From Bacteroidales bacterium (GTDB taxonomy: Bacteria > Bacteroidota > Bacteroidia > Bacteroidales > UBA3824): a stretch of 64,000 bases of DNA. Of this stretch, positions 1 to 64,000 are shown piece after piece (within the stretch, counting starts at the first letter, position 1; the number at the start of each line of letters is the position of its first letter). The DNA lies in contig JAGCYI010000230.1 of assembly GCA_017960885.1 (NCBI GenBank), positions 3,175-67,174 on the forward strand, in the 5' to 3' direction. The notes under the pieces were generated by a model, which worked only from the letters and a program-made list of their open reading frames with translations, did not search any database and was not told where the DNA came from. Made by a program: the position numbers and the translations under genes.

Positions 1-2
1 AC

Positions 3-722
3 ATCGTGGTGCATGTGGCAACAGTTTTAGCCACTATCACTATTTTCCGCAAAGAGATACTCGCATTGATTATTGGATTCTTCAAAAAACTTAATCCCGA
101 CACAAATCTTACTCTCTGGCGTAGGATGAACGATGCTCAACGTTATGTAATACTGATAGTTATATCTATGATTCCGATTGGAATAGTAGGTCTTTGCTTT
201 AAGGATACTGTAGAGGATATATTTGCTGCAAGTATTACTGTAGTGGGTGTTTGTTTGATAGTAACATCGATACTTCTTGCACTTACATTCTTTTTTAAGA
301 CCGACCCCGACAAGGAGAAACGCGAGATATCGCCCCTCAACGCATTGATTATAGGTATAGCTCAGAGCATTGCGGTTTTACCTGGACTTTCGCGTTCGGG
401 TTCTACCATTGCTACTGGACTTCTCCTTGGCAACAAACGCGAGAATGTGGCTCAGTTTTCGTTCTTGATGGTTATTCCTCCTATATTGGGCGAGGCTTTG
501 TTAGATTTCAAGCATATTGTAGCACCATCGGCGGAGTATCTGGCAGAACACGGAGATGTGGTGCCGATTCCTACGTTAGCATTGTTGGTGGGCTTTGCGG
601 CTGCGTTTGTAAGCGGTTGTGTGGCTTGCAAATGGATGGTTTCCCTTATTAAAAAATGCAAGCTTATCTACTTTGCAATTTACTGCTTTATTATGGGCGT
701 GATTTGCATTACGGTGTTGTAG
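3..722 (+). CDS. uppP: Undecaprenyl-diphosphate phosphatase (5' truncated by window edge)
   Basis: Motifs HVATVLA, IGIAQSIAVLPGLSRSGSTI and FSFLM; multi-TM; frame is open from the window start. Confidence 0.95.
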   Translation: MVVHVATVLATITIFRKEILALIIGFFKKLNPDTNLTLWRRMNDAQRYVILIVISMIPIGIVGLCFKDTVEDIFAASITVVGVCLIVTSILLALTFFFKTDPDKEKREISPLNALIIGIAQSIAVLPGLSRSGSTIATGLLLGNKRENVAQFSFLMVIPPILGEALLDFKHIVAPSAEYLAEHGDVVPIPTLALLVGFAAAFVSGCVACKWMVSLIKKCKLIYFAIYCFIMGVICITVL

Positions 723-737
723 CCAGCGGCAAACGAA

Positions 738-1310
738 TTATTTTTGCTTGTACACCGGCTTTACAACGGTGCTGTCGTTGTATTTGAAAACGTCTACATG
801 GTCGGATGTGATTCTCTTGGTAGAATCTTCTTCGTATCCGCAAATAAGCACTCCGTTGTATGTGAGCTTGTGAACATATATCATCACCCTGTAAATGTCG
901 ATGGTGTCGTAGATGTATTCCACGTTGATGGTATCGTGTAGGTATTGGGTTCTTACAAAGTATTGAAACTTGGTGCTGTCGTAACAGCCCTTGTTGAAAC
1001 AAAACCAGAATGCTTTGCCTGATGTGTCCATTCCGATACCGTCGTAGTTTGAGAAAAGCATTGCGCTTTGATTGGCTTCCTCAATGGTTATTATATCTGG
1101 CATTGAGTCTACATACGACAACGGATATGTGGTTCTGTCGAAATATTTAATAATAGGACTGCCTGTGCTGTCGTAAAAATAATATGGGATAGTGTTTCGG
1201 CTGATGAAATATCGGCTTTCTTCTGTGTTTCTGTTGTTGTCGAACTTGTCGGCACAAGCTGCACAGAATAGCGCTATTATTGTTATCAGTTGGAGAATAA
1301 TTCTTTTCAT
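738..1310 (-). CDS. Hypothetical Tyr-rich lipoprotein
   Basis: 190-aa ORF with lipoprotein signal MKRIILQLITIIALFCAAC; no recognised domain. Confidence 0.7.
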   Translation of the reverse strand: MKRIILQLITIIALFCAACADKFDNNRNTEESRYFISRNTIPYYFYDSTGSPIIKYFDRTTYPLSYVDSMPDIITIEEANQSAMLFSNYDGIGMDTSGKAFWFCFNKGCYDSTKFQYFVRTQYLHDTINVEYIYDTIDIYRVMIYVHKLTYNGVLICGYEEDSTKRITSDHVDVFKYNDSTVVKPVYKQK

Positions 1311-1377
1311 ACAAAGTCTTTTTATTTTGATGCAAAAATAAATAATAAAATGTTGAAAACATCAAAAAAAGACTATT

Positions 1378-2121
1378 TTAACGTTTGAAGAATTGGTTTA
1401 TCTTGCGTAAGTTTTTAAAAATCAACGTTATGAAGCCTCCGATTTGATTTTTGCGGGCAGCATGGAGGTCTTCTTTTAGTTTTATGGCAATGTTTGATGC
1501 CGAACGGTTGCTAATGCCTCCCACACGCATCTTAACTGCAGTTATCGGGCAGTATGCCACTTTGAAATCAGGTTTCGACAAAAAACGCATCATAAGGTCG
1601 TAGTCGGCAGCTATTTTAAATGATGTGTCGAAGACGCCGTATTTCTGGTATGCGCTTTTTTTTGCAAAAAATGTGGGATGAGGCGGCATCCAACCATATT
1701 TTAAACGTTTGAAAGCAAATTCGCCAGCTTGCCAATACCGCACAATATGGCCGGTATTCTCTTTTGAAACGTAACAGAGGTCGGCATACGCTGCTTGGCT
1801 ATTGTTTTGTTCGATGGTTTCCGCCATTTGGGTAAGCACGTCGGGCGCGGCAAAAATGTCGTCGGCATGCAGAAAGGCTATGACATCGCCTGTGGCTATG
1901 CTTATTCCCTTGTTGGCAGCAAAATACATTCCGCAGTCTGGCTCTGAAACAAGTATGTCGGGCGAGAATCGGCGTACAATATCGAGCGTGTTGTCGGTGC
2001 TTACGCCATCAACAATGATATGCTCTTTGTATGGATAGTCTTGACACTGAAATGATTGCATGGCGTCGGCAATGGTGCCCTCGTTGTTTTTGCAAAGCGT
2101 TATTACCGAAATCTTAACCAT
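1378..2121 (-). CDS. Glycosyltransferase family 2 (WcaE-like)
   Basis: KISVIT, IIVDGVSTDNT, FLHADD, WMPPHPTFF, IAADYDLMMR. Confidence 0.93.
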   Translation of the reverse strand: MVKISVITLCKNNEGTIADAMQSFQCQDYPYKEHIIVDGVSTDNTLDIVRRFSPDILVSEPDCGMYFAANKGISIATGDVIAFLHADDIFAAPDVLTQMAETIEQNNSQAAYADLCYVSKENTGHIVRYWQAGEFAFKRLKYGWMPPHPTFFAKKSAYQKYGVFDTSFKIAADYDLMMRFLSKPDFKVAYCPITAVKMRVGGISNRSASNIAIKLKEDLHAARKNQIGGFITLIFKNLRKINQFFKR

Positions 2122-2668
2122 TTATTTCTCTCTCCTTGATTTTTACAGCCGGATTGCCTTTGTAGATTGAATAGGGAAGCATTTTGATAGGAGCTACCGA
2201 ACCCGCAGCAAGCACAGAGTGACTTTGACATACGGTGCCGGCAGTAACAATTGATTTTGCACATAGCCATACGCCGTCTTCTAATATTACAGGAGCGGTA
2301 ATGAGTTTAAAATCAATTTGTTTATAGTTGTGACTGCCTGTTTCAATCAGCACTCCTTGCGATATGCAGCAGTTTTTGCCTATTGTCACCTGCGCGAGAT
2401 TGTCGATCCAAGCTCCTTCGCCTATCCACGAGTTGTCGCCAATGGATAAAAGCCACGGATATTTAATCACTACCCGTGGCTTGATAACTACATTTTTACC
2501 TATTTTGGCGCCAAACATCTTTAAAATCAGCCGTTTGATTCCGTTTAAAGGGAACAGCGGCGTGGAATAGAAAGTGTGGCACACAACATACCACAACGCT
2601 CTTGTAATGAAAGAACGTCCTGGACTGTATCCTCCCTTAGTGTATTTTTGAAGATCGGTTGTGCTCAA
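2114..2668 (-). CDS. wcaF: WcaF-family polysaccharide acetyltransferase
   Basis: FGAKIG..IKYPWLLSIGDNSWIGE hexapeptide repeats, TGSHNY, GNPA; TTG start abuts panD stop. Confidence 0.88.
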   Translation of the reverse strand: MSTTDLQKYTKGGYSPGRSFITRALWYVVCHTFYSTPLFPLNGIKRLILKMFGAKIGKNVVIKPRVVIKYPWLLSIGDNSWIGEGAWIDNLAQVTIGKNCCISQGVLIETGSHNYKQIDFKLITAPVILEDGVWLCAKSIVTAGTVCQSHSVLAAGSVAPIKMLPYSIYKGNPAVKIKEREING

Positions 2669-3022
2669 TTACTTAACTATCTTGTTGGTGGCTGTGTCGG
2701 GAAACACTATTTTAGGCTTGAAGGTCTTGGCCTCTTCAAAATCCATTGAAGCATAGGAAATAATGATGACTATGTCGCCGGGAAGCACCTTCCTTGCAGC
2801 CGGACCGTTTAAACAGATGCAGCCGCTACCGTATTCGCCTTTTATCACGTAGGTTTCCAGGCGTTCTCCGTTGTTGATGTTCACCACCTGTACCTTTTCG
2901 TTTTCGATAATACCAGCCTCGTGCATCAGCTGTTCGTCGATGGTGATGCTGCCAATATAGTCGAGACAAGCCTGAGTAACGGTAACCCGATGTATTTTCG
3001 ACTTTAATACTTCGATGTTCAT
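2669..3022 (-). CDS. panD: Aspartate 1-decarboxylase
   Basis: [15 protein letters not shown] (G-S cleavage site), [15 protein letters not shown]. Confidence 0.97.
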
Positions 3023-3030
3023 TTTCAGAG

Positions 3031-3876
3031 TTACAAAAGAATGTTGTCGATGAGGCGTGTCTTGCCATCGTAAACAGTGATGCAGATGACTGCGTTTTTC
3101 GGATATTCGTTAGCAATTGGCTGTAGAGTCTCCTTGTCGGCGATTTCTACATATTCGAGGCAGAGGTTGGCGTCGGAGGCTATGCTTCGTTTGATAAAAT
3201 CGGTTATCTGTTTTTGCGTAGCCTTGTTGTCTGCCATCTTTTTTGCTTCGAAAAGAGTCTTAGATATCAGCAGAGCGCTCTTACGTTGTTCGGGCGAAAG
3301 ATGCACGTTTCGGCTGCTGAGGGCGAGACCGTCAGATTCGCGTTTGATCGGGCACGATACGATTTCGCCTTTGAATGTAGGCATATACTTACGCACCATT
3401 GCCTTTATAACTGCAATCTGCTGGTAGTCTTTTTGTCCGAAATAGGCGCGGTCGGGCTCCACAATGTTGAAAAGCCGGCTTACCACTTGGCATACTCCGT
3501 TGAAATGTCCTGGACGGTATTTGCCCTCCATCACTTCGGCTACCGAACCAAGTGAGAATACTCTTGTGTCGGGAGTGGGATACATCTCATCAACTGTTGG
3601 TGCAAAAACAATGTCGCATGAGTTTTTTTCCAACAGGGCAAAGTCGGCGTCGGGGTCGCGGGGATATTTTTCAAGATCCTCCTTGTTATTGAATTGTGTG
3701 GGATTAACAAAAATGCTCACCACAGTAATGTCGTTTTCTTTGGCTGCTCTTTCTACCAAAGAGATGTGTCCTTGGTGAAGCGCTCCCATAGTGGGAACGA
3801 AACCGATTGATTTTGACTGCGCACGCAGTTTTTGCAGCCTTTGTTTCAGAAGGTCTGTTTCTTTGTATATTTCCAT
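3031..3876 (-). CDS. panC: Pantoate--beta-alanine ligase
   Basis: [43 protein letters not shown]; start adjusted to ATG at 3876. Confidence 0.97.
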
Positions 3877-3919
3877 TTCGCAAGTTTTAAAATTTGGTGC
3901 AAAGTTAAATAAAAAAAGC

Positions 3920-4360
3920 TTATTTGAGCAGAATCGAAAATTCCTTTGTTCCGGCGAACTCAATCTGTGAATCGTTGGTTTTGCATTTGATCTGCACTTC
4001 CCACCATCCTTTGCGGGGGTTTTTCTTTTCTGATTTGATGTGCACGAGGTTGTCTTCGGCTTCAGAAATGTTGGCAGTGACTGTGGCTGTAGACATCAGG
4101 GTCTTTTTTGTGCTCATATAGTAATACCAACGGAATTCAAAATTTACAGACTCTGCCTGAAGCTTTTCCAGTTCTGTCTTGCTGAATACAATCTCAAGGT
4201 CGAAGTTTTGATCCAGTTTGGCTCCTTCGGTTTTTGCCTCTTTGAGTGTAACCTTGCTTCCGCCGCAGTTGAATATTACTTGTGCCGGTGTTACCTCGGT
4301 CTGCGCCTTTATGCCTACGGCTGCAAATAGCGCAATTAACAACATTGTAATAGTTTTCAT
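3920..4360 (-). CDS. Hypothetical secreted protein
   Basis: 146 aa, Sec signal peptide (AVGIKA-Q), beta-rich mature region. Confidence 0.7.
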   Translation of the reverse strand: MKTITMLLIALFAAVGIKAQTEVTPAQVIFNCGGSKVTLKEAKTEGAKLDQNFDLEIVFSKTELEKLQAESVNFEFRWYYYMSTKKTLMSTATVTANISEAEDNLVHIKSEKKNPRKGWWEVQIKCKTNDSQIEFAGTKEFSILLK

Positions 4361-4435
4361 AGTTGAAAAAGTTTTAGAAAGTCAGTTTTCGAAATAATTG
4401 TTGCAAAACTTGAGCCGAAATGAACTGACAGAATG

Positions 4436-4951
4436 TTAATCTATTTTAAGGTGTTCTTTTATAGCTTTGCGCAATTCAGATTCGGGAAGTCCGCCGGTCA
4501 TTTGTTCCCAATTGCCTTCTGCGTCAACAAAAATCATAGTGGGTATGGCGTCGAACTCAAACATCGAGGCGGCTTTCTGACATTTGTCGATGTCTACTGA
4601 AAATACTTGCATCTTGTTGCCGTATTCTTGTTGGAGCTTTGCCAAAACGGGAGCGAGCTGTCGGCATGGCCCGCACCATGAGGCGTTGTAGTCGATGATG
4701 AATGGAACAGGGCATATTATTTCGTTGCTTTCCATTTCTATGCACAAAGTGTTGAAGGTTTCGTCGGTGAGTTCTATTACTTTACCGTCGTTTTCGTATG
4801 CTACAGTTTCTGATAAAACTTGTTCTGTTTCAATTTCGTTTCCTGTTTTTTGAGGAAGAATTTCGCTGAGATTTCCTGATGCGTCGCCTTGTGGCGAAAA
4901 ACAAGCTGCAAAAGGAAGTGCTAAAATGGATAATATGACTAATCTTCTCAT
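4436..4951 (-). CDS. Thioredoxin-domain lipoprotein
   Basis: WCGPC active site; lipobox LPFAAC. Confidence 0.9.
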   Translation of the reverse strand: MRRLVILSILALPFAACFSPQGDASGNLSEILPQKTGNEIETEQVLSETVAYENDGKVIELTDETFNTLCIEMESNEIICPVPFIIDYNASWCGPCRQLAPVLAKLQQEYGNKMQVFSVDIDKCQKAASMFEFDAIPTMIFVDAEGNWEQMTGGLPESELRKAIKEHLKID

Positions 4952-5138
4952 TTTTAATGTGTTTTTGGGTTATAACTTTATGGCGTAAAGATAACAACAA
5001 TTTTTTTTTGAGAAAAAATAAAAAAATACATTTTTATGATTAGGGTAAATCCTTTTTTGTGTGTCATACTAATGAGAATTCGAAAGAAAATCTCACCGAT
5101 TATTAAATTGAATATTAACTCATTTAATTACTACCGCC

Positions 5139-5270
5139 ATGAACAATACATATTACAGCCCCGCAAGCATTGACGTAGACTTGATGGAGAGCGCCGACAC
5201 TTCTTCTTTGGTAGAAATGATAGCAACTTTGGCTATGGCCGATGCCGACGATTTCTACAGCGAGATTTAG
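5139..5270 (+). CDS. Small acidic ORF, 43 aa (MNNTYYSPASIDVDLMESADTSSLVEMIATLAMADADDFYSEI), not in the ORF track
   Basis: Translated by hand; coding-like composition inside an AT-rich intergenic region, followed by a strong hairpin. Confidence 0.55.
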   Translation: MNNTYYSPASIDVDLMESADTSSLVEMIATLAMADADDFYSEI

Positions 5271-5301
5271 ATTATTTGAAATTACGATAACAACCTGATA
5301 C

Positions 5302-5359
5302 AAACGAAGCGGATTGCTTACTTTGGATTATTTCCAAGTAGCAATCCGCTTCGTTTTTG
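5302..5359. terminator. Long bidirectional intrinsic terminator
   Basis: AAACGAAGCGGATTGCT...AGCAATCCGCTTCGTTT inverted repeat between the convergent small ORF and queA. Confidence 0.85.
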
Positions 5360-5373
5360 TTATGAGGGGTTTC

Positions 5374-6426
5374 TTAAAGAATCAGCATAGCGTCGCCGTA
5401 GGGTCCGAAGCGATAACCTTCTTTGAGTGCTATTTGGTACGAACTCATAAGGAAATCGAATCCTGCGAATGCCGAAGTGGTCATAAGCATTGTGGAATAC
5501 GGGTGGTGGAAGTTGGTGATGAGGCTCGAGGGGACGCTGAAATCGTAAGGCGGGAAAATGAATTTGTTTGTCCAGCCTTCGAACGGTTTGAGGTATCCGC
5601 TTGTAGACACTGAGCTTTCCAATGTGCGGAGAGTGGAAATGCCTACTGCGCAAACGTTTTTATGCTCGTCTTTGCCTTTGTTTACAATGTCGACACAATT
5701 TTGCTCAATAAAAATCTGCTCGCTGTCCATCTTGTGCTTAGTGAGGTCTTCCACGTCAACGTTGCGGAAGTTGCCCAACCCAACGTGCGCAGTGATTTCG
5801 GCAAAGTTTACTCCTACGATTTCAAGACGTTTTAAGAGTGTTTTGCTGAAGTGGAGACCGGCAGCAGGAGCAGCCACAGCGCCCTCGTGCTTAGCAAAAA
5901 TTGTTTGGTAACGGTCTTTGTCTTCGGGTGTTACCGGACGGTTGATATATTTTGTGGGCAGGGGAGTTTCGCCCATGCTGTAAAGAATCTTTTTGAAATC
6001 GTCGTACTGACCATCGAATAAGAATCTGAGTGTGCGGCCGCGCGAAGTGGTGTTGTCGATAACTTCAGCCACAAGGCTGTCGTCTTCACCAAAATATAGT
6101 TTGTTGCCAATTCGTATTTTGCGGGCTGGATCTACGAGCACGTCCCAAAGGCGTTGGTCGTGGTTGAGCTCGCGCAGAAGAAATACTTCTATTTTGGCTC
6201 CTGTTTTTTCCTTGTTGCCGTAGAGGCGTGCCGGAAACACTTTCGTGTTGTTAAACACCATTACGTCTCCGTCGTTGAAATACTCAACTATGTCTTTGAA
6301 TATCCTGTGTTCTACCGACTTGGTTTTTCTATTGATAACCATCAGCCGCGCCTCGTCTCTGTTTTCGGTGGGAAAAAGTGCCACCTGCTTATCCGGAAGT
6401 TCGTACTTAAACTTTGATAATTTCAT
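5374..6426 (-). CDS. queA: SAM:tRNA ribosyltransferase-isomerase
   Basis: [40 protein letters not shown]. Confidence 0.96.
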
Positions 6427-6484
6427 TTGGTAGTTAACTATTTAGAATATTTTTGTACAAATTGCAACGTTGCAAATATATAAA

Positions 6485-7216
6485 TTATTGTTTAAAATTT
6501 GACAATTTTTTTTCGAAATCTTCCAAAGAAATTGCCGATTCTATTGATATTTCGCCTATTTGTGTCCGTCTTAATCCGGCGAGGTATGCGCCTACTCCGA
6601 GTCTCTGCCCTATGTCGTGAGCGAGGGATCGGATGTAAGTGCCTTTGCTACAAGATACTATGGCTTTGAACTGTTTTTTGTCTTCGTCCCACTCTGTGAT
6701 ATCTATTGCATATATATATATAAGGTGCGGGCGCATTTTTACTTCGTCGGCGCGTCCCTTGTGTGCGGATATGTAGGCGGGTTTCCCGTCGATTTTCTTT
6801 GCGCTGTATACTGGAGGATACTGTGTCTGCTCGCCAATAAAGGTTTTCAGGCAGTTTTCCACCATCTCTCTGGTAACAGAGGAAGAGTCTTTGAAGTTTT
6901 CTGGCTCGGTTTCAAGGTCGAAGCTTGGGGTGGTGGCACCCAGTTGTATTGTGGCGATATACTTTTTGTCGTGGTCTTGGAATGTGGTTATTTCCTTGGT
7001 TTTACGTCCGGTGCATACTATGAGTAGCCCCGAGGCGAGAGGATCGAGAGTTCCTGCGTGTCCCACTTTTATCTTTTTGATTCCAAGGTGGGTTTTGAGC
7101 ATATAGCGTACTTTGTTTACAAGGTCGAACGATGTCCAGCGTAGTGGCTTGTCGAATACCAGTACTTGTCCTAAAGAAAAGGGGTCTGTGGGTTGTTGTG
7201 TCTGAATGTCAGGCAT
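6485..7216 (-). CDS. truB: tRNA pseudouridine(55) synthase
   Basis: KVGHAGTLDPLASG, CSKGTYIRSLAHD; start adjusted to ATG at 7216. Confidence 0.96.
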   Translation of the reverse strand: MPDIQTQQPTDPFSLGQVLVFDKPLRWTSFDLVNKVRYMLKTHLGIKKIKVGHAGTLDPLASGLLIVCTGRKTKEITTFQDHDKKYIATIQLGATTPSFDLETEPENFKDSSSVTREMVENCLKTFIGEQTQYPPVYSAKKIDGKPAYISAHKGRADEVKMRPHLIYIYAIDITEWDEDKKQFKAIVSCSKGTYIRSLAHDIGQRLGVGAYLAGLRRTQIGEISIESAISLEDFEKKLSNFKQ

Positions 7217-7230
7217 ATATTTAAAATTAA

Positions 7231-7518
7231 TTATTGTTTGTGTTTTAGTTTTGCACGGCGTAATGCACGGCGTATTTTGTAAAAGTTTGGCGGCGGCACT
7301 GGGTCGAAACCGTGCGTGCCCCATGGGTTGCATCGTAGTATTCGCCAAGCAGCTAGCAGCGTGCCTCTTATAATACCATGGTATTCAACAGCTTGTAGTG
7401 CATACATGGAGCATGTGGGCGTATGACGGCAGGCGTCGGGCAGCCACGGTGAGATGCACAGCCGGTAGAATTTCACTGGCAGAAGGTAGATTTTTCTAAT
7501 TACAGTCGCAATTGTCAT
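7231..7518 (-). CDS. yidD: Membrane protein insertion efficiency factor
   Basis: [37 protein letters not shown]. Confidence 0.92.
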
Positions 7519-8095
7519 TAACTAATTCTTTAACAGAAGATAGCTTGCAGTAGCATTCGCGGCAAAGAGGCTCGTATGTGTTTTTTTCGCCGAGGCTCAC
7601 CAGTTTGTCGTCGTCGGATAGGCGGTGAGAAAACTGGGCTATAGAACCGCAACGTGTGCATATAGCGTGTACTTTGGTAACGTCGTCGGCAATGCACATG
7701 ATGCTGCCCATAGGACCAAACGGACGACCGAGATAGTCCATATCTAATCCGGCAACAATTACCCTGATGCCTCTGTGGGCTAATGTACGGCATACCGATG
7801 TGAGGTTGGCATCAAAAAACTGTGCCTCGTCGATGCCGATTACCTGTGCGTTTGCGCATAGGGCGAGTATGTCGGTGCTGGAGTTTACCACTAACGACTG
7901 CACAGAGTGTTTGTCGTGCGACACCACGGCTGTTTTGCTGTAACGGGTGTCGGTGGCGGGCTTGAATATAGCAGTTCTAAGTCTCGCAATTTGTGCGCGG
8001 CGCAGACGGCGTATAAGCTCTTCTGTCTTGCCCGAAAACATTGAGCCGGAGATAACTTCGATGCTTCCGGCGTGGCATTTAGGTTCGAGAAACAT
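7496..8095 (-). CDS. tdk: Thymidine kinase
   Basis: [17 protein letters not shown], Zn motifs CTRC and CREC. Confidence 0.96.
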
Positions 8096-8142
8096 GTTGT
8101 TGGGTTTTATTTGGCTGCAAATTTATATATAATTTTTGAGGA

Positions 8143-8829
8143 TTATTGTACTTTCTTAGTTTTGCCAACCACATATTCTGCGTAGCTTATATCCTCAAAA
8201 GTGGTGATTTTGATATTGCTGCGGTCGCCGTCGATGAGGTTGATTTGCTCGCCAAGACGCTCCACTACAGATGCGTCGTCGGTGAATGTGGGTTCGTATG
8301 GCTGGGTGTATGCGCGGCGGAGAACTTCGGCATGGAACACTTGTGGAGTTTGGATAAGTTTTACGGTGTTGCGGTCGATGATTTTGCTTGTTCCGTCTGG
8401 CAACACAGTGCGGATAGATTCAGGCGGATTGATGCATGGCACGGCGTTGCCTTTGAGGGCTGCTGTGGTATAGCACTGCGCAATGCACGATACCGATACG
8501 AGCGGACGTACTCCGTCGTGAACGCCTACGAGGTCGGTGTCGGAGGAGAGTGCGTCGACTGCGTTTTTTACCGAATGGAAACGTTCCTCGCCGCCTTTTA
8601 CTATGCGGTAGCTGCTTTCGGGCAGGAACGCCTGCGAAATCCGTTTCCAGTAGTCGATGTATTGAGCGGGCAGAGCAATAAGCACGTCGATAGTGGGGTC
8701 GAAACTGCGGAACTGTCCTACAGTGCGGCACAGGATTGGTATTCCGGCTATGTCTAAGAATTGTTTGGGCGTGCTGAGCCCCATACGTACGCCTTTGCCT
8801 CCAGCTACTATAATTACAGCGCGTTTCAT
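8143..8829 (-). CDS. ispD: 2-C-methyl-D-erythritol 4-phosphate cytidylyltransferase
   Basis: VAGGKGVRM..PKQF, HDGVRP, QTPQVF, TDDASVVE, NIKITT. Confidence 0.96.
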   Translation of the reverse strand: MKRAVIIVAGGKGVRMGLSTPKQFLDIAGIPILCRTVGQFRSFDPTIDVLIALPAQYIDYWKRISQAFLPESSYRIVKGGEERFHSVKNAVDALSSDTDLVGVHDGVRPLVSVSCIAQCYTTAALKGNAVPCINPPESIRTVLPDGTSKIIDRNTVKLIQTPQVFHAEVLRRAYTQPYEPTFTDDASVVERLGEQINLIDGDRSNIKITTFEDISYAEYVVGKTKKVQ

Positions 8830-9695
8830 TAGGCTGCGGTGATGTTTATGTTGTCGGCAATATGCTGAGCCACACGCTTGTTGATTTTGTCGGCGAGCAA
8901 GTTGAGGTTGAATCCTTTCTTTTCGAATGTGGCGAGCTCTACCAGTGCGATTGTTTTGCCATTGAATACTATTGGAATGAAAATAAGGTGTTTAGGTGAG
9001 CCTTGTCCGAGACCCGACACCACTACTTGTATATAGTTTTCGGGGATGTTGTCGAGCATGAGGATCTTCTTGTCTTTTGCAACCTGTCCGTTGATGCCTT
9101 CGCCCAGTTCGAAAGTGCGGTCGGTGTCGGGTGTGTAGTAAGCGTAAGTGCTCTTGATTTCAAATTTATCAATTTTTGGGTTGAGCGCGTAAGCTACGCC
9201 CTGTACAATGTCGAATACTTTGGCAAAATTGCTAAGCAGTTTGTCGAAGTAGTCGTTGAGGTCGGCGGTTTGTTCAAGGTCGACGGCGATGTCGGAAGCC
9301 ACTTGTTCGAGATGTTTGTTTTCTTCGGCTTCGCGTTTGGCTTTGAGTTCTTTTTCTTGGCGTAATTTTTCTTGCTTAACTTTTTCGTTGTTTTCTTCGG
9401 CTTCGCTGCGTGCTTCGCCATAAGAGTCGTTGAGACGGTCGTTGCTGCCTCTGTTTGGGAGAAAGTCGAGTTGTCTTTCTAATACGTCGGCGTCGTGAAG
9501 CAGTCTTTTCGCATAAGCGGTTACTGCCGCCATTACTATTGCGGAGAGGATTGGGAATCCTATCAGTAGCCATCCTGCAAAGTTTTGTGTCATCGGCAAT
9601 ATTATCGATGTAACAGTTGCTATGCACACAATAACCCAGATGGTTAGTACTGTGGTTATTTTTTTCTGTCCAATTACGAATTTATTCATGGCCAA
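8829..9695 (-). CDS. Membrane protein: 2 TM + coiled coil + GAF domain
   Basis: Two N-terminal TMs, E/K-rich helix, GAF signature FELGEGINGQVA..VSGLG..LIFIPI..VELA. Confidence 0.82.
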   Translation of the reverse strand: MAMNKFVIGQKKITTVLTIWVIVCIATVTSIILPMTQNFAGWLLIGFPILSAIVMAAVTAYAKRLLHDADVLERQLDFLPNRGSNDRLNDSYGEARSEAEENNEKVKQEKLRQEKELKAKREAEENKHLEQVASDIAVDLEQTADLNDYFDKLLSNFAKVFDIVQGVAYALNPKIDKFEIKSTYAYYTPDTDRTFELGEGINGQVAKDKKILMLDNIPENYIQVVVSGLGQGSPKHLIFIPIVFNGKTIALVELATFEKKGFNLNLLADKINKRVAQHIADNINITAA

Positions 9696-9702
9696 ATATT
9701 CA

Positions 9703-10251
9703 TTAGAGGTTTTTCAAATAATCTATAATATTGTTTGTGAGCATAATGTAGTCTACTTCGGTGGTTTTGATTGCTGCGGAGGTCATAGTTTTTACCTGAC
9801 ATTCGTCGGGCGACTGCACAATTACAGTGCCACCGGCATCTTTGATAGCTTTTAGACCAAGAGCTCCGTCTTTGTTTGCACCAGAGAGCAGTATGCCGAT
9901 TGCGTTTTCTTTGTAAGTGTTTGCAATAGAGCAGAAAGTAACGTCGATGGATGGTCTCGAGTGGTTTACAGGTTCTTCGGTAGAGAGCGAAAACTGATTG
10001 TTGGCGTCGACATACATGTGGTAGTTGGCTGGCGCAAGGTAGGCTACGCCCGGCATAGCGGTATCCTTGTCGTATGGTTCGCAAATCGGAATGTTAGATT
10101 TGAGCGAAAGAGCCTCTACAAACCCGCCCCTCACGTTTTTTAATCGGTGTAGGCATAGAAAAATGGTATGCGGATAGTTGCGCGGTATGCTTGCGAGCAA
10201 CGCTGTTACCGCTTGAAAACTTCCTGCCGATCCGCCAATTACTATGTACAT
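9703..10251 (-). CDS. cheB: Stand-alone CheB methylesterase (no receiver domain)
   Basis: IGGSAG (Ser), LHR (His), SRPSIDV, LLSGANKDGA (Asp). Confidence 0.92.
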   Translation of the reverse strand: MYIVIGGSAGSFQAVTALLASIPRNYPHTIFLCLHRLKNVRGGFVEALSLKSNIPICEPYDKDTAMPGVAYLAPANYHMYVDANNQFSLSTEEPVNHSRPSIDVTFCSIANTYKENAIGILLSGANKDGALGLKAIKDAGGTVIVQSPDECQVKTMTSAAIKTTEVDYIMLTNNIIDYLKNL

Positions 10252-10256
10252 GTTTT

Positions 10257-11090
10257 CTACTTTTGAATTTTAATAAAAATGTTTTCGCTTTTTGATACAG
10301 GGATAAAAACATTCCTGAAATCGCAGTTGGCGAGGTTTTCGCGTATGCCAATAATGAAGAAACCGCCGTTGCAGATGGTTTTAGCGATGGTGTCTACCAC
10401 AGCTTTTTTTGTTTGGGCGTTCATATAGAGCATACGGTCGCGAAATAGAACGAGGTTGAATCCGTTGTCGGGCGGAGGACTGCTTTCGATTCCGCTTTTG
10501 AGAAATATCACGTTGTTGAGCAATTCAGGAGAAAAATAGTCGTATTTGTCTTCTTTTGTGAGATAGTGGCTCAGTTCGGCCTCCGGGTCTATTTTTTTGA
10601 AATTTGCAGCGCTTATTTCTATCTTTTTCTGGTCGATGAAACCGCTTTTAGCGTCGTTGAGGGTCTTCTGTATGGGCGACGTGGCGTAAACGGTGCATCT
10701 GTTGAGTATTCTTTTGCGGTGAAGGATTGTGAGCAGCGAGTATAATTCATCGTCGCCACACACTTGCGGCACCCAAATTTTGCACAGGGTTTCGGTTTTG
10801 AGCTTTTCTATTATGTTGTCTTCTAGGAACTTCCACATAGAATAGTCTCTGAACATTTCTGTGGTTGGCACAAAAAGCTCCGACACAAACAGGTCGGCAA
10901 AATAGTTGTCGGCCATGAGCTTGTTGATAAGACGATCAGACGTTTGCACACCGTGCATATACATAGACCTTGTGATACGGTGCATAAGAATCTCAGGCGC
11001 ATAATAGGTGAAGTCTATATTGCGCAGTGTACGCACATTGGAGATTATTTTTCTAAAATCTTCGTATGGTATAGTCTGAAATTCGTCCAT
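10257..11090 (-). CDS. CheR-family protein, degenerate
   Basis: TTEMFRD and CheR layout, but the SAM motif reads IWVPQVCGDDE and the CRNV motif reads FRDRM. Confidence 0.8.
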   Translation of the reverse strand: MDEFQTIPYEDFRKIISNVRTLRNIDFTYYAPEILMHRITRSMYMHGVQTSDRLINKLMADNYFADLFVSELFVPTTEMFRDYSMWKFLEDNIIEKLKTETLCKIWVPQVCGDDELYSLLTILHRKRILNRCTVYATSPIQKTLNDAKSGFIDQKKIEISAANFKKIDPEAELSHYLTKEDKYDYFSPELLNNVIFLKSGIESSPPPDNGFNLVLFRDRMLYMNAQTKKAVVDTIAKTICNGGFFIIGIRENLANCDFRNVFIPVSKSENIFIKIQK

Positions 11091-11091
11091 A

Positions 11092-11934
11092 TTAAAATAC
11101 TTTTTTGTTGTAAATCAGTCCTCTTTTTTCGTATTTTGCACTCGTAGGACCAATAATGCTTTCGTGTATACCTAATACAAGCGATCCGTATGTGTCGAGA
11201 TATTTCCAAAAATCCAAGAACAGCTTGTTTTGGAGAGTGTTGTTGAAGTATATCAGCACGTTGCGGCACAATATGATGTCGTAAGATACGTCGAATGGAT
11301 TCGGGTCGTTTACAAGGTCGTGTTTCTGGAATGTGGCAATGTCCAAAAACTCTTCTTTTACCTTGAAAATGTCCTTTAATTTGTTGAATTCAAAATACTT
11401 TTCGTGTGTTACAACCAAATGCTCGTCGAAGTTGTACGGGTTTTCGCACAATACTTTGTTGAAGTTTTCAAGGTATTCAGAAATTGAGCGGTAGCTGTAA
11501 ACGCCTTTTTTCGCGGTTTTGAGCACGTCGGTGTTGAGGTCGGTAGCGTAAATGTGGCAGCGGTGTAGCATGCCCATCTCGTTGAGAAGTATTATCATAG
11601 AGTAAACTTCGAGACCTGTGCTGCATCCAGCGTGCCAGATGTTGATTTCCCGTTTGCTGGCAAGACGTGGCAGTATGCGGTATTTAATGGCGTGCCATAC
11701 CTGCGGGTCGCGGAATAGCTCTGTGGTGTTAACTGTGATTTCTTTTACTACCTGCTCTAAAAAATTACGGTCTGCTTTTATTTTGCTGATAAGTTGTGGA
11801 ATATCTAATTTGTAGTCCATCATTATTTTCTCAACACGCCGAGTAAACGACTTTTCTGAATAGTTAGAAAAGTCATATCTTCCATAGTCGCGTAGAGCTT
11901 TTATAAAATTCAATATATCAGCGGATTCAAACAT
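11092..11934 (-). CDS. cheR: Protein-glutamate O-methyltransferase CheR
   Basis: ITVNTTELFRD, IWHAGCSTGLEVYS, YATDL, DIILCRNVLIYF, LGIHES. Confidence 0.93.
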   Translation of the reverse strand: MFESADILNFIKALRDYGRYDFSNYSEKSFTRRVEKIMMDYKLDIPQLISKIKADRNFLEQVVKEITVNTTELFRDPQVWHAIKYRILPRLASKREINIWHAGCSTGLEVYSMIILLNEMGMLHRCHIYATDLNTDVLKTAKKGVYSYRSISEYLENFNKVLCENPYNFDEHLVVTHEKYFEFNKLKDIFKVKEEFLDIATFQKHDLVNDPNPFDVSYDIILCRNVLIYFNNTLQNKLFLDFWKYLDTYGSLVLGIHESIIGPTSAKYEKRGLIYNKKVF

Positions 11935-12048
11935 TGTCTTTTTTTAGGTGCCAATCTGGCGTTTGCAAATAAATTTTAGTTCAAATATAAGACATTTTTT
12001 GCAAAATGGTATGTTTTTTTTACCGCGATATGCTTTTTTTTAGATTTT

Positions 12049-13083
12049 TTAATAAAGATCGCGGTTGTATCCGAGCATTGGCGGTACCATTTCTGTCTTG
12101 TTTCCGCTTACGCCAACAGCTTTGAGTGCCGGAAGGTCTTGAAGGAGCTCAGGAAACTGTGCAAAAAGATTGTTGCAGAGGTTGAAGTCGAACAGGTTTG
12201 TAAGTTTTGAAACGTCGTTTGGCAGGCGTGTGAGCTTGTTGTTGCTGAGGTCGAGAAATTCGAGTGTGGTAACTTTTGTGAGGTCGAGCGGGAACGAAGA
12301 TATGCTGTTGTTGTTGAGTATAAGTCGCTGCAGTTGACTCAATTGCGATATCTTTGCAGGGATTGCTATTATTCCATTGCCCGACAGCGAAAGCCTTGTG
12401 AGTGTGGTGATATTGCATATTTGCGACATGTCGCGCACTTTGTTGTTGTCTAAGTAGAGCACTTTGAGCGATTTGAAGTTGGCTACGGCAGCTGGTACCG
12501 ATGTGATGGAGTTGCCCGCAAGCAAGAGTGTTTCGAGACTCTTGATCTCGGTGAGCGCCGCCTGCATAGATGTGAGTTTGTTGAACGACAGGTCGAGCTC
12601 TTTGAGCGATTTCATGTTAGAAATGGAGGCGGGTATTGTTGCTATTAAATTGTTAGACAGAGTAACCGACTCTACTGTGGCGCAATTGGTGAGTGGCCCT
12701 ATGTCGGCAATGCGGTTGTTGGCAAGCGACAGGCGTTTCAACTTTCTCAGGTTGGTTATCTCTACCGGAATTTGCGAGATTGAATTCTGGTCGGCGAAAA
12801 TCTGGCGGAGGTCAGGCAGTTGGAAAAGTCCTGAGGGAAGATTGGTAATGGAGTTGCCTTGTATGTATAAGATTTTTAGCCTTTTGAATTGTGTCACTTC
12901 TGCCGGAACCGCTGTAAGGTTTTTATTGCTGAGGTCTAACACTTCAACGTTGTCGGGATAACCTAACGCTTCTTCTAACGAAGTGTAAACCAATTGCTTG
13001 GAAAGCCAGATTTCTCCGTAGTCTTGTGCGTTGAGCGCTATGGCTGATAGAAATAATGCGAGAGTTATTATTATTTTTTTCAT
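12049..13083 (-). CDS. Secreted leucine-rich repeat protein
   Basis: Signal peptide followed by about 12 LxxLxLxxNxI 22-23-aa repeats. Confidence 0.92.
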   Translation of the reverse strand: MKKIIITLALFLSAIALNAQDYGEIWLSKQLVYTSLEEALGYPDNVEVLDLSNKNLTAVPAEVTQFKRLKILYIQGNSITNLPSGLFQLPDLRQIFADQNSISQIPVEITNLRKLKRLSLANNRIADIGPLTNCATVESVTLSNNLIATIPASISNMKSLKELDLSFNKLTSMQAALTEIKSLETLLLAGNSITSVPAAVANFKSLKVLYLDNNKVRDMSQICNITTLTRLSLSGNGIIAIPAKISQLSQLQRLILNNNSISSFPLDLTKVTTLEFLDLSNNKLTRLPNDVSKLTNLFDFNLCNNLFAQFPELLQDLPALKAVGVSGNKTEMVPPMLGYNRDLY

Positions 13084-13166
13084 TTTATATAATTATTATC
13101 AAGATTAAACATATTATTTACAAAACAAATATAATGCCTATTTGCCTAACTGCCAAATTGAGAACG

Positions 13167-14012
13167 TTAAAATTCGTTTCGGTATTGTAAAACGCTGCAG
13201 TCTAATAATTTGTTTAGCAGTTTGTTGGTTTTTGTGGCGCGTTTCCTTTTGGCGCAGTCTGCCGCGTTTTTTATCCCTCCTATATAATAACGTTGAATCC
13301 ATGGTAAAACGCATAACACGGCTGTCCAATTGCCATAATTATTTGCTAAATATATTCCGAGGGTTACAAACGAACCTATAAGCATCTCTGAGGCTATGCC
13401 GTCGATGGGGCTGTTGCTTATATACTGTCCTGTTCCAGGAACAATTGCGCTTGATATTCCGGCGATTGCGGGCGATGGTTTGCCCAGCCTGCGTGTCTTG
13501 CGCATGAGCTTTTCTAATTCGTGCTGTTTTTCCGTACTCACAACTTTTGATAAATACTCTTGACATTGGCTGTATTGTGCAAGATGGTAGCAGCATATTG
13601 CTAAGCGGAGGTTTTGTCCGGCAGATAATTCTTCAAACTTGTCGGTATCTATCTGCATCAATGCGCCTATTGCGTTAAAGTATTTTTTAGATGAAATATA
13701 GATATCGGCTTTTGCCATAAGCACTTCGTTCTGTTGTAAATTGGAATTTACTTTTTGGTAAGCTTGATTGATAAGTGCTTCGGCTTTGCCATTGTTTCCA
13801 GTGTAGGCAAACAACCGAGCCGCGGTGATATATTTTTGCGGATTATTACTTATAGTATCGAATAAAATAGCACGTTGTATCTCTTTTAACGCCAATAAAG
13901 TATCGCCGTTGACAAAAGCTTTAACGGCGCTGTTGTACACCGAATCGCAATTCTGGCTATAAAGGGCACAGTTAGAAAAGATTATTATACATATAATCAA
14001 TAATTTGTCCAT
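13167..14012 (-). CDS. TPR-like protein with C-terminal TM2-like membrane motif
   Basis: Signal peptide, helical repeats, KPSPAIAGISSAIVPGTGQY, YYIGGI. Confidence 0.75.
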   Translation of the reverse strand: MDKLLIICIIIFSNCALYSQNCDSVYNSAVKAFVNGDTLLALKEIQRAILFDTISNNPQKYITAARLFAYTGNNGKAEALINQAYQKVNSNLQQNEVLMAKADIYISSKKYFNAIGALMQIDTDKFEELSAGQNLRLAICCYHLAQYSQCQEYLSKVVSTEKQHELEKLMRKTRRLGKPSPAIAGISSAIVPGTGQYISNSPIDGIASEMLIGSFVTLGIYLANNYGNWTAVLCVLPWIQRYYIGGIKNAADCAKRKRATKTNKLLNKLLDCSVLQYRNEF

Positions 14013-14772
14013 CTCTGATATTCCTTTGTGCTTTGTTGAACTTATTTACTGATTTAGCAGTTCCGAAAATGTTGCCAATGTAGAAACACGCCGATACAGA
14101 CCCGAAAAATATCGGATATGGGTCGCGAAAGCCATATTTTCTGAATCCGTATATCAAGTGCAGGTAGTCGAAACATGTTCTCAGCATAGCAATGATGCCT
14201 TCGCGCACGTATCCGCAGTAAATTCTGCCGCTGCCTGGCACTATTGCCGACATTGTGATTGCAGGAAACATTCTTTTTTGTTTTATGTTGCTTGTACACA
14301 ATGATTTAATTTCTGGTAGAATAAACTCTGTTTCCTTTGGAGTGGGATAGTCGCATATTGTAGAAAGTCCATATTTTATGTTGTGAATCTTGGTGGTGAA
14401 CGGGGCTTTTACCGAATCGCAATAAACAAAAGCTGTATCGTATTGGCGGTTTTTTATCAGGAGTTTCACATAGCTGAAATAGTATTGGGAGTTGCTTCCT
14501 GCATGAGGAAGAACATATTTTTCAAAATGGTTGAGAGCATTTTTGAAGTCATAGGCAATTTCATAACATTCAATTGCTTTAATTGAGTAATCTAAACTAT
14601 TGCTATAACTGTTTTTGGCAAGACGTCCGTACTCTTCGGCTGCGAAATGATACTGCTGTGTGTTGTAAAGGTATTGCGCAAACACTTTGGTGTGCGCTGT
14701 GTCGTAAAGGTTCTGCCCTTTTGAAATGTTAGCTGCCAGAACTGTTAATATGAATACAAAAGCATATCTCAT
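13972..14772 (-). CDS. TPR-like protein with C-terminal TM2-like membrane motif (paralog)
   Basis: Start adjusted to ATG 14772 (ATGA overlap with upstream gene); AITMSAIVPGSGRIYCG, FYIGNIFG. Confidence 0.75.
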   Translation of the reverse strand: MRYAFVFILTVLAANISKGQNLYDTAHTKVFAQYLYNTQQYHFAAEEYGRLAKNSYSNSLDYSIKAIECYEIAYDFKNALNHFEKYVLPHAGSNSQYYFSYVKLLIKNRQYDTAFVYCDSVKAPFTTKIHNIKYGLSTICDYPTPKETEFILPEIKSLCTSNIKQKRMFPAITMSAIVPGSGRIYCGYVREGIIAMLRTCFDYLHLIYGFRKYGFRDPYPIFFGSVSACFYIGNIFGTAKSVNKFNKAQRNIRDGQIIDYMYNNLF

Positions 14773-15695
14773 TTTTTCCGTTTCAAAGGATAGTCGATAA
14801 GGCGGTTGCGATTTTCGTCGAAAATGTATCCGTTTTTGTCGATGCCGTTGCATCTTAACAAACGGTCGAATGTGTCGGCAAAACCGTAAAAAAATCCGTT
14901 TTGGCTGAATGTTATTTTGCTATATTGCGAACACGACGGATAAAAACTGCATTGCTGTATGTCTTGAGGCGATATTATTCTCTTGTAAAATGCGAATAGT
15001 CCGTTGTAAAATGTTTTTCCTTCTTCTTCGCATAGAGAATCGCGTTGAAATGCCTCTGTGGGGTAGATTTTTGACGAGTCAGGCTCAAATTTGTCGAACT
15101 CTATGTGGCTGTAAATATTCTTGACGTAGAGCTCTTTTTCGCCGTATGTTACGGATATTGTGCGAGTTGGAAAATCTACGCCTCCGATGGTTTCGTAGTC
15201 GTAATAAAAAGTCTTACCAATTACTGAGTCGTTTTTATCGAACATTATTTCGGCATCCAAGCGGTTGCCAGTTTGCGATGTCATTATTTTGCAAACTATG
15301 GTTTGGTTGTGTTTGAGCAGGGTGTCGGCGATTTGCGGTGGTAGCTTATACGTTGTGATAGCCGATGTGCCTCTTTTTGCCACCGCCACCGGCTCAAAAT
15401 TGTAATCTGTTGCCGATGTGGCTGCAAATCCAGCGTTGACAGCCTGGTAGAGAATCGACTGCTTGATTTGTGGTTGTCTTACTACAGTAGTTATTGTGGT
15501 TGGTAAAACATATTCTTGCACAAGTATTTGGCATCCTTGATGGTAGCTTAAATGCCCTTTTGAAAGAATGTTGATGGTTTTGCCGTCGGTAATTTCTTCT
15601 AAAAAGTCGGCTTCTACCGAAAAATGTAGCTGAGCTTCTGCGTTGATGCAGAGGCAAATAGATAGACACGCCGCTACTATTTTACCGAGAGCCAT
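14769..15695 (-). CDS. Secreted protein: LolA/sorting-like N-domain fused to C-terminal YidD-like domain
   Basis: C-terminal FYKRIISPQD..CSFYPSCSQY..G..DRLLRCNG; N-terminal signal peptide; YYDYETIGGVDFPTR. Confidence 0.72.
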   Translation of the reverse strand: MALGKIVAACLSICLCINAEAQLHFSVEADFLEEITDGKTINILSKGHLSYHQGCQILVQEYVLPTTITTVVRQPQIKQSILYQAVNAGFAATSATDYNFEPVAVAKRGTSAITTYKLPPQIADTLLKHNQTIVCKIMTSQTGNRLDAEIMFDKNDSVIGKTFYYDYETIGGVDFPTRTISVTYGEKELYVKNIYSHIEFDKFEPDSSKIYPTEAFQRDSLCEEEGKTFYNGLFAFYKRIISPQDIQQCSFYPSCSQYSKITFSQNGFFYGFADTFDRLLRCNGIDKNGYIFDENRNRLIDYPLKRKK

Positions 15696-16036
15696 TTTAT
15701 CAACCCTCCCACAGCGGCGCCCGTTAAACAGCCGAATATAGCGAGCTTAACCTCTCTACGGTCTCCGTGCTTGCAAGCGTATACGATAGCCACAGCAATG
15801 GGACCAGCTCCCGCGCCGTACAATGTGTAAGTGCCAATTGCCGACACAATAGAAGTGAACAGGAATGTGGGCATTCTTCCCGGCATTGCAGAATCGGTAT
15901 AGCTTATAGCAATGCTGTCGGCTGTGGCAAATTTTTCGGCAATGCCAGCGTCTGAAAACAAATCGGGGTCTTCTCCGTCGGCGTAACTTGCTGTAAAACT
16001 GAATATCAACAATATAAGCGATAGTAGCTTCTTCAT
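15677..16036 (-). CDS. Small signal-peptide protein with Gly/Ala-rich hydrophobic C-terminal segments
   Basis: Start adjusted to ATG 16036: MKKLLSLILLIFSFTASYA, acidic linker, then GAGAGPIAVAIVY..GCLTGAAVGG. Confidence 0.75.
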   Translation of the reverse strand: MKKLLSLILLIFSFTASYADGEDPDLFSDAGIAEKFATADSIAISYTDSAMPGRMPTFLFTSIVSAIGTYTLYGAGAGPIAVAIVYACKHGDRREVKLAIFGCLTGAAVGGLIKWLSVK

Positions 16037-16040
16037 TGTT

Positions 16041-16535
16041 TTATTTGTGTGATTTGCGTTCGAGATTTGCGTTGATATATTGGTTGAGCTGTTTTTCAAG
16101 CACTTCAACCTCGCTAGGAGAGAGCGACGAGATGTTGAAGTCGGGATAAGTGTAATTTTCCAGCTCGTGTTGCTTGTTGAGGCCGCGGATTGTGATCGAC
16201 AATGTGCGACGTAGACCAAACAGCTGCTTTTTGATTATGTATTTGTGCAGCAATTGTTTCTTGATGCTGAATGCCACATGTTTGCGCAATATGGGGAATG
16301 CATTGTAGGTGCGTATCTCTATTGGGTCTTTGTCGTCGCAAAAACTGAAAAACGAGGGACGCAGAACCAGCAGCATAAAAAGAAACACTACGCCAAATAT
16401 GATTCCTGACACTAACAGCGATATAGGATGCGGTCGGTCAACATAATAGTAGATAAATGATCCTATACTGAGAAGGAATGTTGCTATATAAGCCAATCGG
16501 TATTTCGATGTCGATAAAAGGTTATCTGTGTACAT
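16041..16535 (-). CDS. Hypothetical membrane protein
   Basis: Two N-terminal TMs and a basic soluble tail. Confidence 0.65.
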   Translation of the reverse strand: MYTDNLLSTSKYRLAYIATFLLSIGSFIYYYVDRPHPISLLVSGIIFGVVFLFMLLVLRPSFFSFCDDKDPIEIRTYNAFPILRKHVAFSIKKQLLHKYIIKKQLFGLRRTLSITIRGLNKQHELENYTYPDFNISSLSPSEVEVLEKQLNQYINANLERKSHK

Positions 16536-16563
16536 ATTGTATAATGTTATCTATATTAAAAAA

Positions 16564-17619
16564 TTAAATATTCATTTGGTTGTAGAACGAGAAAGCCTGG
16601 CAGATGTCCTCTTCGGAGCAGTTGACGTCGTATTTATAGTTTCCAAAACCGCTTACGAGCGAGAACGATATTTTGCCGCCTGAGTTTTTCTTGTCGTGTT
16701 GCATTAGTTCAATAAGTGTTTTATAAGCCTCCATTCCGAACCGGAACGATGGGAAATATGTTCCAATCATTTTTGACACTTCGATGAGGTTTTGAATTGG
16801 AAATCCCATGTAGTGGTTGCTCAAAAATAGTTCGCATACTATGCCTGCAGCCACAGCCTCGCCATGTAGTAGGGGAGAAGGAGTTGAAAATGAGTAACTT
16901 TCGATTGCGTGACCTATGGTATGGCCAAAATTGAGCATTTTTCTAAGTCCTTTTTCGGTGGGATCGGCAGATGTGAATTCGTTTTTTATCTTTATAGATG
17001 TTTCCACAAGTTGCGAAAGTAGTTGATAGTCTGGTTGTTTTGGGTCGAAAGGTAAAAGACTCTCAAAATAACCACGATCTACAAGAAGTGCATGTTTGAT
17101 CATTTCGGCAAATCCTGAAATAATCTGCCTTTGGGGCAATGATTTTAAGAATGCAGAATCTACAATTACTTTGTGCGGATTGTTGAAAACTCCGATTTCG
17201 TTTTTAAAGTTTTGAAAGTCAACGGCTAATTTGCCACCACACGAAGCGTCAACCTGGGCAAGCAGGGTAGTGGGCACGTTAACGAACTTTATTCCACGTT
17301 TGAAAAGCGATGCAGCCAGTCCGCCCATGTCGCCGATAACACCGCCGCCGATATTTACAAAAAGGCTTTTGCGGTCGGCACCTCCGTTGCTAAGGTTTGA
17401 CCATATAACGCTCAGAGTGTCAATATTTTTGTATTGCTCGCCACTATGAATTTCTATTACCGACGCACCGCTTTGGCTGATGCAGGGTAGGAGAGGGAGG
17501 CAGTATTTGGCGGTGTTTTCGTCTACCAGCACAAAAACTTTTGACGGCACTCCTTTAATAATTTCCGACAAAACAGCGTCGGCATTTTGCGTACATACTA
17601 CATTTTCAGGCAGATTCAT
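16564..17619 (-). CDS. aroB: 3-dehydroquinate synthase
   Basis: GEQYK, GGGVIGDMGG, VPTTLLAQVDA, LNFGHTIGHAIES, LLHGEAVA. Confidence 0.96.
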   Translation of the reverse strand: MNLPENVVCTQNADAVLSEIIKGVPSKVFVLVDENTAKYCLPLLPCISQSGASVIEIHSGEQYKNIDTLSVIWSNLSNGGADRKSLFVNIGGGVIGDMGGLAASLFKRGIKFVNVPTTLLAQVDASCGGKLAVDFQNFKNEIGVFNNPHKVIVDSAFLKSLPQRQIISGFAEMIKHALLVDRGYFESLLPFDPKQPDYQLLSQLVETSIKIKNEFTSADPTEKGLRKMLNFGHTIGHAIESYSFSTPSPLLHGEAVAAGIVCELFLSNHYMGFPIQNLIEVSKMIGTYFPSFRFGMEAYKTLIELMQHDKKNSGGKISFSLVSGFGNYKYDVNCSEEDICQAFSFYNQMNI

Positions 17620-17702
17620 GCTTATTTCGTGTGTTTGTTTTCGGTTTCAAAGATATAAAATTTGTTAAACATTATACATTACTAAATGTAATTATGCTTT
17701 TT

Positions 17703-17745
17703 TTTGAAATTTTATAACCGTGAATGAAAAAAATTGTTACTTTTG
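17703..17745 (+). promoter_or_regulatory. Bacteroidota primary-sigma promoter for metK
   Basis: TACTTTTG (-7 TAnnTTTG) at 17738-17745 with an upstream TTTG. Confidence 0.6.
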
Positions 17746-17767
17746 CGGCAACAATATTGGGTATATA

Positions 17768-17818
17768 TCGCGGACGGATTTGGTTTGATTGCAACCGCTA
17801 AAAAAAATGCTAAAGCAA
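17768..17818 (+). ncRNA. Candidate SAM-II riboswitch
   Basis: GCGG..GATTT..TTGCAA-CCGC..AAATGCTAAA resembles the SAM-II consensus; lies in the metK 5' UTR. Confidence 0.7.
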
Positions 17819-17878
17819 CACTGCCTCCCTTTATTACTACCTCAAACTTATTTTAATAATCATAATTATTAACACATT

Positions 17879-19159
17879 ATGTCATATTTTTTCACATCCG
17901 AATCAGTTTCGGAAGGACATCCCGACAAAGTGGCAGACCAGATTTCTGACGCACTTTTGGATGAATTTTTAAAACAAGACTCCGAGAGCAAGGTGGCTTG
18001 TGAAACTTTTGTTACCACAGGTCTTGCAGTTTTGGGAGGCGAAGTTAAAACAGAGGCGTATGTCGACGTGCAGCAGACAGCCCGCGACGTTATCAACCGC
18101 ATCGGTTACACCAAGGGAGAGTATATGTTCGACGGCAACAGCTGCGGCGTTATCTCCGCTATTCATGGTCAGAGCCAGGACATTAACCGTGGCGTTGAGC
18201 GCGAAGACCTCGACAATCAGGGCGCCGGCGACCAGGGTATGATGTTCGGATATGCTGTAAAAGAGTCGCAGAACCTTATGCCTTACAGCATCGAGCTCGC
18301 TCACAAACTTCTTATCGAACTTGCTGCCATCCGCCGCGAGGGCAAGCAGATGACCTATCTCCGTCCCGACAGCAAGAGCCAGGTGACAATAGAATACGGC
18401 GACAACAATGTTGCAAAACGTATCGATACCATTGTGATTTCTACTCAGCACGATGAGTTTATCAAAGCCGACACTCCTAAAAAGCAGCTCAAGGCCGACA
18501 AGGACATGGTTGCAAAAATTACCGAAGATGTCCGCGACATTCTTATTCCACGCCTGCTGAAAAAACTCAGCGCAAAGGAGAAGGCTCTTTTCAAGGGCGA
18601 CTACAAACTGCTGGTTAACCCCACTGGAAAATTTGTAATCGGTGGTCCTCACGGCGATACTGGTCTTACAGGCCGCAAGATAATTGTAGACACTTACGGT
18701 GGCAAGGGCGCACACGGCGGCGGAGCATTTTCTGGCAAAGACCCCTCTAAGGTAGACCGCAGCGCAGCATACGCTACCCGTCATATAGCCAAAAACTTAG
18801 TGGCTGCCGGTATTGCCGACGAATGCCTCGTGCAGGTGGCTTACGCTATCGGTGTGGCTCAGCCAGTTGGCTTGTATGTTAACACTTACGGCACAAGCAA
18901 GGTAAAAATCAGCGACGGCGAAATTGCAGAGAAACTTCTCAAGGTTTTCGACCTCCGTCCCGCTGCTATTATCCGCCGATTGAAACTTAAAAACCCGATT
19001 TTCTTGGATACAGCCGCTTACGGACATTTCGGTCGCGAGCCTTACTCCAAAAAAGTGGAAGTTTTTGAAAACGGTAAAAAGGTGAAAAAAGAGGTAGAGT
19101 TCTTCACGTGGGAAAAACTTGACTATGTAGACACTCTCAAAAAAGAATTCGGAATTTAA
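17879..19159 (+). CDS. metK: Methionine adenosyltransferase
   Basis: [35 protein letters not shown]. Confidence 0.98.
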
Positions 19160-19308
19160 CCTTTTTTTTAAACTTATTATACAATATTTGGCAAGGAATA
19201 TGGTTATTAATAATGCAACCATATTCCTTTTATGTTGGTCAGAAACATAAAGGTTATTAATTACGTATAGTTGTTTAGTTATAACAACCATGGTTTATTG
19301 ATTGAGAT

Positions 19309-19533
19309 ATGAATAAACAAAAAAAAATATTATTCTTCGTTTCCTTTGCATTGTGTATGCTATTTAGTGGGGAATTGTTGGCAGGAGTCGGTAATGGAGG
19401 CAAGCCTCAGTATCCTGTTCCTCTCGATGGTGGTGTTTCTGCTCTTATAGCTGCTGGCGTGGCTTATGGAGTGAAAAAGTATCGCGACTATCGTTTAAGC
19501 AAGAGGGAAGAAGATAGCAAAACTTCTGAATAG
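19309..19533 (+). CDS. Tiny PID-CTERM-like sorting-signal protein
   Basis: Signal peptide + GVGNGGKPQYP + VPLDGG-VSALIAAGVAYGV-KKYR (motif, TM, basic cluster). Confidence 0.82.
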   Translation: MNKQKKILFFVSFALCMLFSGELLAGVGNGGKPQYPVPLDGGVSALIAAGVAYGVKKYRDYRLSKREEDSKTSE

Positions 19534-19547
19534 ACTATTAACTTTTT

Positions 19548-20090
19548 ATGTCTACCAGGTTTTATCATAGCTGGTCGCCGTTGGCAAAGGTGGGTTTTAA
19601 TCTCGCAGTTGCGGCAGTGGCGGGTTTCCTTTTCTTTTTCTGTCTGAAAAAAAACTATTATGTGTTTGCCCTTTATGAGGAAGGGGTCTACCTTCTTACC
19701 GAGTTTATTGCTAATTCGGTAAAAAATATTCTTAATCTATTTGGTTATCACTGCTATACATTTGGAAAAATAATAACCGACTCCTATGGTGGCGGACTTA
19801 TTTTAGACCGAGGTTGTGTGGGACGCACAGTTTTGGTTGTGTTTTCTGCGTTTATAATCGCCACTCCTGCAGAGGTTAAGCGCAAGATACTCTATACGCT
19901 TGCCGGTTTTGTGGTGATAATTTTGCTTAATATTCTCCGCTTAATTATGCTCATTCTTGTGGCACAATATCATCCAGATTGGTTCGACTTTACTCACGAA
20001 TACCTTTTCAAATATATCCTTTACGCAGGTGTGTTTGGACTTTGGGTGTTGTGGGTAAGAAAATTCAGGTCTTCATCTTCTTCTTTTTAG
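19548..20090 (+). CDS. Exosortase/archaeosortase-family protein
   Basis: Multi-TM; catalytic Cys (RGCVG), Arg (NILR), His (FTHEY); C-terminal LWVLW. Confidence 0.85.
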   Translation: MSTRFYHSWSPLAKVGFNLAVAAVAGFLFFFCLKKNYYVFALYEEGVYLLTEFIANSVKNILNLFGYHCYTFGKIITDSYGGGLILDRGCVGRTVLVVFSAFIIATPAEVKRKILYTLAGFVVIILLNILRLIMLILVAQYHPDWFDFTHEYLFKYILYAGVFGLWVLWVRKFRSSSSSF

Positions 20091-21321
20091 CAGCAGGGAA
20101 GAGCACGTTGTTGAGTATCAGTCGGTAACCTGGAGAGTTGGGGTGAAGGTCGAGGTCGGTGGGAGGATCACCCACATAGTGCAGATAATCTTCGGGGTCG
20201 TGTCCGCCATACCATGTCCATGTGCCTTTTCCAAATTCGCCGTGTATGTAGCGGGCTTCGTTGGCTGCTTTGTTTTCGCCCATTATCAAGACCGAACTTT
20301 TTAAAACCTCTTTGCGATACGATGTTGTCTGTCCCATGAAACCGTCGATAATGTTTTCGTGGTTTTGACAGAGCATGGTGGGCACAGGGTCCCATTTGGC
20401 GGAGAACTCAAACAGAGTGAAAATGTCGTTGTCTTTTTGCACGCGTCTGGAATTTGTGGCGTCTATGTCGCTGTATTCGTATACGTTGGGGTTGAGTTCG
20501 AGTTTAAAATTCTTGAAGGCGAATGTGGCATCAAAGTCGAGCTTCGACTGACAGTTGGGGTCGATGGGGTCGCCGTCGAACATTGATTGGCAGATGTCGG
20601 TGTTTTCGGCTGCGAGTGCAATATCGAAACTGTCGGTGGCACTGCACATTGCAAACATAAATCCTCCGTTGCCTACAAACTGCTTTATGGTTTTTGCAAC
20701 AGCCAGTTTTAGTTTAGACACTTTGGTGTATCCCATTTTCTGTGCAAGTGCGTTAAATTCAATTACTTGGTTTTTGTACCACGGTACATTTTTGTACGAC
20801 GCGTAAAATTTGCCGAACTGACCAGTGAAATCCTCGTGGTGAACGTGCAGCCAGTCGTATTTTGACAGTTCTCCAGTGAGTATTTCCTCGTCGTATACCA
20901 CTGTGTAGGGTATTTCGGCGTATGTTAGCACCAGCATAACGGCATCGTCCCACGGTTTGTAGGTCTTGGGTGCGTAGACTGCTATTCTTGGAGCTTTTTC
21001 TAATTTGATATGCTCCATGTTAACATCGTTTCGCGAAATCTGCGCTAAAATATTGTCGGCTGCTGCGTCGGGAATCTGTTGGAAACTTACGTTTCTTACT
21101 CGGCAGATGGTGGCTATCTGGTCGGTATAGTCTGTTAGAAAACTTCCGCCGCGGTAGTTTAGAAGCCATTCTGCTGTAAATCCTGCCTCCAAAACCGAGT
21201 ATGTAACGCCGTAGGCTTTTAGATGGTTTGTCTGGCTCTCGTCCATGGGAATCAGAATCTTCATGGCAGCGGAGGGCAGTGCAGAAATTATTACTATCAA
21301 TATGGCGGCAATAATTCTCAT
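20065..21321 (-). CDS. Conserved secreted Bacteroidota protein (often labelled 'asparagine synthetase B')
   Basis: ILIPMD..QTNHLKAYG, WLLNYRGGSF, WLHVHHEDFTGQ, FAMCSATD, GGHDPEDY. Confidence 0.8.
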   Translation of the reverse strand: MRIIAAILIVIISALPSAAMKILIPMDESQTNHLKAYGVTYSVLEAGFTAEWLLNYRGGSFLTDYTDQIATICRVRNVSFQQIPDAAADNILAQISRNDVNMEHIKLEKAPRIAVYAPKTYKPWDDAVMLVLTYAEIPYTVVYDEEILTGELSKYDWLHVHHEDFTGQFGKFYASYKNVPWYKNQVIEFNALAQKMGYTKVSKLKLAVAKTIKQFVGNGGFMFAMCSATDSFDIALAAENTDICQSMFDGDPIDPNCQSKLDFDATFAFKNFKLELNPNVYEYSDIDATNSRRVQKDNDIFTLFEFSAKWDPVPTMLCQNHENIIDGFMGQTTSYRKEVLKSSVLIMGENKAANEARYIHGEFGKGTWTWYGGHDPEDYLHYVGDPPTDLDLHPNSPGYRLILNNVLFPAAKKKKMKT

Positions 21322-21335
21322 AGGGTTACAGGGTA

Positions 21336-22946
21336 TTAAAAAGGAACATCGCCGCTGTCGTTGATTGGCGCAGCGTAGTTGCTGTTTTGTGGTTGCGGGG
21401 CGAATGGGTTGTATTCTAAGTCGGGCACACCGCCCATTTGCGGCATAGAAGGTATTCCTGCCATTGGGTTAGACGATGCCGGGCTGCCGTTCATCTTGCT
21501 TACAAAGGTCTGTGCAAGGTTGCCAGCATCGTCGGCGACCATAAGTCCCTGGTTGTCCCACTCTTCGAATCGTGCAAACTCGGCACGGAAGTGCAGGTTG
21601 ACATCCTCCAATGCGCCGTTGCGGTGCTTGGCAATGATAATCTGACCGAGACCTTCGGTAGAGTTGCCTTGCTCGTCTTGCATGATACCAAATTTCTCAG
21701 GACGGTGGATAAAGCATACAATATCGGCGTCCTGCTCTATCGCACCCGATTCACGAAGGTCGCTCAACTGAGGACGTTTGTCGCCGGCACGCATTTCTAC
21801 CTGACGGCTCAACTGCGAAAGTGCGATAATTGGAATGTTCAACTCTTTGGCTATGGCTTTGATACCGCGCGAAATGGTTGACACCTCTTGCTCACGGTTT
21901 CCGCGAACCTCTGGCGGACCTGTCATAAGCTGCAGGTAGTCAATGATTACCATCTCTATGTTGTGCTGCATTTTTAAGCGACGGCATTTGGCGCGAAGTT
22001 CAAAAAGCGATATGCCGGCTGTGTCGTCGATGTACAAGGGTGCGCCTTCGAGGTTTTTGATTTTGCTGTCCAATTGAGTCCATTCGTAGTCTTCGAGTTT
22101 GCCAGTGCGAATCTTGTCGCTTGGCAGCTCTGTTTCGGATACGATAAGACGGTTAACCAACTGAACAGCCGACATTTCGAGCGAAAATATTGCAACGGGT
22201 ACTTTGTGATAAACTGTCATGTTGCGAGCCATAGAAAGCACAAACGCAGTTTTACCCATTGAAGGACGTGCCGCAACAACAATCATGTCGCTTCGCTGCC
22301 AGCCCTGTGTTATGCGGTCTAACGATGTGAAGCCTGATGGCACGCCGCTGAGACCGTCGGTACGTTTTGATGCCTCTTCTATCTGGTCAATTGCTACTTT
22401 GAGCACTTGATCCATGCTCTGGGTGTCGTTTTTGATATTGCCGTAGGCTAGGTCGAAGATTTTTTTCTCCGAGAAGTTGAGCAGGTCGTCAACGTCGCTT
22501 CCAAGGTCGTAAGCCTTGCTTTCTATTTCTGACGCTACCTTAATTAGCTCTCTTTGAATATATTTTTGTGCAATAATGCGGGCATGAAATTCCAAGTGCG
22601 CCGCGCTACCAACACGCTCAGTGAGCGACGCAATATAATACGCTCCTCCAATTTCATCTAATTCGCCTCTTGCACGAAGCCTCTCGCTTACAGTGTAAAT
22701 GTCGATAGGATAATGCTCGGTAGACAACTGGACAATCACCTCGAAAATTTTTCGGTGCTTGTCGGAATAGAAGCTTTCGGGCTTAAGGATATTCATCACC
22801 TCAATTTCGGAGCCTTTTTCAAGCATAATGGCTCCGAGCACAAGTCCTTCGAGCTCTTCGGCTTCTGGGGGCTTGCGTCCGTATTGAGCGTTGATATCAA
22901 TAATATCCTGCTGCTTCTTTTTTTGAATGTTGTTGTATGCGGGCAT
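21336..22946 (-). CDS. dnaB: Replicative DNA helicase
   Basis: AARPSMGKT, FSLEM, IDYLQLM, LSDLRESGAIEQDAD, IAKHRNG. Confidence 0.98.
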   Translation of the reverse strand: MPAYNNIQKKKQQDIIDINAQYGRKPPEAEELEGLVLGAIMLEKGSEIEVMNILKPESFYSDKHRKIFEVIVQLSTEHYPIDIYTVSERLRARGELDEIGGAYYIASLTERVGSAAHLEFHARIIAQKYIQRELIKVASEIESKAYDLGSDVDDLLNFSEKKIFDLAYGNIKNDTQSMDQVLKVAIDQIEEASKRTDGLSGVPSGFTSLDRITQGWQRSDMIVVAARPSMGKTAFVLSMARNMTVYHKVPVAIFSLEMSAVQLVNRLIVSETELPSDKIRTGKLEDYEWTQLDSKIKNLEGAPLYIDDTAGISLFELRAKCRRLKMQHNIEMVIIDYLQLMTGPPEVRGNREQEVSTISRGIKAIAKELNIPIIALSQLSRQVEMRAGDKRPQLSDLRESGAIEQDADIVCFIHRPEKFGIMQDEQGNSTEGLGQIIIAKHRNGALEDVNLHFRAEFARFEEWDNQGLMVADDAGNLAQTFVSKMNGSPASSNPMAGIPSMPQMGGVPDLEYNPFAPQPQNSNYAAPINDSGDVPF

Positions 22947-22966
22947 TATAAATTATTGGAAAGAGA

Positions 22967-23920
22967 TTATTCTTCAATGAATACGCCCATATTGGCAAAT
23001 TTGTCGAGTCTCTGCTGCAAAAGCTGCTCTACGGGTATTGCACGTAATGTTTTGAGGCTGTCTAAGATAGTCTTTTTAACTGTTTTGAATATTTCTTCGG
23101 GATTAGAGTGAGCACCACCCATCGGTTCTTTGATGATTCCGTCGATGAGGTGATTGCCGTACATGTCTTCGGCAGAAAGTTTTAGCGCGGCAGCTGCGTC
23201 GCGTTTGAAATCCCAGCTGCGCCAAAGAATGCTTGAGCAAGATTCGGGTGCGATAACAGAGTACCATGTGTTTTCGAGCATGAATACGCGGTCGCCAACG
23301 CCGATACCAATAGCGCCGCCGGAAGCGCCTTCGCCTATAACTATGCAGATGATAGGCACTTTGATGCGGAACATTTCGTAAATATTACGGGCGATAGCTT
23401 CAGCCTGTCCGCGTTCTTCAGCCTCTGCGCCAGGATATGCGCCAGGGGTGTCGATAAATGTTACCACAGGTTTGTTAAATTTTTCCGCCATGCGCATCAG
23501 TCTGAGCGCCTTGCGGTAGCCTTCGGGATTTGCCATTCCGAAATTGCGGTATTGGCGCATTTTGGTGTTGACACCCTTCTGCTGACCAATAAACATGATG
23601 CTTTCACCATCAACCATGCCCCAGCCGCCTACCATAGCGGTGTCGTCTTTGATCTGACGGTCGCCGTGCAGTTCGATAAAATCGTCGCAAATGGCGTTGA
23701 TATATGCAAGAGTGTATGGTCTTTCGGGATGACGGGAAACTTGCACGCGCTGCCATGGAGTGAGATTTTCGTAAATATCTCTGCGAGTGGCGGATATCTT
23801 TTTTTTGAGGTCGGCTATTGTGGATTCTATATCCACCGTGCCGGCGGCTTTGATCTCTTCCGCCTTGGCCAATTGTGCTTCTAGTTCCTGTATAGGCTGT
23901 TCAAATTCAAGAAGTTGCAT
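22967..23920 (-). CDS. accA: Acetyl-CoA carboxylase carboxyltransferase alpha subunit
   Basis: [39 protein letters not shown]. Confidence 0.97.
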
Positions 23921-24217
23921 AAGTACTTTATTAAATTTTGATACAAAAAACTCATTTTATTTTGGTATGCAAAGTTAATAATTCTTTCGTGAATAAAAAA
24001 CACGTGAAATCTAAAACTGAATTGTTTCTCTGTTTTTCTAATAATTATTCTGAATAGTTGTACGTATGTTTTTTAGTTTATTACACACAACATATTATTA
24101 TTACGCTTTACACACAGACAATTATAGAAGTATATTTGATATATACCTATTACATTTGTAAAATGCAAAATTACATTATATTTATAATTGTAAACATTGA
24201 TACAATTGTAAAAAATC

Positions 24218-25594
24218 CTATTCTTGTGTGCTTCTGCGCTTTACGAATAGCATCCTAAAGAGCTCCTCTATCTTGGACACCATTACGATGTCGATAGTGT
24301 GGCGGATGTTTTCGATATTCTTTTTGTGGGCGGCTGAAATGAATATTTTCTTGAATCCGATTTTCTCAGCCTCCACTATACGTTGCTCTACACGTGATAC
24401 AGGACGGATCTCTCCAGTGAGTCCTACTTCGCCTGCAAAGCAAACATCGTGAGGTATTGCAATATCAAGGTCGCTGCTGAGCACTGCAGTAATTACCGAC
24501 ATATCCATGGCTGGGTCGTTGATTTTTATGCCGCCTGCTATGTTGAGAAAAACATCTTTTGTGTTGAGACGGAATCCGCAGCGGCGTTCCAAAACAGCCA
24601 AGAGCATATTCAACCGTTTTGTGTCGAATCCTGTGGTGCTACGCTGCGGCACTCCGTAGGCTGCGGTGCTCACAAGACTCTGAACTTCAATAACAAACGG
24701 CCGTAATCCTTCAACTGCGGCAGAAACTGTTACACCCGATGTGTTGCTTTCGTGATGATGAATAAGCAATTCTCCTGGGTTTGAAACCTGCCGCAAACCA
24801 TCGCTAAGCATCTCAAATATACCGACTTCGGAGGTGGTTCCGAAGCGGTTTTTTATGCCTCGCAACACACGGTAAACGTGCGAGCTGTCGCCTTCGAACT
24901 GCAAAACCGTGTCCACCATGTGCTCCAAAATCTTGGGTCCGGCTATGTTGCCGTCTTTGTTGATATGGCCGATGAGGATTACGGGGATGTTGTTTTCTTT
25001 GGCAAAGCGGATAAGAATGTCGGCGCATTCGCGAATCTGTGTCACAGTTCCGGGCGATGATTCGGCGTTGACGGTGCGCAGGGTTTGTATTGAGTCGATA
25101 ACCACAAGCGCAGGTTTGGTCTCGCGTATTGCAGGAATTATGTTTTCAACGGTTACTTCGCAGAGTATAAGGCAGTTGTCGGTAGATTTTTTTATGCGGT
25201 CGGCACGCAGTTTTATCTGCGACGCACTCTCTTCGCCCGAAACGTATAGGGTTTTTTGGGGAATGTTGAGCGCAATCTGTATCGAGAGCGTACTTTTGCC
25301 GATACCCGGCTCGCCGCCGATGAGTATTACCGATCCTGGTACAATGCCACCGCCAAGCACACGGTTAAATTCTGTGTTGTTGGTGTCGATTCGCACTACG
25401 GTATCGGTTTTAATGTCTGAAATCTTTACAGGACGCACTTCTGATGCCTGAAAAACTCCCGACGAGGGTTTAATTGTGTTGGTTACCACCTCTTCAACAA
25501 AGGTGTTCCACTGCTGGCACGATGGACATTTGCCGATCCACTTAGGCGAGGAGGCTCCGCAGTTTTGACATATATATACGCTTTTTTGCTTCAT
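24218..25594 (-). CDS. radA: DNA repair protein RadA/Sms
   Basis: CQNCG..CPSC zinc finger, GEPGIGKST, KNRFG, Lon-like C-terminus. Confidence 0.97.
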   Translation of the reverse strand: MKQKSVYICQNCGASSPKWIGKCPSCQQWNTFVEEVVTNTIKPSSGVFQASEVRPVKISDIKTDTVVRIDTNNTEFNRVLGGGIVPGSVILIGGEPGIGKSTLSIQIALNIPQKTLYVSGEESASQIKLRADRIKKSTDNCLILCEVTVENIIPAIRETKPALVVIDSIQTLRTVNAESSPGTVTQIRECADILIRFAKENNIPVILIGHINKDGNIAGPKILEHMVDTVLQFEGDSSHVYRVLRGIKNRFGTTSEVGIFEMLSDGLRQVSNPGELLIHHHESNTSGVTVSAAVEGLRPFVIEVQSLVSTAAYGVPQRSTTGFDTKRLNMLLAVLERRCGFRLNTKDVFLNIAGGIKINDPAMDMSVITAVLSSDLDIAIPHDVCFAGEVGLTGEIRPVSRVEQRIVEAEKIGFKKIFISAAHKKNIENIRHTIDIVMVSKIEELFRMLFVKRRSTQE

Positions 25595-25612
25595 TTTCAA
25601 TTATTTAAAATA

Positions 25613-28588
25613 TCACAACTTCCATAGGACATCTACATTCCATTTTGACTTTACGTTTTGTTTTCGGGGATAGGCAATTACCCGTTCTGGATAGATATGT
25701 TTCAGATAATCACCAGTATCCCATTTTTTGTTGCTGTTGCGGTCGTGAATGATTTTTAGGGTGTATTCGCCAGGAACAATAAAGTCGAAAACTACCTTGC
25801 CGTCGCAAGTGGCTGTTTTAGAATATACAATCTCGTCTTTATTGTTGCATAGGCAAACAACAAGCATTCCAGAAGAGAGCGCAGTATAGTTGGCGGTTGA
25901 ATCGGTAACCAGAGGAGTGCGTTTGCGGATGCGTACCCTTGCGGTGTCCACATCGTCAAAAGGCGGCAGGTCGTCGTCGATGTCGGGATAATGCTCTATG
26001 TTGCCGGTGTTGAGCAGGTTGATGGTCATACTGCCGTAATAATCTTCGGTTCGTATTGTGCCTTCACTGCTGATGTAGAGGTTAGGAGTGTTTAATATGC
26101 TGGTAAACACTGAGTCGTCAACTACAAGTTCGTATTTTTTAGCAGGTTCCCATTTGTATTTGATAAGCTTGTCGCGCAGGTGGAGAGTGTCGGCAATTAG
26201 TTCGTATTTTACAGGAATACGCAGAGTGGCAGACACTTGGTTTTTGGCGGCTTCTTCTTTCTCTTTTTGTTTTTCTAAACCCACATTGCTTCGGCGGCGT
26301 GATTGGTTGTTTTGATTTGTTTGTGTGTTCGCCTCCTTGGGTTTGAAGGTAACCATTGTGTCGGTTTGTGTAAAATAGTGGTCGAAACGGTCGAGACTCT
26401 GGTATGAGATAGAATAGTTGAGCGTGTCGATATTTGCCGCAAAACTATTCAGTAAAACTGTCATAGTGTCTTGTTTTTCTGATAGTTGGATATTGTACCA
26501 GTTGTTGTTGTAAACTGTGTCAACAAGTTTTAGAAACGGCCTGTCTTTGAGCGGATATTTAAACACGAACTGCAATGTGTCGTTGGCAATGCGTTTTACC
26601 GACTTGATTTTCTGTGTTTTAATTTCGTAGATTGCAAAAATTGTATCTCTGAAAAACCGTTCAGAAATTTTGTTGTTTTTTGATTTTACGTATCTGTCGA
26701 AAGTTGAGAGCTTTATGGCAAGAGTGTCTTTGTTGATGGCGGCTGTGTCGCGCATAATAATTGTTAACTTGTTGTTGTCGGGATAGGTGTCTGCCCAAAC
26801 ATCATAAGTGGTTGATACATTGATGGTAGAGATGTCGGTCTTGCGAACAAGCGGTTTTTCAAACACAATTTTAATGCTGTCGCGGGATGGACGTTCAAAT
26901 TTGAGCCTTTTTTGAGAAATAATGTTAGTAGGCACAGTGTCGCGGAGTTTTTGCACTTCGCCTAAATAATAATCGTTGTAGTGCTTGAGCATGTTTTTAA
27001 ACCTACCTTTCTTAACCATGGCAGTGTCGGTGATGGTAATATTCACAGTGTCGCGATTTTCGCTATAAGTGGCTGTGTACCAGTTTTCGGCAACTGTTGT
27101 GTCGGTTGGGTAGAAAATGATGTCACCCTTAATGCCACGCTTGAAAACGAGTCGGAAATTGGCACTGTCTAATCTGGCTGCTTTAATCAGTTTCTGGTTC
27201 ATATCGTCCTCAAACGTGGTGTCGCGGAGTTGGTAAAGGTGAATTTTGGATGTGTCAATTTTTGTAGTGGGGACGGGAATCTCTAAGGAAGCCAGACCGT
27301 TGAGGTCGAAATCGCCTGTAAAATTGGTCTTGACAATAAAGCTCAGCGAATCGATGTTTGGCTTTTCGGGTGCTTTATTTTGGGCGTTTTTATCCTTGCT
27401 GTTCTGCTTTTTGGGAGCGTAGCGCAGATTGAGGGTGTCGGTTTCGGTGATAGGGTTTTGCAGCGAGTCGATAGTTGGGAATGTAACACGCAGTTGCAGA
27501 GTGTCGTTGCGCACGTCGGCGGTATCCAAAAGCCATACATACAGACTGTCGCGCTGATAGTTGAAATCGTAATACATCTGTGGCGATTTTAATGTGTCGT
27601 CCACATAAGTGATTATTACAGAGTCGTTTCCAATAGACTTGTTGAATCCGAGGAAAAATCTTGGTCTGATTTCTCTTGAACGTTCGGAGATATATTGTAT
27701 TGTCTTTATCTGATTGAATGCCACCAAGTTGATGTTGTTAGGCGTGGTATACAGAATGTTTTGGACAATAACGGTGTCGTTTTGCAGGGTGTCGATAATT
27801 TTGTGTCCGGGTTCGCCCGAATGTAGAACAGTGCCGGCAGAAAGCGAGTCGATTTTTGTAACGGTTTGAGCTTCAGGTATCACAACGGTGTTGATGAAGC
27901 CTATTTTTTCATCTTCGATGTCGAATTTTTGGGTTTCGTTGATGTCGCCGAGCACAAAAATTTTGTATTGTCCGGGAGAAACGTTTTTAACCTTGAAATG
28001 TCCAGACGAATCGGTTCTGGTGATGTAAGTGGGTTTGTATTTGAGGAAACACGAATCCTCGTTGAGCATGTTTTCGGCGTAGATGCCCACGAGCAGGTTA
28101 TCCTCTTTTTTGAGAGTTTCGGCGTCTCTAACTGTGCCGCTTATGGCAAAACTGTCGCACACGGCACCTGTGGAGAATACAAAGTCGAAATCAGGTTCGT
28201 GGTTGCCTTCGTGGAAGTCTTGTATGCAGTCGAAAAACTGTAATGTGTATGTGGTGTCGTTGCGAAGAGGCTCTTTGAATTTAGTGATTATCTTTTTGCC
28301 GCGGATTTTTATTTTTGGAGCTTTTTCGTAATGGGGCGGCGACATGAGAAATTTCTGGTCGATTTTTTCGAGGGTGAAATACTCATCGAATTTCAATTTA
28401 GCCTTTTTTTTGTGAAAGTTTCCAGAGTAGATTTTTGGTTTCGACTTTTTGAGAATCGGTGCGTCAGTGTCGTCGTCGCCACCTCCGATGGTGCCTACTT
28501 GGGCGCACGAGAACAGCAACGCCGAAAACATAGCCGTTAAAATGGCTGTTTTGAGCGTAAATATTAATTTGTTTTTTATAATAATCAT
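25613..28588 (-). CDS. Ig-like (Big_5-type) domain lipoprotein with internal repeat expansion
   Basis: LFSCAQ..GG..D..P lipoprotein start, FDEY, FSTG, C-terminal D.N.N.KWDTGDY..PE motif. Confidence 0.8.
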   Translation of the reverse strand: MIIIKNKLIFTLKTAILTAMFSALLFSCAQVGTIGGGDDDTDAPILKKSKPKIYSGNFHKKKAKLKFDEYFTLEKIDQKFLMSPPHYEKAPKIKIRGKKIITKFKEPLRNDTTYTLQFFDCIQDFHEGNHEPDFDFVFSTGAVCDSFAISGTVRDAETLKKEDNLLVGIYAENMLNEDSCFLKYKPTYITRTDSSGHFKVKNVSPGQYKIFVLGDINETQKFDIEDEKIGFINTVVIPEAQTVTKIDSLSAGTVLHSGEPGHKIIDTLQNDTVIVQNILYTTPNNINLVAFNQIKTIQYISERSREIRPRFFLGFNKSIGNDSVIITYVDDTLKSPQMYYDFNYQRDSLYVWLLDTADVRNDTLQLRVTFPTIDSLQNPITETDTLNLRYAPKKQNSKDKNAQNKAPEKPNIDSLSFIVKTNFTGDFDLNGLASLEIPVPTTKIDTSKIHLYQLRDTTFEDDMNQKLIKAARLDSANFRLVFKRGIKGDIIFYPTDTTVAENWYTATYSENRDTVNITITDTAMVKKGRFKNMLKHYNDYYLGEVQKLRDTVPTNIISQKRLKFERPSRDSIKIVFEKPLVRKTDISTINVSTTYDVWADTYPDNNKLTIIMRDTAAINKDTLAIKLSTFDRYVKSKNNKISERFFRDTIFAIYEIKTQKIKSVKRIANDTLQFVFKYPLKDRPFLKLVDTVYNNNWYNIQLSEKQDTMTVLLNSFAANIDTLNYSISYQSLDRFDHYFTQTDTMVTFKPKEANTQTNQNNQSRRRSNVGLEKQKEKEEAAKNQVSATLRIPVKYELIADTLHLRDKLIKYKWEPAKKYELVVDDSVFTSILNTPNLYISSEGTIRTEDYYGSMTINLLNTGNIEHYPDIDDDLPPFDDVDTARVRIRKRTPLVTDSTANYTALSSGMLVVCLCNNKDEIVYSKTATCDGKVVFDFIVPGEYTLKIIHDRNSNKKWDTGDYLKHIYPERVIAYPRKQNVKSKWNVDVLWKL

Positions 28589-28695
28589 TTTAATTGAGCA
28601 ATTTTTGATATTTTTGGCAAAGAAAACAAAAAAACATCATTTTTCGGCTAATAAAATGCCGCAATAGTAAGGATTTCACAATTTGTTAAAAACTG

Positions 28696-29658
28696 ATGAA
28701 CACAAATAGCCTTTATACACCGCTCTGCGAAATGTTCAGGACAATTTCGCAAAAAGAGCCTAAAAAAATTGTCGTACTGCCTAAACTGCTAAAAGGCGGA
28801 CTCCGTTTTGTCAAGTTTGTAAAAACCAAGGGGGAAATGTCGGCGGCTCAAGCTATTCATCGTATTGCGCCAAACCTTGTATATCCCGAAAAGGCGTATA
28901 TTGCAGCCAAGGGCAGGCTCTCGGCGTTGTTTTCGTTTGGAAGCATGGCGACTAAAGAGCAAGGGGAGGTGCTGCGCGACGATGTTTCCCTTGCCGACGG
29001 TTTTGTGCTGAAATCGGCTCAAGCTTATCGTATAAACTATTCGCGACTAATGACTGCTTGCGCACGTACTTTGGCTCAAGGCAGTTGTGAGGTCTTGGAT
29101 TCGGCTCAAGCTGCGCCAGAGGTTAATTCGCTGCCTGTTGTGATGATGGAAGGTGTTTTGCGGAGTTCGCCTGTGAAAAAATCTTTGATGATTCCTTTCA
29201 ACGATGCCGAAATATGGCTTATTAACCGTGGAAACTCGTTTTTTATAATCGGTGTCAACATTTGCGACACTAATTTGATTGTGGAAACTGTTAACCAGGT
29301 GTTGCCACACGCTGGTATCTATCTTAAAAACTTTTCTAACTCTATATTGTTTAATATCAATAATTTAGATGTGTCTTTTGAAGCATGGCTTAAAGATGTG
29401 GACACGTCGTCGGTTTGCTTAGACGGATGCGCATTTCCGTTTTCGCCGTCTGCGCCCGACGTGATAGGCTATGCCGATATGAAGTTCGATGAGGTGAAAC
29501 GCATGGGTGTGGATGTCACCACTTTTAAAAATGCGGTTTTTGACTTTGGTACACATATCGACGAGATAATTGAGGACACCTACAACCTTTTCCCGGAGTA
29601 TCACAATGGGGCAAAGGCGTTTGAGGCTGCTGTAGAACGTTGGAAAAATGCCGAGTAG
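28696..29658 (+). CDS. Degenerate glycerol-3-phosphate dehydrogenase (GlpD)-like protein
   Basis: KLLKGGLRF..RIAPNLVYP..INYSRLMTACART resemble GlpD motifs; no GxGxxG. Confidence 0.5.
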   Translation: MNTNSLYTPLCEMFRTISQKEPKKIVVLPKLLKGGLRFVKFVKTKGEMSAAQAIHRIAPNLVYPEKAYIAAKGRLSALFSFGSMATKEQGEVLRDDVSLADGFVLKSAQAYRINYSRLMTACARTLAQGSCEVLDSAQAAPEVNSLPVVMMEGVLRSSPVKKSLMIPFNDAEIWLINRGNSFFIIGVNICDTNLIVETVNQVLPHAGIYLKNFSNSILFNINNLDVSFEAWLKDVDTSSVCLDGCAFPFSPSAPDVIGYADMKFDEVKRMGVDVTTFKNAVFDFGTHIDEIIEDTYNLFPEYHNGAKAFEAAVERWKNAE

Positions 29659-29664
29659 CGCGTG

Positions 29665-30864
29665 CTATTTGATTCTTCGGGCAGGAATTACCGAAGCCAC
29701 AAATCCTATGAGCATAACGGCTAATAGTGAGATAATTACATCCCAAAATCTGATGTCGACAGGGTAGGAGTCGATAATGAACGAACCTTCTGGAAACTCA
29801 ATTACACCGAAATGTTTCTGTATCAGGCACAACGCAAGACCTAACGCCATGCCCGACACCGAGCCGATAATGGTGATAAGCCGTCCTGTGTTTACAAAAA
29901 TGCTGTGAATGAATGTCTTGTCGGCGCCGAGGTGCGAGAGGGTTTCGATGTCGCCCTTCTTGTCGATGATGAGCATGGTGAGAGCACCTATAATGTTGAA
30001 TGAGGCTATGATAAAGATAAACATCAGCATAACAAAAATTGAGAGTTTTTCGCTCTTCATAATCTTGTAGAGCAAGTCTTGCTGCTGATAGCGGTCTTTA
30101 ACAGAGAAACTCTCTCCAACAATCTTTTTGATTTGGTCGGCTACATCGTTGGGATCGGCATCTGGCTGACAAAAAATCTCTATCGACGACACTTCGTCGG
30201 GAGCGTAATTGAGCAGTTCACGGGCAAATTTTATTGGTACGTAAACAAATTTGGAGTCATAGTCCTGATGAATGTGAAACACGCCCGAAGGCATTGCAAC
30301 AGAGCTGTGGAAAGCCTCTTCGGGTACAAGCGTGATATGTTCGTTGCGTATCGGCACGTAGATTTTGAGGTAGTGAAAACCATTTACCGTAACTTGGAGC
30401 TTGCTGGCTATGTCGCTGCCCAACACGCACATAGGATTGTCGAATTTGTCTTTTAGAACAAAGCCTCCTACAAACGTGGCGTCAGGCACGCCGTTGCATT
30501 GCACATAGTTGGAGTCAACGCCTTTGATTACGGAAATCAGCTGATGTTTTTCGTATTGGAACAGGGCAGTCTCTTCGATGTTTTCTACAAAGTGCCTGAC
30601 ACCGTCTAACGCAAGTATTTGCTGTTTTTTTACGCTGTCTACAATGAAAGTCTTGCCACGCTGCGACTCAATTTTGAGGTCGGGATCCACCTGGTTCATA
30701 AGTCCGCGCACCACCATGTCGAACCCGTTGAAAACCGAGAGAATAACAATCAATGCCGCAGTCATGCCCGCCACTCCGAAAATTGAAATCTTGGTGATAA
30801 TGTTTACAAGATTACGTTTTCCGCCAAAAAGGTAACGAAACGATATCTGCAGCGGTAGTTTCAT
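29665..30864 (-). CDS. LolC/E-family ABC transporter permease
   Basis: RYLF..LSVFNGF..ASFNIIGALTMLIIDKK..YPV. Confidence 0.9.
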   Translation of the reverse strand: MKLPLQISFRYLFGGKRNLVNIITKISIFGVAGMTAALIVILSVFNGFDMVVRGLMNQVDPDLKIESQRGKTFIVDSVKKQQILALDGVRHFVENIEETALFQYEKHQLISVIKGVDSNYVQCNGVPDATFVGGFVLKDKFDNPMCVLGSDIASKLQVTVNGFHYLKIYVPIRNEHITLVPEEAFHSSVAMPSGVFHIHQDYDSKFVYVPIKFARELLNYAPDEVSSIEIFCQPDADPNDVADQIKKIVGESFSVKDRYQQQDLLYKIMKSEKLSIFVMLMFIFIIASFNIIGALTMLIIDKKGDIETLSHLGADKTFIHSIFVNTGRLITIIGSVSGMALGLALCLIQKHFGVIEFPEGSFIIDSYPVDIRFWDVIISLLAVMLIGFVASVIPARRIK

Positions 30865-30871
30865 AATACGC

Positions 30872-31684
30872 TTATTTTGTGGCTTTTACAATAAGGCCTG
30901 TGCCGGTTTTGTGGTCGGTGATGGTGTCGATCCAGTCTAAGACGAAAGCCCATGGGAATGTGACAATATAATAAGGTATCAGCACAATGAACATCAACTT
31001 GCTGAAATTGAGCATCATAATAGGCCATTTCATACTCAGGCGCCAAGCAATGCTGCCGGGCGTGCCGTAGGAGTAGCGTTTCTCCACCTTTGAGAATCCG
31101 GCGCGGAGCAGTTTCTGCTCTATGTCGTCGATATTGTAGCCGTCGCGCACATGCTCGTCGATAAAAGAGTGGTCGTCTTCGTCGTGAACGTCGCTGCCGC
31201 CTTGGTCTGACGGGGTGGAGATGAGCAGCACACCGCCTTGTTTCATGCTGTCGCAGAGGTTTTTGAATACAAGCTCGTCTTCGAGTATATGCTCCATTAC
31301 GTCTACCGACAGCACAAGGTCGTATTTGTCGGGGTCGGTAAATTTGGTGAGGTCGGCATATTGAAACTTAACTCGGTCGGCGCGGTTTATCTTGGCGAAA
31401 AACTGGTTGCAGTCTTCAATCTGTTCTTCTTTTACGTCAACGCCAAGCACCTGAGCCTTGCGCAGATACGACGACACAAAGAAACTGTACTGACCAAAAC
31501 CCGAACCGGCGTCAAGCACATTGGTTTCTGCTTTGCGGTTTTTGGAGTATATCTTTTTAATTTCACGCTTTATATACCATGCTCTAAGTAGCAGAATGTC
31601 AAGAAGCTTGTAAAACACCTTGCGCAGAAGCGGTGTCTTGTTGAAAACATTGCCGAGCGAGCGTTTAACTGGGTCGTACTGCAT
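30872..31684 (-). CDS. Class I SAM-dependent methyltransferase
   Basis: VLDAGSGFG, VDVMEHI, HVRDGY. Confidence 0.88.
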   Translation of the reverse strand: MQYDPVKRSLGNVFNKTPLLRKVFYKLLDILLLRAWYIKREIKKIYSKNRKAETNVLDAGSGFGQYSFFVSSYLRKAQVLGVDVKEEQIEDCNQFFAKINRADRVKFQYADLTKFTDPDKYDLVLSVDVMEHILEDELVFKNLCDSMKQGGVLLISTPSDQGGSDVHDEDDHSFIDEHVRDGYNIDDIEQKLLRAGFSKVEKRYSYGTPGSIAWRLSMKWPIMMLNFSKLMFIVLIPYYIVTFPWAFVLDWIDTITDHKTGTGLIVKATK

Positions 31685-32043
31685 TATTTTTCGGAGTTGA
31701 GGTTTTTATCTTTGCTTAATAACTCTTCGATGCGCTCTGCATAGTCGAGACTTTCGTCGGGCATGAAGAGCAGGTCGGGAATACGGCGCAGCTGGTAACG
31801 CATTTTGGCTGCGAGTTCAAACCGTATCTGCTTGAGGTTGGCGGTAATCTTAGCAAGCACCTTGGTTCTGAGGTTTTGTGGAAAAATGCTCACAAAAATA
31901 CGCGCTTCGTCTAAGTCAGGCGTAACGCGCACTTCGGTTACCGATATGATAACTCCCTGATAATCGCCTTGATGCGTAAGGAAGTAGGATGCCGCCTCTT
32001 TTTGAACTAAGCGGCTTATTTTGTTCTGTCGTGTAGCGTCCAT
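31684..32043 (-). CDS. rbfA: Ribosome-binding factor A
   Basis: ISVTEVRVTPDL..ARIFVSIF..QLRRIPDL.F..DESLDYAERIEELL. Confidence 0.95.
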   Translation of the reverse strand: MDATRQNKISRLVQKEAASYFLTHQGDYQGVIISVTEVRVTPDLDEARIFVSIFPQNLRTKVLAKITANLKQIRFELAAKMRYQLRRIPDLLFMPDESLDYAERIEELLSKDKNLNSEK

Positions 32044-32105
32044 TGTAAAGGTTTTTTATGTACGCCGCAAAGATATAAAAGAAACGTGATATTAAAAAAC
32101 GTTAG

Positions 32106-32474
32106 TTACTTTTTGGGTTTGATAACCTCGGCGGCAGCAAGTTTCATGCGCTCAAAGTATTCGTCGGCGGGCGATTTGCGCATGTGGTTTCTTGCTTGGA
32201 TTTCCTTAATCGGGTTGTCGCTCTTGAACTTAATCTCTTGCAGACGTTTTTCTTCGGCGGCACGGGCTTCCTCGCGACGTTTTTTCTCTTCGGGGGTCAT
32301 TCCCCTTTCGAGCGAGATAGAGTTTAGTGCGGTGGAAAAATCGTTGAGATTTTGTTTTTCCACAGGGCGTTTCTCTTCGGTGTCGTATTTGTTTTTCCTA
32401 AGAATGAACACCATAGCGGCAATAAAGGCGGCTATAATGATGATCATTATACATGCGAATGCTGATCCGTTCAT
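32106..32474 (-). CDS. Hypothetical single-TM protein
   Basis: N-terminal TM and charged tail. Confidence 0.6.
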   Translation of the reverse strand: MNGSAFACIMIIIIAAFIAAMVFILRKNKYDTEEKRPVEKQNLNDFSTALNSISLERGMTPEEKKRREEARAAEEKRLQEIKFKSDNPIKEIQARNHMRKSPADEYFERMKLAAAEVIKPKK

Positions 32475-32482
32475 TTTGAGTA

Positions 32483-33586
32483 TTATTTAAAAAAGTTCTT
32501 GAATAATTTGCGTTTCTTTTTGTTTTTGTATTGGTTTTTCATCTTCTTGTCGGTTTCTTTGTGGTGCTTTTTCATTTTTTTCATGGTCTTGGTGTCCTGA
32601 ATCTGAATAAGTGCCTTTTTAGCCTTTTTGTAGTGCTTGGCTTCTTGGATGCGTTTTTTGCGCTGTTCTTTTTCAAGTTCGCGTTTCTCTTTGGTTTTGA
32701 GGTCGCCTCCTTGGGCTGCACGGGTGCGCAATTCTTTTTTGCGGTCTTCTTCAGCCTTTACTTTCTGGTCTTTTTTCGCCTGCTTTTCGCGCAGTTTTGC
32801 GTTTTTCTCGTGGTCGATATGGCCGTCGCCGGAACTTTTCTTGAACTCTTTTGTAGCCTTCTTGATTTTTTTCTGCTTTTCTTTCTCTTCGGGCGAAAGG
32901 TCTTTCTTCTTTTTCTTCGCCTCTTTGGCTACCTCTTTCGCTTCTTTCTTTTCGGCTTTTTTATCAAATTCTTCTGGTTCGGCGGGTTTTACAACGGGTT
33001 GTTTCTTTGGAGCGTTATCATCCTCAAATTCAAGACTTTCGCCCTCGTTTACAAACTCTTCTTCGGTGCGGTAATCTGAATCAAGCTCTTTTACCTCGTC
33101 TTCCTCGTCTTCAACTATGCCTTTTTTCGCTTTCTTTTTCTCCTCCTTGGCTTTGGCTTTTGCGGCTTTCTTGTCTTCTTTGCTAAGTTTGCCTTCTTCA
33201 GCCTCTTCGGCTTCTTGCTTTTTCAAGGCTTTCTTCTCTTTTTTAGAGAGTTTCTCTTCGCCTTCTTCTTCGTCGGTATCTGCCTTCATGGCTTCCTTGG
33301 TGGCTTTTTTCTCAGCTTTTTCGGCGGCTTTCTTCTCTTTTTTTACCTTTTTCTTTTCCATCTTCGCCTTTTTCTTTTTGTATTTTTTGCTGAGGCGTTT
33401 TTTCTTCTTGTTGGATAGACCTTTTTCCATAAGGAAGCCATCCTGAGAGTACTGACTACCACTTGGCGCAACTTCCATGGAGGGGTTGAACTTGCCAAAG
33501 TCAGGTCCTTGAGCCTCTGCCACAGTAAGCGACGAAATGAGTATTATTAGCGATAAAAATATAGTTTTTATGTATGATGTCTTCAT
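32483..33586 (-). CDS. Secreted Lys/Glu-rich low-complexity protein
   Basis: Signal peptide (VAEA-Q) followed by about 300 aa dominated by K/E/A blocks. Confidence 0.75.
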   Translation of the reverse strand: MKTSYIKTIFLSLIILISSLTVAEAQGPDFGKFNPSMEVAPSGSQYSQDGFLMEKGLSNKKKKRLSKKYKKKKAKMEKKKVKKEKKAAEKAEKKATKEAMKADTDEEEGEEKLSKKEKKALKKQEAEEAEEGKLSKEDKKAAKAKAKEEKKKAKKGIVEDEEDEVKELDSDYRTEEEFVNEGESLEFEDDNAPKKQPVVKPAEPEEFDKKAEKKEAKEVAKEAKKKKKDLSPEEKEKQKKIKKATKEFKKSSGDGHIDHEKNAKLREKQAKKDQKVKAEEDRKKELRTRAAQGGDLKTKEKRELEKEQRKKRIQEAKHYKKAKKALIQIQDTKTMKKMKKHHKETDKKMKNQYKNKKKRKLFKNFFK

Positions 33587-33636
33587 CTGAAATTAATTTA
33601 ATAATTTTGCAGCAAAATTACAATAAATAAAACGCT

Positions 33637-34083
33637 GTGAAAGCTAAATTGTTATACATAGTCTTATTTTTTGGTTTAATGTTCTCAGGCTGTGGACATT
33701 CCGAAGAACCTATACCAGATGTCAGGGTCGATTTTTATATCTATTTGAGTCAGGCTCAGTTCGCTTCGTTGCAGAATCCGGGCGGATGGTGCTATGTAAC
33801 AGGTGGTTATAATGGTATTTTTGTCTATAATTTCGACTGTACCACTTATTATGCCTATGATCGAGCCTGTCCAGTTTCTAGTAAGCATACTGCATTGATT
33901 TACAATGAACAAACACACTGCCTTTATCATACCGACACCGATAAAAATTGCGATTCGCAATACAGTGTGCTCTTGCAGGGTGCTGTGCAGAGCGGCAGTT
34001 CTAAATATCCCCTTAAACGCTACTATGTGAGAAAAGACGGCGAAAAACTGCATATCGTTAACGAAAGTTATTATTTAGACTAA
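33637..34083 (+). CDS. Lipoprotein with degenerate Rieske-like fold
   Basis: Lipobox FSGC; GGYNGIFVY..AYDRACP..CDSQY..G..G..YPLKRY. Confidence 0.7.
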   Translation: MKAKLLYIVLFFGLMFSGCGHSEEPIPDVRVDFYIYLSQAQFASLQNPGGWCYVTGGYNGIFVYNFDCTTYYAYDRACPVSSKHTALIYNEQTHCLYHTDTDKNCDSQYSVLLQGAVQSGSSKYPLKRYYVRKDGEKLHIVNESYYLD

Positions 34084-34089
34084 AATATA

Positions 34090-35244
34090 ATGGAACTATT
34101 TAATATTACCGCAACTACATTTTTCGGACTGGAAAATGTGCTCAAAGACGAACTTGAAGCCCTTGGCGCTAAGGATATTTCGGTGCTCAACCGTGCCGTG
34201 ATGTTCCGTGGCGACACTACGCTGCTATATAAGTGCAACCTCTGGCTCAGAACGGCGCTCAAAGTGCTTGTGCCTATTGCCAAGTTTAACGCCAACGACG
34301 AACGCGCCCTCTATAATCAGATTTACAAGATAGATTGGGAAAAATATTTTTCTGTAAATCAGACTTTTGCCATCGACCCTGTGACCAGCGGAACGGTGTT
34401 TACCCACAGCAAATATGCCTCGCTGAAGATGAAGGACGCTATCTGCGACTTTTTTCGCGACCGCCGTGGCAAACGTCCCGATGTGGACACCGAATATCCC
34501 GACATCAGGTTCAACCTCCATATCTACAACAGCGAATGTATCGTATCGCTCGACAGCACCGGCGTGCCTATGAGCCGACGTGGATACAAGGCTCGTCAGA
34601 CCTTCGCCCCGCTCAACGAGGTGATGGCTGCCGGAATTTTAAAAATAGCAGGTTGGGACGGGCAGCAGACTCTTCTCGACCCTATGTGCGGTTCGGGAAC
34701 GTTCCCGATTGAGGCCTGTCTGATGGCTCGCAACATTGCTCCGGGCACTTTCCGCAATTTCGCTTTTGAAAAATGGAACAATTACGACCACGAGATTTGG
34801 TCGGCTCTGAAAAAGGAGGCTAAGAACGCCGTAAAGCGTGATGCCAACACCCGAATCATTGGTTACGACAACGACCCGGCTGCTCTTGATGCCGCCTCAC
34901 GCAATGCCGACAAGGCTGGTGTGGAAGATTTTATCGACTTTGACCGTATGGATTTCTTCAAAAACGAAGAACCTTTCCGCAATATATTTGTGATTATGAA
35001 TCCTCCCTACGGCGAGCGTCTGGAAGATGCCGCCGAGATGACAGAGTTTTACAAGAATATCGGCAACCGCCTGAAAGCTTCCTACACCGACAGCAAGGTA
35101 TGGGTGCTGAGCGGGAACCTCGGCGCACTGAAAAACCTCGGACTTCATCCTTCGCGTAAGGTGAAACTCTATAACGGTGCTATTGAGTGCAAGTTAGAGT
35201 GCTTTGAACTTTACAGCGGAAGCCGTAAGCGTCCACAAAACTAA
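34090..35244 (+). CDS. THUMP-domain RNA methyltransferase (RlmL-like)
   Basis: T.FGLE, RRGY, APLNE, DPMCGSGT, NPPYGER. Confidence 0.93.
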   Translation: MELFNITATTFFGLENVLKDELEALGAKDISVLNRAVMFRGDTTLLYKCNLWLRTALKVLVPIAKFNANDERALYNQIYKIDWEKYFSVNQTFAIDPVTSGTVFTHSKYASLKMKDAICDFFRDRRGKRPDVDTEYPDIRFNLHIYNSECIVSLDSTGVPMSRRGYKARQTFAPLNEVMAAGILKIAGWDGQQTLLDPMCGSGTFPIEACLMARNIAPGTFRNFAFEKWNNYDHEIWSALKKEAKNAVKRDANTRIIGYDNDPAALDAASRNADKAGVEDFIDFDRMDFFKNEEPFRNIFVIMNPPYGERLEDAAEMTEFYKNIGNRLKASYTDSKVWVLSGNLGALKNLGLHPSRKVKLYNGAIECKLECFELYSGSRKRPQN

Positions 35245-36389
35245 GCTGTCTCCTCTGCTATTCTTACCGCCTCGGCGTGTGTGGCAATAATGTCGTCGAG
35301 AGTGGGGTCGGAGATGAACGGCGTTTTCTGCATAGTGGTTTCAATGAGGTCCGACATCTCTAAGAATCCAATCTTGTCTTGAAGGAAACGCTTAACAGCC
35401 ACCTCGTTGGCGGCGTTCATGGCGCAAGCTAAGTTGCCTCCTTGTTTGGCGGCGTGAATTGCGAGCGCAAGGTTTCTGAATACGTTGAGGTCGGGTTTCT
35501 CGAATGTCAGGCTTTTGAGCAGAAAGAAATCCACACGTGGGAATGTGCTTTGAAGCCTTTCGGGATAGCCAATGGCAAACTGGATGGGCAAACGCATGTC
35601 GGGCACTCCGAGCTGGAATTTTACCGAGCCGTCAACAAACTGCACGCCCGAGTGAACTATGCTCTGCGGATGAACAAGCACTTCTATCTTGTCGACAGGC
35701 ACGTTGAAAAGGTGCATTGCCTCAATGGTTTCCAATCCTTTGTTCATAAGCGATGCCGAGTCGATGGTAACTTTTGCGCCCATGTTCCAATTGGGGTGCT
35801 TAAGCGCCTGCTCTTTTTTCACTTTGGCAAGAAACTCGTGGTTTTTGCCACGGAATGGTCCGCCCGATGCTGTGAGGAGAATTTTTTCCACCTCGTTGTC
35901 GCCTTCGCCCACAAGTGACTGAAAGATAGCAGAATGCTCGCTGTCGACGGGTAGGATAGGCACGTGGTTTTCCAATGCCTCGCGGATAACGATGCATCCT
36001 GCCGCCACGAGGGTCTCCTTGTTGGCAAGCGCGATGGGCTTTTTATGACGTATGGCGTTGACCGTGGGGATGAGTCCCGAATAGCCAACCATTGCAGCCA
36101 CCACCATGTCAACGGTGTCGAACTCCACAACGTCGGAAATCGACTTGCTGCCGGTGAACACCTTTACTGGATAGTCCTTGAGTGCGTCTTTTGTAGATTG
36201 ATACAATGATTCGTTGGCAATAACTACGGCGTTTGGCTGAAATTTGATAGCCTGCTGAACTAATAGTTCCCAATTAGAACCAGCTGTAAGTATCTCTACC
36301 TCAAATTTGTCGGGATTGCGTTCTATAACATCGAGGGTCTGCGTGCCAATGCTGCCCGTAGAACCCAAAATTGCTATTCTTCGTTTCAT
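35241..36389 (-). CDS. dxr: 1-deoxy-D-xylulose 5-phosphate reductoisomerase
   Basis: LGSTGSIG, LANKE, PVDSEHSA, LTASGGPF, HPNWNMGAKVTIDSA. Confidence 0.98.
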   Translation of the reverse strand: MKRRIAILGSTGSIGTQTLDVIERNPDKFEVEILTAGSNWELLVQQAIKFQPNAVVIANESLYQSTKDALKDYPVKVFTGSKSISDVVEFDTVDMVVAAMVGYSGLIPTVNAIRHKKPIALANKETLVAAGCIVIREALENHVPILPVDSEHSAIFQSLVGEGDNEVEKILLTASGGPFRGKNHEFLAKVKKEQALKHPNWNMGAKVTIDSASLMNKGLETIEAMHLFNVPVDKIEVLVHPQSIVHSGVQFVDGSVKFQLGVPDMRLPIQFAIGYPERLQSTFPRVDFFLLKSLTFEKPDLNVFRNLALAIHAAKQGGNLACAMNAANEVAVKRFLQDKIGFLEMSDLIETTMQKTPFISDPTLDDIIATHAEAVRIAEETA

Positions 36390-37237
36390 TGCGGGAAAAT
36401 TAAATAGTCCTCAGGATTAACGGGAACACCGTCGTGCCAAATTTCAAAGTGGAGGTGGGTACCAGAGGTGAACTCGCCAGAGTTGCCGATAATAGCAATC
36501 GGATCGCCAGCCTGAACCTTGTCGCCAGCATTTTTCAACAGTACCGAGTTGTGTTTGTATACCGAAATGAGGTTGTCGTCGTGCTGAATTTGAATTGTAT
36601 TGCCTGTTTCAATAGTCCAAGTGGCAAGAATCACTGTGCCGGAGAGTGTTGCGAGTATGGGCTCGTCTTCTTTGGCGGCGATGTCGATGCCCCAGTGCTT
36701 AATTTCCGGGTTGAATTTCGATGTGAGAGTGCCATGGACTGGCATAAAGAAATTGCGTCGTTTGTATTTTTCTTTTCCCGAAGAGTTGATGAGTGCGAGG
36801 GTCTGCTGAGTTTCTTCTTCGATGAGAATGCGCACAATGCTGTCGTGTTTCGATTTTGTGAAGTCGGCATGCTGACGCTCAATGGTTGTGGTGTCTTCCT
36901 TCTCGTCGTATTCTTCGAAACTGCGACCGTTCATTATGTTTCTAATCTTGGAGAAATACTCCTGACGTTGCAGTAGCACAGTGCTAATGCTGTCCATGCG
37001 CTTGGCGTTGGTAGTGAGCGCCCATTTCATGTCCTCGTCGTCTTGCTTGGGTAGAAACGAGTTGAGCGGTGTGTAGATAAATAGTATCGCTGTAAGCAGC
37101 GCTATAACGATTATCAATGCACCTGCGTATGCCACCATGTTGAGCATGTTTACTCTAAACGATGTGGTTTCGTGCAAGGTGGTTTCGTTGTAAAGAATTA
37201 TCTTGTAACTGTCCCGTTGTTTTTTTTCTTTTGCCAT
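36386..37237 (-). CDS. M23 family metallopeptidase
   Basis: HWGID (HxxxD) and HLHFE motifs. Confidence 0.92.
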   Translation of the reverse strand: MAKEKKQRDSYKIILYNETTLHETTSFRVNMLNMVAYAGALIIVIALLTAILFIYTPLNSFLPKQDDEDMKWALTTNAKRMDSISTVLLQRQEYFSKIRNIMNGRSFEEYDEKEDTTTIERQHADFTKSKHDSIVRILIEEETQQTLALINSSGKEKYKRRNFFMPVHGTLTSKFNPEIKHWGIDIAAKEDEPILATLSGTVILATWTIETGNTIQIQHDDNLISVYKHNSVLLKNAGDKVQAGDPIAIIGNSGEFTSGTHLHFEIWHDGVPVNPEDYLIFPQ

Positions 37238-37316
37238 TTTTGTCCTTGTATTTGTTCGGCAAAGATAGTTAAAAAATTACTAATCGACAATATAAAAAAT
37301 GCTAAATCAGTTTTCG

Positions 37317-38444
37317 CTATTTAACCTCTTCGTTTAAATAATTGTTGTAACTTGTTGCTATGCCGTCGTTTAATTCAATGCTGTATTTCCAGCCGAGTTT
37401 TTCAAGTTTGGATACGTCAAGTAGTTTCTGAGGAGTTCCGTTGGGTTTGTCGGCGTTCCAAACAACTTTTCCTGTGAATCCCACAGTTTTTTGAACCATA
37501 GATGCAAGTTCGGAAATGGTGAGGTCTTTGCCCGTGCCTATATTAATATGTGTGTTGCGCACTTCGGTTTTGGTGTATGGAACACTGAAGTCTTTGATAT
37601 TGAACTGTTTGCTAAGAATATCGCTGAAGTCAACGTTTTCCATAAGGAACACGCACGCTTCGCCGAGGTCTTGCGAGTGGAGGAACTCTCTGCGTGGCGA
37701 TCCGTCGCCCCAAAGTTCTACTGTTGCGTTGCTGCCAGTGCCAGATATGCCGTACTTTTTGATTATTTCCAACTGCTGGGGTAGGGGGGATGATCCGCTT
37801 ACGCCTTCTATCGGACGACGGTCGAGGTCGCGTTTTACTGCTTCCATGTCGTTGTTTTCTAAGCATTTGGCAAGGTGAAACTTGCGAATCATGGCTGGCA
37901 ATACGTGCGACGTTTCAAGATTGTAGTTGTCGTTGGGTCCGTAAAGGTTTGTGGGCATTACGGAGATGAAGTTGGTGCCGTATTGCAGGTTGTAGCTTTC
38001 GCAGAGCTTTATGCCGGCTATCTTGCTTAGTGCGTATGGCTCGTTGGTGTATTCGAGTTCGGATGTGAGCAAAACATCTTCGGTCATAGGCTGCGGAGGA
38101 TTTTTTGGGTAGATGCAGCTTGAGCCGAGGAAGAGCAGTTTTTTAGCTCCGTATTTGTATGCCGAATTGATGATGTTGGTCTCTATCATAAGGTTCTGAT
38201 AGATAAAGTCGGCGCGGTAGGTGAGGTTTGCGATGATGCCACCCACGTGAGCGGCAGACTGGAACACATATTCGGGACGCTCTTTTTCAAAAAACGCCTC
38301 AACAGTCTTGGTATCAATTAAATCGTATTGAGCGTGAGGAGTAAAAACGAGATTGTTGTAACCACGTTTGCGCAATGCGGCGGTAATGGCGCTACCCACA
38401 AGTCCGCGGTTGCCTGCTACATATATTTTGCTATCTTTATTCAT
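37317..38444 (-). CDS. fcl: GDP-L-fucose synthase
   Basis: GNRGLVGSA, VGGI.AN, LGSSCIYP, TNEPYA, PTNLYGP.DN. Confidence 0.96.
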   Translation of the reverse strand: MNKDSKIYVAGNRGLVGSAITAALRKRGYNNLVFTPHAQYDLIDTKTVEAFFEKERPEYVFQSAAHVGGIIANLTYRADFIYQNLMIETNIINSAYKYGAKKLLFLGSSCIYPKNPPQPMTEDVLLTSELEYTNEPYALSKIAGIKLCESYNLQYGTNFISVMPTNLYGPNDNYNLETSHVLPAMIRKFHLAKCLENNDMEAVKRDLDRRPIEGVSGSSPLPQQLEIIKKYGISGTGSNATVELWGDGSPRREFLHSQDLGEACVFLMENVDFSDILSKQFNIKDFSVPYTKTEVRNTHINIGTGKDLTISELASMVQKTVGFTGKVVWNADKPNGTPQKLLDVSKLEKLGWKYSIELNDGIATSYNNYLNEEVK

Positions 38445-38458
38445 TGATATTCAGTTGT

Positions 38459-39592
38459 TTATTCAAAGTAATTTAAAGTTTTGAAACCGCCTTCGTGCAG
38501 ATAACGGTCTTTCTTCATAAGTTTAAGGTCGGAGTTTACCATTTCGGCGCAGAGTTTCTGCAGGTCGTATTCGGGCTGCCAGCCAAGTTCGGTGCGTGCT
38601 TTGGTGCTGTCGCCTATCAGCAAATCCACCTCTGTGGGACGGAAATAACGAGGATCTACCCTTACTACCACATCGCCAAGGTGCACATGCTGTTTTATGT
38701 CGCGGTATTTCGGGTCGTCGCTGATAGAGTCCACAACGCCTATTTCGTCAACGCCCACACCTTTAAATATTATATTAACTCCAGTTTCGGCAAAAGCCAT
38801 CCGCACAAATTCGCGCACTTCGGTGGTAACGCCCGTGGCGATAACAAAATCGTCGGGTTTTGTGTGCTGGAGGATCATCCACATAGCCTTAACGTAATCT
38901 TTTGCGTGACCCCAGTCGCGTTTTGAACTCATGTTGCCGAGATACAGCTCTTTTTGCATGCCGAGGGCAATTCGGGCAACGGCGCGGGTAATTTTTCGGG
39001 TTACGAATGTTTCGCCGCGTATGGGAGACTCGTGGTTAAAGAGTATTCCGTTTGAAGCGAAAATGTTGTAAGCCTCGCGGTAGTTTACCATTATCCAATA
39101 AGCATAAAGTTTTGCCACAGCGTATGGCGAGCGGGGATAAAAAGGAGTCTTTTCGTTTTGGGGAACGGTTTGCACTTTGCCAAAAAGCTCGGATGTGGAG
39201 GCTTGGTAAATGCGTGTGTGGTTTTCCATTCCGAGTATGCGAATGGCTTCCAACAGTCGCAGAGTGCCTATTCCATCCGCATTGGCTGTGTATTCCGGGG
39301 TGTCGAAACTTACAGCCACGTGGCTCATGGCGGCAAGGTTGTATATCTCGTCGGGTTGAACCTCTTGAACTATGCGTATCAGGTTGGTGCTGTCGGTGAG
39401 GTCGCCGTAGTGAAGCTTAAACATGCGGTTCTCCTCGTGGGGGTCTTGATAGAGGTGGTCGATACGCTCGGTGTTGAAAAGCGAACTGCGCCTCTTAACG
39501 CCGTGTACCATATATCCTTTTTTGAGCAGGAACTCGGCCAAATATGCACCGTCTTGTCCTGTGATGCCTGTTATTAATGCGGTTTTTTTCAT
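38459..39592 (-). CDS. gmd: GDP-mannose 4,6-dehydratase
   Basis: [33 protein letters not shown]; start adjusted to ATG 39592. Confidence 0.98.
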
Positions 39593-39611
39593 AGTTTCAA
39601 AAAAAAAATAA

Positions 39612-39679
39612 TTTTGTTGCAAATTTATACAAATAAACAATTCGTAAAAACAAATAGAGTGCTTATATTTGCAACAAAA
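39612..39679. promoter_or_regulatory. Back-to-back TAnnTTTG promoters (gmd / ftsX) forming a 13-bp inverted repeat
   Basis: TTTTGTTGCAAAT (39612-39624) / ATTTGCAACAAAA (39667-39679). Confidence 0.6.
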
Positions 39680-39724
39680 AGGAAAAGCAAATCTACGTCA
39701 AGAAAAAGTACAAGAAAAACAACA

Positions 39725-40615
39725 ATGGAACAAACAGAAACCATGCGCCCAACGGCGAGCAAATTCTACCGGCGCAAATTATTGATGTCCACATTCTCCA
39801 CCACGCTATGTATAGCGTTGGTGCTCTATATGTCGGGACTGTTTTTTATGTTAATTTTTAACACACAGCATATCAGTGATATGTTTCGCAGCAACATTAA
39901 ACTTACAATCACACTCAACGACAACAGCAGCCTTGCCTCTATCGAGATGTTTCGCAAGCAGCTGTCGACATATCCGTTTGTGCGCGAGAGCAAGTTTATT
40001 TCAAAGGATGTGGCTGCCGACGAACTCAAAGAAGAGCTCGGCGAGGACTTTGTGGCTATACTCGACGGCAATAATCCGTTGATGTCGCGTATCGAGGTGA
40101 AACTCAACAGCGAGTACGCCACCCTCGACAGCATCAAGTCGCTATCGCGCCAGCTGAAAACCAACAAGGTGGTAGACGAGGTGAATTTTCCGCACAACGT
40201 ATGGCGCAATTCTACTTCGGTGCTAAACAAGGTTTCCACTATTGTGTTTACTCTGAGCCTGGTGCTGCTGGTTATCACCATCATATTTATTAGCAATACG
40301 GTAAGGTTGCAGATGTCGGGCAACAGGTTTGATATCCGCACTGCAAAACTTATTGGCGCATCTACTTGGACAATTACAAAGCCTTATTTAAAACGTGCGC
40401 TTATTCAGTCGGTGGTGGCAATCGTGCTATCTACCGTGGGTCTTACCCTTACAGTTAAATTTATCGAGAAGATTGTAGACGGCGTTGTAACTATCACTGC
40501 GTTTCCTACCACTCTTTTGGTAATGGCTTTGGCTGGTTTCGCTATCAGCTTGGTTACCACTTGGTATTATTCGCGCAAGTATATGCTCGCCGACGAGGAC
40601 GAACTTTATTATTAA
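39725..40615 (+). CDS. ftsX: Cell division permease FtsX
   Basis: ALVL..G, FISKD.A..ELGEDF..NPL, ISNTVRL..KLIGA, DELY; start at ATG 39725. Confidence 0.9.
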   Translation: MEQTETMRPTASKFYRRKLLMSTFSTTLCIALVLYMSGLFFMLIFNTQHISDMFRSNIKLTITLNDNSSLASIEMFRKQLSTYPFVRESKFISKDVAADELKEELGEDFVAILDGNNPLMSRIEVKLNSEYATLDSIKSLSRQLKTNKVVDEVNFPHNVWRNSTSVLNKVSTIVFTLSLVLLVITIIFISNTVRLQMSGNRFDIRTAKLIGASTWTITKPYLKRALIQSVVAIVLSTVGLTLTVKFIEKIVDGVVTITAFPTTLLVMALAGFAISLVTTWYYSRKYMLADEDELYY

Positions 40616-40627
40616 CATCATAACAAT

Positions 40628-41356
40628 ATGAAATACGCATTAGTAACAGGAGGAAGCCGCGGACTTGGACGCGCTATCTGTGTAAAACTCGCAAGCCAAG
40701 GATTCAAGGTGCTTATCAACTATGTCTCTAACGAGGCAAAAGCTAAAGAGACTCTTGAACTTACAAAACAGGCAGGTCAAGAGGGCGAACTTATCAAGTT
40801 TGACGTAGCCAACTACGAAGAGACCACAGCCGCTATTGAGCAATGGCTCAACGACAACAAGGGCGAATATATCGACGTGCTTGTAAACAACGCCGGTATA
40901 CGCAAAGACAACCTCTTGCCCCTTATGCCCAAAGAAGACTGGGCTGCCGTTACCACTATCACTATCAACGGTTTCTACAACGTTACCCGCGCAGTTCTGC
41001 CGAAGATGGTGCGCAAAAAACACGGAAGAATTATCAATATGGCATCTGTTTCGGGCATAATAGGTCTTCCTGGACAAACCAACTACTCGGCTTCAAAAGG
41101 CGCAATTATTGCCGCTACCAAAGCCCTCTCAAAAGAAGTTGGTAGAAAGAATATTACCGTTAACGCTATCGCTCCGGGATTTATCCGCACAGATATGACC
41201 GAGGGACTTCCTGAGGAAGAACTCGTTAAGACAATTTCGCTCGGACGTTTCGGCGAGGCCGAAGAAGTTGCTGATTTGGTTTCGTTCCTTGCTTCCGACT
41301 CGGCAGCATACATTACCGGCGAGTGCATCGCTATCACCGGCGGTTTGATGGGTTAA
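40628..41356 (+). CDS. fabG: 3-oxoacyl-ACP reductase (aryl-polyene-cluster-like)
   Basis: TGGSRGLG, NNAGIRKD, YSASK, VNAIAPGFI.TDM. Confidence 0.92.
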   Translation: MKYALVTGGSRGLGRAICVKLASQGFKVLINYVSNEAKAKETLELTKQAGQEGELIKFDVANYEETTAAIEQWLNDNKGEYIDVLVNNAGIRKDNLLPLMPKEDWAAVTTITINGFYNVTRAVLPKMVRKKHGRIINMASVSGIIGLPGQTNYSASKGAIIAATKALSKEVGRKNITVNAIAPGFIRTDMTEGLPEEELVKTISLGRFGEAEEVADLVSFLASDSAAYITGECIAITGGLMG

Positions 41357-41379
41357 AAATTTTTTACCAATCTTATAGT

Positions 41380-41411
41380 AAGCAAACGCCACAAGGTGTT
41401 TGCTTTTTTTT
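41380..41411. terminator. Intrinsic terminator after fabG
   Basis: AAGCAAACGCC-ACAA-GGTGTTTGCTT followed by a T-run. Confidence 0.8.
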
Positions 41412-41912
41412 TTAAAATTTGGCAGCCAAATCGTTTTGAGTGTTAAGCGAAATGTTGTCTACGGCGTTCTGGTCTGTAACTTCAAATCCATCGCAGAAAT
41501 ATTTGTAGACCTTGCCATCAATGTAGTAGGCGCTTTCTAAATACGACGAGTCAACGTCTAAAAACACATTCCTGTTCATAAATACAGGCCGCGACGAGCG
41601 AATGTAGTAGTCGGTGTTTCGTCCCGAGCTGTCGAGAATCGACACCTTTACCACGTTGCCGTTGAGCGTGCATACTACCGCATATCCATTTTCAATTTGG
41701 GTGCGTTTAAAATCAAACATGTCGCCACTCTCGCGTATAGTGTTGACATATTGGTCGATAGTGTCGATTAGTGCTGCCTCGTCGGTGGCGGCAGATGTGG
41801 TTTCTGTGTCTGGCACTTGCGCGTTTTGCCCTGTATGTTGGCCAGAATTTCGGCAACCTTGCATAGTTAAAAGCATGATTAGTGCGGTTGCTATGATGTT
41901 TAATTTTTCCAT
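41412..41912 (-). CDS. Hypothetical lipoprotein
   Basis: Start ATG 41912; MEKLNIIATALIMLLTMQGC lipobox. Confidence 0.7.
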   Translation of the reverse strand: MEKLNIIATALIMLLTMQGCRNSGQHTGQNAQVPDTETTSAATDEAALIDTIDQYVNTIRESGDMFDFKRTQIENGYAVVCTLNGNVVKVSILDSSGRNTDYYIRSSRPVFMNRNVFLDVDSSYLESAYYIDGKVYKYFCDGFEVTDQNAVDNISLNTQNDLAAKF

Positions 41913-42158
41913 GACGGTTGTGAGTTTGAGTAGCAGTTGTACAATTAAAAATTGCAATTAGTTGAAAATAATGCAATTCTCCTATATCTGAGCTTGTATA
42001 ATTTGACACTGCAATATACAAATAATAAAACAAACTACAAATTTTTTTTGATAAAAATTATAATAGTATTTTGTTAAAAAAAACTTTGCTCAAAACAGCT
42101 TATAATCCAAAAAATCTTATTACATTGCACCAAATTTTTATAAGTATAGTATTTACAC

Positions 42159-43475
42159 ATGAAACCGTTAAATATTGCAATATTAGGCTGCGGCACGGTA
42201 GGCGGTGGCGTAGCTAAAATTCTTACAGAGCAGAAAGACCTGCTGTCGAAACGTGCTGGTCGCGAAATCAACCTTAAATATATAGCGGAGCTTAATCCGC
42301 CCGCCGCTATCAATCGTTTCGGATTGGATAAAAAATATTTTATAGGTGGCGGCGTGGAAGTTAGCCGCGAAGATGCAGGCAAAAACATTCAAAAAGTGCT
42401 CACCGACCCCGATGTAGACGTTGTGGTAGAAACTATGGGTGGCACATCCAACTTTGTTCACGACACATGTTTCGGAGTGGTTCACAATGGCAAAAACCTT
42501 GTTACAGCCAACAAAGCCCTCCTTGCCGAACGTGGCGTAGATATTTTTCAGGAGGCTGAAAATCAAAATGTTAAAATCGGATATGAAGCCGCAGTATGTG
42601 GCGCTATTCCTATTATAAAAGGTATCAAAGAGAGTTTCACCGGCGACATCATCAACGAGGTGTGCGGTATATTCAACGGCACAAGCAACTATATCCTCAC
42701 TCAGATGCAGCAGAAGGGTCTCGACTTTGACTCGGCTCTTAAACTTGCCCAGCAGAACGGTTACGCCGAAGCCGACCCCACTCTCGATATCAACGGCGGC
42801 GACGCTAGCCACAAACTTATCCTCTTGATCAAACTCGCTTTCGGTATCGACGTGTCGATGGAACAGCTGTCGCGCATTGGTATTCAGAATATTACCAAAA
42901 ACGATATCGACTTTGCTTCCGAAATTAACGCCTCGATAAAACTTATCTGCATGGCTAAGCGCGAGGGTAACCAGATTTTTGCTACTGTCCGTCCAATGGC
43001 TGTGAAGAACGACAATATTCTTTCGAGCGTAAACTTCGCTGTTAATGCTGTGAAGCTTGAGGCTGAATATTCAAAAACCCATTTCTTTATCGGCAAGGGC
43101 GCAGGCAGCAGCGAGACAGCAATGTCGATTGTATCTGATATCGTGTTTATTGCACGTCATGGATTATCAGATACTTATACTGAGAAAAATTCATTCTCTC
43201 TGGGTGATACCAACAAGATTGAATTCCCCTATTTGGTTTCGTTTAAAACTAAAAACCTGCCCGGAACCACTGGCTTAATTACCACAGCTATTGGTAATCA
43301 GCAAATTAATATCGAAACCGTTAGTCACAACCGTTTTAGTGGCGAAACAGCTGACTTCTCTATCGAAACAGCATCGTGCGCTATTGAACAAATTGAAAAA
43401 GCTATCAACGAGATAAAGTCGCTAAACAATGATCTTCTCTTGGCAGAGCCGAAGGTTCTCCCGATACTTTTTTAA
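42159..43475 (+). CDS. hom: Homoserine dehydrogenase with ACT domain
   Basis: GCGTVG, VTANKA, YEAAVCGAIP, GIFNGTSNYIL, GYAEADP, GKGAG; C-terminal ACT. Confidence 0.95.
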   Translation: MKPLNIAILGCGTVGGGVAKILTEQKDLLSKRAGREINLKYIAELNPPAAINRFGLDKKYFIGGGVEVSREDAGKNIQKVLTDPDVDVVVETMGGTSNFVHDTCFGVVHNGKNLVTANKALLAERGVDIFQEAENQNVKIGYEAAVCGAIPIIKGIKESFTGDIINEVCGIFNGTSNYILTQMQQKGLDFDSALKLAQQNGYAEADPTLDINGGDASHKLILLIKLAFGIDVSMEQLSRIGIQNITKNDIDFASEINASIKLICMAKREGNQIFATVRPMAVKNDNILSSVNFAVNAVKLEAEYSKTHFFIGKGAGSSETAMSIVSDIVFIARHGLSDTYTEKNSFSLGDTNKIEFPYLVSFKTKNLPGTTGLITTAIGNQQINIETVSHNRFSGETADFSIETASCAIEQIEKAINEIKSLNNDLLLAEPKVLPILF

Positions 43476-43496
43476 CAGATTATAGACTGTACCAAT

Positions 43497-43958
43497 ATGG
43501 ACAAAATGTATTATTACCGTAGTGGCAACGCTCAGATAGGTCCTGTACCTGTTGAGCAGATGCGTGGTGTAGTTACTCCAAGCACATACGTTTGGGCTAC
43601 GGGAATGTCCACTTGGAAACAAGCGGCAGAGGTGCCCGAACTTATGTCGCAACTCAGTTTAGTTGTCCCTAGTCAGAACACAATCATGCCTCCGAAGCCC
43701 GACAATCATTTGGTGTTGTCTATTATTGCCATTGTTGCTTGTCAGCCGCTTGGAATTGTTGCTTTAATTATGTCTTTACAATGTGATTCGGCATATAACC
43801 GTGGTGATTACAACGATGCTGTGAGTAAGGCAAAATTGGCAAAGACTCTATCTTTGGTCGGTTTGATATCATTTGGAGCATTAATTGTAACGATTATTCT
43901 GTCTAACATCATAATACCTATATTTTTTGCAGCGCTTGCTGCTATGTCTTCAGCATAG
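43497..43958 (+). CDS. GYF_2 (DUF4339) + CD225/dispanin protein
   Basis: YYY..QIGPV..TYVW..GM..W; PDNHLVLSII..CQPLGIVA..GDY..A. Confidence 0.88.
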   Translation: MDKMYYYRSGNAQIGPVPVEQMRGVVTPSTYVWATGMSTWKQAAEVPELMSQLSLVVPSQNTIMPPKPDNHLVLSIIAIVACQPLGIVALIMSLQCDSAYNRGDYNDAVSKAKLAKTLSLVGLISFGALIVTIILSNIIIPIFFAALAAMSSA

Positions 43959-44082
43959 GCTTTTTTTTTAAACAACATAAAACTATACAAGAAATAATAC
44001 GTTACTAAATAATTATAATCTTCTGTTGGAAGTATCTAAAGTGCTTCTGATATTGTTTTAACAAATAAAAAAATAAGATAAA

Positions 44083-44634
44083 ATGGAAAAGACTTACTAT
44101 TATCGTGTGGGCGAACAACAGATTGGCCCCGTTTCGCTTGATCAAATGCGTGGCGCCGTATCACTTGATACCTACGTTTGGTGTGAAGGTATGGCTTCTT
44201 GGGCACAGATCAACCAGCTCCCTGATGTTATGTTTCAACTCGGTTTCTCAGCCGACCAACCTCAGCCGCAGCCTGAGGCTCAAGCCCAACCTCAGCCGCA
44301 GTACGCACAACCGTCGTACCAACAGCCACAGCCAAACACCAACAGTGAAATTAAAAATGAGCCCAGCGGCACAAAACCTGCAAAACCTAACAACTATCTT
44401 GTATTGTCGATTATTTCGATCCTCGTGAGCTGTATAATCGGTATTGTTGCTCTCGTATTCTCAATACTTTCGGATAGCGATTACAAGAAAGGAGATTACA
44501 AAGGCGCAGAAGAAAAGGCTAAGATTGCTAAGATTGTTGCTATTGTAGGTCTTGTCTTAGGCGGTTTGTATTGGATTTTTAATATTCTTACCGTTCTCCT
44601 AGCAGTTGGTGCTGGTGCTTTACAATCGTACTAA
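44083..44634 (+). CDS. GYF_2 + CD225/dispanin protein (tandem paralog, Q/P linker)
   Basis: Same architecture; PNNYLVLSII..GIVALVFS..GDY..A. Confidence 0.88.
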   Translation: MEKTYYYRVGEQQIGPVSLDQMRGAVSLDTYVWCEGMASWAQINQLPDVMFQLGFSADQPQPQPEAQAQPQPQYAQPSYQQPQPNTNSEIKNEPSGTKPAKPNNYLVLSIISILVSCIIGIVALVFSILSDSDYKKGDYKGAEEKAKIAKIVAIVGLVLGGLYWIFNILTVLLAVGAGALQSY

Positions 44635-44637
44635 GCT

Positions 44638-45036
44638 TTGAAATTTAATAAGATTGATATTTTTTTAGTTGCCCTCTTAGCGGTTTTTGTCGCAGGGGGC
44701 ATCTATTTTTATAAGGTGTTTGACCCATCAACGAGCGGAATGCCTTTCCCAAAGTGCTTTTTCTATGTGCTTACTGGCTACAAGTGTCCTGGATGTGGCA
44801 TGCAGCGTGCTCTACATCAATTGCTCAACGGCAATTTAGCGGAGTCGGTTAGGCAGAATGCGCTTATCTATTTTGCCATACCTTATGTTGTAGTAATGTC
44901 GGTGGCAAAAAAAAGCGCGGCTTTCAAAGAGAAATTTCCGCGCCTTTCGTTGTTTTTCAATGGTTACCGCTCCACACTGTTGGTTGCGGTAATGGTTCTC
45001 GCATTTTGGGTTTTGAGAAACGTCTGGGGATTTTAG
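44638..45036 (+). CDS. DUF2752 membrane protein
   Basis: FPKC.F..LTGYKCPGCGMQRALH.LL.G..N, FWVLRN. Confidence 0.9.
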   Translation: MKFNKIDIFLVALLAVFVAGGIYFYKVFDPSTSGMPFPKCFFYVLTGYKCPGCGMQRALHQLLNGNLAESVRQNALIYFAIPYVVVMSVAKKSAAFKEKFPRLSLFFNGYRSTLLVAVMVLAFWVLRNVWGF

Positions 45037-46196
45037 GCTATGCCTAATGATTTTTTTGCAAGTTCCACAGCCTCAGTGCCGCCGGTGTGCTTGATGGGGT
45101 TGTCGGAGAGTTTCACCACCTTGGTCCATTGGTTGTTTACCATTACAGTATCTATTTTGATAACCATGTTCAACGGCTTTACTCCCACATCGTTGGTAAA
45201 GTTGGTGCCTATGCCGAACGACATTCCTATTCTGCCTTTGCAGTATTCCACAATTTGTTTCACCATATCGGGGTTGAGAGCGTCGGAGAATACTATGGTC
45301 TTGCTTAATGGATTGATTCTCAATTTTTTGTAATGCTCTATGGTTTTGTCGGCAAATTCGAGCGGCGAGCCAGAGTCGTGCCTTACACCGTCGAACAGTT
45401 TGGCGTATAGCGTGTCGAAGTCGCGGAAGAAAACCTCTGTGGTGAATGTGTCGGAGAGTGCAATGCCAAGGTCGCCACGGTAAACGTTGACCCAGTTTTC
45501 GAGCGCGAGCTTGTTGGCAATCTTGTAGCCGAACTTTGCAGCGTGAAACATAAACCATTCGTGAGCGTGAGTGCCTATGGGGGTGGTGTTGTATTTCATT
45601 GCAAGATAAACATTGCTTGTGCCCACAAAAGTGTTTGGCGCATATTTGTTCAATGTGGCTACGATATCGTCTTGGTTTTCAAACGAATAGCGGCGGCGAG
45701 TGCCAAAGTCGGCAATCTTCAGTCCTAATCCGCTGTAGATTTTCATCTTGTCGTCGGCTATCTGTGTGCGTTTTGCTTTGTCGTAGGGTTTTGCGCCCGT
45801 CATCTTGAAGAAAAGCTCGCTGATGATAGCCATCAGAGGCACTTCCCAAAGAATTGTTCTATACCATAGACCTTCAATTATTACTTCAAGGTTGCCGCCT
45901 TCTTGGCTGATTTTCACTTCGTTAGGATCGAAACGGTAACCAGCAATAAAATCTAAGTACGCTTGCGGCAGGTAGTAGCATTTCTCTTGGAGAAATTTAT
46001 GTTCCTCTTTGGTGAGTTTTAAATTGGCCATAGAGTCTACTTCCTCTCTTAAAGCCTGGGCAAACCCCTCCGGAAACTGGTCGCCGCCACGGTTGGTGAA
46101 ACGGTATCTCACCACATCGCTCGGAAAGAGCGACACAACTCCGTACTGCATTGTAAACTTGTACAAGTCGTTGTCGGTAAAATGTTGTATAATCAT
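45033..46196 (-). CDS. pncB: Nicotinate phosphoribosyltransferase
   Basis: DNDLYKFTMQ, DFGTRRR, GTHAHEW, GVRHDSG, FGIGT. Confidence 0.97.
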   Translation of the reverse strand: MIIQHFTDNDLYKFTMQYGVVSLFPSDVVRYRFTNRGGDQFPEGFAQALREEVDSMANLKLTKEEHKFLQEKCYYLPQAYLDFIAGYRFDPNEVKISQEGGNLEVIIEGLWYRTILWEVPLMAIISELFFKMTGAKPYDKAKRTQIADDKMKIYSGLGLKIADFGTRRRYSFENQDDIVATLNKYAPNTFVGTSNVYLAMKYNTTPIGTHAHEWFMFHAAKFGYKIANKLALENWVNVYRGDLGIALSDTFTTEVFFRDFDTLYAKLFDGVRHDSGSPLEFADKTIEHYKKLRINPLSKTIVFSDALNPDMVKQIVEYCKGRIGMSFGIGTNFTNDVGVKPLNMVIKIDTVMVNNQWTKVVKLSDNPIKHTGGTEAVELAKKSLGIA

Positions 46197-46405
46197 AATG
46201 TTTAAATTTTGGTTACTATATAATAAGGTGTGTTTTTACATTGTGTATTTATTACACAAACGCAAAATTATCCAAATTGTTTTTACTGAAGAATTTTTTT
46301 TGTAAAAATCTTAAAAAAAAGTTCGAAATTTTATTCGCTAAATTAAAAAAAAACTTATATTTGTTGAAAAATAAATAAATGTTTCACCTCTTAACTTTTA
46401 GTAAT

Positions 46406-46804
46406 ATGAAAGAAAATTTTATTGACATCTTGAAAAATCATTATTTTGATTTAGAGGGACGTGCAAGACGTAAAGAGTTTTGGATGTTCCTTTTGTGGTA
46501 TTTCATTCTTTATATACCCATTTATATTATAGCTTTTGTTTTAACTTACATAACCGAAGTGGCATATATTTTACCGATAGTTGTCGGTATTTTCTGCCTT
46601 GCTTTGATAGCTCCCTCTTTCAGTCTTGTAATTCGTAGACTTCACGACATAGGCAAGAGCGGCTGGTATTGGTTGGTTGGTTTAATACCTTTTATTGGAG
46701 GTATCATTCTTTTGGTATGGTATTGTACCGAAGGCACCATTGGCCCCAATGAGTATGGTCCCGATCCCAAAGCTGCAGAACGCGGCGGAGTTGTGGCACA
46801 ATAG
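46406..46804 (+). CDS. DUF805 inner-membrane protein
   Basis: GRARRKEFW, IRRLHDIGKSGW, GPNEYGPDP. Confidence 0.93.
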   Translation: MKENFIDILKNHYFDLEGRARRKEFWMFLLWYFILYIPIYIIAFVLTYITEVAYILPIVVGIFCLALIAPSFSLVIRRLHDIGKSGWYWLVGLIPFIGGIILLVWYCTEGTIGPNEYGPDPKAAERGGVVAQ

Positions 46805-46831
46805 TGAACGGAGCATAGCTCTTTAATAGTC

Positions 46832-46877
46832 AACGTCTGAAATCAGCATTTTAAGTGTTGGTTTCAGACGTTTTTTT
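46832..46877 (+). terminator. Intrinsic terminator
   Basis: AACGTCTGAAATCAGCA..TGTTGGTTTCAGACGTT followed by a T-run. Confidence 0.85.
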
Positions 46878-46932
46878 ATGTCCATCACTAAAAAAAACAT
46901 TAAAACATTTTTTAGATTCAAAAAATAATAAC

Positions 46933-47017
46933 TAATTTTGCACGTCCGATTTATTATCCATACTTCAGATAGAAGTAGTTAGAAATTAATAAGTTAAATT
47001 TTAAAAGTTAAAAAAAA
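46933..47017 (+). promoter_or_regulatory. rplM promoter and 5' leader
   Basis: TAATTTTG -7 motif, hairpin TACTTC-AGATA-GAAGTA (46961-46977), GTG start. Confidence 0.5.
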
Positions 47018-47482
47018 GTGGATTCATTAAGTTACAAAACAGTATCGCTCAACAAGGCTACCGTAAACAAAGAGTGGCTCTTGGTAGACGCGACCAACCA
47101 GACCTTAGGACGTTTTGCGTCTAAGGTTGCCATGCTGTTGAGGGGCAAATACAAAGCCTCTTTCACACCGCATGTAGACTGCGGCGACAACGTGATAGTC
47201 ATCAACGCCGACAAAATTAGATTGACAGGAGACAAATGGGCTCAGAAAGAGTACGTTCATCACTCTCTCTATCCCGGTGGTCAGAAAATCGAAATCGCAA
47301 AAGATTTCTTCAAGAAGGCCAACGGTCCTGAGCGCATCATCGAGAAGGCAGTTAGAGGCATGCTCCCCAAGAACAGACTCGGCGACGCCATCCTGCGCAA
47401 CAACCTCAAAGTTTATAAGGGCGAGCAGCACCCTCACGAGGCACAGCAGCCCAAACTCATCAACTTAAACGAACTTAGATAA
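47018..47482 (+). CDS. rplM: 50S ribosomal protein L13
   Basis: W.LVDA..LGR, TPHVDCGD.VIVINA, GMLPKNRLG. Confidence 0.98.
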   Translation: MDSLSYKTVSLNKATVNKEWLLVDATNQTLGRFASKVAMLLRGKYKASFTPHVDCGDNVIVINADKIRLTGDKWAQKEYVHHSLYPGGQKIEIAKDFFKKANGPERIIEKAVRGMLPKNRLGDAILRNNLKVYKGEQHPHEAQQPKLINLNELR

Positions 47483-47484
47483 TC

Positions 47485-47874
47485 ATGGCAGAAGTTACAA
47501 ACAAAGTAGGCAGAAGAAAAGCCGCTATCGCGCGCGTTTTCGTAACTCCCGGCAAAGGAGAAATCAAAGTTAACGGAAAAGACTACAAAGAGTACTTCAC
47601 AGTGCCGCAGTTCCAGAAAGTAGTAGTTCAGGCTTTGGCTCAGATCAACCAGGCCGAAAACTACGACGTTAAGGTTAACGTATGCGGCGGTGGTTTCAAA
47701 GGTCAGGCAGAGGCTATCCGCTTGGGTATCGCCCGCGCACTCGTTGAAATCAACCCCGAAGACCGCGTAGCATTGAAGAAAGAAGGTTTCCTCAGCCGCG
47801 ACTCGCGCGTTGTAGAGCGTAAGAAACCCGGTCGTCCCGGCGCACGCAAACGCTTCCAGTTCAGTAAGCGATAA
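47485..47874 (+). CDS. rpsI: 30S ribosomal protein S9
   Basis: GRRKAAIARV, GGG..GQAEAIRLGIARAL, QFSKR. Confidence 0.98.
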   Translation: MAEVTNKVGRRKAAIARVFVTPGKGEIKVNGKDYKEYFTVPQFQKVVVQALAQINQAENYDVKVNVCGGGFKGQAEAIRLGIARALVEINPEDRVALKKEGFLSRDSRVVERKKPGRPGARKRFQFSKR

Positions 47875-47979
47875 TTTTAGTTTAGTATCCAAACTGCCGA
47901 GACCTGCGGCGCAAGAGAGTTGTCCCGTAGCTACCCGAGCAGTTGAATTAAGTAGAACGTAAACAAAACACCAATTAAA
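47875..47979 (+). promoter_or_regulatory. Structured rpsB leader (candidate S2 autoregulatory element)
   Basis: GC-rich intergenic stretch closed by an AACTGC/GCAGTT stem (47892-47944). Confidence 0.45.
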
Positions 47980-48807
47980 ATGGCAGTAAATTTCGAAGAT
48001 TTATTAAACGCAGGTGTACATTTCGGACACTTGAAAAGAAAATGGAATCCTGCAATGGCCCCTTACATCTTTATGGAGAAGGGCGGAATCCACATAATTG
48101 ACTTACACAAGACAGCAGCCAAACTCGAAGAGGCAGCCGCTGCTATCAAACAAATTGCTAAATCGGGCAGAAAAATCCTTTTTGTTGCTACTAAAAAGCA
48201 GGCTAAGGAAATCGTTGCAGAAAAGGTTAAGGCTATCAACATGCCTTACGTTACAGAACGCTGGTCGGGCGGTATGCTCACCAACTTCCCCACTGTACGC
48301 AAAGCCGTTAAAAAAATGACTACCATCGACAAGATGGCTACCGACGGTACTTTCGACCAACTTTCTAAACGCGAAAAACTCCAGATCAACCGTCAGCGCG
48401 AAAAACTCGAGAAAAACCTCGGCTCTATCGCCGACCTTACTCGCGTTCCTGCTGCTTTGTTCGTAGTAGACGTTACTAAAGAAAAAATCGCCGTTAAAGA
48501 GGCTAAGAGACTCCGTATCCCCGTATTCGCTATGGTGGACACCAACTCTAACCCCAACGACGTTGACTTTGTAATTCCTGCTAACGACGACGCTGCAAAA
48601 TCTATCTCTATCGTACTCGACGTTATCACTGGTGCTATCGCCGAGGGCGTTGCTGAGCGCAAAGTTGACGCTCCTGAGAAAGATGCTGCTAAAGCTGCCG
48701 ACAACAAACATGGCAAAGTGCGCAAAACACGTGCACGCAAAGGCTCTGACGAAAAAGCCGAAGATGCCAAAGCAGACGCTGAAAACACAGAAGATAGCAA
48801 CAAGTAA
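47980..48807 (+). CDS. rpsB: 30S ribosomal protein S2
   Basis: AGVHFGH, WNPAM, RW.GGMLTN, DTNS.P, IPANDDA. Confidence 0.98.
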   Translation: MAVNFEDLLNAGVHFGHLKRKWNPAMAPYIFMEKGGIHIIDLHKTAAKLEEAAAAIKQIAKSGRKILFVATKKQAKEIVAEKVKAINMPYVTERWSGGMLTNFPTVRKAVKKMTTIDKMATDGTFDQLSKREKLQINRQREKLEKNLGSIADLTRVPAALFVVDVTKEKIAVKEAKRLRIPVFAMVDTNSNPNDVDFVIPANDDAAKSISIVLDVITGAIAEGVAERKVDAPEKDAAKAADNKHGKVRKTRARKGSDEKAEDAKADAENTEDSNK

Positions 48808-48814
48808 TTAATAA

Positions 48815-48850
48815 GCCTTCCCGCAGAAAGAGGCGGGAAGGCGTTTTTTT
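48815..48850 (+). terminator. Terminator/attenuator between rpsB and tsf
   Basis: GCCTTCCCGC..GCGGGAAGGC followed by a T-run. Confidence 0.8.
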
Positions 48851-48874
48851 CTAACCAATTAAATCCATATAACA

Positions 48875-49864
48875 ATGGCTGAAATTAAAGCATCTGAGGT
48901 GATGAAACTCAGAGGTATGACTGGCGCCGGAATGATGGACTGCAAAAAAGCTCTCATCGAATCTAACGGCGACTTTGATGCCGCTATCGACATTCTCAGA
49001 AAAAAAGGACAGAAAATCGCTAGCAAACGCGCTGACCGCGACGCCAAAGAAGGCTGCGTGCTCGGCGGTGTTTCTGCTGACGGCAAAAAAGCATATATCG
49101 TTTCGCTCAACTGCGAAACCGACTTCGTAGCCAAGAATGCTGACTTCGTTAAGTTTACTCAGGATATTCTTGCTGCCGCTATCGCCAACGATCCCGCCGA
49201 CGCCGATGCCCTCAAAGCTGTTGCTTACGGCAAAGGCACTATCAACGACGAGATCATGAACCAGAACGGCGTTATCGGTGAGAAGATTGAGCTCGGTTTC
49301 TACGGCAAAATCTCTGGCGACCAGGCTGTAGTTTACAACCACATGGGCAACCGCCTCACAGCTGCTATCGCTTTCAACAAACCCGCCGACGCTACCGTTG
49401 CTAAAAACGTGGCTATGCAGGTTGCCGCTATGTCGCCTATGGCTATCGACAAGGACGGCATCGATCCCGAGGTTATCAACAAGGAGCTCGAGGTTGCTAA
49501 AGAGAAAACAGTTCAGGAGCAGATTCAGAAGAAGGTTGAGGCCGCTCTCAAGAAAGTTGGCATCAATCCCGCTCACGTTGACTCTGACGACCACATCGCT
49601 TCTAACATCACCAAAGGCTGGATCACCGAGGAACAGGGCGCTCAGGCTAAGGAAATCAAGGCTAAAATCGCTGCTGAAACCGAAGTTCCCGCTCAGATGA
49701 TCGAGAACATCGCCAAAGGTCGTATCAACAAATTCTACGAGGAGAACACTCTTCTCAACCAGAAGTTTGAGCAGGATAACAAAATCACTATCCGCGAATA
49801 CCTCAAACAGAGCGACAAAGACCTCACCGTTTCGGCTATGCTCCGTTTCGGTCTTGGCAACTAA
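48875..49864 (+). CDS. tsf: Elongation factor Ts
   Basis: LR..TGAGMMDCKKAL, NCETDFVA; Bacteroidales-type insertion. Confidence 0.98.
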   Translation: MAEIKASEVMKLRGMTGAGMMDCKKALIESNGDFDAAIDILRKKGQKIASKRADRDAKEGCVLGGVSADGKKAYIVSLNCETDFVAKNADFVKFTQDILAAAIANDPADADALKAVAYGKGTINDEIMNQNGVIGEKIELGFYGKISGDQAVVYNHMGNRLTAAIAFNKPADATVAKNVAMQVAAMSPMAIDKDGIDPEVINKELEVAKEKTVQEQIQKKVEAALKKVGINPAHVDSDDHIASNITKGWITEEQGAQAKEIKAKIAAETEVPAQMIENIAKGRINKFYEENTLLNQKFEQDNKITIREYLKQSDKDLTVSAMLRFGLGN

Positions 49865-49901
49865 TATTTGTTGTATATAACACGAATTTATTATAGCGTA
49901 G

Positions 49902-49933
49902 GACAGTGTGCTAAAGCACACTGTCTTTTTTTT
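49902..49933 (+). terminator. tsf terminator
   Basis: GACAGTGTGCT-AA-AGCACACTGTC followed by a T-run. Confidence 0.85.
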
Positions 49934-49940
49934 GAACAAA

Positions 49941-50030
49941 AATTAAAACGAATTTTAACGAATTAAAGCGTATTTTTTAGTGAGAATAATTCGTTTCGAT
50001 TCGCTTTCATTCGTTTTAATTCATGTTTAA
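49941..50030. repeat. Palindromic element of 10-bp periodic CGAAT/ATTCG units
   Basis: AATTAAAACG|AATTTTAACG|AATTAAAGCG ... ATTCGTTTCG|ATTCGCTTTC|ATTCGTTTTA; perfect 13-bp inverted repeat 49941-49953/50009-50021. Confidence 0.65.
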
Positions 50031-50033
50031 AAA

Positions 50034-50067
50034 AAAGAAAAACCACGGCTTGCCGTGGTTTTTCTTT
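50034..50067 (-). terminator. Terminator of C1 peptidase gene
   Basis: AAAGAAAAACCACGGC-TT-GCCGTGGTTTTTCTTT. Confidence 0.85.
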
Positions 50068-50098
50068 AAAGTGTATATCGTGAATTTATGTTTGTTCG

Positions 50099-51283
50099 CT
50101 ATTTTTTGATGCCGAGTTTTTTAGCTATGTCGGCGGGGATAGCGTCTTTGTGCACCAGAAAATCCATTGTCTTGTATGCTGCAAAGGCTTTTGAAATGTA
50201 CCATGTGCCTTTGTATTTGTTGTCGGTGCCCCAGCTGTTCTTTACCATGTAGTAGAGCTTGCCGTTCTGGTCTTTTGCAAGTCCGTAGATGAGCATGCCG
50301 TGGTCGTCGGTGGTCTCCCAGTTGTCGTAAGCAACTTGACGCATCTCCTGGGTGGGAGTGATTTCGGGGAGGGGTTTGGATGTAAGGTAAGCCTTTTTCT
50401 CGGTGGTGTTCATGCCTGTCCAGCGAGCCTGGTCGCTGCCGATGGTGTTTTTGTTCTTTACGTCGGGACAAACGCCGATACCGTCGCGGTTGAAGCCCTG
50501 CTCGCTAACGTCGGCACCCCAAGCCACGGTGTAACCCTTGTCGATGGCATTGTCGATAATGCGCATCATCTCGTCCATAGGAACATTGTACGATGCGTCC
50601 CAACGCCAGTTGTCGGGAATTTCGAGGATGAATTTCTGATAGAAAGGATGATGTGTGTAAGATGTGATAGACACGTAATCGTTGAAATTCAAACCGAGCG
50701 ATTCTGCGTAAGATTTAGGCGTGTATTCTTTGCCCTTGTAGGTGAATTTTTCGGGACAAACGCCAAGGTATGTGTCGTAGATGGCGGTAACAGATCTTTT
50801 CCAGTTGGGCGAAATCTTCTTGGCGTCGCTTTTGGCAATAGCCGAAACAATGCCGCCAGCCACCTTGTCCATTTCGTTGTTGTTGGGCAGCGAGTCGCCG
50901 CTGAGGTTTCCCATCGATGGCATTGCGTCTTGAGGAATAATGCCGTAGTTCTGCATGCAGAAAAGCACGTCGTAAGCGCTACCTCCCGGGCTGAACGAAA
51001 CGTCGCCGTGGGTGCGTACAGCCTTGTCGGCGCGGTCTTCCATGGTTTTGTGCACTACGAATGCCTCGCTGAAATCGTATTCGCCCTTGCCGAGGCGGAG
51101 AAGTTCTGCCTCAAAAAACGACAGCGTGCTGAAGCACCAGCATGTGCCGCTCTGGTATTGGTTCTTAACTGATGTTATGGGAATAGTCTTGACGGTTGTA
51201 AATTTGAAACCCTCGTCGTTTTGGGCGAGGACGGCAGTACTTATCAAAGCGGTTGCCATAGCCGCTGCTAAGTGTTTTTTCAT
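50099..51283 (-). CDS. Secreted C1 family cysteine aminopeptidase (PepC/bleomycin hydrolase-like)
   Basis: QYQSGTCWCFS (Cys), TDDHGM (His), VKNSWG (Asn); signal peptide. Confidence 0.94.
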   Translation of the reverse strand: MKKHLAAAMATALISTAVLAQNDEGFKFTTVKTIPITSVKNQYQSGTCWCFSTLSFFEAELLRLGKGEYDFSEAFVVHKTMEDRADKAVRTHGDVSFSPGGSAYDVLFCMQNYGIIPQDAMPSMGNLSGDSLPNNNEMDKVAGGIVSAIAKSDAKKISPNWKRSVTAIYDTYLGVCPEKFTYKGKEYTPKSYAESLGLNFNDYVSITSYTHHPFYQKFILEIPDNWRWDASYNVPMDEMMRIIDNAIDKGYTVAWGADVSEQGFNRDGIGVCPDVKNKNTIGSDQARWTGMNTTEKKAYLTSKPLPEITPTQEMRQVAYDNWETTDDHGMLIYGLAKDQNGKLYYMVKNSWGTDNKYKGTWYISKAFAAYKTMDFLVHKDAIPADIAKKLGIKK

Positions 51284-51330
51284 TGTTGTAGTTTTTTTTA
51301 TAATTGTCTATGATTTAGGGATATGCCTGT

Positions 51331-51588
51331 CTATTCCTCAGGTTTGCGCATTATGGCATATATCTCGAAAGCAAAGCCAAAGAGCACTACTATTGGCGCG
51401 AGAGTGATACGGCGGAAAGAGAAAATATCCTCGTTGAATACGTTTGGATCTTCGCTAGCACCGCCGGCCATCAAAATAAAGCCGAATACTATGATAATAA
51501 AACCTATGATGAGGAGCTTGTAATTGAGCTTTCCGAAGGCAAAACCGTCGTCTTTATTGGTTTCTGAATTTTTATTTTCTTGTTCCAT
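51331..51588 (-). CDS. DUF3098 membrane protein
   Basis: FAFGK.NY..GFILM.GG..FNEDIFSFRRI.LAP..YAI. Confidence 0.9.
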   Translation of the reverse strand: MEQENKNSETNKDDGFAFGKLNYKLLIIGFIIIVFGFILMAGGASEDPNVFNEDIFSFRRITLAPIVVLFGFAFEIYAIMRKPEE

Positions 51589-51601
51589 AATGCTTTGATT
51601 A

Positions 51602-53089
51602 TTAAATATTAAACATATTAGCTGAGGGACGTTGCCCTAGGATTTCGCCACACGAGAAAAACGATGTCATGCTTACGCCGAGAATACCGTGGAGGTTGAG
51701 GTTCTGACCTGTGAGCCAGAGGTTTGGAATCGGAGTCTTGGGTGTGAGCAGTGTGTACATCAGTCGGTCGTAGTCTTTAGCGATGCCGAAAGCCGAACCG
51801 TTTTGTGTAGCGGTGTAGTCGCGGTAGGTTAGGGGAGTGGATGTGTAAACCGACTCTACCGCATTGGCAAAACCTTTAATATATTTGTCGGCGAGGGCGA
51901 TGAGCTGCTCCGCCTTTTTTTGTTTCAGTTCGATGTATTGTTGCGGACGGTGTCCGAGAGTGGAATCTTGAAACTGTTCCACGTCGCTCCAAAGCATAGG
52001 CGTGAGCAAGTCTACGTTTTGGGCGTATCTACTTTGGTCTTCGGGAACGGCGAAGCTTACAAGAGCGCCACGTGGTTTTTCGTCGGCGGTTTGAGTGCCT
52101 TCGTCCCAAATGTCGTCGGTTTCGTGAATGTAGATGTTGCGATTTAGGTATTCGATGGAGTTGGGTTTGAGCTTGATGTTTGCCGTAAACATTCCGAAAG
52201 TGTTTTCGAGCGACGAAATGCGTTTACGGTAAATTTTTTTGATAAACGAAGTGTTTTGAGCCAAGTTGAGGGTGGCGGCAGGGTGGATGTTTGAAATTAA
52301 GTATTTGGTTTCCACAGGTTCGCGGCCTTCGATTTCAACGGCAGAGACTCTGCCTTCGGATTCAACAAGGTTGGTAACCTTTGCGCCAGCAATTACTTGT
52401 CCGCCCATAGAGGTGATGCTCTGGGCAAGTTTTTCGGCTATCTGCATGCCACCGCCACGGATACGGTACGCACTTTGGATAAACGAGCTGTTGATCTGCG
52501 CGAAAGTGTAAAGCGGCAGGTGCTGCTTGTCTAAGTGCAGTTTTGCCGACGTACCCGAAAGCACATTCTGCAATACAGGGTCGGAAATTGTGCTTGTAAG
52601 GTATTGGTAGGCGTTTTTGGCAAAAAGAGTGTCGCCAGAGAGGTTTTGCTCGGGGTCGCGGTCGAAACTCTCAAAAATGCCTTCGCCTACGCCACGGAGA
52701 AACTTGGTGTAGGTTTTGAGCTCGTTTGCAGAGTTTGGGAAATACTCTGTCATCTTGTCGCAAAAACGGTCGTAGCCGTTGACAAACATATAAGATTTGT
52801 TGCGGTAGAAAATCTGGTCGAATCCGTCGGGGTCGAGTTTTTGCCACGGCAGATCCATCAGGTCAAAGTATTTGAAAATGCGATTGAGAGGCTGCCCCTC
52901 GTCTAATCCACCGATGTAGTGAAATCCTGTGTCGAACTTGGTGTTTTTGCGCACGAAAGTCTGGATGCATCCACCAATAAGACGGTTTTGCTCCAATACG
53001 CACACTTTCATGCCGTGTTTTGCAAGAATGTATGCACATTGCAATCCACCGAGACCTGCGCCGATAATAACTACATCGTATTTTTCCAT
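51602..53089 (-). CDS. NAD(P)/FAD oxidoreductase (phytoene desaturase/retinol saturase-like, APE-cluster type)
   Basis: IIGAGLGGL, FDTGFHYIGGL, TPLTYRDY, LTGQN..LHGILGV; start ATG 53089. Confidence 0.88.
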   Translation of the reverse strand: MEKYDVVIIGAGLGGLQCAYILAKHGMKVCVLEQNRLIGGCIQTFVRKNTKFDTGFHYIGGLDEGQPLNRIFKYFDLMDLPWQKLDPDGFDQIFYRNKSYMFVNGYDRFCDKMTEYFPNSANELKTYTKFLRGVGEGIFESFDRDPEQNLSGDTLFAKNAYQYLTSTISDPVLQNVLSGTSAKLHLDKQHLPLYTFAQINSSFIQSAYRIRGGGMQIAEKLAQSITSMGGQVIAGAKVTNLVESEGRVSAVEIEGREPVETKYLISNIHPAATLNLAQNTSFIKKIYRKRISSLENTFGMFTANIKLKPNSIEYLNRNIYIHETDDIWDEGTQTADEKPRGALVSFAVPEDQSRYAQNVDLLTPMLWSDVEQFQDSTLGHRPQQYIELKQKKAEQLIALADKYIKGFANAVESVYTSTPLTYRDYTATQNGSAFGIAKDYDRLMYTLLTPKTPIPNLWLTGQNLNLHGILGVSMTSFFSCGEILGQRPSANMFNI

Positions 53090-53099
53090 GGCGCAATTA

Positions 53100-53465
53100 T
53101 TATTTTTCGGCAACTGTGCCGCTTAGAGTCATATAAGTGGTTTCGCCGTAGAATATTGTGGCAGAAACTTTTGAAGAGTCGGCAGTGTCGGTTTGCACCT
53201 TGATGTTGAGTATTGGCGAACCTTCGGGCGTAACCATAGCAGTAAGTCTGCAACGGTCTATAGCTGTGAAAGTCAGATGTTTGGATGTTGCGTCTTCAAC
53301 ACATTCTTTAATCATCTGAATGTTGCATACACCGGGTGTGATATGCCGTTCAGGGAAATGACCTTGATATACAGAATGATTTGCGTTTAGTTTTACAGTG
53401 TATACGTGGCTTCCGTCGCTTTCTGCTGTATGGTTTTCTACGTAATAAAAATCTTTAATAAGCAT
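53100..53465 (-). CDS. 3-hydroxyacyl-ACP dehydratase (ApeI/FabZ-like)
   Basis: H.VYQGHFP..ITPGVCNIQMIKE. Confidence 0.85.
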   Translation of the reverse strand: MLIKDFYYVENHTAESDGSHVYTVKLNANHSVYQGHFPERHITPGVCNIQMIKECVEDATSKHLTFTAIDRCRLTAMVTPEGSPILNIKVQTDTADSSKVSATIFYGETTYMTLSGTVAEK

Positions 53466-53498
53466 AATCGGCTGGTTTTAAAAGATTTGCAAAAATGG

Positions 53499-53936
53499 TT
53501 AGGAAATGTTCCAACGATTTTTCCATTCCACAATGAAATCGGGGTTTGATAATTCAAAAACGCCGCTACGCGAAACGAACAATTGTGTTGTGTCGGCTTC
53601 GATGATCACAGCGTTGTCTTTTGGACGCGTAATAATGTATTGGAATACCAATTTGGCAGCTTTAGTAGGTACGTAAGTAATCTTAATCTTAAGAATGTCG
53701 CCTATACGTGCCGAGTTGCGGTATTTGATGTGCATATCTACCATTGGTGCCGTGTATCCGCTGTTGAAAATATGGAGATATTCTAATCCGTATTTTTCGC
53801 CGAATGCCTCGCGGGCGTTTTCCATATATTTAACATAGTTGCCGTGCCAAACCATTTGGATGGCGTCGAGGTCGTAAAACGGCACTGTAAAGTCGAGATT
53901 TACCGACAATTCATCGTTGATGCTGTTCTGCTCCAT
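53499..53936 (-). CDS. Acyl-CoA/ACP thioesterase (hotdog fold)
   Basis: FYDLDA..VWHGNYVKYME.ARE. Confidence 0.88.
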   Translation of the reverse strand: MEQNSINDELSVNLDFTVPFYDLDAIQMVWHGNYVKYMENAREAFGEKYGLEYLHIFNSGYTAPMVDMHIKYRNSARIGDILKIKITYVPTKAAKLVFQYIITRPKDNAVIIEADTTQLFVSRSGVFELSNPDFIVEWKNRWNIS

Positions 53937-54370
53937 TATTTATCCATAAAGATTTTCATTTTGCACACAGCCACTGTGGCGCCGTTGATTTTTGATTCGG
54001 CGTTCATAAGTGTGATGTTCATCGCCTGCGAAATTACCGACATTGAAGTTTCGATGTTGTCGCCTACCTTTGGCAGGGGTGCTTGCAAAGCGAATTTTTT
54101 GATTTCGGCGATATATCCCAATACGATAGGGCGGTGGTTGATCCAGTCGTTGTATCCAGCAAACGTGGCAGCGCTTTGTGCAATGTGCTCAATGAGCCCA
54201 GTTTCGGCGAAAACGCCGTTTTCTACAAAGATATTGCTTTCTGCCACGGTAAGCCCTGTCTCCACGTCGGTTTCCGACACGGAGAACAGTTTGTCTACCA
54301 TGAGCATGGGCTCGCGCTGCGGAATAAAGGTCTTAATTCCATCGCCCGCATAAAGAACGGTTTTGGCCAT
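53936..54370 (-). CDS. Hotdog dehydratase (ApeP-like)
   Basis: IPQREPMLMVD, GLIEHIAQS.A..GY..G.I..IK. Confidence 0.82.
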   Translation of the reverse strand: MAKTVLYAGDGIKTFIPQREPMLMVDKLFSVSETDVETGLTVAESNIFVENGVFAETGLIEHIAQSAATFAGYNDWINHRPIVLGYIAEIKKFALQAPLPKVGDNIETSMSVISQAMNITLMNAESKINGATVAVCKMKIFMDK

Positions 54371-54373
54371 ATG

Positions 54374-54619
54374 TTATGCGTTGGTTTTTTCGTATACGAA
54401 ATCGTAGAGGTTTTGGAATGTCTTAACCTGGGCAACACTCTGTCCTTTGATTTCTACACCGAATTCTTCTTCGATTACTGCAATCATGTCTACGAGGCTG
54501 AGGCTGTCGAGCTGAAGAGTGGCTTTGATCTCTTTTTCGGGAGCAATTTCGGTTTCTTCTACTTCAAATTCGTTAGCGAGTACAGAGTTGATCTTTGCGA
54601 TAAGTTCGTTTTTTTCCAT
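54374..54619 (-). CDS. Acyl carrier protein
   Basis: LQLDSLSLVDM phosphopantetheine Ser motif; start ATG 54619. Confidence 0.92.
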   Translation of the reverse strand: MEKNELIAKINSVLANEFEVEETEIAPEKEIKATLQLDSLSLVDMIAVIEEEFGVEIKGQSVAQVKTFQNLYDFVYEKTNA

Positions 54620-54735
54620 TTTTAGAGTGTTTTTTATTAATATTATAATTATTTCAAGGTGCAAAATTGATAAAAATAATTTAAGTTGGCAAAATAATTT
54701 TAAAAAAGTGTGAATTTGCACAAAAAAAACGAGGC

Positions 54736-54774
54736 AAAAAAACGCCGCAAGTTATCAGATGATTTTGCGGCGTT
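54736..54774 (-). terminator. Hairpin downstream of the CotH gene (related to the 57301 hairpin)
   Basis: A-run, then AACGCCGCAA..TTGCGGCGTT. Confidence 0.75.
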
Positions 54775-54805
54775 GAATATGTTTTTACAAGTTATCGGCA
54801 ACTAC

Positions 54806-57175
54806 CTATTGGATTATTACTTTGTAAAAGTGATTGTTGATAGCTACTATAAAGATGCCTGATTTGGCGATATTTATTTCTTCGTGCGAAGAATTGGTGG
54901 TTGAATATGCTATTGTTCTGCCGTTTAGGTCAATAATTTTGTATTGGCTGTCGGGTACGGATTCGATGAATAATGTGCGCGAGTATGCCCATACTTTATC
55001 GGCTGCGGCACCCCCAGCTGTTTCGACAACAGGAGTGGTGGTGTTTTCTTGGTCTGTATTGGATTTTGGTATGATGGAAAAAGTTTTGGTAAGTGTTCCA
55101 ATGTATTTGCCTATGCCAGTAATTGTAACTGTATACTCACCAACATTGACACAATCTCCTGGAAGGGTTACTGTGTAGTCGATTGAAGATATTAATGGCA
55201 GGTTGCTATCGGTTAGTGTAATAATGGGCGTTTCAGCTTCTCCAGAAAAAACCGCATTGTCGATAGTTAAATCGCAAAGAGTAATATCTTTTCTTTTTAG
55301 CCAAACTGCTGTGAACTCTTTGTCGCCAAGGTGGTCGTCTGAAATATTAATAGTTTCTGTAAGTCCATCTAGCCCAGTACCAATCCATCCAGCAAACATG
55401 TACCCATCCTTAGTGGGATTTGTTACAGTGAAAGGTGCAGTGCTCTTGGAAATAAAAACTTCGGGGTTGGAACTTGAGAGCGTGCCACCGTTGAGGTTGT
55501 AAGTGATTGAAAAAGAATTGTTAATAGCGTTATCTAGCCATAAAAAACGTTCATTTAGCCAATTTTTCATATAGTCAATCTCGCTTTGATATGTAGTTCT
55601 TTCTGTATATCCATCGGGGTTCGGATAAATGTTTTTGCCCAGAATTTTCCATTTTAGAAAATTTAATTCAGCAGAAATGGCGTTGCCGTTCGCCAGAGTC
55701 TGGATTGTGTCTTCTTCAGCAAAAGTTTGCAATAATGCTTCTTTTTTGTCATTCCACCGTTTTTTTACATTCTCTACAAAAACTGGGTCGTCAAACATAC
55801 GTGAAATCCACTTGGAATCTTTAATAAAGAAATCATCGCTTTTGTCGCAGTTGAATGTTCTATTGTTACCGAAAGAATGGTCAAAATCCCAATTTGGCCC
55901 CAAATATAATTTACCATTGGTAGGATTAAAACATATATAAACTGATGTATGAAATTGAGCGTCGTGATCTTTTCCAAATTCATTAACGATATACCAATCA
56001 ATCACAGCGTCCTCGTCAATATATTTGCGCCAACCGTCTTCTCCTGTGAAAAAGCTTGAATATAATGCATCTTCGGCTGTTTTTACAATGTTCTTTATTA
56101 CATCTTTAGCGTCTTCTTCTATTTCGTCGGGTTCTTTTAAGACCATAACAACGCCTTGTGATGTTTTCCACCAAAAATCGGCATCTTTACGAAAGTCAAC
56201 TTCGAGGACAAAACCTCCGTCGTAGAGATCTATTACACCATCACCATTTTGATCTGTATATTTGTTTGTTGCGATATTATCTTCTGTGTAATCAGAAATG
56301 TCCTGATAGTTGACCCTGCCATTCCCTATTGATATCTTTTCACAGAAAAGATAATTGCCTAAATATTCTCCATTTACTATCCAATCGACAGATGTAAAGG
56401 AAGGATTCCATGTGGAATTGAAAATTTGAGTGCCCAAAATAGACGCATATTTGTTGCGTAAAAGGGTTTTGTCTGAATAATTAGCAACCAAGCACCATTT
56501 TTTTGAATCAGGGAGGCCAAAAAAGGATTGTTTTTTATCAAATTTCAAATTATATCCTTTTTTGGGTTCGTTCCAACTCGAATTTCCCCTTCCCTTTATT
56601 CCTTCTTTTTTTTCTCCGTTTTTTTCTTTTTTGAATGCATAATCAAAGACGTCAGTTCCTGAAACGAGTTTCATATTTCCAAAAGCATATTCGTCTTTTG
56701 TAATAGAAGATAATGGTATTTCTGTATTAATATACAATATCGGCAATCCCGTGTGTGCAGCAGCAACCACATCTGAGTATTCGGTATTTGTTTGGTCGAT
56801 GGTGGTTTCGCAAAGGTAGTAGCGTATACCTTTTTCGGAGAATGGCTCAACGGCAAGTTCGGGTGATGATGACCAAGCGGTGGGGGACTGCTCTTTTAGG
56901 TTGTCTTTTTCAGATGATACATACCAACGGTAAAGAATGTCTGATTGGTCATGGAATTCGTGTTCTGCCATGCAGGTGAGGGTGCATGATTCGTCTTTTT
57001 GAAGGCACATATTCATGGGTTGAACCGAAAAAATCGGAATGTCTGGTTCTTCCTGTGCATTAGCTGTTGATGAATTTAAAAATGATAGGGTGATAATAAG
57101 ATTAATAAGGAAGGAAGTTTTAACTTTTGTTCTTTTAAAATTACATTGTGTAAATCTTTGTATGTTTTTTTTCAT
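54806..57175 (-). CDS. CotH kinase-family secreted protein with Ig-like domain, InlB B-repeat and T9SS-like CTD
   Basis: IKGRGNSSW..KKGY.LK, W.LVANY.DKTLLRN, GPNWDFD; ITYNLNGG..PTKDGY.F.GW; C-terminal IIDLNGR..GIFIV..KVII; start adjusted to ATG 57175. Confidence 0.88.
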   Translation of the reverse strand: MKKNIQRFTQCNFKRTKVKTSFLINLIITLSFLNSSTANAQEEPDIPIFSVQPMNMCLQKDESCTLTCMAEHEFHDQSDILYRWYVSSEKDNLKEQSPTAWSSSPELAVEPFSEKGIRYYLCETTIDQTNTEYSDVVAAAHTGLPILYINTEIPLSSITKDEYAFGNMKLVSGTDVFDYAFKKEKNGEKKEGIKGRGNSSWNEPKKGYNLKFDKKQSFFGLPDSKKWCLVANYSDKTLLRNKYASILGTQIFNSTWNPSFTSVDWIVNGEYLGNYLFCEKISIGNGRVNYQDISDYTEDNIATNKYTDQNGDGVIDLYDGGFVLEVDFRKDADFWWKTSQGVVMVLKEPDEIEEDAKDVIKNIVKTAEDALYSSFFTGEDGWRKYIDEDAVIDWYIVNEFGKDHDAQFHTSVYICFNPTNGKLYLGPNWDFDHSFGNNRTFNCDKSDDFFIKDSKWISRMFDDPVFVENVKKRWNDKKEALLQTFAEEDTIQTLANGNAISAELNFLKWKILGKNIYPNPDGYTERTTYQSEIDYMKNWLNERFLWLDNAINNSFSITYNLNGGTLSSSNPEVFISKSTAPFTVTNPTKDGYMFAGWIGTGLDGLTETINISDDHLGDKEFTAVWLKRKDITLCDLTIDNAVFSGEAETPIITLTDSNLPLISSIDYTVTLPGDCVNVGEYTVTITGIGKYIGTLTKTFSIIPKSNTDQENTTTPVVETAGGAAADKVWAYSRTLFIESVPDSQYKIIDLNGRTIAYSTTNSSHEEINIAKSGIFIVAINNHFYKVIIQ

Positions 57176-57300
57176 CGGCGTTAATAATTTAATGGTTATT
57201 CTTATCAAGGTTATTTGTTGCAAATATAGTTATTTTAGCAATTAGTTGCTAATTATTTGACTGGTATTGTCAATGATAATCCTACTTTTTTTATTATAGG

Positions 57301-57349
57301 TCAAAAAAAACGCCGCAGTCAACAAAACTTGACTGCGGCGTTTTTTTGA
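57301..57349. terminator. Hairpin downstream of the ketosynthase
   Basis: TCAAAAAAAACGCCGCAGTCAA..TTGACTGCGGCGTTTTTTTGA. Confidence 0.85.
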
Positions 57350-57368
57350 ATAATAATGAATTATATGA

Positions 57369-58589
57369 CTATAAATTCTTTACAATAAGTGTCGAGTTTG
57401 TACCGCCAAAGCCGAACGAGTTGGAGAGGAACATGTCGAAATGTGCGTCTACTCTCTGTCCAGGGATGTTGAGCTTAGCGGAGTCTTCGTCGGGATTTTC
57501 AAAGTTGAGGTTGGCTGCTACAAAATTGTTTTTCATCATAAGGATTGAATAGATAACTTCGCTTGCGCCAGCCATCCACATTTCGTGTCCGGTCTGACTC
57601 TTGGTAGATGTAACGTAAGGTTTGCAGTCGCCAAAGATCTGCGAGATGGCCTTAGCCTCGTTCATGTCGCCGATGTGTGTTGAAGTAGCATGTGCGTTAA
57701 CATATCCTATCTCGTTGACATTCACGCCAGAAAGACGGAGGCAGTTTTCCAACGATTTAGCAGGACCTGCAACGTTGGGCGATGAGATGTGGTCGCCGTT
57801 CGACGAGAATCCCCAGCCTTTGATTTCTGCTATTATGTTTGCGCCACGTTTTACTGCGTGTTCGTATTCTTCGATGATTACAGTGGCTGCGCCGCCGCCG
57901 GGAACAAGACCGTCGCGGTCGCGGTCGAACGGACGTGATGCCTTGGTGGGAGCGTCCTCACGTGTAGAGAATGCGCTGATGCCGTCGAAGCTGCCTACTG
58001 CGTAGGGGTTAACCTCTTGTGCGCCACCGCATACTACCATATCTTCCAAACCGTTGCGGATAAGGAGCGAGCCTAAGCCGATGGCGTGGCTGCCGCTTGC
58101 GCATGCGCCCGAAATGGTAAGGTTGATGCCTCTGAGGTGGAAGATGCAGCCGAGGTTCATTGTAACGGTAGAGTTCATCGACTGGAAAATGCCGCCTGAA
58201 CCAATCAGCGTGGTGTTCTTTTTCTTAAACATAGTTTCTACGCTCTTGTAGACAGGTTCGGCGCTTGAGTCATTGCCGTAGAGAAGTCCAACGCTGTTTG
58301 CGTCCAAATAGTCTTGGTCTATTTTTGCATTGTTGAGGGCTTCTACGGTGGCTACATAAGCGTATTTAGCTTGTTCGGGCATAAATACACGTTGAGCACG
58401 AGAGAGTTGTCCTTTGAGGTCGGGGACGTCTACTTTGGAAGTAAGTCCTGAGCGGAATCCTAATTCTTTGCGTACAGGGTCTAAAATGATGCCCGATACA
58501 CCGTTGTAAAGCGAGTTTTTAACTTCGTCAAGATTTTTGCCGAGGCACGAGTAAATTCCCATGCCAGTGATTACTACTCTTTTTTCCAT
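57369..58589 (-). CDS. Beta-ketoacyl-ACP synthase (FabB/F-like, APE-cluster type)
   Basis: SGACASG (Cys), NAHATST (His), KSQTGH (His), SNSFGFGGTN. Confidence 0.95.
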   Translation of the reverse strand: MEKRVVITGMGIYSCLGKNLDEVKNSLYNGVSGIILDPVRKELGFRSGLTSKVDVPDLKGQLSRAQRVFMPEQAKYAYVATVEALNNAKIDQDYLDANSVGLLYGNDSSAEPVYKSVETMFKKKNTTLIGSGGIFQSMNSTVTMNLGCIFHLRGINLTISGACASGSHAIGLGSLLIRNGLEDMVVCGGAQEVNPYAVGSFDGISAFSTREDAPTKASRPFDRDRDGLVPGGGAATVIIEEYEHAVKRGANIIAEIKGWGFSSNGDHISSPNVAGPAKSLENCLRLSGVNVNEIGYVNAHATSTHIGDMNEAKAISQIFGDCKPYVTSTKSQTGHEMWMAGASEVIYSILMMKNNFVAANLNFENPDEDSAKLNIPGQRVDAHFDMFLSNSFGFGGTNSTLIVKNL

Positions 58590-59989
58590 GTATTTTTTGT
58601 TAATATGTTGTCTAATTTTTCAAATAAACGTTTTCTTAATTCAATTGTTTCGGCGAGACCTGTGCCGCGCCGCTTGTTTTGGCTGCGTTTTGACTTGATG
58701 CGGAATCTCCACTGCCGTTTGAGATAGATAAACAGCTGTCGGTAGTTCCATGCGAACAATCCGAGAAACGGCAACAGCACCAGGTGAATGCCAGCGTAGA
58801 GCCAGTTCCAAAAATACCCTTCTAACAAAAAGAATATCGTGTAGAACAGCGGGAATGCCAGTAGCGCACCAACTGCAAAGCGGATTCCTCCCACAAACAT
58901 TGTCATATGTCCGTTTCCTGCCTTGAATTTTTTTGTCAGGGGTTGCGGCGACAAAAATATTAAAATATTTGGTATCGACGCTGCCACAAACAAAGGAAAC
59001 AGGCAAATGAGCAACAAAAGACGGAAAATAAAGCTGCCTTTGTGGAACGGAATGTCAAAATTGTCGTCGGCTATGCGGAAACGTCCGCAGTTCTTTTTCA
59101 ATGTGGCTGCATCGCTGTAGATTTCTTCGATAACTTCGGGCTGTTGCGCCTTTACATCTTCAAGCTCTTTGAAGAGAGCCTTGTCGGATTCAAGTTTGTC
59201 GGGCAGGTATGTGGGGTCGCCGCCGCAGAGTTTGCAGTAGCGTTTGCCGTATGTTTCGCGTATGTGGTCGATAGATTCGTAGTTGTCTAAATCGGTGATG
59301 TTGAGCATCATCGAGGAGATCTGCTCCCTTACCAGGTTGTTGACAGTGCGCTGAACGGTGCGGGGCTTGGTTTGGAATAGCTCGTAGTATGGCATGAGCG
59401 AAATGGGCTTGCCGCACACTATCATCATGTCCTCGCGGAATTTGAAATAGTTGCTGTAATGGTTGCAGATGGGCAGGATTACGATGTCGGTTTTGAACTC
59501 GGATTTTTTCACGGCATCGAACGCCATGCGCAGGTATCCCATCGAAAACTCGCCGAGCCAGCGTTTGTCTTGGTTGAGGGCTTCGGGAAATATCAGCACT
59601 GTGCCGCCCGAGAGAATTCTTTCGCCCGCTTCGGCAAAGATGTCGTAGTTGTTTTTGAGCGCGTCCATGCCGTCGAAGTCGATTCGGAACGCCGGCAGCA
59701 GGTAGATGCTGCGCAACAGCTTGCCAAGGAACGGACGGTTGAATGCGTCGGCACGTGTGAATATGCTTACAATGCGGTCGCGGAATGCGAACTCTACACC
59801 GAGTGCGTCGTTGAGTGCGTTCTGGTGGTTGGAGGCTATAATCAACGGTGTGCCTTTCTCTGGTATGTTTTCTCTGCCCAATACGTATATGTGCTTGTAG
59901 TACACGTTGTTGTGCAATACCCGCAGATAATTTCGCATTACCCTGAAAAAGGCTTCTCCTAAAAGGCTTCTCTTTTTTTTCTTCAGCAT
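58574..59989 (-). CDS. PlsC-family acyltransferase with C-terminal TMs
   Basis: ASNHQNALND (HxxxxD), LIFPE. Confidence 0.88.
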   Translation of the reverse strand: MLKKKKRSLLGEAFFRVMRNYLRVLHNNVYYKHIYVLGRENIPEKGTPLIIASNHQNALNDALGVEFAFRDRIVSIFTRADAFNRPFLGKLLRSIYLLPAFRIDFDGMDALKNNYDIFAEAGERILSGGTVLIFPEALNQDKRWLGEFSMGYLRMAFDAVKKSEFKTDIVILPICNHYSNYFKFREDMMIVCGKPISLMPYYELFQTKPRTVQRTVNNLVREQISSMMLNITDLDNYESIDHIRETYGKRYCKLCGGDPTYLPDKLESDKALFKELEDVKAQQPEVIEEIYSDAATLKKNCGRFRIADDNFDIPFHKGSFIFRLLLLICLFPLFVAASIPNILIFLSPQPLTKKFKAGNGHMTMFVGGIRFAVGALLAFPLFYTIFFLLEGYFWNWLYAGIHLVLLPFLGLFAWNYRQLFIYLKRQWRFRIKSKRSQNKRRGTGLAETIELRKRLFEKLDNILTKNTWKKE

Positions 59990-60000
59990 AGTGTTTGGGT

Positions 60001-61503
60001 TTAGAGGTTTTGACGGAATTTGTCGGCTAAATGGAAACGCTTGATGAGGCGTTGTATTGCAAACTTGCCTGTAACTAGCGCGTTAGGCAGTCCGCCCGGA
60101 GTCTGCAGCCATTGTCCGGCAAGGCAGAGGTTGTCGATGCCGTCGATGTTGCCGTGGTGAACGAGCTTGGGCGCGTATGGAGTCTGGATGAATCCCATGT
60201 ACGAACCTTTGTACGAACCCAGGTAGCGGTTGAAGCTCTTGGGCGTGCAAACTTCCAATAGCGACAGTTTGTCTTTGTATTGCGGGTAATGTTGTTCTAA
60301 TCGTTTCTGCACTTCGGATGCTATGCGAAGTTTTTCGGCTTTGTACGCCTCAGGGTCTTTGTAGAGGTCTTCCCAATATTGATATTCATCGTCGTGCTGC
60401 ACCAAAAGTATCTGAATGATGCCTTTGCCTTCGGGAGCGAAGCCGGGCTGGTCGGCGTAGTTGTTTACTATCACCACGTTGTGCTCGCGGTCTACTACTT
60501 TGTATGGTTCGCAGTTGAATATCTCCATTGTGGGAATGTCGGTGGTTTCTTGGTCTACTCCAAAATAGAGGGTGATATTGCTGAACACGGGATGCGTGGT
60601 GGTATTGTTGAACGCCTTTTTTAGCTTGTCGTCCATGTAGTTGTGCCCGATTATATCAAACGCAACTTTAAGGTCGGTGGCTATAATCACATATTCGGGC
60701 TCTATGGATGTGCCGTCGGCAAAATTGATCTTAGTGATTTTTTTGTCGTTGATTTCGGCGTTGAGAGTTTTTTTCTTTACCGATATTTTTCCTCCGAGAC
60801 TCAGATACTTGTCTCTCATGCGGTTGGTAATGGTATCGGAACCACCACGCGGTAGGTCGGCATTGCCCATCGAAAACATAGCATACATATAGAATGCCGA
60901 AATTACATAAAACTGTTTGGGAACGTAGTTGTATATAATTTGGTGAATGATTGGGCTTTTTGACCGTTTTGCGTATTCCTCCAAAGTGAGTTTTTTGTAT
61001 TTGGCAAATGCGGGAATTGCTTTCAACATTTTAAAAAGCAGTTTCATATTCTGCCCAAAACCCATCTGCTCTTGAGGAAACTTTGATGGTAGCTCTATTG
61101 CTTGGAATTTTTTTATCAACTTAATGATGTTGTTGATCTCTTTGCGGTCTTCGGGTGCTATAGAGAGCAGCTCCTGACGCATTTTTTCAAGGTCGCGCCA
61201 TACGTGAGCCTTCACGCCGTCGATGTCGACTTGGAGGAAATAATCGTGGCGGATGATGTCTTTTTCGGGGTCTTGAATTACGCCCACTTCCTGCCAAACT
61301 TTGTAAATTTCTTTTTTGGGCGATGTTCCGGTCATCCAGTGTACGCAGTTGTCGATGTGGTATCCTTTGCGTTTCCACGATGTGCACTGTCCGCCAACAA
61401 TGGTGTGCGACTCGAAAATCTCGCTCTCGATGCCGTTGAGTTGGGCGTATATGCCTGCTGCTAATCCGGATATGCCTCCGCCTATGATTGCTAATTTTGC
61501 CAT
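60001..61503 (-). CDS. Phytoene desaturase-family FAD oxidoreductase
   Basis: IIGGGISGL, GGQCTSWKRKGY.ID.C.HW, LAGQW..PGGLP.A. Confidence 0.88.
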   Translation of the reverse strand: MAKLAIIGGGISGLAAGIYAQLNGIESEIFESHTIVGGQCTSWKRKGYHIDNCVHWMTGTSPKKEIYKVWQEVGVIQDPEKDIIRHDYFLQVDIDGVKAHVWRDLEKMRQELLSIAPEDRKEINNIIKLIKKFQAIELPSKFPQEQMGFGQNMKLLFKMLKAIPAFAKYKKLTLEEYAKRSKSPIIHQIIYNYVPKQFYVISAFYMYAMFSMGNADLPRGGSDTITNRMRDKYLSLGGKISVKKKTLNAEINDKKITKINFADGTSIEPEYVIIATDLKVAFDIIGHNYMDDKLKKAFNNTTTHPVFSNITLYFGVDQETTDIPTMEIFNCEPYKVVDREHNVVIVNNYADQPGFAPEGKGIIQILLVQHDDEYQYWEDLYKDPEAYKAEKLRIASEVQKRLEQHYPQYKDKLSLLEVCTPKSFNRYLGSYKGSYMGFIQTPYAPKLVHHGNIDGIDNLCLAGQWLQTPGGLPNALVTGKFAIQRLIKRFHLADKFRQNL

Positions 61504-61638
61504 TTAACCTTATTTAAATCCCGACAAACACTATATCGGTAATTCGCGCAAATTTATGGCTTTTTTTATAAAAACAAAAATAGGATTTTTAAAAAAATGC
61601 AGTTTTACTATATATAATCATTCATTTTGATTTTTGCT

Positions 61639-61674
61639 AAAAAAAACGACCGATGTCTTTCGGCACCGGTCGTT
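61639..61674 (-). terminator. Intrinsic terminator
   Basis: A-run, then AACGACCGATG..CACCGGTCGTT. Confidence 0.7.
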
Positions 61675-61696
61675 GATGGTATTTGCTAATTGATGA

Positions 61697-62761
61697 TTAT
61701 TTCGCATTCTTGAGCAACCAAACTTCGAGGCCCGGCTGCTTTTTCTTTAAAGCATTGTATTGCGACAAAATTTCGTCGGCTTTGTCGCTAGAACCTACGT
61801 ATACTCGGTGCTGGTCGCCAACAGAGAGTATTTTTGAGCCCGGAAGTTCGCGCTGACGTTTTTGTGCGTTTTTGATTGTTGTGAAACTGCCTGCAATCAA
61901 ATAGTATTTTTTGTATTGGTTTCCTATATTTAAAGGTGTGGTAGAAAAACCGGCATCCAAAAGCATTTTGGTTTCAGGGTCGTCAACAACTTCGGTTTCG
62001 CCCAAGTCGGGAACATTGCTCTTGGGTTGTACGGTGTCCTGTACGGGAGGAGCTACGGTTTGTGTGGTGTCGGCTTTGGGCGACGAGCTGAACAGTCCGG
62101 CTACCCAATTGTTGACAGGTTCTCTATATAATATATAAAGTGTAACCAATGCTACGATGGGCAGAAGAATGAGAAGCCATTTTAGCACTTTGCTTTTCTT
62201 CTGTGTGTCTTTAACCTCTGGCTCTTTGGGTTTAGTGTCGCGAACCGACGACGATAATGCCGAAGAGGTTTTTACTGTGGTGGTTTTTGTGGTGGTGGTG
62301 GTGGTTTTTACCGTCTTGCCTTTGGATGTGCGGGCGGCAGCTTTTGCGGCTTCCACTTCCACGGGGTCCATGCCGTAGTTGTCGATCATCAGATTGTTGG
62401 GCACAGCCTTGATGATGATGGCACCGTTTTCGTCGCGGGTTATTATGCCCACTTCGTCGAGGGTTACGGATTCGTTTTTGTCTAATTTTTCTTTGGTATC
62501 TTTTACAAACTGCTCAATTTGCAGATGAGCCGTGGTTTGGTTAACAGGCTGGGTCTGCATAATATAGGTTTCGAGCGCGTTTTCTTTGTCGGTGGTTTTG
62601 CCGGTGTCGAGTTTTACAAGTTTGGCAGGAGGATATATTGTTCCTGTTTTTTCGTCTAATTGTGCGGGTTGGTACGAAGTTTCTAATGTTCCTAACCCAG
62701 GTATGGTTATACTATCGCGAGTGAGTAGTATATCTTTGAATAATTCATTAAGGTTTGTCAT
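61697..62761 (-). CDS. HU-like N-domain / TM / SPOR-domain protein
   Basis: LL..DSITIPGLG..Y.PA..I.PP; TM; YYLIAGSF..NA..VWLL. Confidence 0.82.
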   Translation of the reverse strand: MTNLNELFKDILLTRDSITIPGLGTLETSYQPAQLDEKTGTIYPPAKLVKLDTGKTTDKENALETYIMQTQPVNQTTAHLQIEQFVKDTKEKLDKNESVTLDEVGIITRDENGAIIIKAVPNNLMIDNYGMDPVEVEAAKAAARTSKGKTVKTTTTTTKTTTVKTSSALSSSVRDTKPKEPEVKDTQKKSKVLKWLLILLPIVALVTLYILYREPVNNWVAGLFSSSPKADTTQTVAPPVQDTVQPKSNVPDLGETEVVDDPETKMLLDAGFSTTPLNIGNQYKKYYLIAGSFTTIKNAQKRQRELPGSKILSVGDQHRVYVGSSDKADEILSQYNALKKKQPGLEVWLLKNAK

Positions 62762-62916
62762 AATTGTTGCAGTTTCTTGTACTTGCTTGTTGCTTGTTGG
62801 TTGAAATCTTCATTTGCAAATATACTAAATTTTAATTATAACAAACTTTTTTTGCGAATTTTTTATTGATAGAATTAATTTTTGTAAATTTGGGTTCAAT
62901 TTTAAAGCGAAACAAA

Positions 62917-63936
62917 ATGAAGAAGATACTTGTTACCGGCGGTGCCGGATTTATTGGTTCTCACACAGTTGTAGAATTGCAGCAGAGAGGCTACGAGGTT
63001 TTTATCGTTGACAATCTGAGCAATTCAAATCCCGACGTAATTGACAATATCGCCAAGATTACTGACATTAAGCCCGTATTTGGCAAGGTGGATGTGGCTG
63101 TGAAGGACGAACTTTTTGGTTTTTTGAAACAACATCCCGGCATCGAATCTGTGATTCACTTCGCTGCCAGCAAGGCGGTGGGCGAATCGGTGGAACAGCC
63201 TTTGAAATATTACCGAAACAATATCAACGGTCTTATCAACGTGCTGGAGGCAATGAAGGAGTTCGGTATCAAGAATTTGGTGTTCTCATCGTCGTGCACT
63301 GTGTACGGTCAGCCCGAAAAGCTCCCTGTTACCGAAAACTCGCCTATACAACCCGCTCTCTCGCCATACGGCAACACCAAACAGATCAACGAGGAGATTA
63401 TTCACGACTTTATTGCCGTTAATAAGGGTATCAACTCTATCTGCCTGCGCTATTTCAATCCTATTGGCGCTCATCCGTCGGGTCTTATCGGCGAACTTCC
63501 TATCGGTGTGCCTGCCAACTTGATTCCTTATATCACTCAAACGGCGGCTGGCATCCGTGAGTGCTTGAGCGTGTTTGGCAACGATTACAACACTCCTGAC
63601 GGTACTCCTATTCGCGATTATATTGATATCGTTGACCTTGCCAATGCGCACATCGCCGCCATCAACCGTATGGAGCAGGGCAAGCAGAAAAGCGCATTAG
63701 AGTTTTTCAATGTTGGCACTGGTAACGGACTTACTGTGTTGCAACTGATTAGCGCATTTGAAAAGGCTACCGGCGTGAAACTAAACTACAAGATAGTAGG
63801 CCGCAGGGCTGGTGACATTGAAAAAGTATGGGCAAACACCGACCTTGCTAACAAGGAGTTAGGATGGAAAGCCCAAGTGCCTATTGAAGAAACTTTGCGT
63901 AATGCTTGGCGATGGCAGCAGAAACTCGCAAAATAA
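62917..63936 (+). CDS. galE: UDP-glucose 4-epimerase
   Basis: TGGAGFIGSH, HFAASKAVGES, FSSSCTVYG, YGNTK, LRYFNP.GAH; start ATG 62917. Confidence 0.97.
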   Translation: MKKILVTGGAGFIGSHTVVELQQRGYEVFIVDNLSNSNPDVIDNIAKITDIKPVFGKVDVAVKDELFGFLKQHPGIESVIHFAASKAVGESVEQPLKYYRNNINGLINVLEAMKEFGIKNLVFSSSCTVYGQPEKLPVTENSPIQPALSPYGNTKQINEEIIHDFIAVNKGINSICLRYFNPIGAHPSGLIGELPIGVPANLIPYITQTAAGIRECLSVFGNDYNTPDGTPIRDYIDIVDLANAHIAAINRMEQGKQKSALEFFNVGTGNGLTVLQLISAFEKATGVKLNYKIVGRRAGDIEKVWANTDLANKELGWKAQVPIEETLRNAWRWQQKLAK

Positions 63937-63947
63937 TTTATCACGCA

Positions 63948-63991
63948 TAAAAAAAACGGGGCATGGCTTTAGGCTGTGCTCCGTTTTTTTT
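63948..63991. terminator. galE terminator
   Basis: AAAAAAAACGGGGCAT..GTGCTCCGTTTTTTTT. Confidence 0.8.
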
Positions 63992-64000
63992 ATGTGTGGT

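What the first reader, a model, noticed from the sequence alone, without database searches (positions are those of the whole stretch)
13167..16036. Candidate undescribed membrane-insertion/export system: small Gly-rich substrate + YidD-like fusion + two TPR-TM2-like proteins
Seen: four overlapping genes (including an ATGA overlap), all with N-terminal signal peptides. (i) A 119-aa protein with an acidic spacer and Gly/Ala-rich hydrophobic helices. (ii) A protein ending in a second YidD-type Cys motif, although a canonical yidD lies at 7231-7518. (iii-iv) Two paralogs with TPR-like helices and a shared K..P.A...SAIVPG.G.Y...G..Y.G.I membrane motif. Known: YidD assists YidC-dependent insertion; TM2/DUF5683-like motifs are poorly characterised. 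Inference: a dedicated complex that matures or inserts the small hydrophobic protein (pore-former, bacteriocin-like or structural). I know no described function for this combination.
Basis: partly seen in the sequence, partly recalled or inferred. Interest (0 to 1): 0.78.

Follow-up and report, generated by a model that had tools for sequence, protein, structure and literature searches.

The report
Exported YidD paralogue envelope module
A gut Bacteroidales genome carries a conserved, undescribed gene cluster in which a second, exported copy of the membrane-insertion helper YidD sits with a lipid-carrier-like domain, two membrane-anchored repeat proteins and a small membrane protein, and probably handles hydrophobic cargo on the outer face of the cell membrane.

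Summary
On the minus strand, four tightly overlapping genes encode: A, a 119-aa small membrane protein; B, a LolA-fold domain fused to a second YidD domain ("YidD2"); and C and D, two TPR proteins sharing a C-terminal membrane domain. A fifth gene for a 2-TM protein lies 4 nt upstream.

The cluster is a phylum-wide module. In 41 loci from Bacteroidales and other Bacteroidota classes, a YidD2 gene lay beside or fused to the TPR-membrane gene in 41 of 41. All 11 genomes checked also hold a separate short canonical yidD. Canonical and YidD2 domains separate on one tree branch (97/95). Two independent fusions, LolA-like::YidD2 here and YidD2::TPR-membrane in two other lineages, make YidD2 the hub. 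A complex prediction gave weak support only (0.52, best control 0.17).

The small-protein family is seldom found apart from the module and always comes with the LolA-like gene (19 of 19 loci). The core also exists without it.

I read this as an undescribed periplasm-facing device for hydrophobic cargo, anchored in the inner membrane. The cargo (small hairpin protein, lipid or lipoprotein) is inferred, not shown. My literature searches found no description.

The parts
16041..16535 (-). Upstream 164-aa protein with two N-terminal hydrophobic helices and no family assignment. Probable first gene of the unit.
   Evidence: ORF. Its stop lies 4 nt before A's ATG. Homologues sit at the same position in the genus and in L020, L021, L046 and L049. 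No Pfam or NCBIfam match passes a cut-off.
15677..16036 (-). Protein A, 119 aa: signal-peptide-like N-terminus, acidic helix, then Gly/Ala-rich hydrophobic hairpin. Member of an unnamed small-protein family.
   Evidence: ORF; family alignments. The family profile finds 830 cluster representatives at E<=0.001, and the best 150 are all 123-229 aa. No Pfam family is significant. The gene lies directly upstream of the LolA-like gene in 19 of 41 loci.
14769..15695 (-). Protein B, 308 aa: signal peptide, LolA-fold domain, disordered linker, exported YidD paralogue domain (YidD2).
   Evidence: The fused form was found in 15 protein clusters, all close relatives. Elsewhere the two halves are separate adjacent genes.
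15096..15620 (-). LolA-superfamily open beta-barrel domain of B (residues about 26-200).
   Evidence: AF2 model with mean pLDDT 84.9; ten-residue block means over residues 21-200 are 84-98. Foldseek against PDB: 3buu LolA-superfamily protein E 2.6e-9, P. gingivalis LolA3 9tp6 E 1.2e-7, E. coli LolA 7z6w E 1.7e-6. A profile search found no PDB sequence relative (0 hits at E<=1).
14796..15008 (-). YidD2 domain of B (residues about 230-300), carrying the C-x-F-x-P-S-C-S and R-C motifs.
   Evidence: PF01809 E 5e-17. Whole-genome search places it at window 14826-15008. It groups with 35 other locus-linked YidD domains, apart from 11 canonical YidD, across one branch with support 97/95.
13972..14772 (-). 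Protein C, 266 aa: signal peptide, TPR domain, C-terminal three-helix membrane domain with the P-G-x-G kink, basic C-terminal helix.
   Evidence: AF2 model pLDDT 94.7, all-helical. Only generic TPR structural matches. The family alignment has invariant P, G, G. hhalign to DUF5683 gives probability 96.35%, E 1.5e-9, over 49 columns only.
13167..14012 (-). Protein D, 281 aa: paralogue of C with the same architecture.
   Evidence: Weak TPR hits and DUF5683 at 12.9 bits, below the 26.7 cut-off. C-type and D-type genes occur as a tandem pair in 38 of 41 loci.
12049..13083 (-). Leucine-rich-repeat protein with a signal-peptide-like N-terminus, 83 nt downstream of D. A neighbour within the genus; membership of the module is uncertain.
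   Evidence: LRR_8 E 3.8e-48. Conserved at this position in L015-L021. In 7 other loci an unrelated helical-repeat protein with no Pfam match follows D instead.
7231..7518 (-). Canonical yidD (95-aa ORF). A comparator, not part of the module.
   Evidence: PF01809 E 1.4e-28, domain starting at residue 9 with no N-terminal extension.

Best explanation
This is a conserved Bacteroidota envelope module built around an exported paralogue of YidD, here called YidD2.

Shown:
- YidD2 always lies beside or is fused to genes for TPR proteins that end in a three-helix membrane domain. There are usually two such genes, a C-type and a D-type.
- Genomes with the module also keep a separate short canonical yidD.
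- In Bacteroidia a LolA-fold gene precedes YidD2. In this genus the two are fused as protein B.
- A small signal-peptide-bearing hairpin membrane protein (family A) precedes the LolA-like gene.

Inferred:
- C and D sit in the cytoplasmic membrane with their TPR domains in the periplasm and their basic C-termini in the cytoplasm.
- C and D hold YidD2 at the periplasmic face of that membrane.
- YidD2 acts at the membrane surface as canonical YidD is thought to do on the cytoplasmic side. It eases hydrophobic segments into or out of the bilayer.
- The LolA-fold domain shields the hydrophobic cargo.

The most likely cargo in this locus is the Gly/Ala-rich hairpin of protein A after its Sec export, with the TPR domains possibly recognising A's conserved acidic N-terminal helix. 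A lipid or lipoprotein cargo is nearly as likely. No ATPase or YidC-like gene is part of the cluster.
For: Synteny. A six-frame HMM scan of 41 loci found YidD2 next to or fused to the TPR-membrane gene in 41 of 41. This includes 28 of 28 loci that I chose by the C/D profile alone. Two TPR-membrane genes occurred in 38 of 41 loci, the LolA-like gene in 26 of 41, and family A in 19 of 41, always together with the LolA-like gene (19 of 19) (loci).

Fusions. LolA-like::YidD2 occurs here and in 14 related protein clusters. YidD2::TPR-membrane occurs in L071 (412 aa) and L073 (344 aa).

Paralogy. All 11 genomes checked have exactly two YidD matches, a short canonical one elsewhere and the locus-linked one. 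A tree of 47 domains separates 11 canonical from 36 YidD2 across one branch (97/95; 96% of 200 bootstrap trees).

Export. 33 of 36 YidD2 rows have an N-terminal extension with a hydrophobic stretch before the domain; the other 3 rows had truncated ORF calls. All 11 canonical YidD start at residues 1-13. LolA is by nature a periplasmic fold, and it is fused on the same chain.

Complex prediction (C + D + B, with B as the scored partner): weak support. The score was 0.52 and the best of 3 controls 0.17. The mark was reached by 116 of 157 solved complexes and 2 of 215 mismatched pairs, but at 0.60 or under by only 18 of those 157 and by both mismatches that passed. The runs agree in at least 91% of contacts and the partner's pLDDT is at least 68. 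I used my own alignments and a three-chain job, unlike the calibration.

Family A is tied to the module. In 151 Bacteroidales genomes, 18 have an A-family hit and 14 of these are among the 33 with the C/D pair. Most A hits lie 1-2 kb upstream of C/D on the same contig.
Against: - No experiment and no expression data exist for this locus.
- The topology of C and D rests on a signal-peptide heuristic, an AF2 model and the charge distribution, not on a predictor or on data.
- The core exists without A in 22 of 41 loci and without a detectable LolA-like gene in 15 of 41, including all 11 loci from other classes. Cargo A cannot explain the core.
- Two genomes (G039, G063) have strong A-family hits with no C/D hit at E<=1e-25. 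G039 is fragmented and has a LolA-like hit beside A.
- The last Cys of the YidD motif is replaced in the YidD2 of the f172 and f181 locus proteins I read (L061, L063, L069), so the chemistry of the domain is not uniform.
- The complex score is in the range that the tool calls more often wrong than right unless the guess was likely beforehand.
- The function of canonical YidD itself is poorly defined (recalled, not read here).
Confidence: 0.45

Rival explanations
1. The module moves a lipid or a lipoprotein, not protein A. The LolA-fold domain would carry acyl chains, as LolA does for lipoproteins and as LolA2/LolB2 are proposed to do for flexirubin. YidD2 and the TPR-membrane pair would be the membrane-side loading or unloading station. 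Protein A would be a structural or regulatory subunit.
For: - B's N-terminal domain has a LolA-superfamily fold.
- In F. johnsoniae, lolA2 and lolB2 lie in the flexirubin operon. Extra LolA paralogues (LolA3) have no assigned function there or in P. gingivalis, where LolA3 does not pair with LolB (passages of PMC11885536; passages of PMC13103446).
- The core occurs without A in 22 of 41 loci.
Against: - There is no ABC transporter, lipid-synthesis gene or LolB-like gene in the cluster.
- The LolA-like gene is itself missing from 15 of 41 loci.
- The LolA-like gene and family A co-occur strictly wherever A is present (19 of 19). That pattern fits a carrier and its cargo.
- B's LolA-like domain has no sequence relative among solved LolA, LolB or LolA3 structures (0 hits at E<=1).
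Confidence: 0.27
2. Protein A is a secreted membrane-active peptide (bacteriocin-like or pore-forming). B, C and D would be its export, maturation or immunity machinery.
For: - A is small, has a signal-peptide-like N-terminus and Gly/Ala-rich hydrophobic helices.
- One genome carries five tandem A paralogues (L053), a pattern seen in diversifying toxin or peptide families.
- YidD-family genes were historically labelled 'haemolytic' (recalled).
Against: - The cluster has no peptidase, ABC exporter or double-glycine leader.
- Most genomes carry a single A copy in a fixed position.
- The core is conserved across classes without A.
- PADLOC gave no hit for A, B, C or D. The module's neighbours in the loci I annotated are housekeeping genes.
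Confidence: 0.06
3. The genes are neighbours that do not act together. B is a redundant YidD copy, and C and D are generic TPR membrane proteins.
For: - No functional data exist.
- TPR proteins are abundant, and the complex prediction is only weak support.
Against: - Adjacency holds in 41 of 41 loci across several classes.
- Two independent gene fusions link the parts.
- The reading frames overlap.
- YidD2 is a separate clade with an export signal.
Confidence: 0.05

Closest known systems
YidD (PF01809 / TIGR00278), the membrane protein insertion efficiency factor encoded with rnpA-yidC in many bacteria
   Same: The C-terminal domain of B passes both curated cut-offs. It keeps the hydrophobic first helix and the C-x-F-x-P-S-C-S motif.
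   Different: - YidD2 carries a signal-peptide-like extension or follows an exported domain, so it should act on the periplasmic side. Canonical YidD has no such extension.
- It forms its own clade.
- It is linked to TPR-membrane genes, not to yidC. The canonical copy is kept elsewhere in all 11 genomes checked.
- Some members lack the last Cys.
LolA/LolB lipoprotein carriers and their Bacteroidota paralogues (LolA2, LolA3)
   Same: The predicted fold of B residues about 26-200 matches the LolA superfamily (Foldseek E 2.6e-9 to 1e-4, probability 1.00). It is exported and not a lipoprotein, like LolA.
   Different: - Sequence identity is 6-15% in the structural alignments, and the profile search found no PDB sequence hit.
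- It is fused or adjacent to YidD2 instead of working with LolCDE and LolB.
- I did not look for the conserved LolA Arg or the LolB exposed Leu.
DUF5683 (PF18935), a single-copy Bacteroidota membrane protein of unknown function
   Same: The first two helices of the C/D membrane domain, with the motif S-x3-P-G-x-G-Q-x-Y, align to the start of DUF5683. hhalign gives probability 96.35% and E 1.5e-9 over 49 columns. 8 of 15 family members give weak Pfam hits, the best at 7.4e-5.
   Different: - C and D are below the Pfam cut-off: D scores 12.9 bits against 26.7, and C gives no hit.
- Only 49 of 151 profile positions align.
- C and D carry a TPR domain.
- The genome has a separate true DUF5683 gene (E 4.5e-41), as do 25 of 25 Bacteroidales genomes sampled.
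TM2-domain small membrane proteins (PF05154)
   Same: In three variant loci (L026, L045, L050) a TM2-domain protein of 132-141 aa lies at or near the position of A. It has the same layout: signal peptide, acidic helix, two hydrophobic helices. The N-terminal 35 columns align with family A (hhalign probability 74.6%).
   Different: The hydrophobic parts of family A and of C/D show no detectable TM2 relationship. The N-terminal match includes the signal peptide and may be compositional.

Membership tests
YidD (PF01809 / TIGR00278) | Match to the family profile above the curated cut-off | tested here: met
   B residues 231-290: PF01809 at 61.9 bits (cut-off 27), and TIGR00278 at 60.3 bits (cut-off 40).
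YidD (PF01809 / TIGR00278) | Small stand-alone protein with no export signal, acting at the cytoplasmic face with YidC | tested here: not met
   Here the domain follows a signal peptide and a LolA-fold domain. 33 of 36 locus-linked homologues have an N-terminal hydrophobic extension; the other 3 rows had truncated ORF calls. 11 of 11 canonical copies have none. The location itself is inferred, not measured.
YidD (PF01809 / TIGR00278) | Orthology with the canonical gene | tested here: not met
   The canonical copy is present separately. The tree splits 11 canonical from 36 YidD2 domains on one branch, 97/95. The tree is unrooted, with 84 columns.
LolA superfamily | Open beta-barrel with internal helices (fold) | tested here: met
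   AF2 model and Foldseek against PDB: the top 17 ranks are LolA, LolB or LolA-superfamily/related entries at probability 1.00, with E down to 2.6e-9. This rests on a predicted model only.
LolA superfamily | Sequence membership of LolA (Pfam or NCBIfam LolA models) | tested here: not met
   No LolA-type family was listed for B in Pfam or NCBIfam at E<=1. There was no PDB sequence hit for the profile at E<=1.
LolA superfamily | Binds acyl chains and hands lipoproteins to LolB | not testable with these tools
   Needs binding assays.
DUF5683 (PF18935) | Profile match above the gathering score over the 151-position domain | tested here: not met
   D scores 12.9 bits against a cut-off of 26.7, covering profile positions 2-25 only. 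C gives no hit. A true DUF5683 gene lies elsewhere in the genome.
DUF5683 (PF18935) | Shared P-G-x-G-Q-x-Y helical hairpin | tested here: met
   hhalign probability 96.35%, E 1.5e-9, 49 columns.
TPR proteins | Tandem helix-turn-helix repeats | tested here: met
   The AF2 model of C has paired helices over residues 26-141. VIA-align best Z is 13.1 to a TPR protein (rmsd 3.2, 139 aligned), a range the tool calls non-specific for helical repeats. 8 of 15 family members hit TPR_2. C itself has no significant Pfam TPR hit.
TM2 domain (PF05154) | Profile similarity of the membrane hairpin | tested here: not met
   C/D against the TM2 neighbours: hhalign probability about 1%. 2 of 15 members hit at a best E of 0.022. 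Family A against TM2: only the N-terminus aligned.

The most novel reading that the evidence does not exclude
Bacteroidota have a previously unrecognised route for inserting or trafficking membrane proteins from the periplasmic side. An exported YidD paralogue is held on a TPR/three-helix inner-membrane heterodimer. A LolA-fold chaperone takes the alpha-helical hairpin of small Sec-exported proteins (family A, TM2 proteins, Gly-zipper lipoproteins) and delivers it into a membrane, possibly the outer membrane. The route would need no ATPase and no YidC.
Probability: 0.18. Interest if true: 0.85.

Novelty: new variant of a known kind. Interest (0 to 1): 0.64.

Why it matters
YidD is among the least understood widely conserved membrane-biogenesis factors. 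It is known only as a cytoplasm-side helper. A second, exported YidD lineage with a fixed membrane partner would give a new handle on what the YidD fold does at a membrane surface.

The module also gives a context to an orphan class of LolA-fold proteins. Bacteroidota carry extra LolA paralogues whose roles are open (PMC11885536 and PMC13103446, passages read).

It also ties together three families without function. Family A has 830 cluster representatives. The others are the C/D family and the hairpin they share with the universal DUF5683.

The module occurs in about a fifth of sampled Bacteroidales genera (31 of 142). Four carriers are single-contig assemblies, and a fifth (G295) has three contigs. 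Knock-outs in a cultured carrier should therefore be feasible.

Tried and rejected
Searches that found nothing:
- Cluster-member look-up for names and accessions: database switched off.
- PADLOC: no hit for A, B, C, D or the upstream protein. The LRR protein gave only a weak DrmC hit (E 0.0029).
- The Sigma-70 promoter and terminator scan gave no informative boundary. Bacteroidota promoters are not covered by that tool.

Structure and sequence comparisons that were uninformative:
- Foldseek and VIA-align on the C model returned only generic TPR matches. The membrane domain was barely tested because the TPR part fills the list.
- PDB sequence searches: B profile 0 hits, D no relative, C/D profile only TPR.
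- ESM Atlas: A matched only unnamed Bacteroidota clusters (best 0.86). A Pmp3 cluster at rank 16 (0.75) is a lead below the tool's trust level. The C membrane domain matched DUF5683 clusters at 0.77, a lead only.
- The weak T4SS_pilin hits for family A (3 of 20 members, best E 0.002) are taken as compositional likeness between two-helix proteins.

Ideas dropped:
- B. fragilis HlyA/HlyB 'hemolysins': the paper describes them as acyl- and acetyltransferase-domain proteins, unrelated to this locus (passages of PMC3633356).
- Neighbours of the module in other classes (acyl-CoA dehydrogenase, ACT, DUF711, LemA) look like unrelated housekeeping genes.
- A region search with B's YidD part found no other fusion types within the length window of 169-539 aa. 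Longer and shorter forms were not searched with that tool.

A narrower alignment worked but reached only 13 loci.
Full report
**What is in the window**

On the minus strand there is a run of tightly packed ORFs:
- aroB, 16564-17619 (Pfam).
- A 164-aa protein with two N-terminal hydrophobic helices, 16041-16535.
- A, 15677-16036, 119 aa.
- B, 14769-15695, 308 aa.
- C, 13972-14772, 266 aa.
- D, 13167-14012, 281 aa.
- After an 83-nt gap, a leucine-rich-repeat protein, 12049-13083.

The junctions were read directly:
- The 164-aa gene stops 4 nt before A's ATG.
- A and B overlap by 19 nt.
- B's TGA and C's ATG form an ATGA overlap at 14772-14769.
- C and D overlap by 41 nt.

The one correction is that C starts at 14772. 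Each of A to D begins with a short basic and hydrophobic N-terminus. B, C and D have this followed by Gln, as in many Bacteroidota signal peptides (that habit is recalled, not tested). No signal-peptide predictor was available.

**Domain content**

B residues 231-290 match YidD above both curated cut-offs (PF01809 E 5e-17; TIGR00278 E 1.2e-16). The canonical yidD at 7231-7518 is confirmed (E 1.4e-28). The assembly holds exactly these two YidD matches.

I folded B with a 33-row alignment. The mean pLDDT was 84.9. Residues 26-200 form a beta-barrel with inserted helices, residues 207-228 are disordered, and the YidD domain follows. Foldseek against the PDB places the barrel in the LolA superfamily: 3buu at E 2.6e-9, P. 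gingivalis LolA3 9tp6 at 1.2e-7, LolB 9tpm at 3.3e-6, and E. coli LolA 7z6w at 1.7e-6, all at 6-15% identity. By sequence the B profile has no PDB relative at all (0 at E<=1). No solved YidD structure was found either.

I folded C with 44 rows. The pLDDT was 94.7 and the model is all-helical. It has TPR-like pairs over residues 26-141, then helices 169-178 and 182-186 broken at the invariant P-G-x-G, then 190-214 and a long 219-266. Structure searches gave only generic TPR matches.

C and D share 29% identity over the C-terminal 115 residues (E 0.001).

That motif region is locally homologous to the start of DUF5683 (hhalign probability 96.35%, E 1.5e-9, 49 columns). However, C and D are below the Pfam cut-off, and the genome has its own true DUF5683 gene. 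That gene is single-copy in 25 of 25 Bacteroidales genomes sampled. No TM2 relationship was detected for C and D.

A has no significant family.

**Is the combination conserved?**

Yes, far beyond the genus.

A search with B in 40 relatives found the fused gene only within the genus. In two congeners (G014, G019) it found split forms: a LolA-like gene followed by a separate 126-135-aa YidD gene. Within the genus the order is aroB, 164-aa gene, A, B, C, D, LRR.

A profile of the C/D family found full-length tandem pairs in many families of the order. In a request for 150 genomes of at least 90% completeness, 33 of 151 genomes (31 of 142 genera) had a match at E<=1e-25. Across the phylum the figure was 26 of 251, including 14 of 14 genomes of one family in another class.

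I fetched 41 loci:
- 13 found through B.
- 14 picked from the best order-level C/D hits.
- 14 picked from the phylum-level hits.

I scanned them in six frames with four profiles. The results:
- A YidD domain lay next to or fused to the TPR-membrane gene in 41 of 41 loci. This holds for 28 of 28 loci chosen by the C/D profile alone.
- Two TPR-membrane genes were present in 38 of 41 loci.
- A LolA-like gene was present in 26 of 41 loci, all in Bacteroidia.
- Family A was present in 19 of 41 loci, always with the LolA-like gene and directly upstream of it.

These loci were picked by me from ranked hits and include close kin. The fractions describe the set, not the phylum.

**YidD2 is a distinct, exported paralogue**

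In 11 of 11 genomes checked there are exactly two YidD matches. One is a 69-106-aa open frame elsewhere and the other is the locus-linked one. The 11 genomes are the window's own, five Bacteroidales, and five from other orders or classes.

A maximum-likelihood tree of 47 domains separates the 11 canonical from the 36 locus-linked domains across a single branch. Support is 97/95, and 96% of 200 bootstrap trees show the split. The tree has 84 columns and is unrooted, and two rows are long-branched.

In 33 of 36 locus-linked rows the domain is preceded by 33-224 residues that start with a strongly hydrophobic stretch. The other three rows had truncated ORF calls. The 11 canonical proteins start the domain at residues 1-13.

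**Gene fusions**

Besides LolA-like::YidD2 in this genus (15 protein clusters), two loci from other lineages encode YidD2 fused N-terminally to the TPR-membrane protein. These are L071 (412 aa) and L073 (344 aa). Two different fusions that both involve YidD2 argue that it physically works with both partners, on the same side of the membrane as a LolA fold and the TPR domain.

A three-chain complex prediction used mature C, D and B, with B scored. It gave weak support:
- The score was 0.52, with runs of 0.53, 0.52 and 0.51. The best of 3 controls was 0.17.
- The mark was reached by 116 of 157 solved complexes and 2 of 215 mismatches. At 0.60 or under it was reached by only 18 of the 157 and by both passing mismatches.
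- The runs agree in at least 91% of contacts, and the partner's pLDDT is at least 68.
- I used my own alignments and a three-chain job, unlike the calibration.
- No interface was given.

Given the fusions the guess was likely beforehand. By itself this result is weak.

**The small protein**

Family A is real and sizeable. A 20-row profile found 830 cluster representatives at E<=0.001, 614 at 1e-10 and 53 at 1e-30. The best 150 are all 123-229 aa, with no fusions among them.

Members share four parts: a signal peptide, an acidic helix, a variable linker and a two-helix hydrophobic part. The window's version has an extra Gly/Ala-rich insertion in the first hydrophobic segment.

In the 151-genome request, 18 genomes had an A hit at E<=1e-6, and 14 of them are among the 33 with the C/D pair. 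Most A hits lie 1-2 kb upstream of C/D on the same contig. The exceptions:
- G039 is fragmented and has a LolA-like hit beside A.
- G063 has a strong A hit without C/D.
- G076 and G093 have weak partial hits.

One locus (L053) has five tandem A paralogues.

In a second module type, YidD2 is longer (149-163 aa) and forms a separate subclade. There a TM2-domain protein with the same overall layout lies at or near A's position in 3 loci. In two loci of other classes a PEGA-domain small protein with a Gly-rich C-terminal hydrophobic segment lies next to YidD2.

So small exported proteins with C-terminal hydrophobic helices recur beside the module. This is a pattern, not a proof of clienthood.

**How it most likely works**

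Shown:
- The domain content.
- The conserved adjacency.
- The fusions.
- The separate YidD2 clade.
- The N-terminal extensions.

Inferred:
- C and D are inner-membrane proteins. After the signal peptide, the TPR domain is periplasmic, three short-looped helices follow, and the Lys/Arg-rich tail is cytoplasmic.
- C and D form a heterodimer that holds YidD2 at the periplasmic membrane surface.
- YidD2 helps hydrophobic segments partition into or out of the bilayer. This is by analogy with what is proposed for canonical YidD with YidC substrates (recalled, not read here).
- The LolA-fold domain shields the cargo.

For this locus I favour protein A's hairpin as cargo, because A and the LolA-like gene co-occur strictly and A is rarely found apart from the module. 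The core exists without either, so its basic role must be more general. A lipid or lipoprotein cargo is nearly as likely. My odds are 0.45 for the module-with-hydrophobic-cargo reading as stated, and about 0.27 for the lipid or lipoprotein version. The bacteriocin-like and mere-neighbours readings get about 0.05 each.

**Comparison with what is known, and novelty**

The parts belong to known folds or families: YidD, the LolA superfamily, TPR, and a hairpin shared with DUF5683. The system does not correspond to any described one.
- It lacks YidC, LolCDE, LolB and any ATPase.
- Full-text searches for DUF5683 found 2 papers, neither functional.
- 'YidD' with 'Bacteroidetes' found 8 papers, none on paralogues.
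- YidD or 'insertion efficiency factor' gave nothing relevant in the listing.
- 'YidD-like', 'YidD paralog', 'YidD homolog', 'YidD family' and 'YidD domain' found 2 papers, both irrelevant.
- The two papers on Bacteroidota LolA paralogues that I read in passages do not mention YidD or tetratricopeptide/TPR (PMC11885536; PMC13103446). Their supplements were not examined.

I rate it a new variant of a known kind: envelope-biogenesis helper modules built from known folds, in an undescribed arrangement and on the unexpected side of the membrane. The organism is an uncultured Bacteroidales. The nearest named records are gut and rumen MAGs by their titles.

**Limits**

- There are no expression or experimental data.
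- Localisation rests on heuristics and models.
- I chose the loci from ranked hits, and kin are not independent.
- The membrane domain of C and D was not searched by structure on its own.
- Names and accessions of homologues could not be retrieved.

Noticed in passing
window 8829-11934 (minus strand): A run of a GAF-domain protein (8829-9695), a CheB methylesterase (9703-10251) and two CheR-type methyltransferases (10257-11090, 11092-11934) lies just downstream of the LRR gene. It is conserved with the locus within the genus. It is a chemotaxis-like methylation set with no other chemotaxis genes seen nearby.
   Followed up: partly
L053:10622-13317 (minus strand): Five tandem paralogues of the small-protein family A (143-173 aa) precede the LolA-like gene in one Bacteroidales genome. 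Other genomes carry one or two copies.
   Followed up: partly
L071:7125-8363 and L073:7802-8836: Single genes encode a YidD2 domain fused N-terminally to the TPR-membrane protein. These are in lineages outside Bacteroidales that carry only one TPR-membrane gene.
   Followed up: yes
L026:5264-5689, L045:11085-11483, L050:10090-10503: TM2-domain proteins (PF05154, E 1.1e-8 for L026 and 1.7e-16 for L045; L050 assigned by sequence clustering and alignment) with a signal peptide and an acidic N-terminal helix sit beside the second type of module. That type has a longer YidD2 of 149-163 aa.
   Followed up: partly
L041:9563-10537 and six further loci; L067:8119-9060: A 268-373-aa all-helical repeat protein with a signal peptide and no Pfam match follows the D-type gene in 7 loci. 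In L067 a similar 313-aa protein (likeness by eye, not clustered) lies between D and YidD2. It may be a further module member where the LRR gene is absent.
   Followed up: partly
L072:9165-9653 and L073:8961-9398: PEGA-domain small proteins with a Gly-rich C-terminal hydrophobic segment lie directly upstream of YidD2 in two different families of other classes.
   Followed up: no
G028, G033, G046, G077, G121: Some Bacteroidales genomes carry two copies of the C/D tandem pair on different contigs (four matches each). The module can therefore be duplicated, or both module types can be present.
   Followed up: no
L085:1279-1965 (own genome, contig C297): The true DUF5683 gene of this genome (E 4.5e-41) shares the P-G-x-G-Q-x-Y hairpin with C and D. 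DUF5683 is single-copy in 25 of 25 Bacteroidales genomes sampled, and I found no paper on its function.
   Followed up: partly

Follow-up and report, generated by a model that had tools for sequence, protein, structure and literature searches.

What use can a cell make of a protein that consists of a signal peptide, a sorting tail and hardly anything in between? The question is raised by a two-gene unit in a genome of the order Bacteroidales (G000, 85% complete), where a gene for a protein of 74 residues stands immediately ahead of the gene for an exosortase. The original prediction, made from the stretch of 64,000 nucleotides that we call the window, saw in the small product a lipid-anchored or released peptide, acting as a signal, a regulator or a glycan primer rather than as a surface protein. 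This was probably the wrong contrast, as the peptide appears to serve surface proteins, and the class of its partners, the cargos of type IX secretion (T9SS), was missed.

A mini-protein and an exosortase behind metK

The mini-protein (19309..19533, forward strand) reads, in order, MNKQKK...GELLA, GVGNGGKPQYPV, PLDGG, the hydrophobic stretch VSALIAAGVAYGV and KKYRDYR. Its predicted Sec signal peptide (residues 1-25; 19309..19383, forward), with a basic N-terminus and a hydrophobic core, would be cleaved after A25, a residue that is near-invariant in 46 homologues. There follows a stub of 12 residues (19384..19419, forward), a low-complexity spacer that varies among relatives, then the PLDGG signature (19420..19434, forward), predicted to be the region where the exosortase cuts, in which P38 is invariant and G41 and G42 are at least 90% conserved, and finally a hydrophobic segment (residues 43-55) with the basic cytoplasmic tail KKYRDYR... 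(together 19435..19530, forward), where L46, G50, Y53 and K57 are again at least 90% conserved. This succession of motif, helix and basic tail is that of the PID-CTERM proteins, and a search with the family profile NF046080 (PID_CTERM) gives the protein 44.8 bits for a cut-off of 26, which nothing else in the genome exceeds. With a profile restricted to the tail, the ORF scores 58.3 bits and the runner-up among the 45,362 ORFs of the genome 8.5, so that we are not dealing with a chance match. Further tails of the P[IL]DGG, transmembrane helix and basic end type, which the original prediction proposed to look for, were sought in G000 as P[ILVF][DE] followed by helix and basic end, and the scan returned no second one of the same kind; a single-protein query of the genome contigs matched only two loci.

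The exosortase ORF (19548..20090, forward) starts 14 bp after the stop of its neighbour and encodes a short-type enzyme of 180 residues. General models recognise it above cut-off (TIGR04178, 58.1 bits for 23; PF09721, 34.1 for 25.7), and the pair announced from the raw sequence is a real one. The triad that had been described as intact, C90, R131 and H150, is invariant in all seven aligned orthologues, Cys/Arg/His being the suspected triad of the exosortase family (10.1101/2023.06.07.544157). All named subfamilies remain below their cut-offs when the proposed profile check is made: XrtX (NF046081) comes nearest with 97.1 bits for 170, followed by XrtF (TIGR04128, 72.9 for 90), XrtH (72.2 for 86) and XrtY (51.5 for 160). 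XrtA scores 18.7 bits for a threshold of 208 and the motif here is PLDGG, which places the pair outside the PEP-CTERM/XrtA system. No other exosortase was found by profile search in G000. In G000 (85% complete), G005 and G019 there was no above-cut-off match to the XrtX-associated membrane protein NF046082, nor any match to the XrtF partner TIGR04127, for which genome G685 provided the positive control. Pairs of NF046080 with an XrtX-like enzyme are already catalogued, and this one forms an ordinary, compact locus in which the accessory membrane proteins known from such systems are lacking. The mini-protein belongs fully to its family; the library entry for exosortase X offers a name only.

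As had been noted, the unit lies between metK (17879..19159, forward; TIGR01034, 508.6 bits for a cut-off of 309.4), which is outside the system, and a conserved flanking gene of 418 codons (20065..21321, reverse) that is convergent with the exosortase gene and overlaps its 3′ end. Of 24 genus relatives, 23 have this second flank, whether or not they have the pair. Its product, 80-99% identical in these 23 relatives, has a predicted signal peptide and no match in Pfam or NCBIfam.

So small an ORF might be the remnant of a longer surface-protein gene, or some non-functional leftover, and in G019 the PID tail that lies beside the exosortase has no clear signal peptide. Against this, purifying selection acts on the tail of the mini-protein, whose codons differ from those of eight homologues in the genus by 9-15 synonymous and 1-3 non-synonymous changes per 23 codons. 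Contigs from RNA libraries of three gut studies span part or all of the ORF, and two of them bridge its junction with the exosortase gene; they are weak support for a transcript, DNA carry-over being possible, and they cover so little of the exosortase gene that they are uninformative on its expression. Of 400 high-completeness genomes drawn from the phylum, 83 have NF046080 matches, with up to 20 scored per genome; among the 150 matches listed, out of a set that comprises 183 more, no open frame exceeds 168 codons. A remnant, which would have refuted the original prediction, is a most improbable explanation.

Type IX cargos beside the mini-proteins

That next to nothing separates the signal peptide from the tail, as first noticed on this single gene, is the rule of the family. 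Among 46 aligned members (two with long Gly/Asp stubs, and near-duplicates, were left out of the alignment) stub length ranges from 9 to 26 residues around a median of 12, and the composition is 24% Pro, 12% Gly and 11% Asp. Ser and Thr are absent from 13 of these 46 stubs, that of the window included, and the sequon D-(S/T)-x occurs in one of them, which makes a glycan primer a weak explanation for the family at large. Stubs from within the genus are wholly different, whereas the helix, the basic tail and P-[IL]-D-G-G are conserved; it is therefore the tail, and not the stub, that holds the information, and the freedom of the stub and the constraint on the tail argue against a sequence-specific signal as well as against a remnant. 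The stub begins with Gln in 37 of the 46 members and with Gly in the window. An N-terminal Gln is described as cyclised under the Bacteroidetes Q-rule (PMC10653852), and, by analogy, the Gln-initial stubs would have no free amine once cyclised. In the closed genome G122, which has five exosortase matches, the stubs of two members (L157:2503-2895 and L163:772-1209) consist of 75-90 residues of Gly/Asp runs, so that the length of the spacer is itself free.

Outside the locus of the window, most PID genes sit directly behind the gene of a T9SS cargo of type A, with TIGR04183 above cut-off in 18 of the 22 PID-neighbour proteins scanned. These cargos have in common, just before their export signal, a region of about 400 residues, henceforth the module, that no Pfam or NCBIfam family covers, at most one of 83 members having a match to any family. 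A module profile built only from modules without a PID follower matches the neighbouring ORF at 26 of 29 PID loci of the phylum, a count that takes the best match per genome and in which many loci belong to one family. Among closer relatives, 17 PID loci divide into five beside a module cargo, ten beside an exosortase and two beside neither. G122 has at least 150 matches to T9SS signals, five module cargos and five PID genes, and a PID gene comes directly after each of the five cargo genes. Such a one-to-one ratio of peptide and cargo genes, together with tails that are nearly identical, suggests stoichiometric use, hence pairing with a protein. In other genomes the proportion of module cargos with an adjacent PID gene varies among the loci fetched (4/7 in G194, 3/7 in G290, 1/6 in G386, and 0/5 in G126, where flanks were short), and it falls to 1 of 13 in the genus of the window. 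Other module cargos have at their side a divergent PID-like ORF that scores under the NCBIfam cut-off (L130, L132, L201, L202 and L206). On the whole we find it probable that the peptide system and the module cargos are functionally linked.

What, then, would be the clients in G000 itself? Two of its 29 matches to T9SS signals belong to module cargos, putative clients of about 3,000 residues each that are encoded on other contigs (C176:16032-25031 and C26:78637-87732) and that combine the module with a type A TIGR04183 signal, at 34.4 and 31.5 bits for a cut-off of 23. No PID gene was found after either of them. Just past position 87732 of C26, where a PID gene might follow, we note a short tandem repeat (MHYALCI in one frame). 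A further T9SS cargo of the genome, of 1,231 codons (C279:4441-8133), displays a partial match to the PorU model at 58.8 bits; it is probably a gingipain-like protein with a C25 domain.

Considered alone, the pair of the window has no cargo gene adjoining it, and PID genes adjoin the exosortase gene in 11 of the 43 exosortase loci examined, as would befit a short peptide, released or lipid-linked, whose action as a signal or regulator would need no cargo. This suggestion of the original prediction has not fared well, since the stub is of low complexity and varies freely in length and sequence even within the genus, the family is tied to one cargo class, as many as 20 copies are scored in a single genome, and no gene for a receptor or a peptide transporter was found among the flanking genes scanned. 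We consider it improbable.

The three components also share their distribution. Within the genus, PID gene, exosortase and module occur in the same eight of 24 relatives (G001, G005, G008, G009, G014, G017, G019 and G024); the remaining 16, among them several that are 95-98% complete, gave no match to any of the three. As PID gene and exosortase gene are neighbours in the positive relatives, the information comes from the module alone, which is unlinked to the pair, with the exception of G019, whose module was part of the query profile. The negative relatives tested keep their T9SS, with 20 signal matches in G003 and PorU in both G003 and G013, as in G000. On a tree of the 418-residue flank protein (from which G004 is absent, and where G027 and G029 are counted as negative), the positives make up one clade of eight that includes G000, together with the early-branching G019, and the presence label needs two changes. 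Read along this tree, the three components were probably there in the ancestor and lost together once or a few times, rather than arising in eight independent events. The locus of the window adds to the picture an unlinked case, with pair and presumed clients on different contigs, yet gained or lost together.

In the draw from the phylum, an exosortase accompanies PID in 83 of 83 positive genomes and the module in 82 of them, and in family f23 the same eight of 21 genomes have all three, one more genome having a weak module match only. The reverse does not hold. A module is present without a detected exosortase in 57 of 166 module-positive genomes at E<=1e-5, and in 15 of 119 at E<1e-22; five module-positive genomes with neither exosortase nor PID had no PID-like follower at any of ten module loci. 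The modules of these five genomes retain the core residues, and the candidate positions that might set apart the modules of exosortase-negative genomes are R22 (85% vs 33%) and S168 (77% vs 25%), in a comparison with 12 gapped rows that is not decisive. Finally, an exosortase occurs without module in 42 of 151 exosortase-positive genomes; family f40, whose exosortase frames, among those listed, are longer, accounts for 24 of the 42. Judged from these distributions, the peptide system is dependent on the module, and the module is not always dependent on the peptide system. In G019, at the locus whose PID ORF has no clear signal peptide (L018:1354-2148), the pair has the large Ig-like/DUF2141 gene on one side and a pdxA-like gene on the other; that genome has a further PID gene, an intact one, which follows a module cargo on another contig (L008).

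Possible roles of the detached tail

A homologous system is known by its genetics in Flavobacterium johnsoniae. In Table 2 of PMC10936215, the deletions of xrtF, fjoh_1449, fjoh_0651, porU, porZ and fjoh_0334 have identical phenotype rows, namely much less biofilm and no zorbs, and the row of xrtF groups with the PorU/PorZ attachment complex, not with sprA/porV. XrtF is needed for biofilm formation, and its substrates, according to that article, are still to be found; 10.1101/2024.12.02.626408 likewise states that its targets are unknown. The gene fjoh_0651 was located by means of its complementation primers, given in the supplement of PMC10936215. The upstream primer has an exact match in one of 301 genus genomes, G685, and the primers span about 414 bp, enclosing a single ORF of 80 residues with a signal peptide, a Pro/Ala stub, the sequence PINQD, a hydrophobic helix and a basic tail. 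It is placed between pdxA and a riboflavin synthase-like gene (names read from the sequences), and the G019 pair, in the genus of the window, is also just upstream of a pdxA-like gene. The PID profile gives this ORF 17.8 bits over its full length and 5.4 for the tail only, and a genome-wide search of G685 with the profile missed it; syntenic ORFs in two relatives, L197 and L207, reach 24-28 bits. Fjoh_0651 would then be a PID-like mini-protein, an identification by architecture and synteny in which homology is weak. Three more Flavobacterium-type PID-like ORFs lie directly before module cargos, and G685 has nine module matches as well as XrtF with its TIGR04127 partner. In the literature searched, Fjoh_0651 appears only in PMC10936215.

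The XrtF system resembles that of the window in its short exosortase, its module cargos and its PID-like mini-protein; it differs in that the enzyme of the window scores below the XrtF cut-off and has no TIGR04127 partner detected in the genome. The cargos differ as well: the two of G000 are of type A, while those of the Flavobacterium type, among them L227-L231 and L235 of G685 and L131, L133 and L134, mostly carry the type C signal, NF033708 being above cut-off in 9 of the 10 tested. It may be that the T9SS type C class of this genus is largely the module class.

Among deposited chains, the module matches RemA (E 2.6e-35) and RemZ (E 1.3e-26) of F. johnsoniae, whose structures resolve only the C-terminal domain (CTD; PMC10994853). 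AlphaFold2 models residues 1-410 of the C26 module as nearly all-beta, with a pLDDT of 87, and its N-terminal 248 residues with a pLDDT of 86. Foldseek returned no match for the module models in the PDB at E<=0.001, which is no proof of a new fold; with VIA-align the best matches had Z 5.3 (rmsd 3.7, 112 aligned) and Z 2.5 (rmsd 4.4, 100 aligned). Conservation falls on Asn-Pro, two Asp, Arg-Phe, Gly and aromatics, with no Cys or His, and for this reason the module looks structural or ligand-binding rather than catalytic. At the cell surface RemA forms immobile as well as highly mobile foci, and SprB fused to the RemA CTD alone is surface-held and immobile (PMC12618676). A role of the RemA body in mobile retention fits these observations, which also show that the RemA CTD is able to anchor by itself.

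How could a tail without a body serve a body without such a tail? The T9SS signal and the exosortase tag are both C-terminal, so that one polypeptide should not be able to carry both, and a tag supplied in trans would solve the difficulty. We are inclined, while granting it somewhat less than an even chance, to see the mini-protein as a detached sorting tag, processed by the exosortase and acting in trans as the anchor or docking partner of module cargos. Once exported by Sec and relieved of its signal peptide, the product would, according to its anatomy, leave the stub, PLDGG and the transmembrane segment in the inner membrane. The exosortase Cys would then cut in or near PLDGG and move the stub to a lipid or glycolipid acceptor, as might be expected from the archaeosortase ArtA, on which both the removal of the tail and the attachment of lipid depend (10.1101/2023.06.07.544157). 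The module of the cargo, here those encoded on C176 and C26, would recognise the PID end of the product, as gene linkage suggests, and the cargo would be kept on the cell or matured.

Known systems offer partial parallels. The PEP-CTERM/XrtA and PGF-CTERM/ArtA systems have the same tripartite tail (motif, transmembrane helix, basic end) and the same Cys/Arg/His membrane protease (10.1101/2023.06.07.544157), but in those systems the tag forms one chain with a large cargo, whereas here it carries some 12 residues and the likely client is separate, with its own T9SS signal. Within the T9SS, where type A cargos are anchored by PorU to A-LPS and type B cargos use PorP/SprF shuttles (PMC12618676), a cargo gene is likewise followed by that of a dedicated partner, on which the final location of the cargo may depend. 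PorP/SprF is, however, an outer-membrane shuttle, while the partner here is an inner-membrane peptide of about 70 residues, and recognition would go through the module that precedes the CTD and not through the CTD.

Two features favour an anchor: the one-to-one pairing of peptide and cargo genes, with near-identical tails, and the fact that the xrtF and fjoh_0651 rows match those of PorU/PorZ. Doubt comes from modules that exist without exosortase or PID, from module cargos without PID gene, from the small number of events in the genus, from the weak homology of fjoh_0651 and from a loss of biofilm that is a generic phenotype, shared by a polysaccharide gene. We know of no route that would bring a lipidated stub to the outer leaflet, and this counts against an anchor, as does the surface retention of the SprB fusion by the RemA CTD alone (PMC12618676). 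As a specific mechanism, anchoring is accordingly put forward as a tentative proposal.

The same linkage between PID and module would be accounted for by a periplasmic holdase, or timer, where the peptide, still uncut, would bind to the module at the inner membrane while the cargo folds or is passed on to the T9SS, until the exosortase cut frees it, with no lasting anchor. Conservation limited to the motif and transmembrane segment of the peptide agrees with this, transport of the stub to the outer membrane becomes unnecessary, and the modules found without the peptide system fit in as well. We deem it rather unlikely all the same, as the exosortase-family enzymes studied are those of lipid attachment and surface retention (10.1101/2023.06.07.544157), and as the xrtF knockout resembles PorU/PorZ rather than sprA/porV (PMC10936215).

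A third role would be that of a glycan carrier or primer, the processed stub being joined to, or priming, a surface polysaccharide that module cargos bind, so that its link to them would be indirect. The gene fjoh_0334, which shares the knockout phenotype, belongs to a polysaccharide locus (PMC10936215), PEP-CTERM systems are tied to exopolysaccharide (10.1101/2023.06.07.544157, 10.1101/2024.12.02.626408), and the module has, in its C-terminal third, a beta-sandwich whose weak matches include carbohydrate-binding modules, at Z of 5.3 or less. The composition of the stubs given above speaks against it, no glycan genes were found among the flanking genes scanned (Pfam/NCBIfam), and the pairing of genes in G122 suggests a protein as the stoichiometric partner; the role is an unlikely one.

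Should the tag in trans be true, two sorting systems thought to be separate would act on one surface protein, the tag being a separate gene product. The link would name a candidate substrate of XrtF, a candidate class of clients, the RemA/RemZ-type cargos, and a candidate recognition module. Pushed to its end, and here we are decidedly speculative, the argument would make of it a further route for surface retention of T9SS cargos in Bacteroidota, with an exosortase-lipidated mini-protein captured by the RemA-type module of about 400 residues; Fjoh_0651 would be the missing substrate of XrtF, and the window would hold a minimal, two-gene anchor factory for two unlinked cargos of 3,000 residues. 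A link between the mini-protein and T9SS cargos was not found in the literature searched, nor was PID-CTERM as a term, nor the association of exosortase, small protein and type IX secretion, subscription journals and the curator comments of NCBIfam being outside the search.

Composition and exchange at the locus

The unit had been described as AT-rich. This is so in comparison with the two flanking genes, whose GC content is 0.47-0.49, and marginal in comparison with the genome (0.41 and 0.40 for the two genes, 0.425 for the genome). A recently acquired island was considered and rejected, the GC content being near the genome mean and the exosortase tree of the genus following that of the flank gene. 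No empty metK site was found among the negative relatives, where synteny is broken. A promoter scan was uninformative, with six sites for 3.0 expected, and so was one for the Bacteroidota -7 promoter motif, with four for 2.9 expected, none of them upstream of the ORF.

Over 19109-20097, which comprises the upstream region, the PID gene and the exosortase gene, the window differs from L004 at only seven sites, while the flanking genes are about 90% identical. Synonymous differences amount to 4 in 75 and 3 in 181 codons in the pair, and to 80 in 427 codons in metK, which suggests that the unit was recently exchanged between two species by homologous recombination. Its near-identity is not unique, other tracts at 97-99% being found at about 47.1-48.6 kb and 12.3-13.2 kb. 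Elsewhere in the window, a co-oriented run of genes (13167-16219, reverse) encodes two TPR-like exported proteins, a protein of 308 residues and a membrane protein of 180 residues; in the 308-residue protein, the N-terminal part is unannotated and is fused to a YidD domain at the C-terminus.
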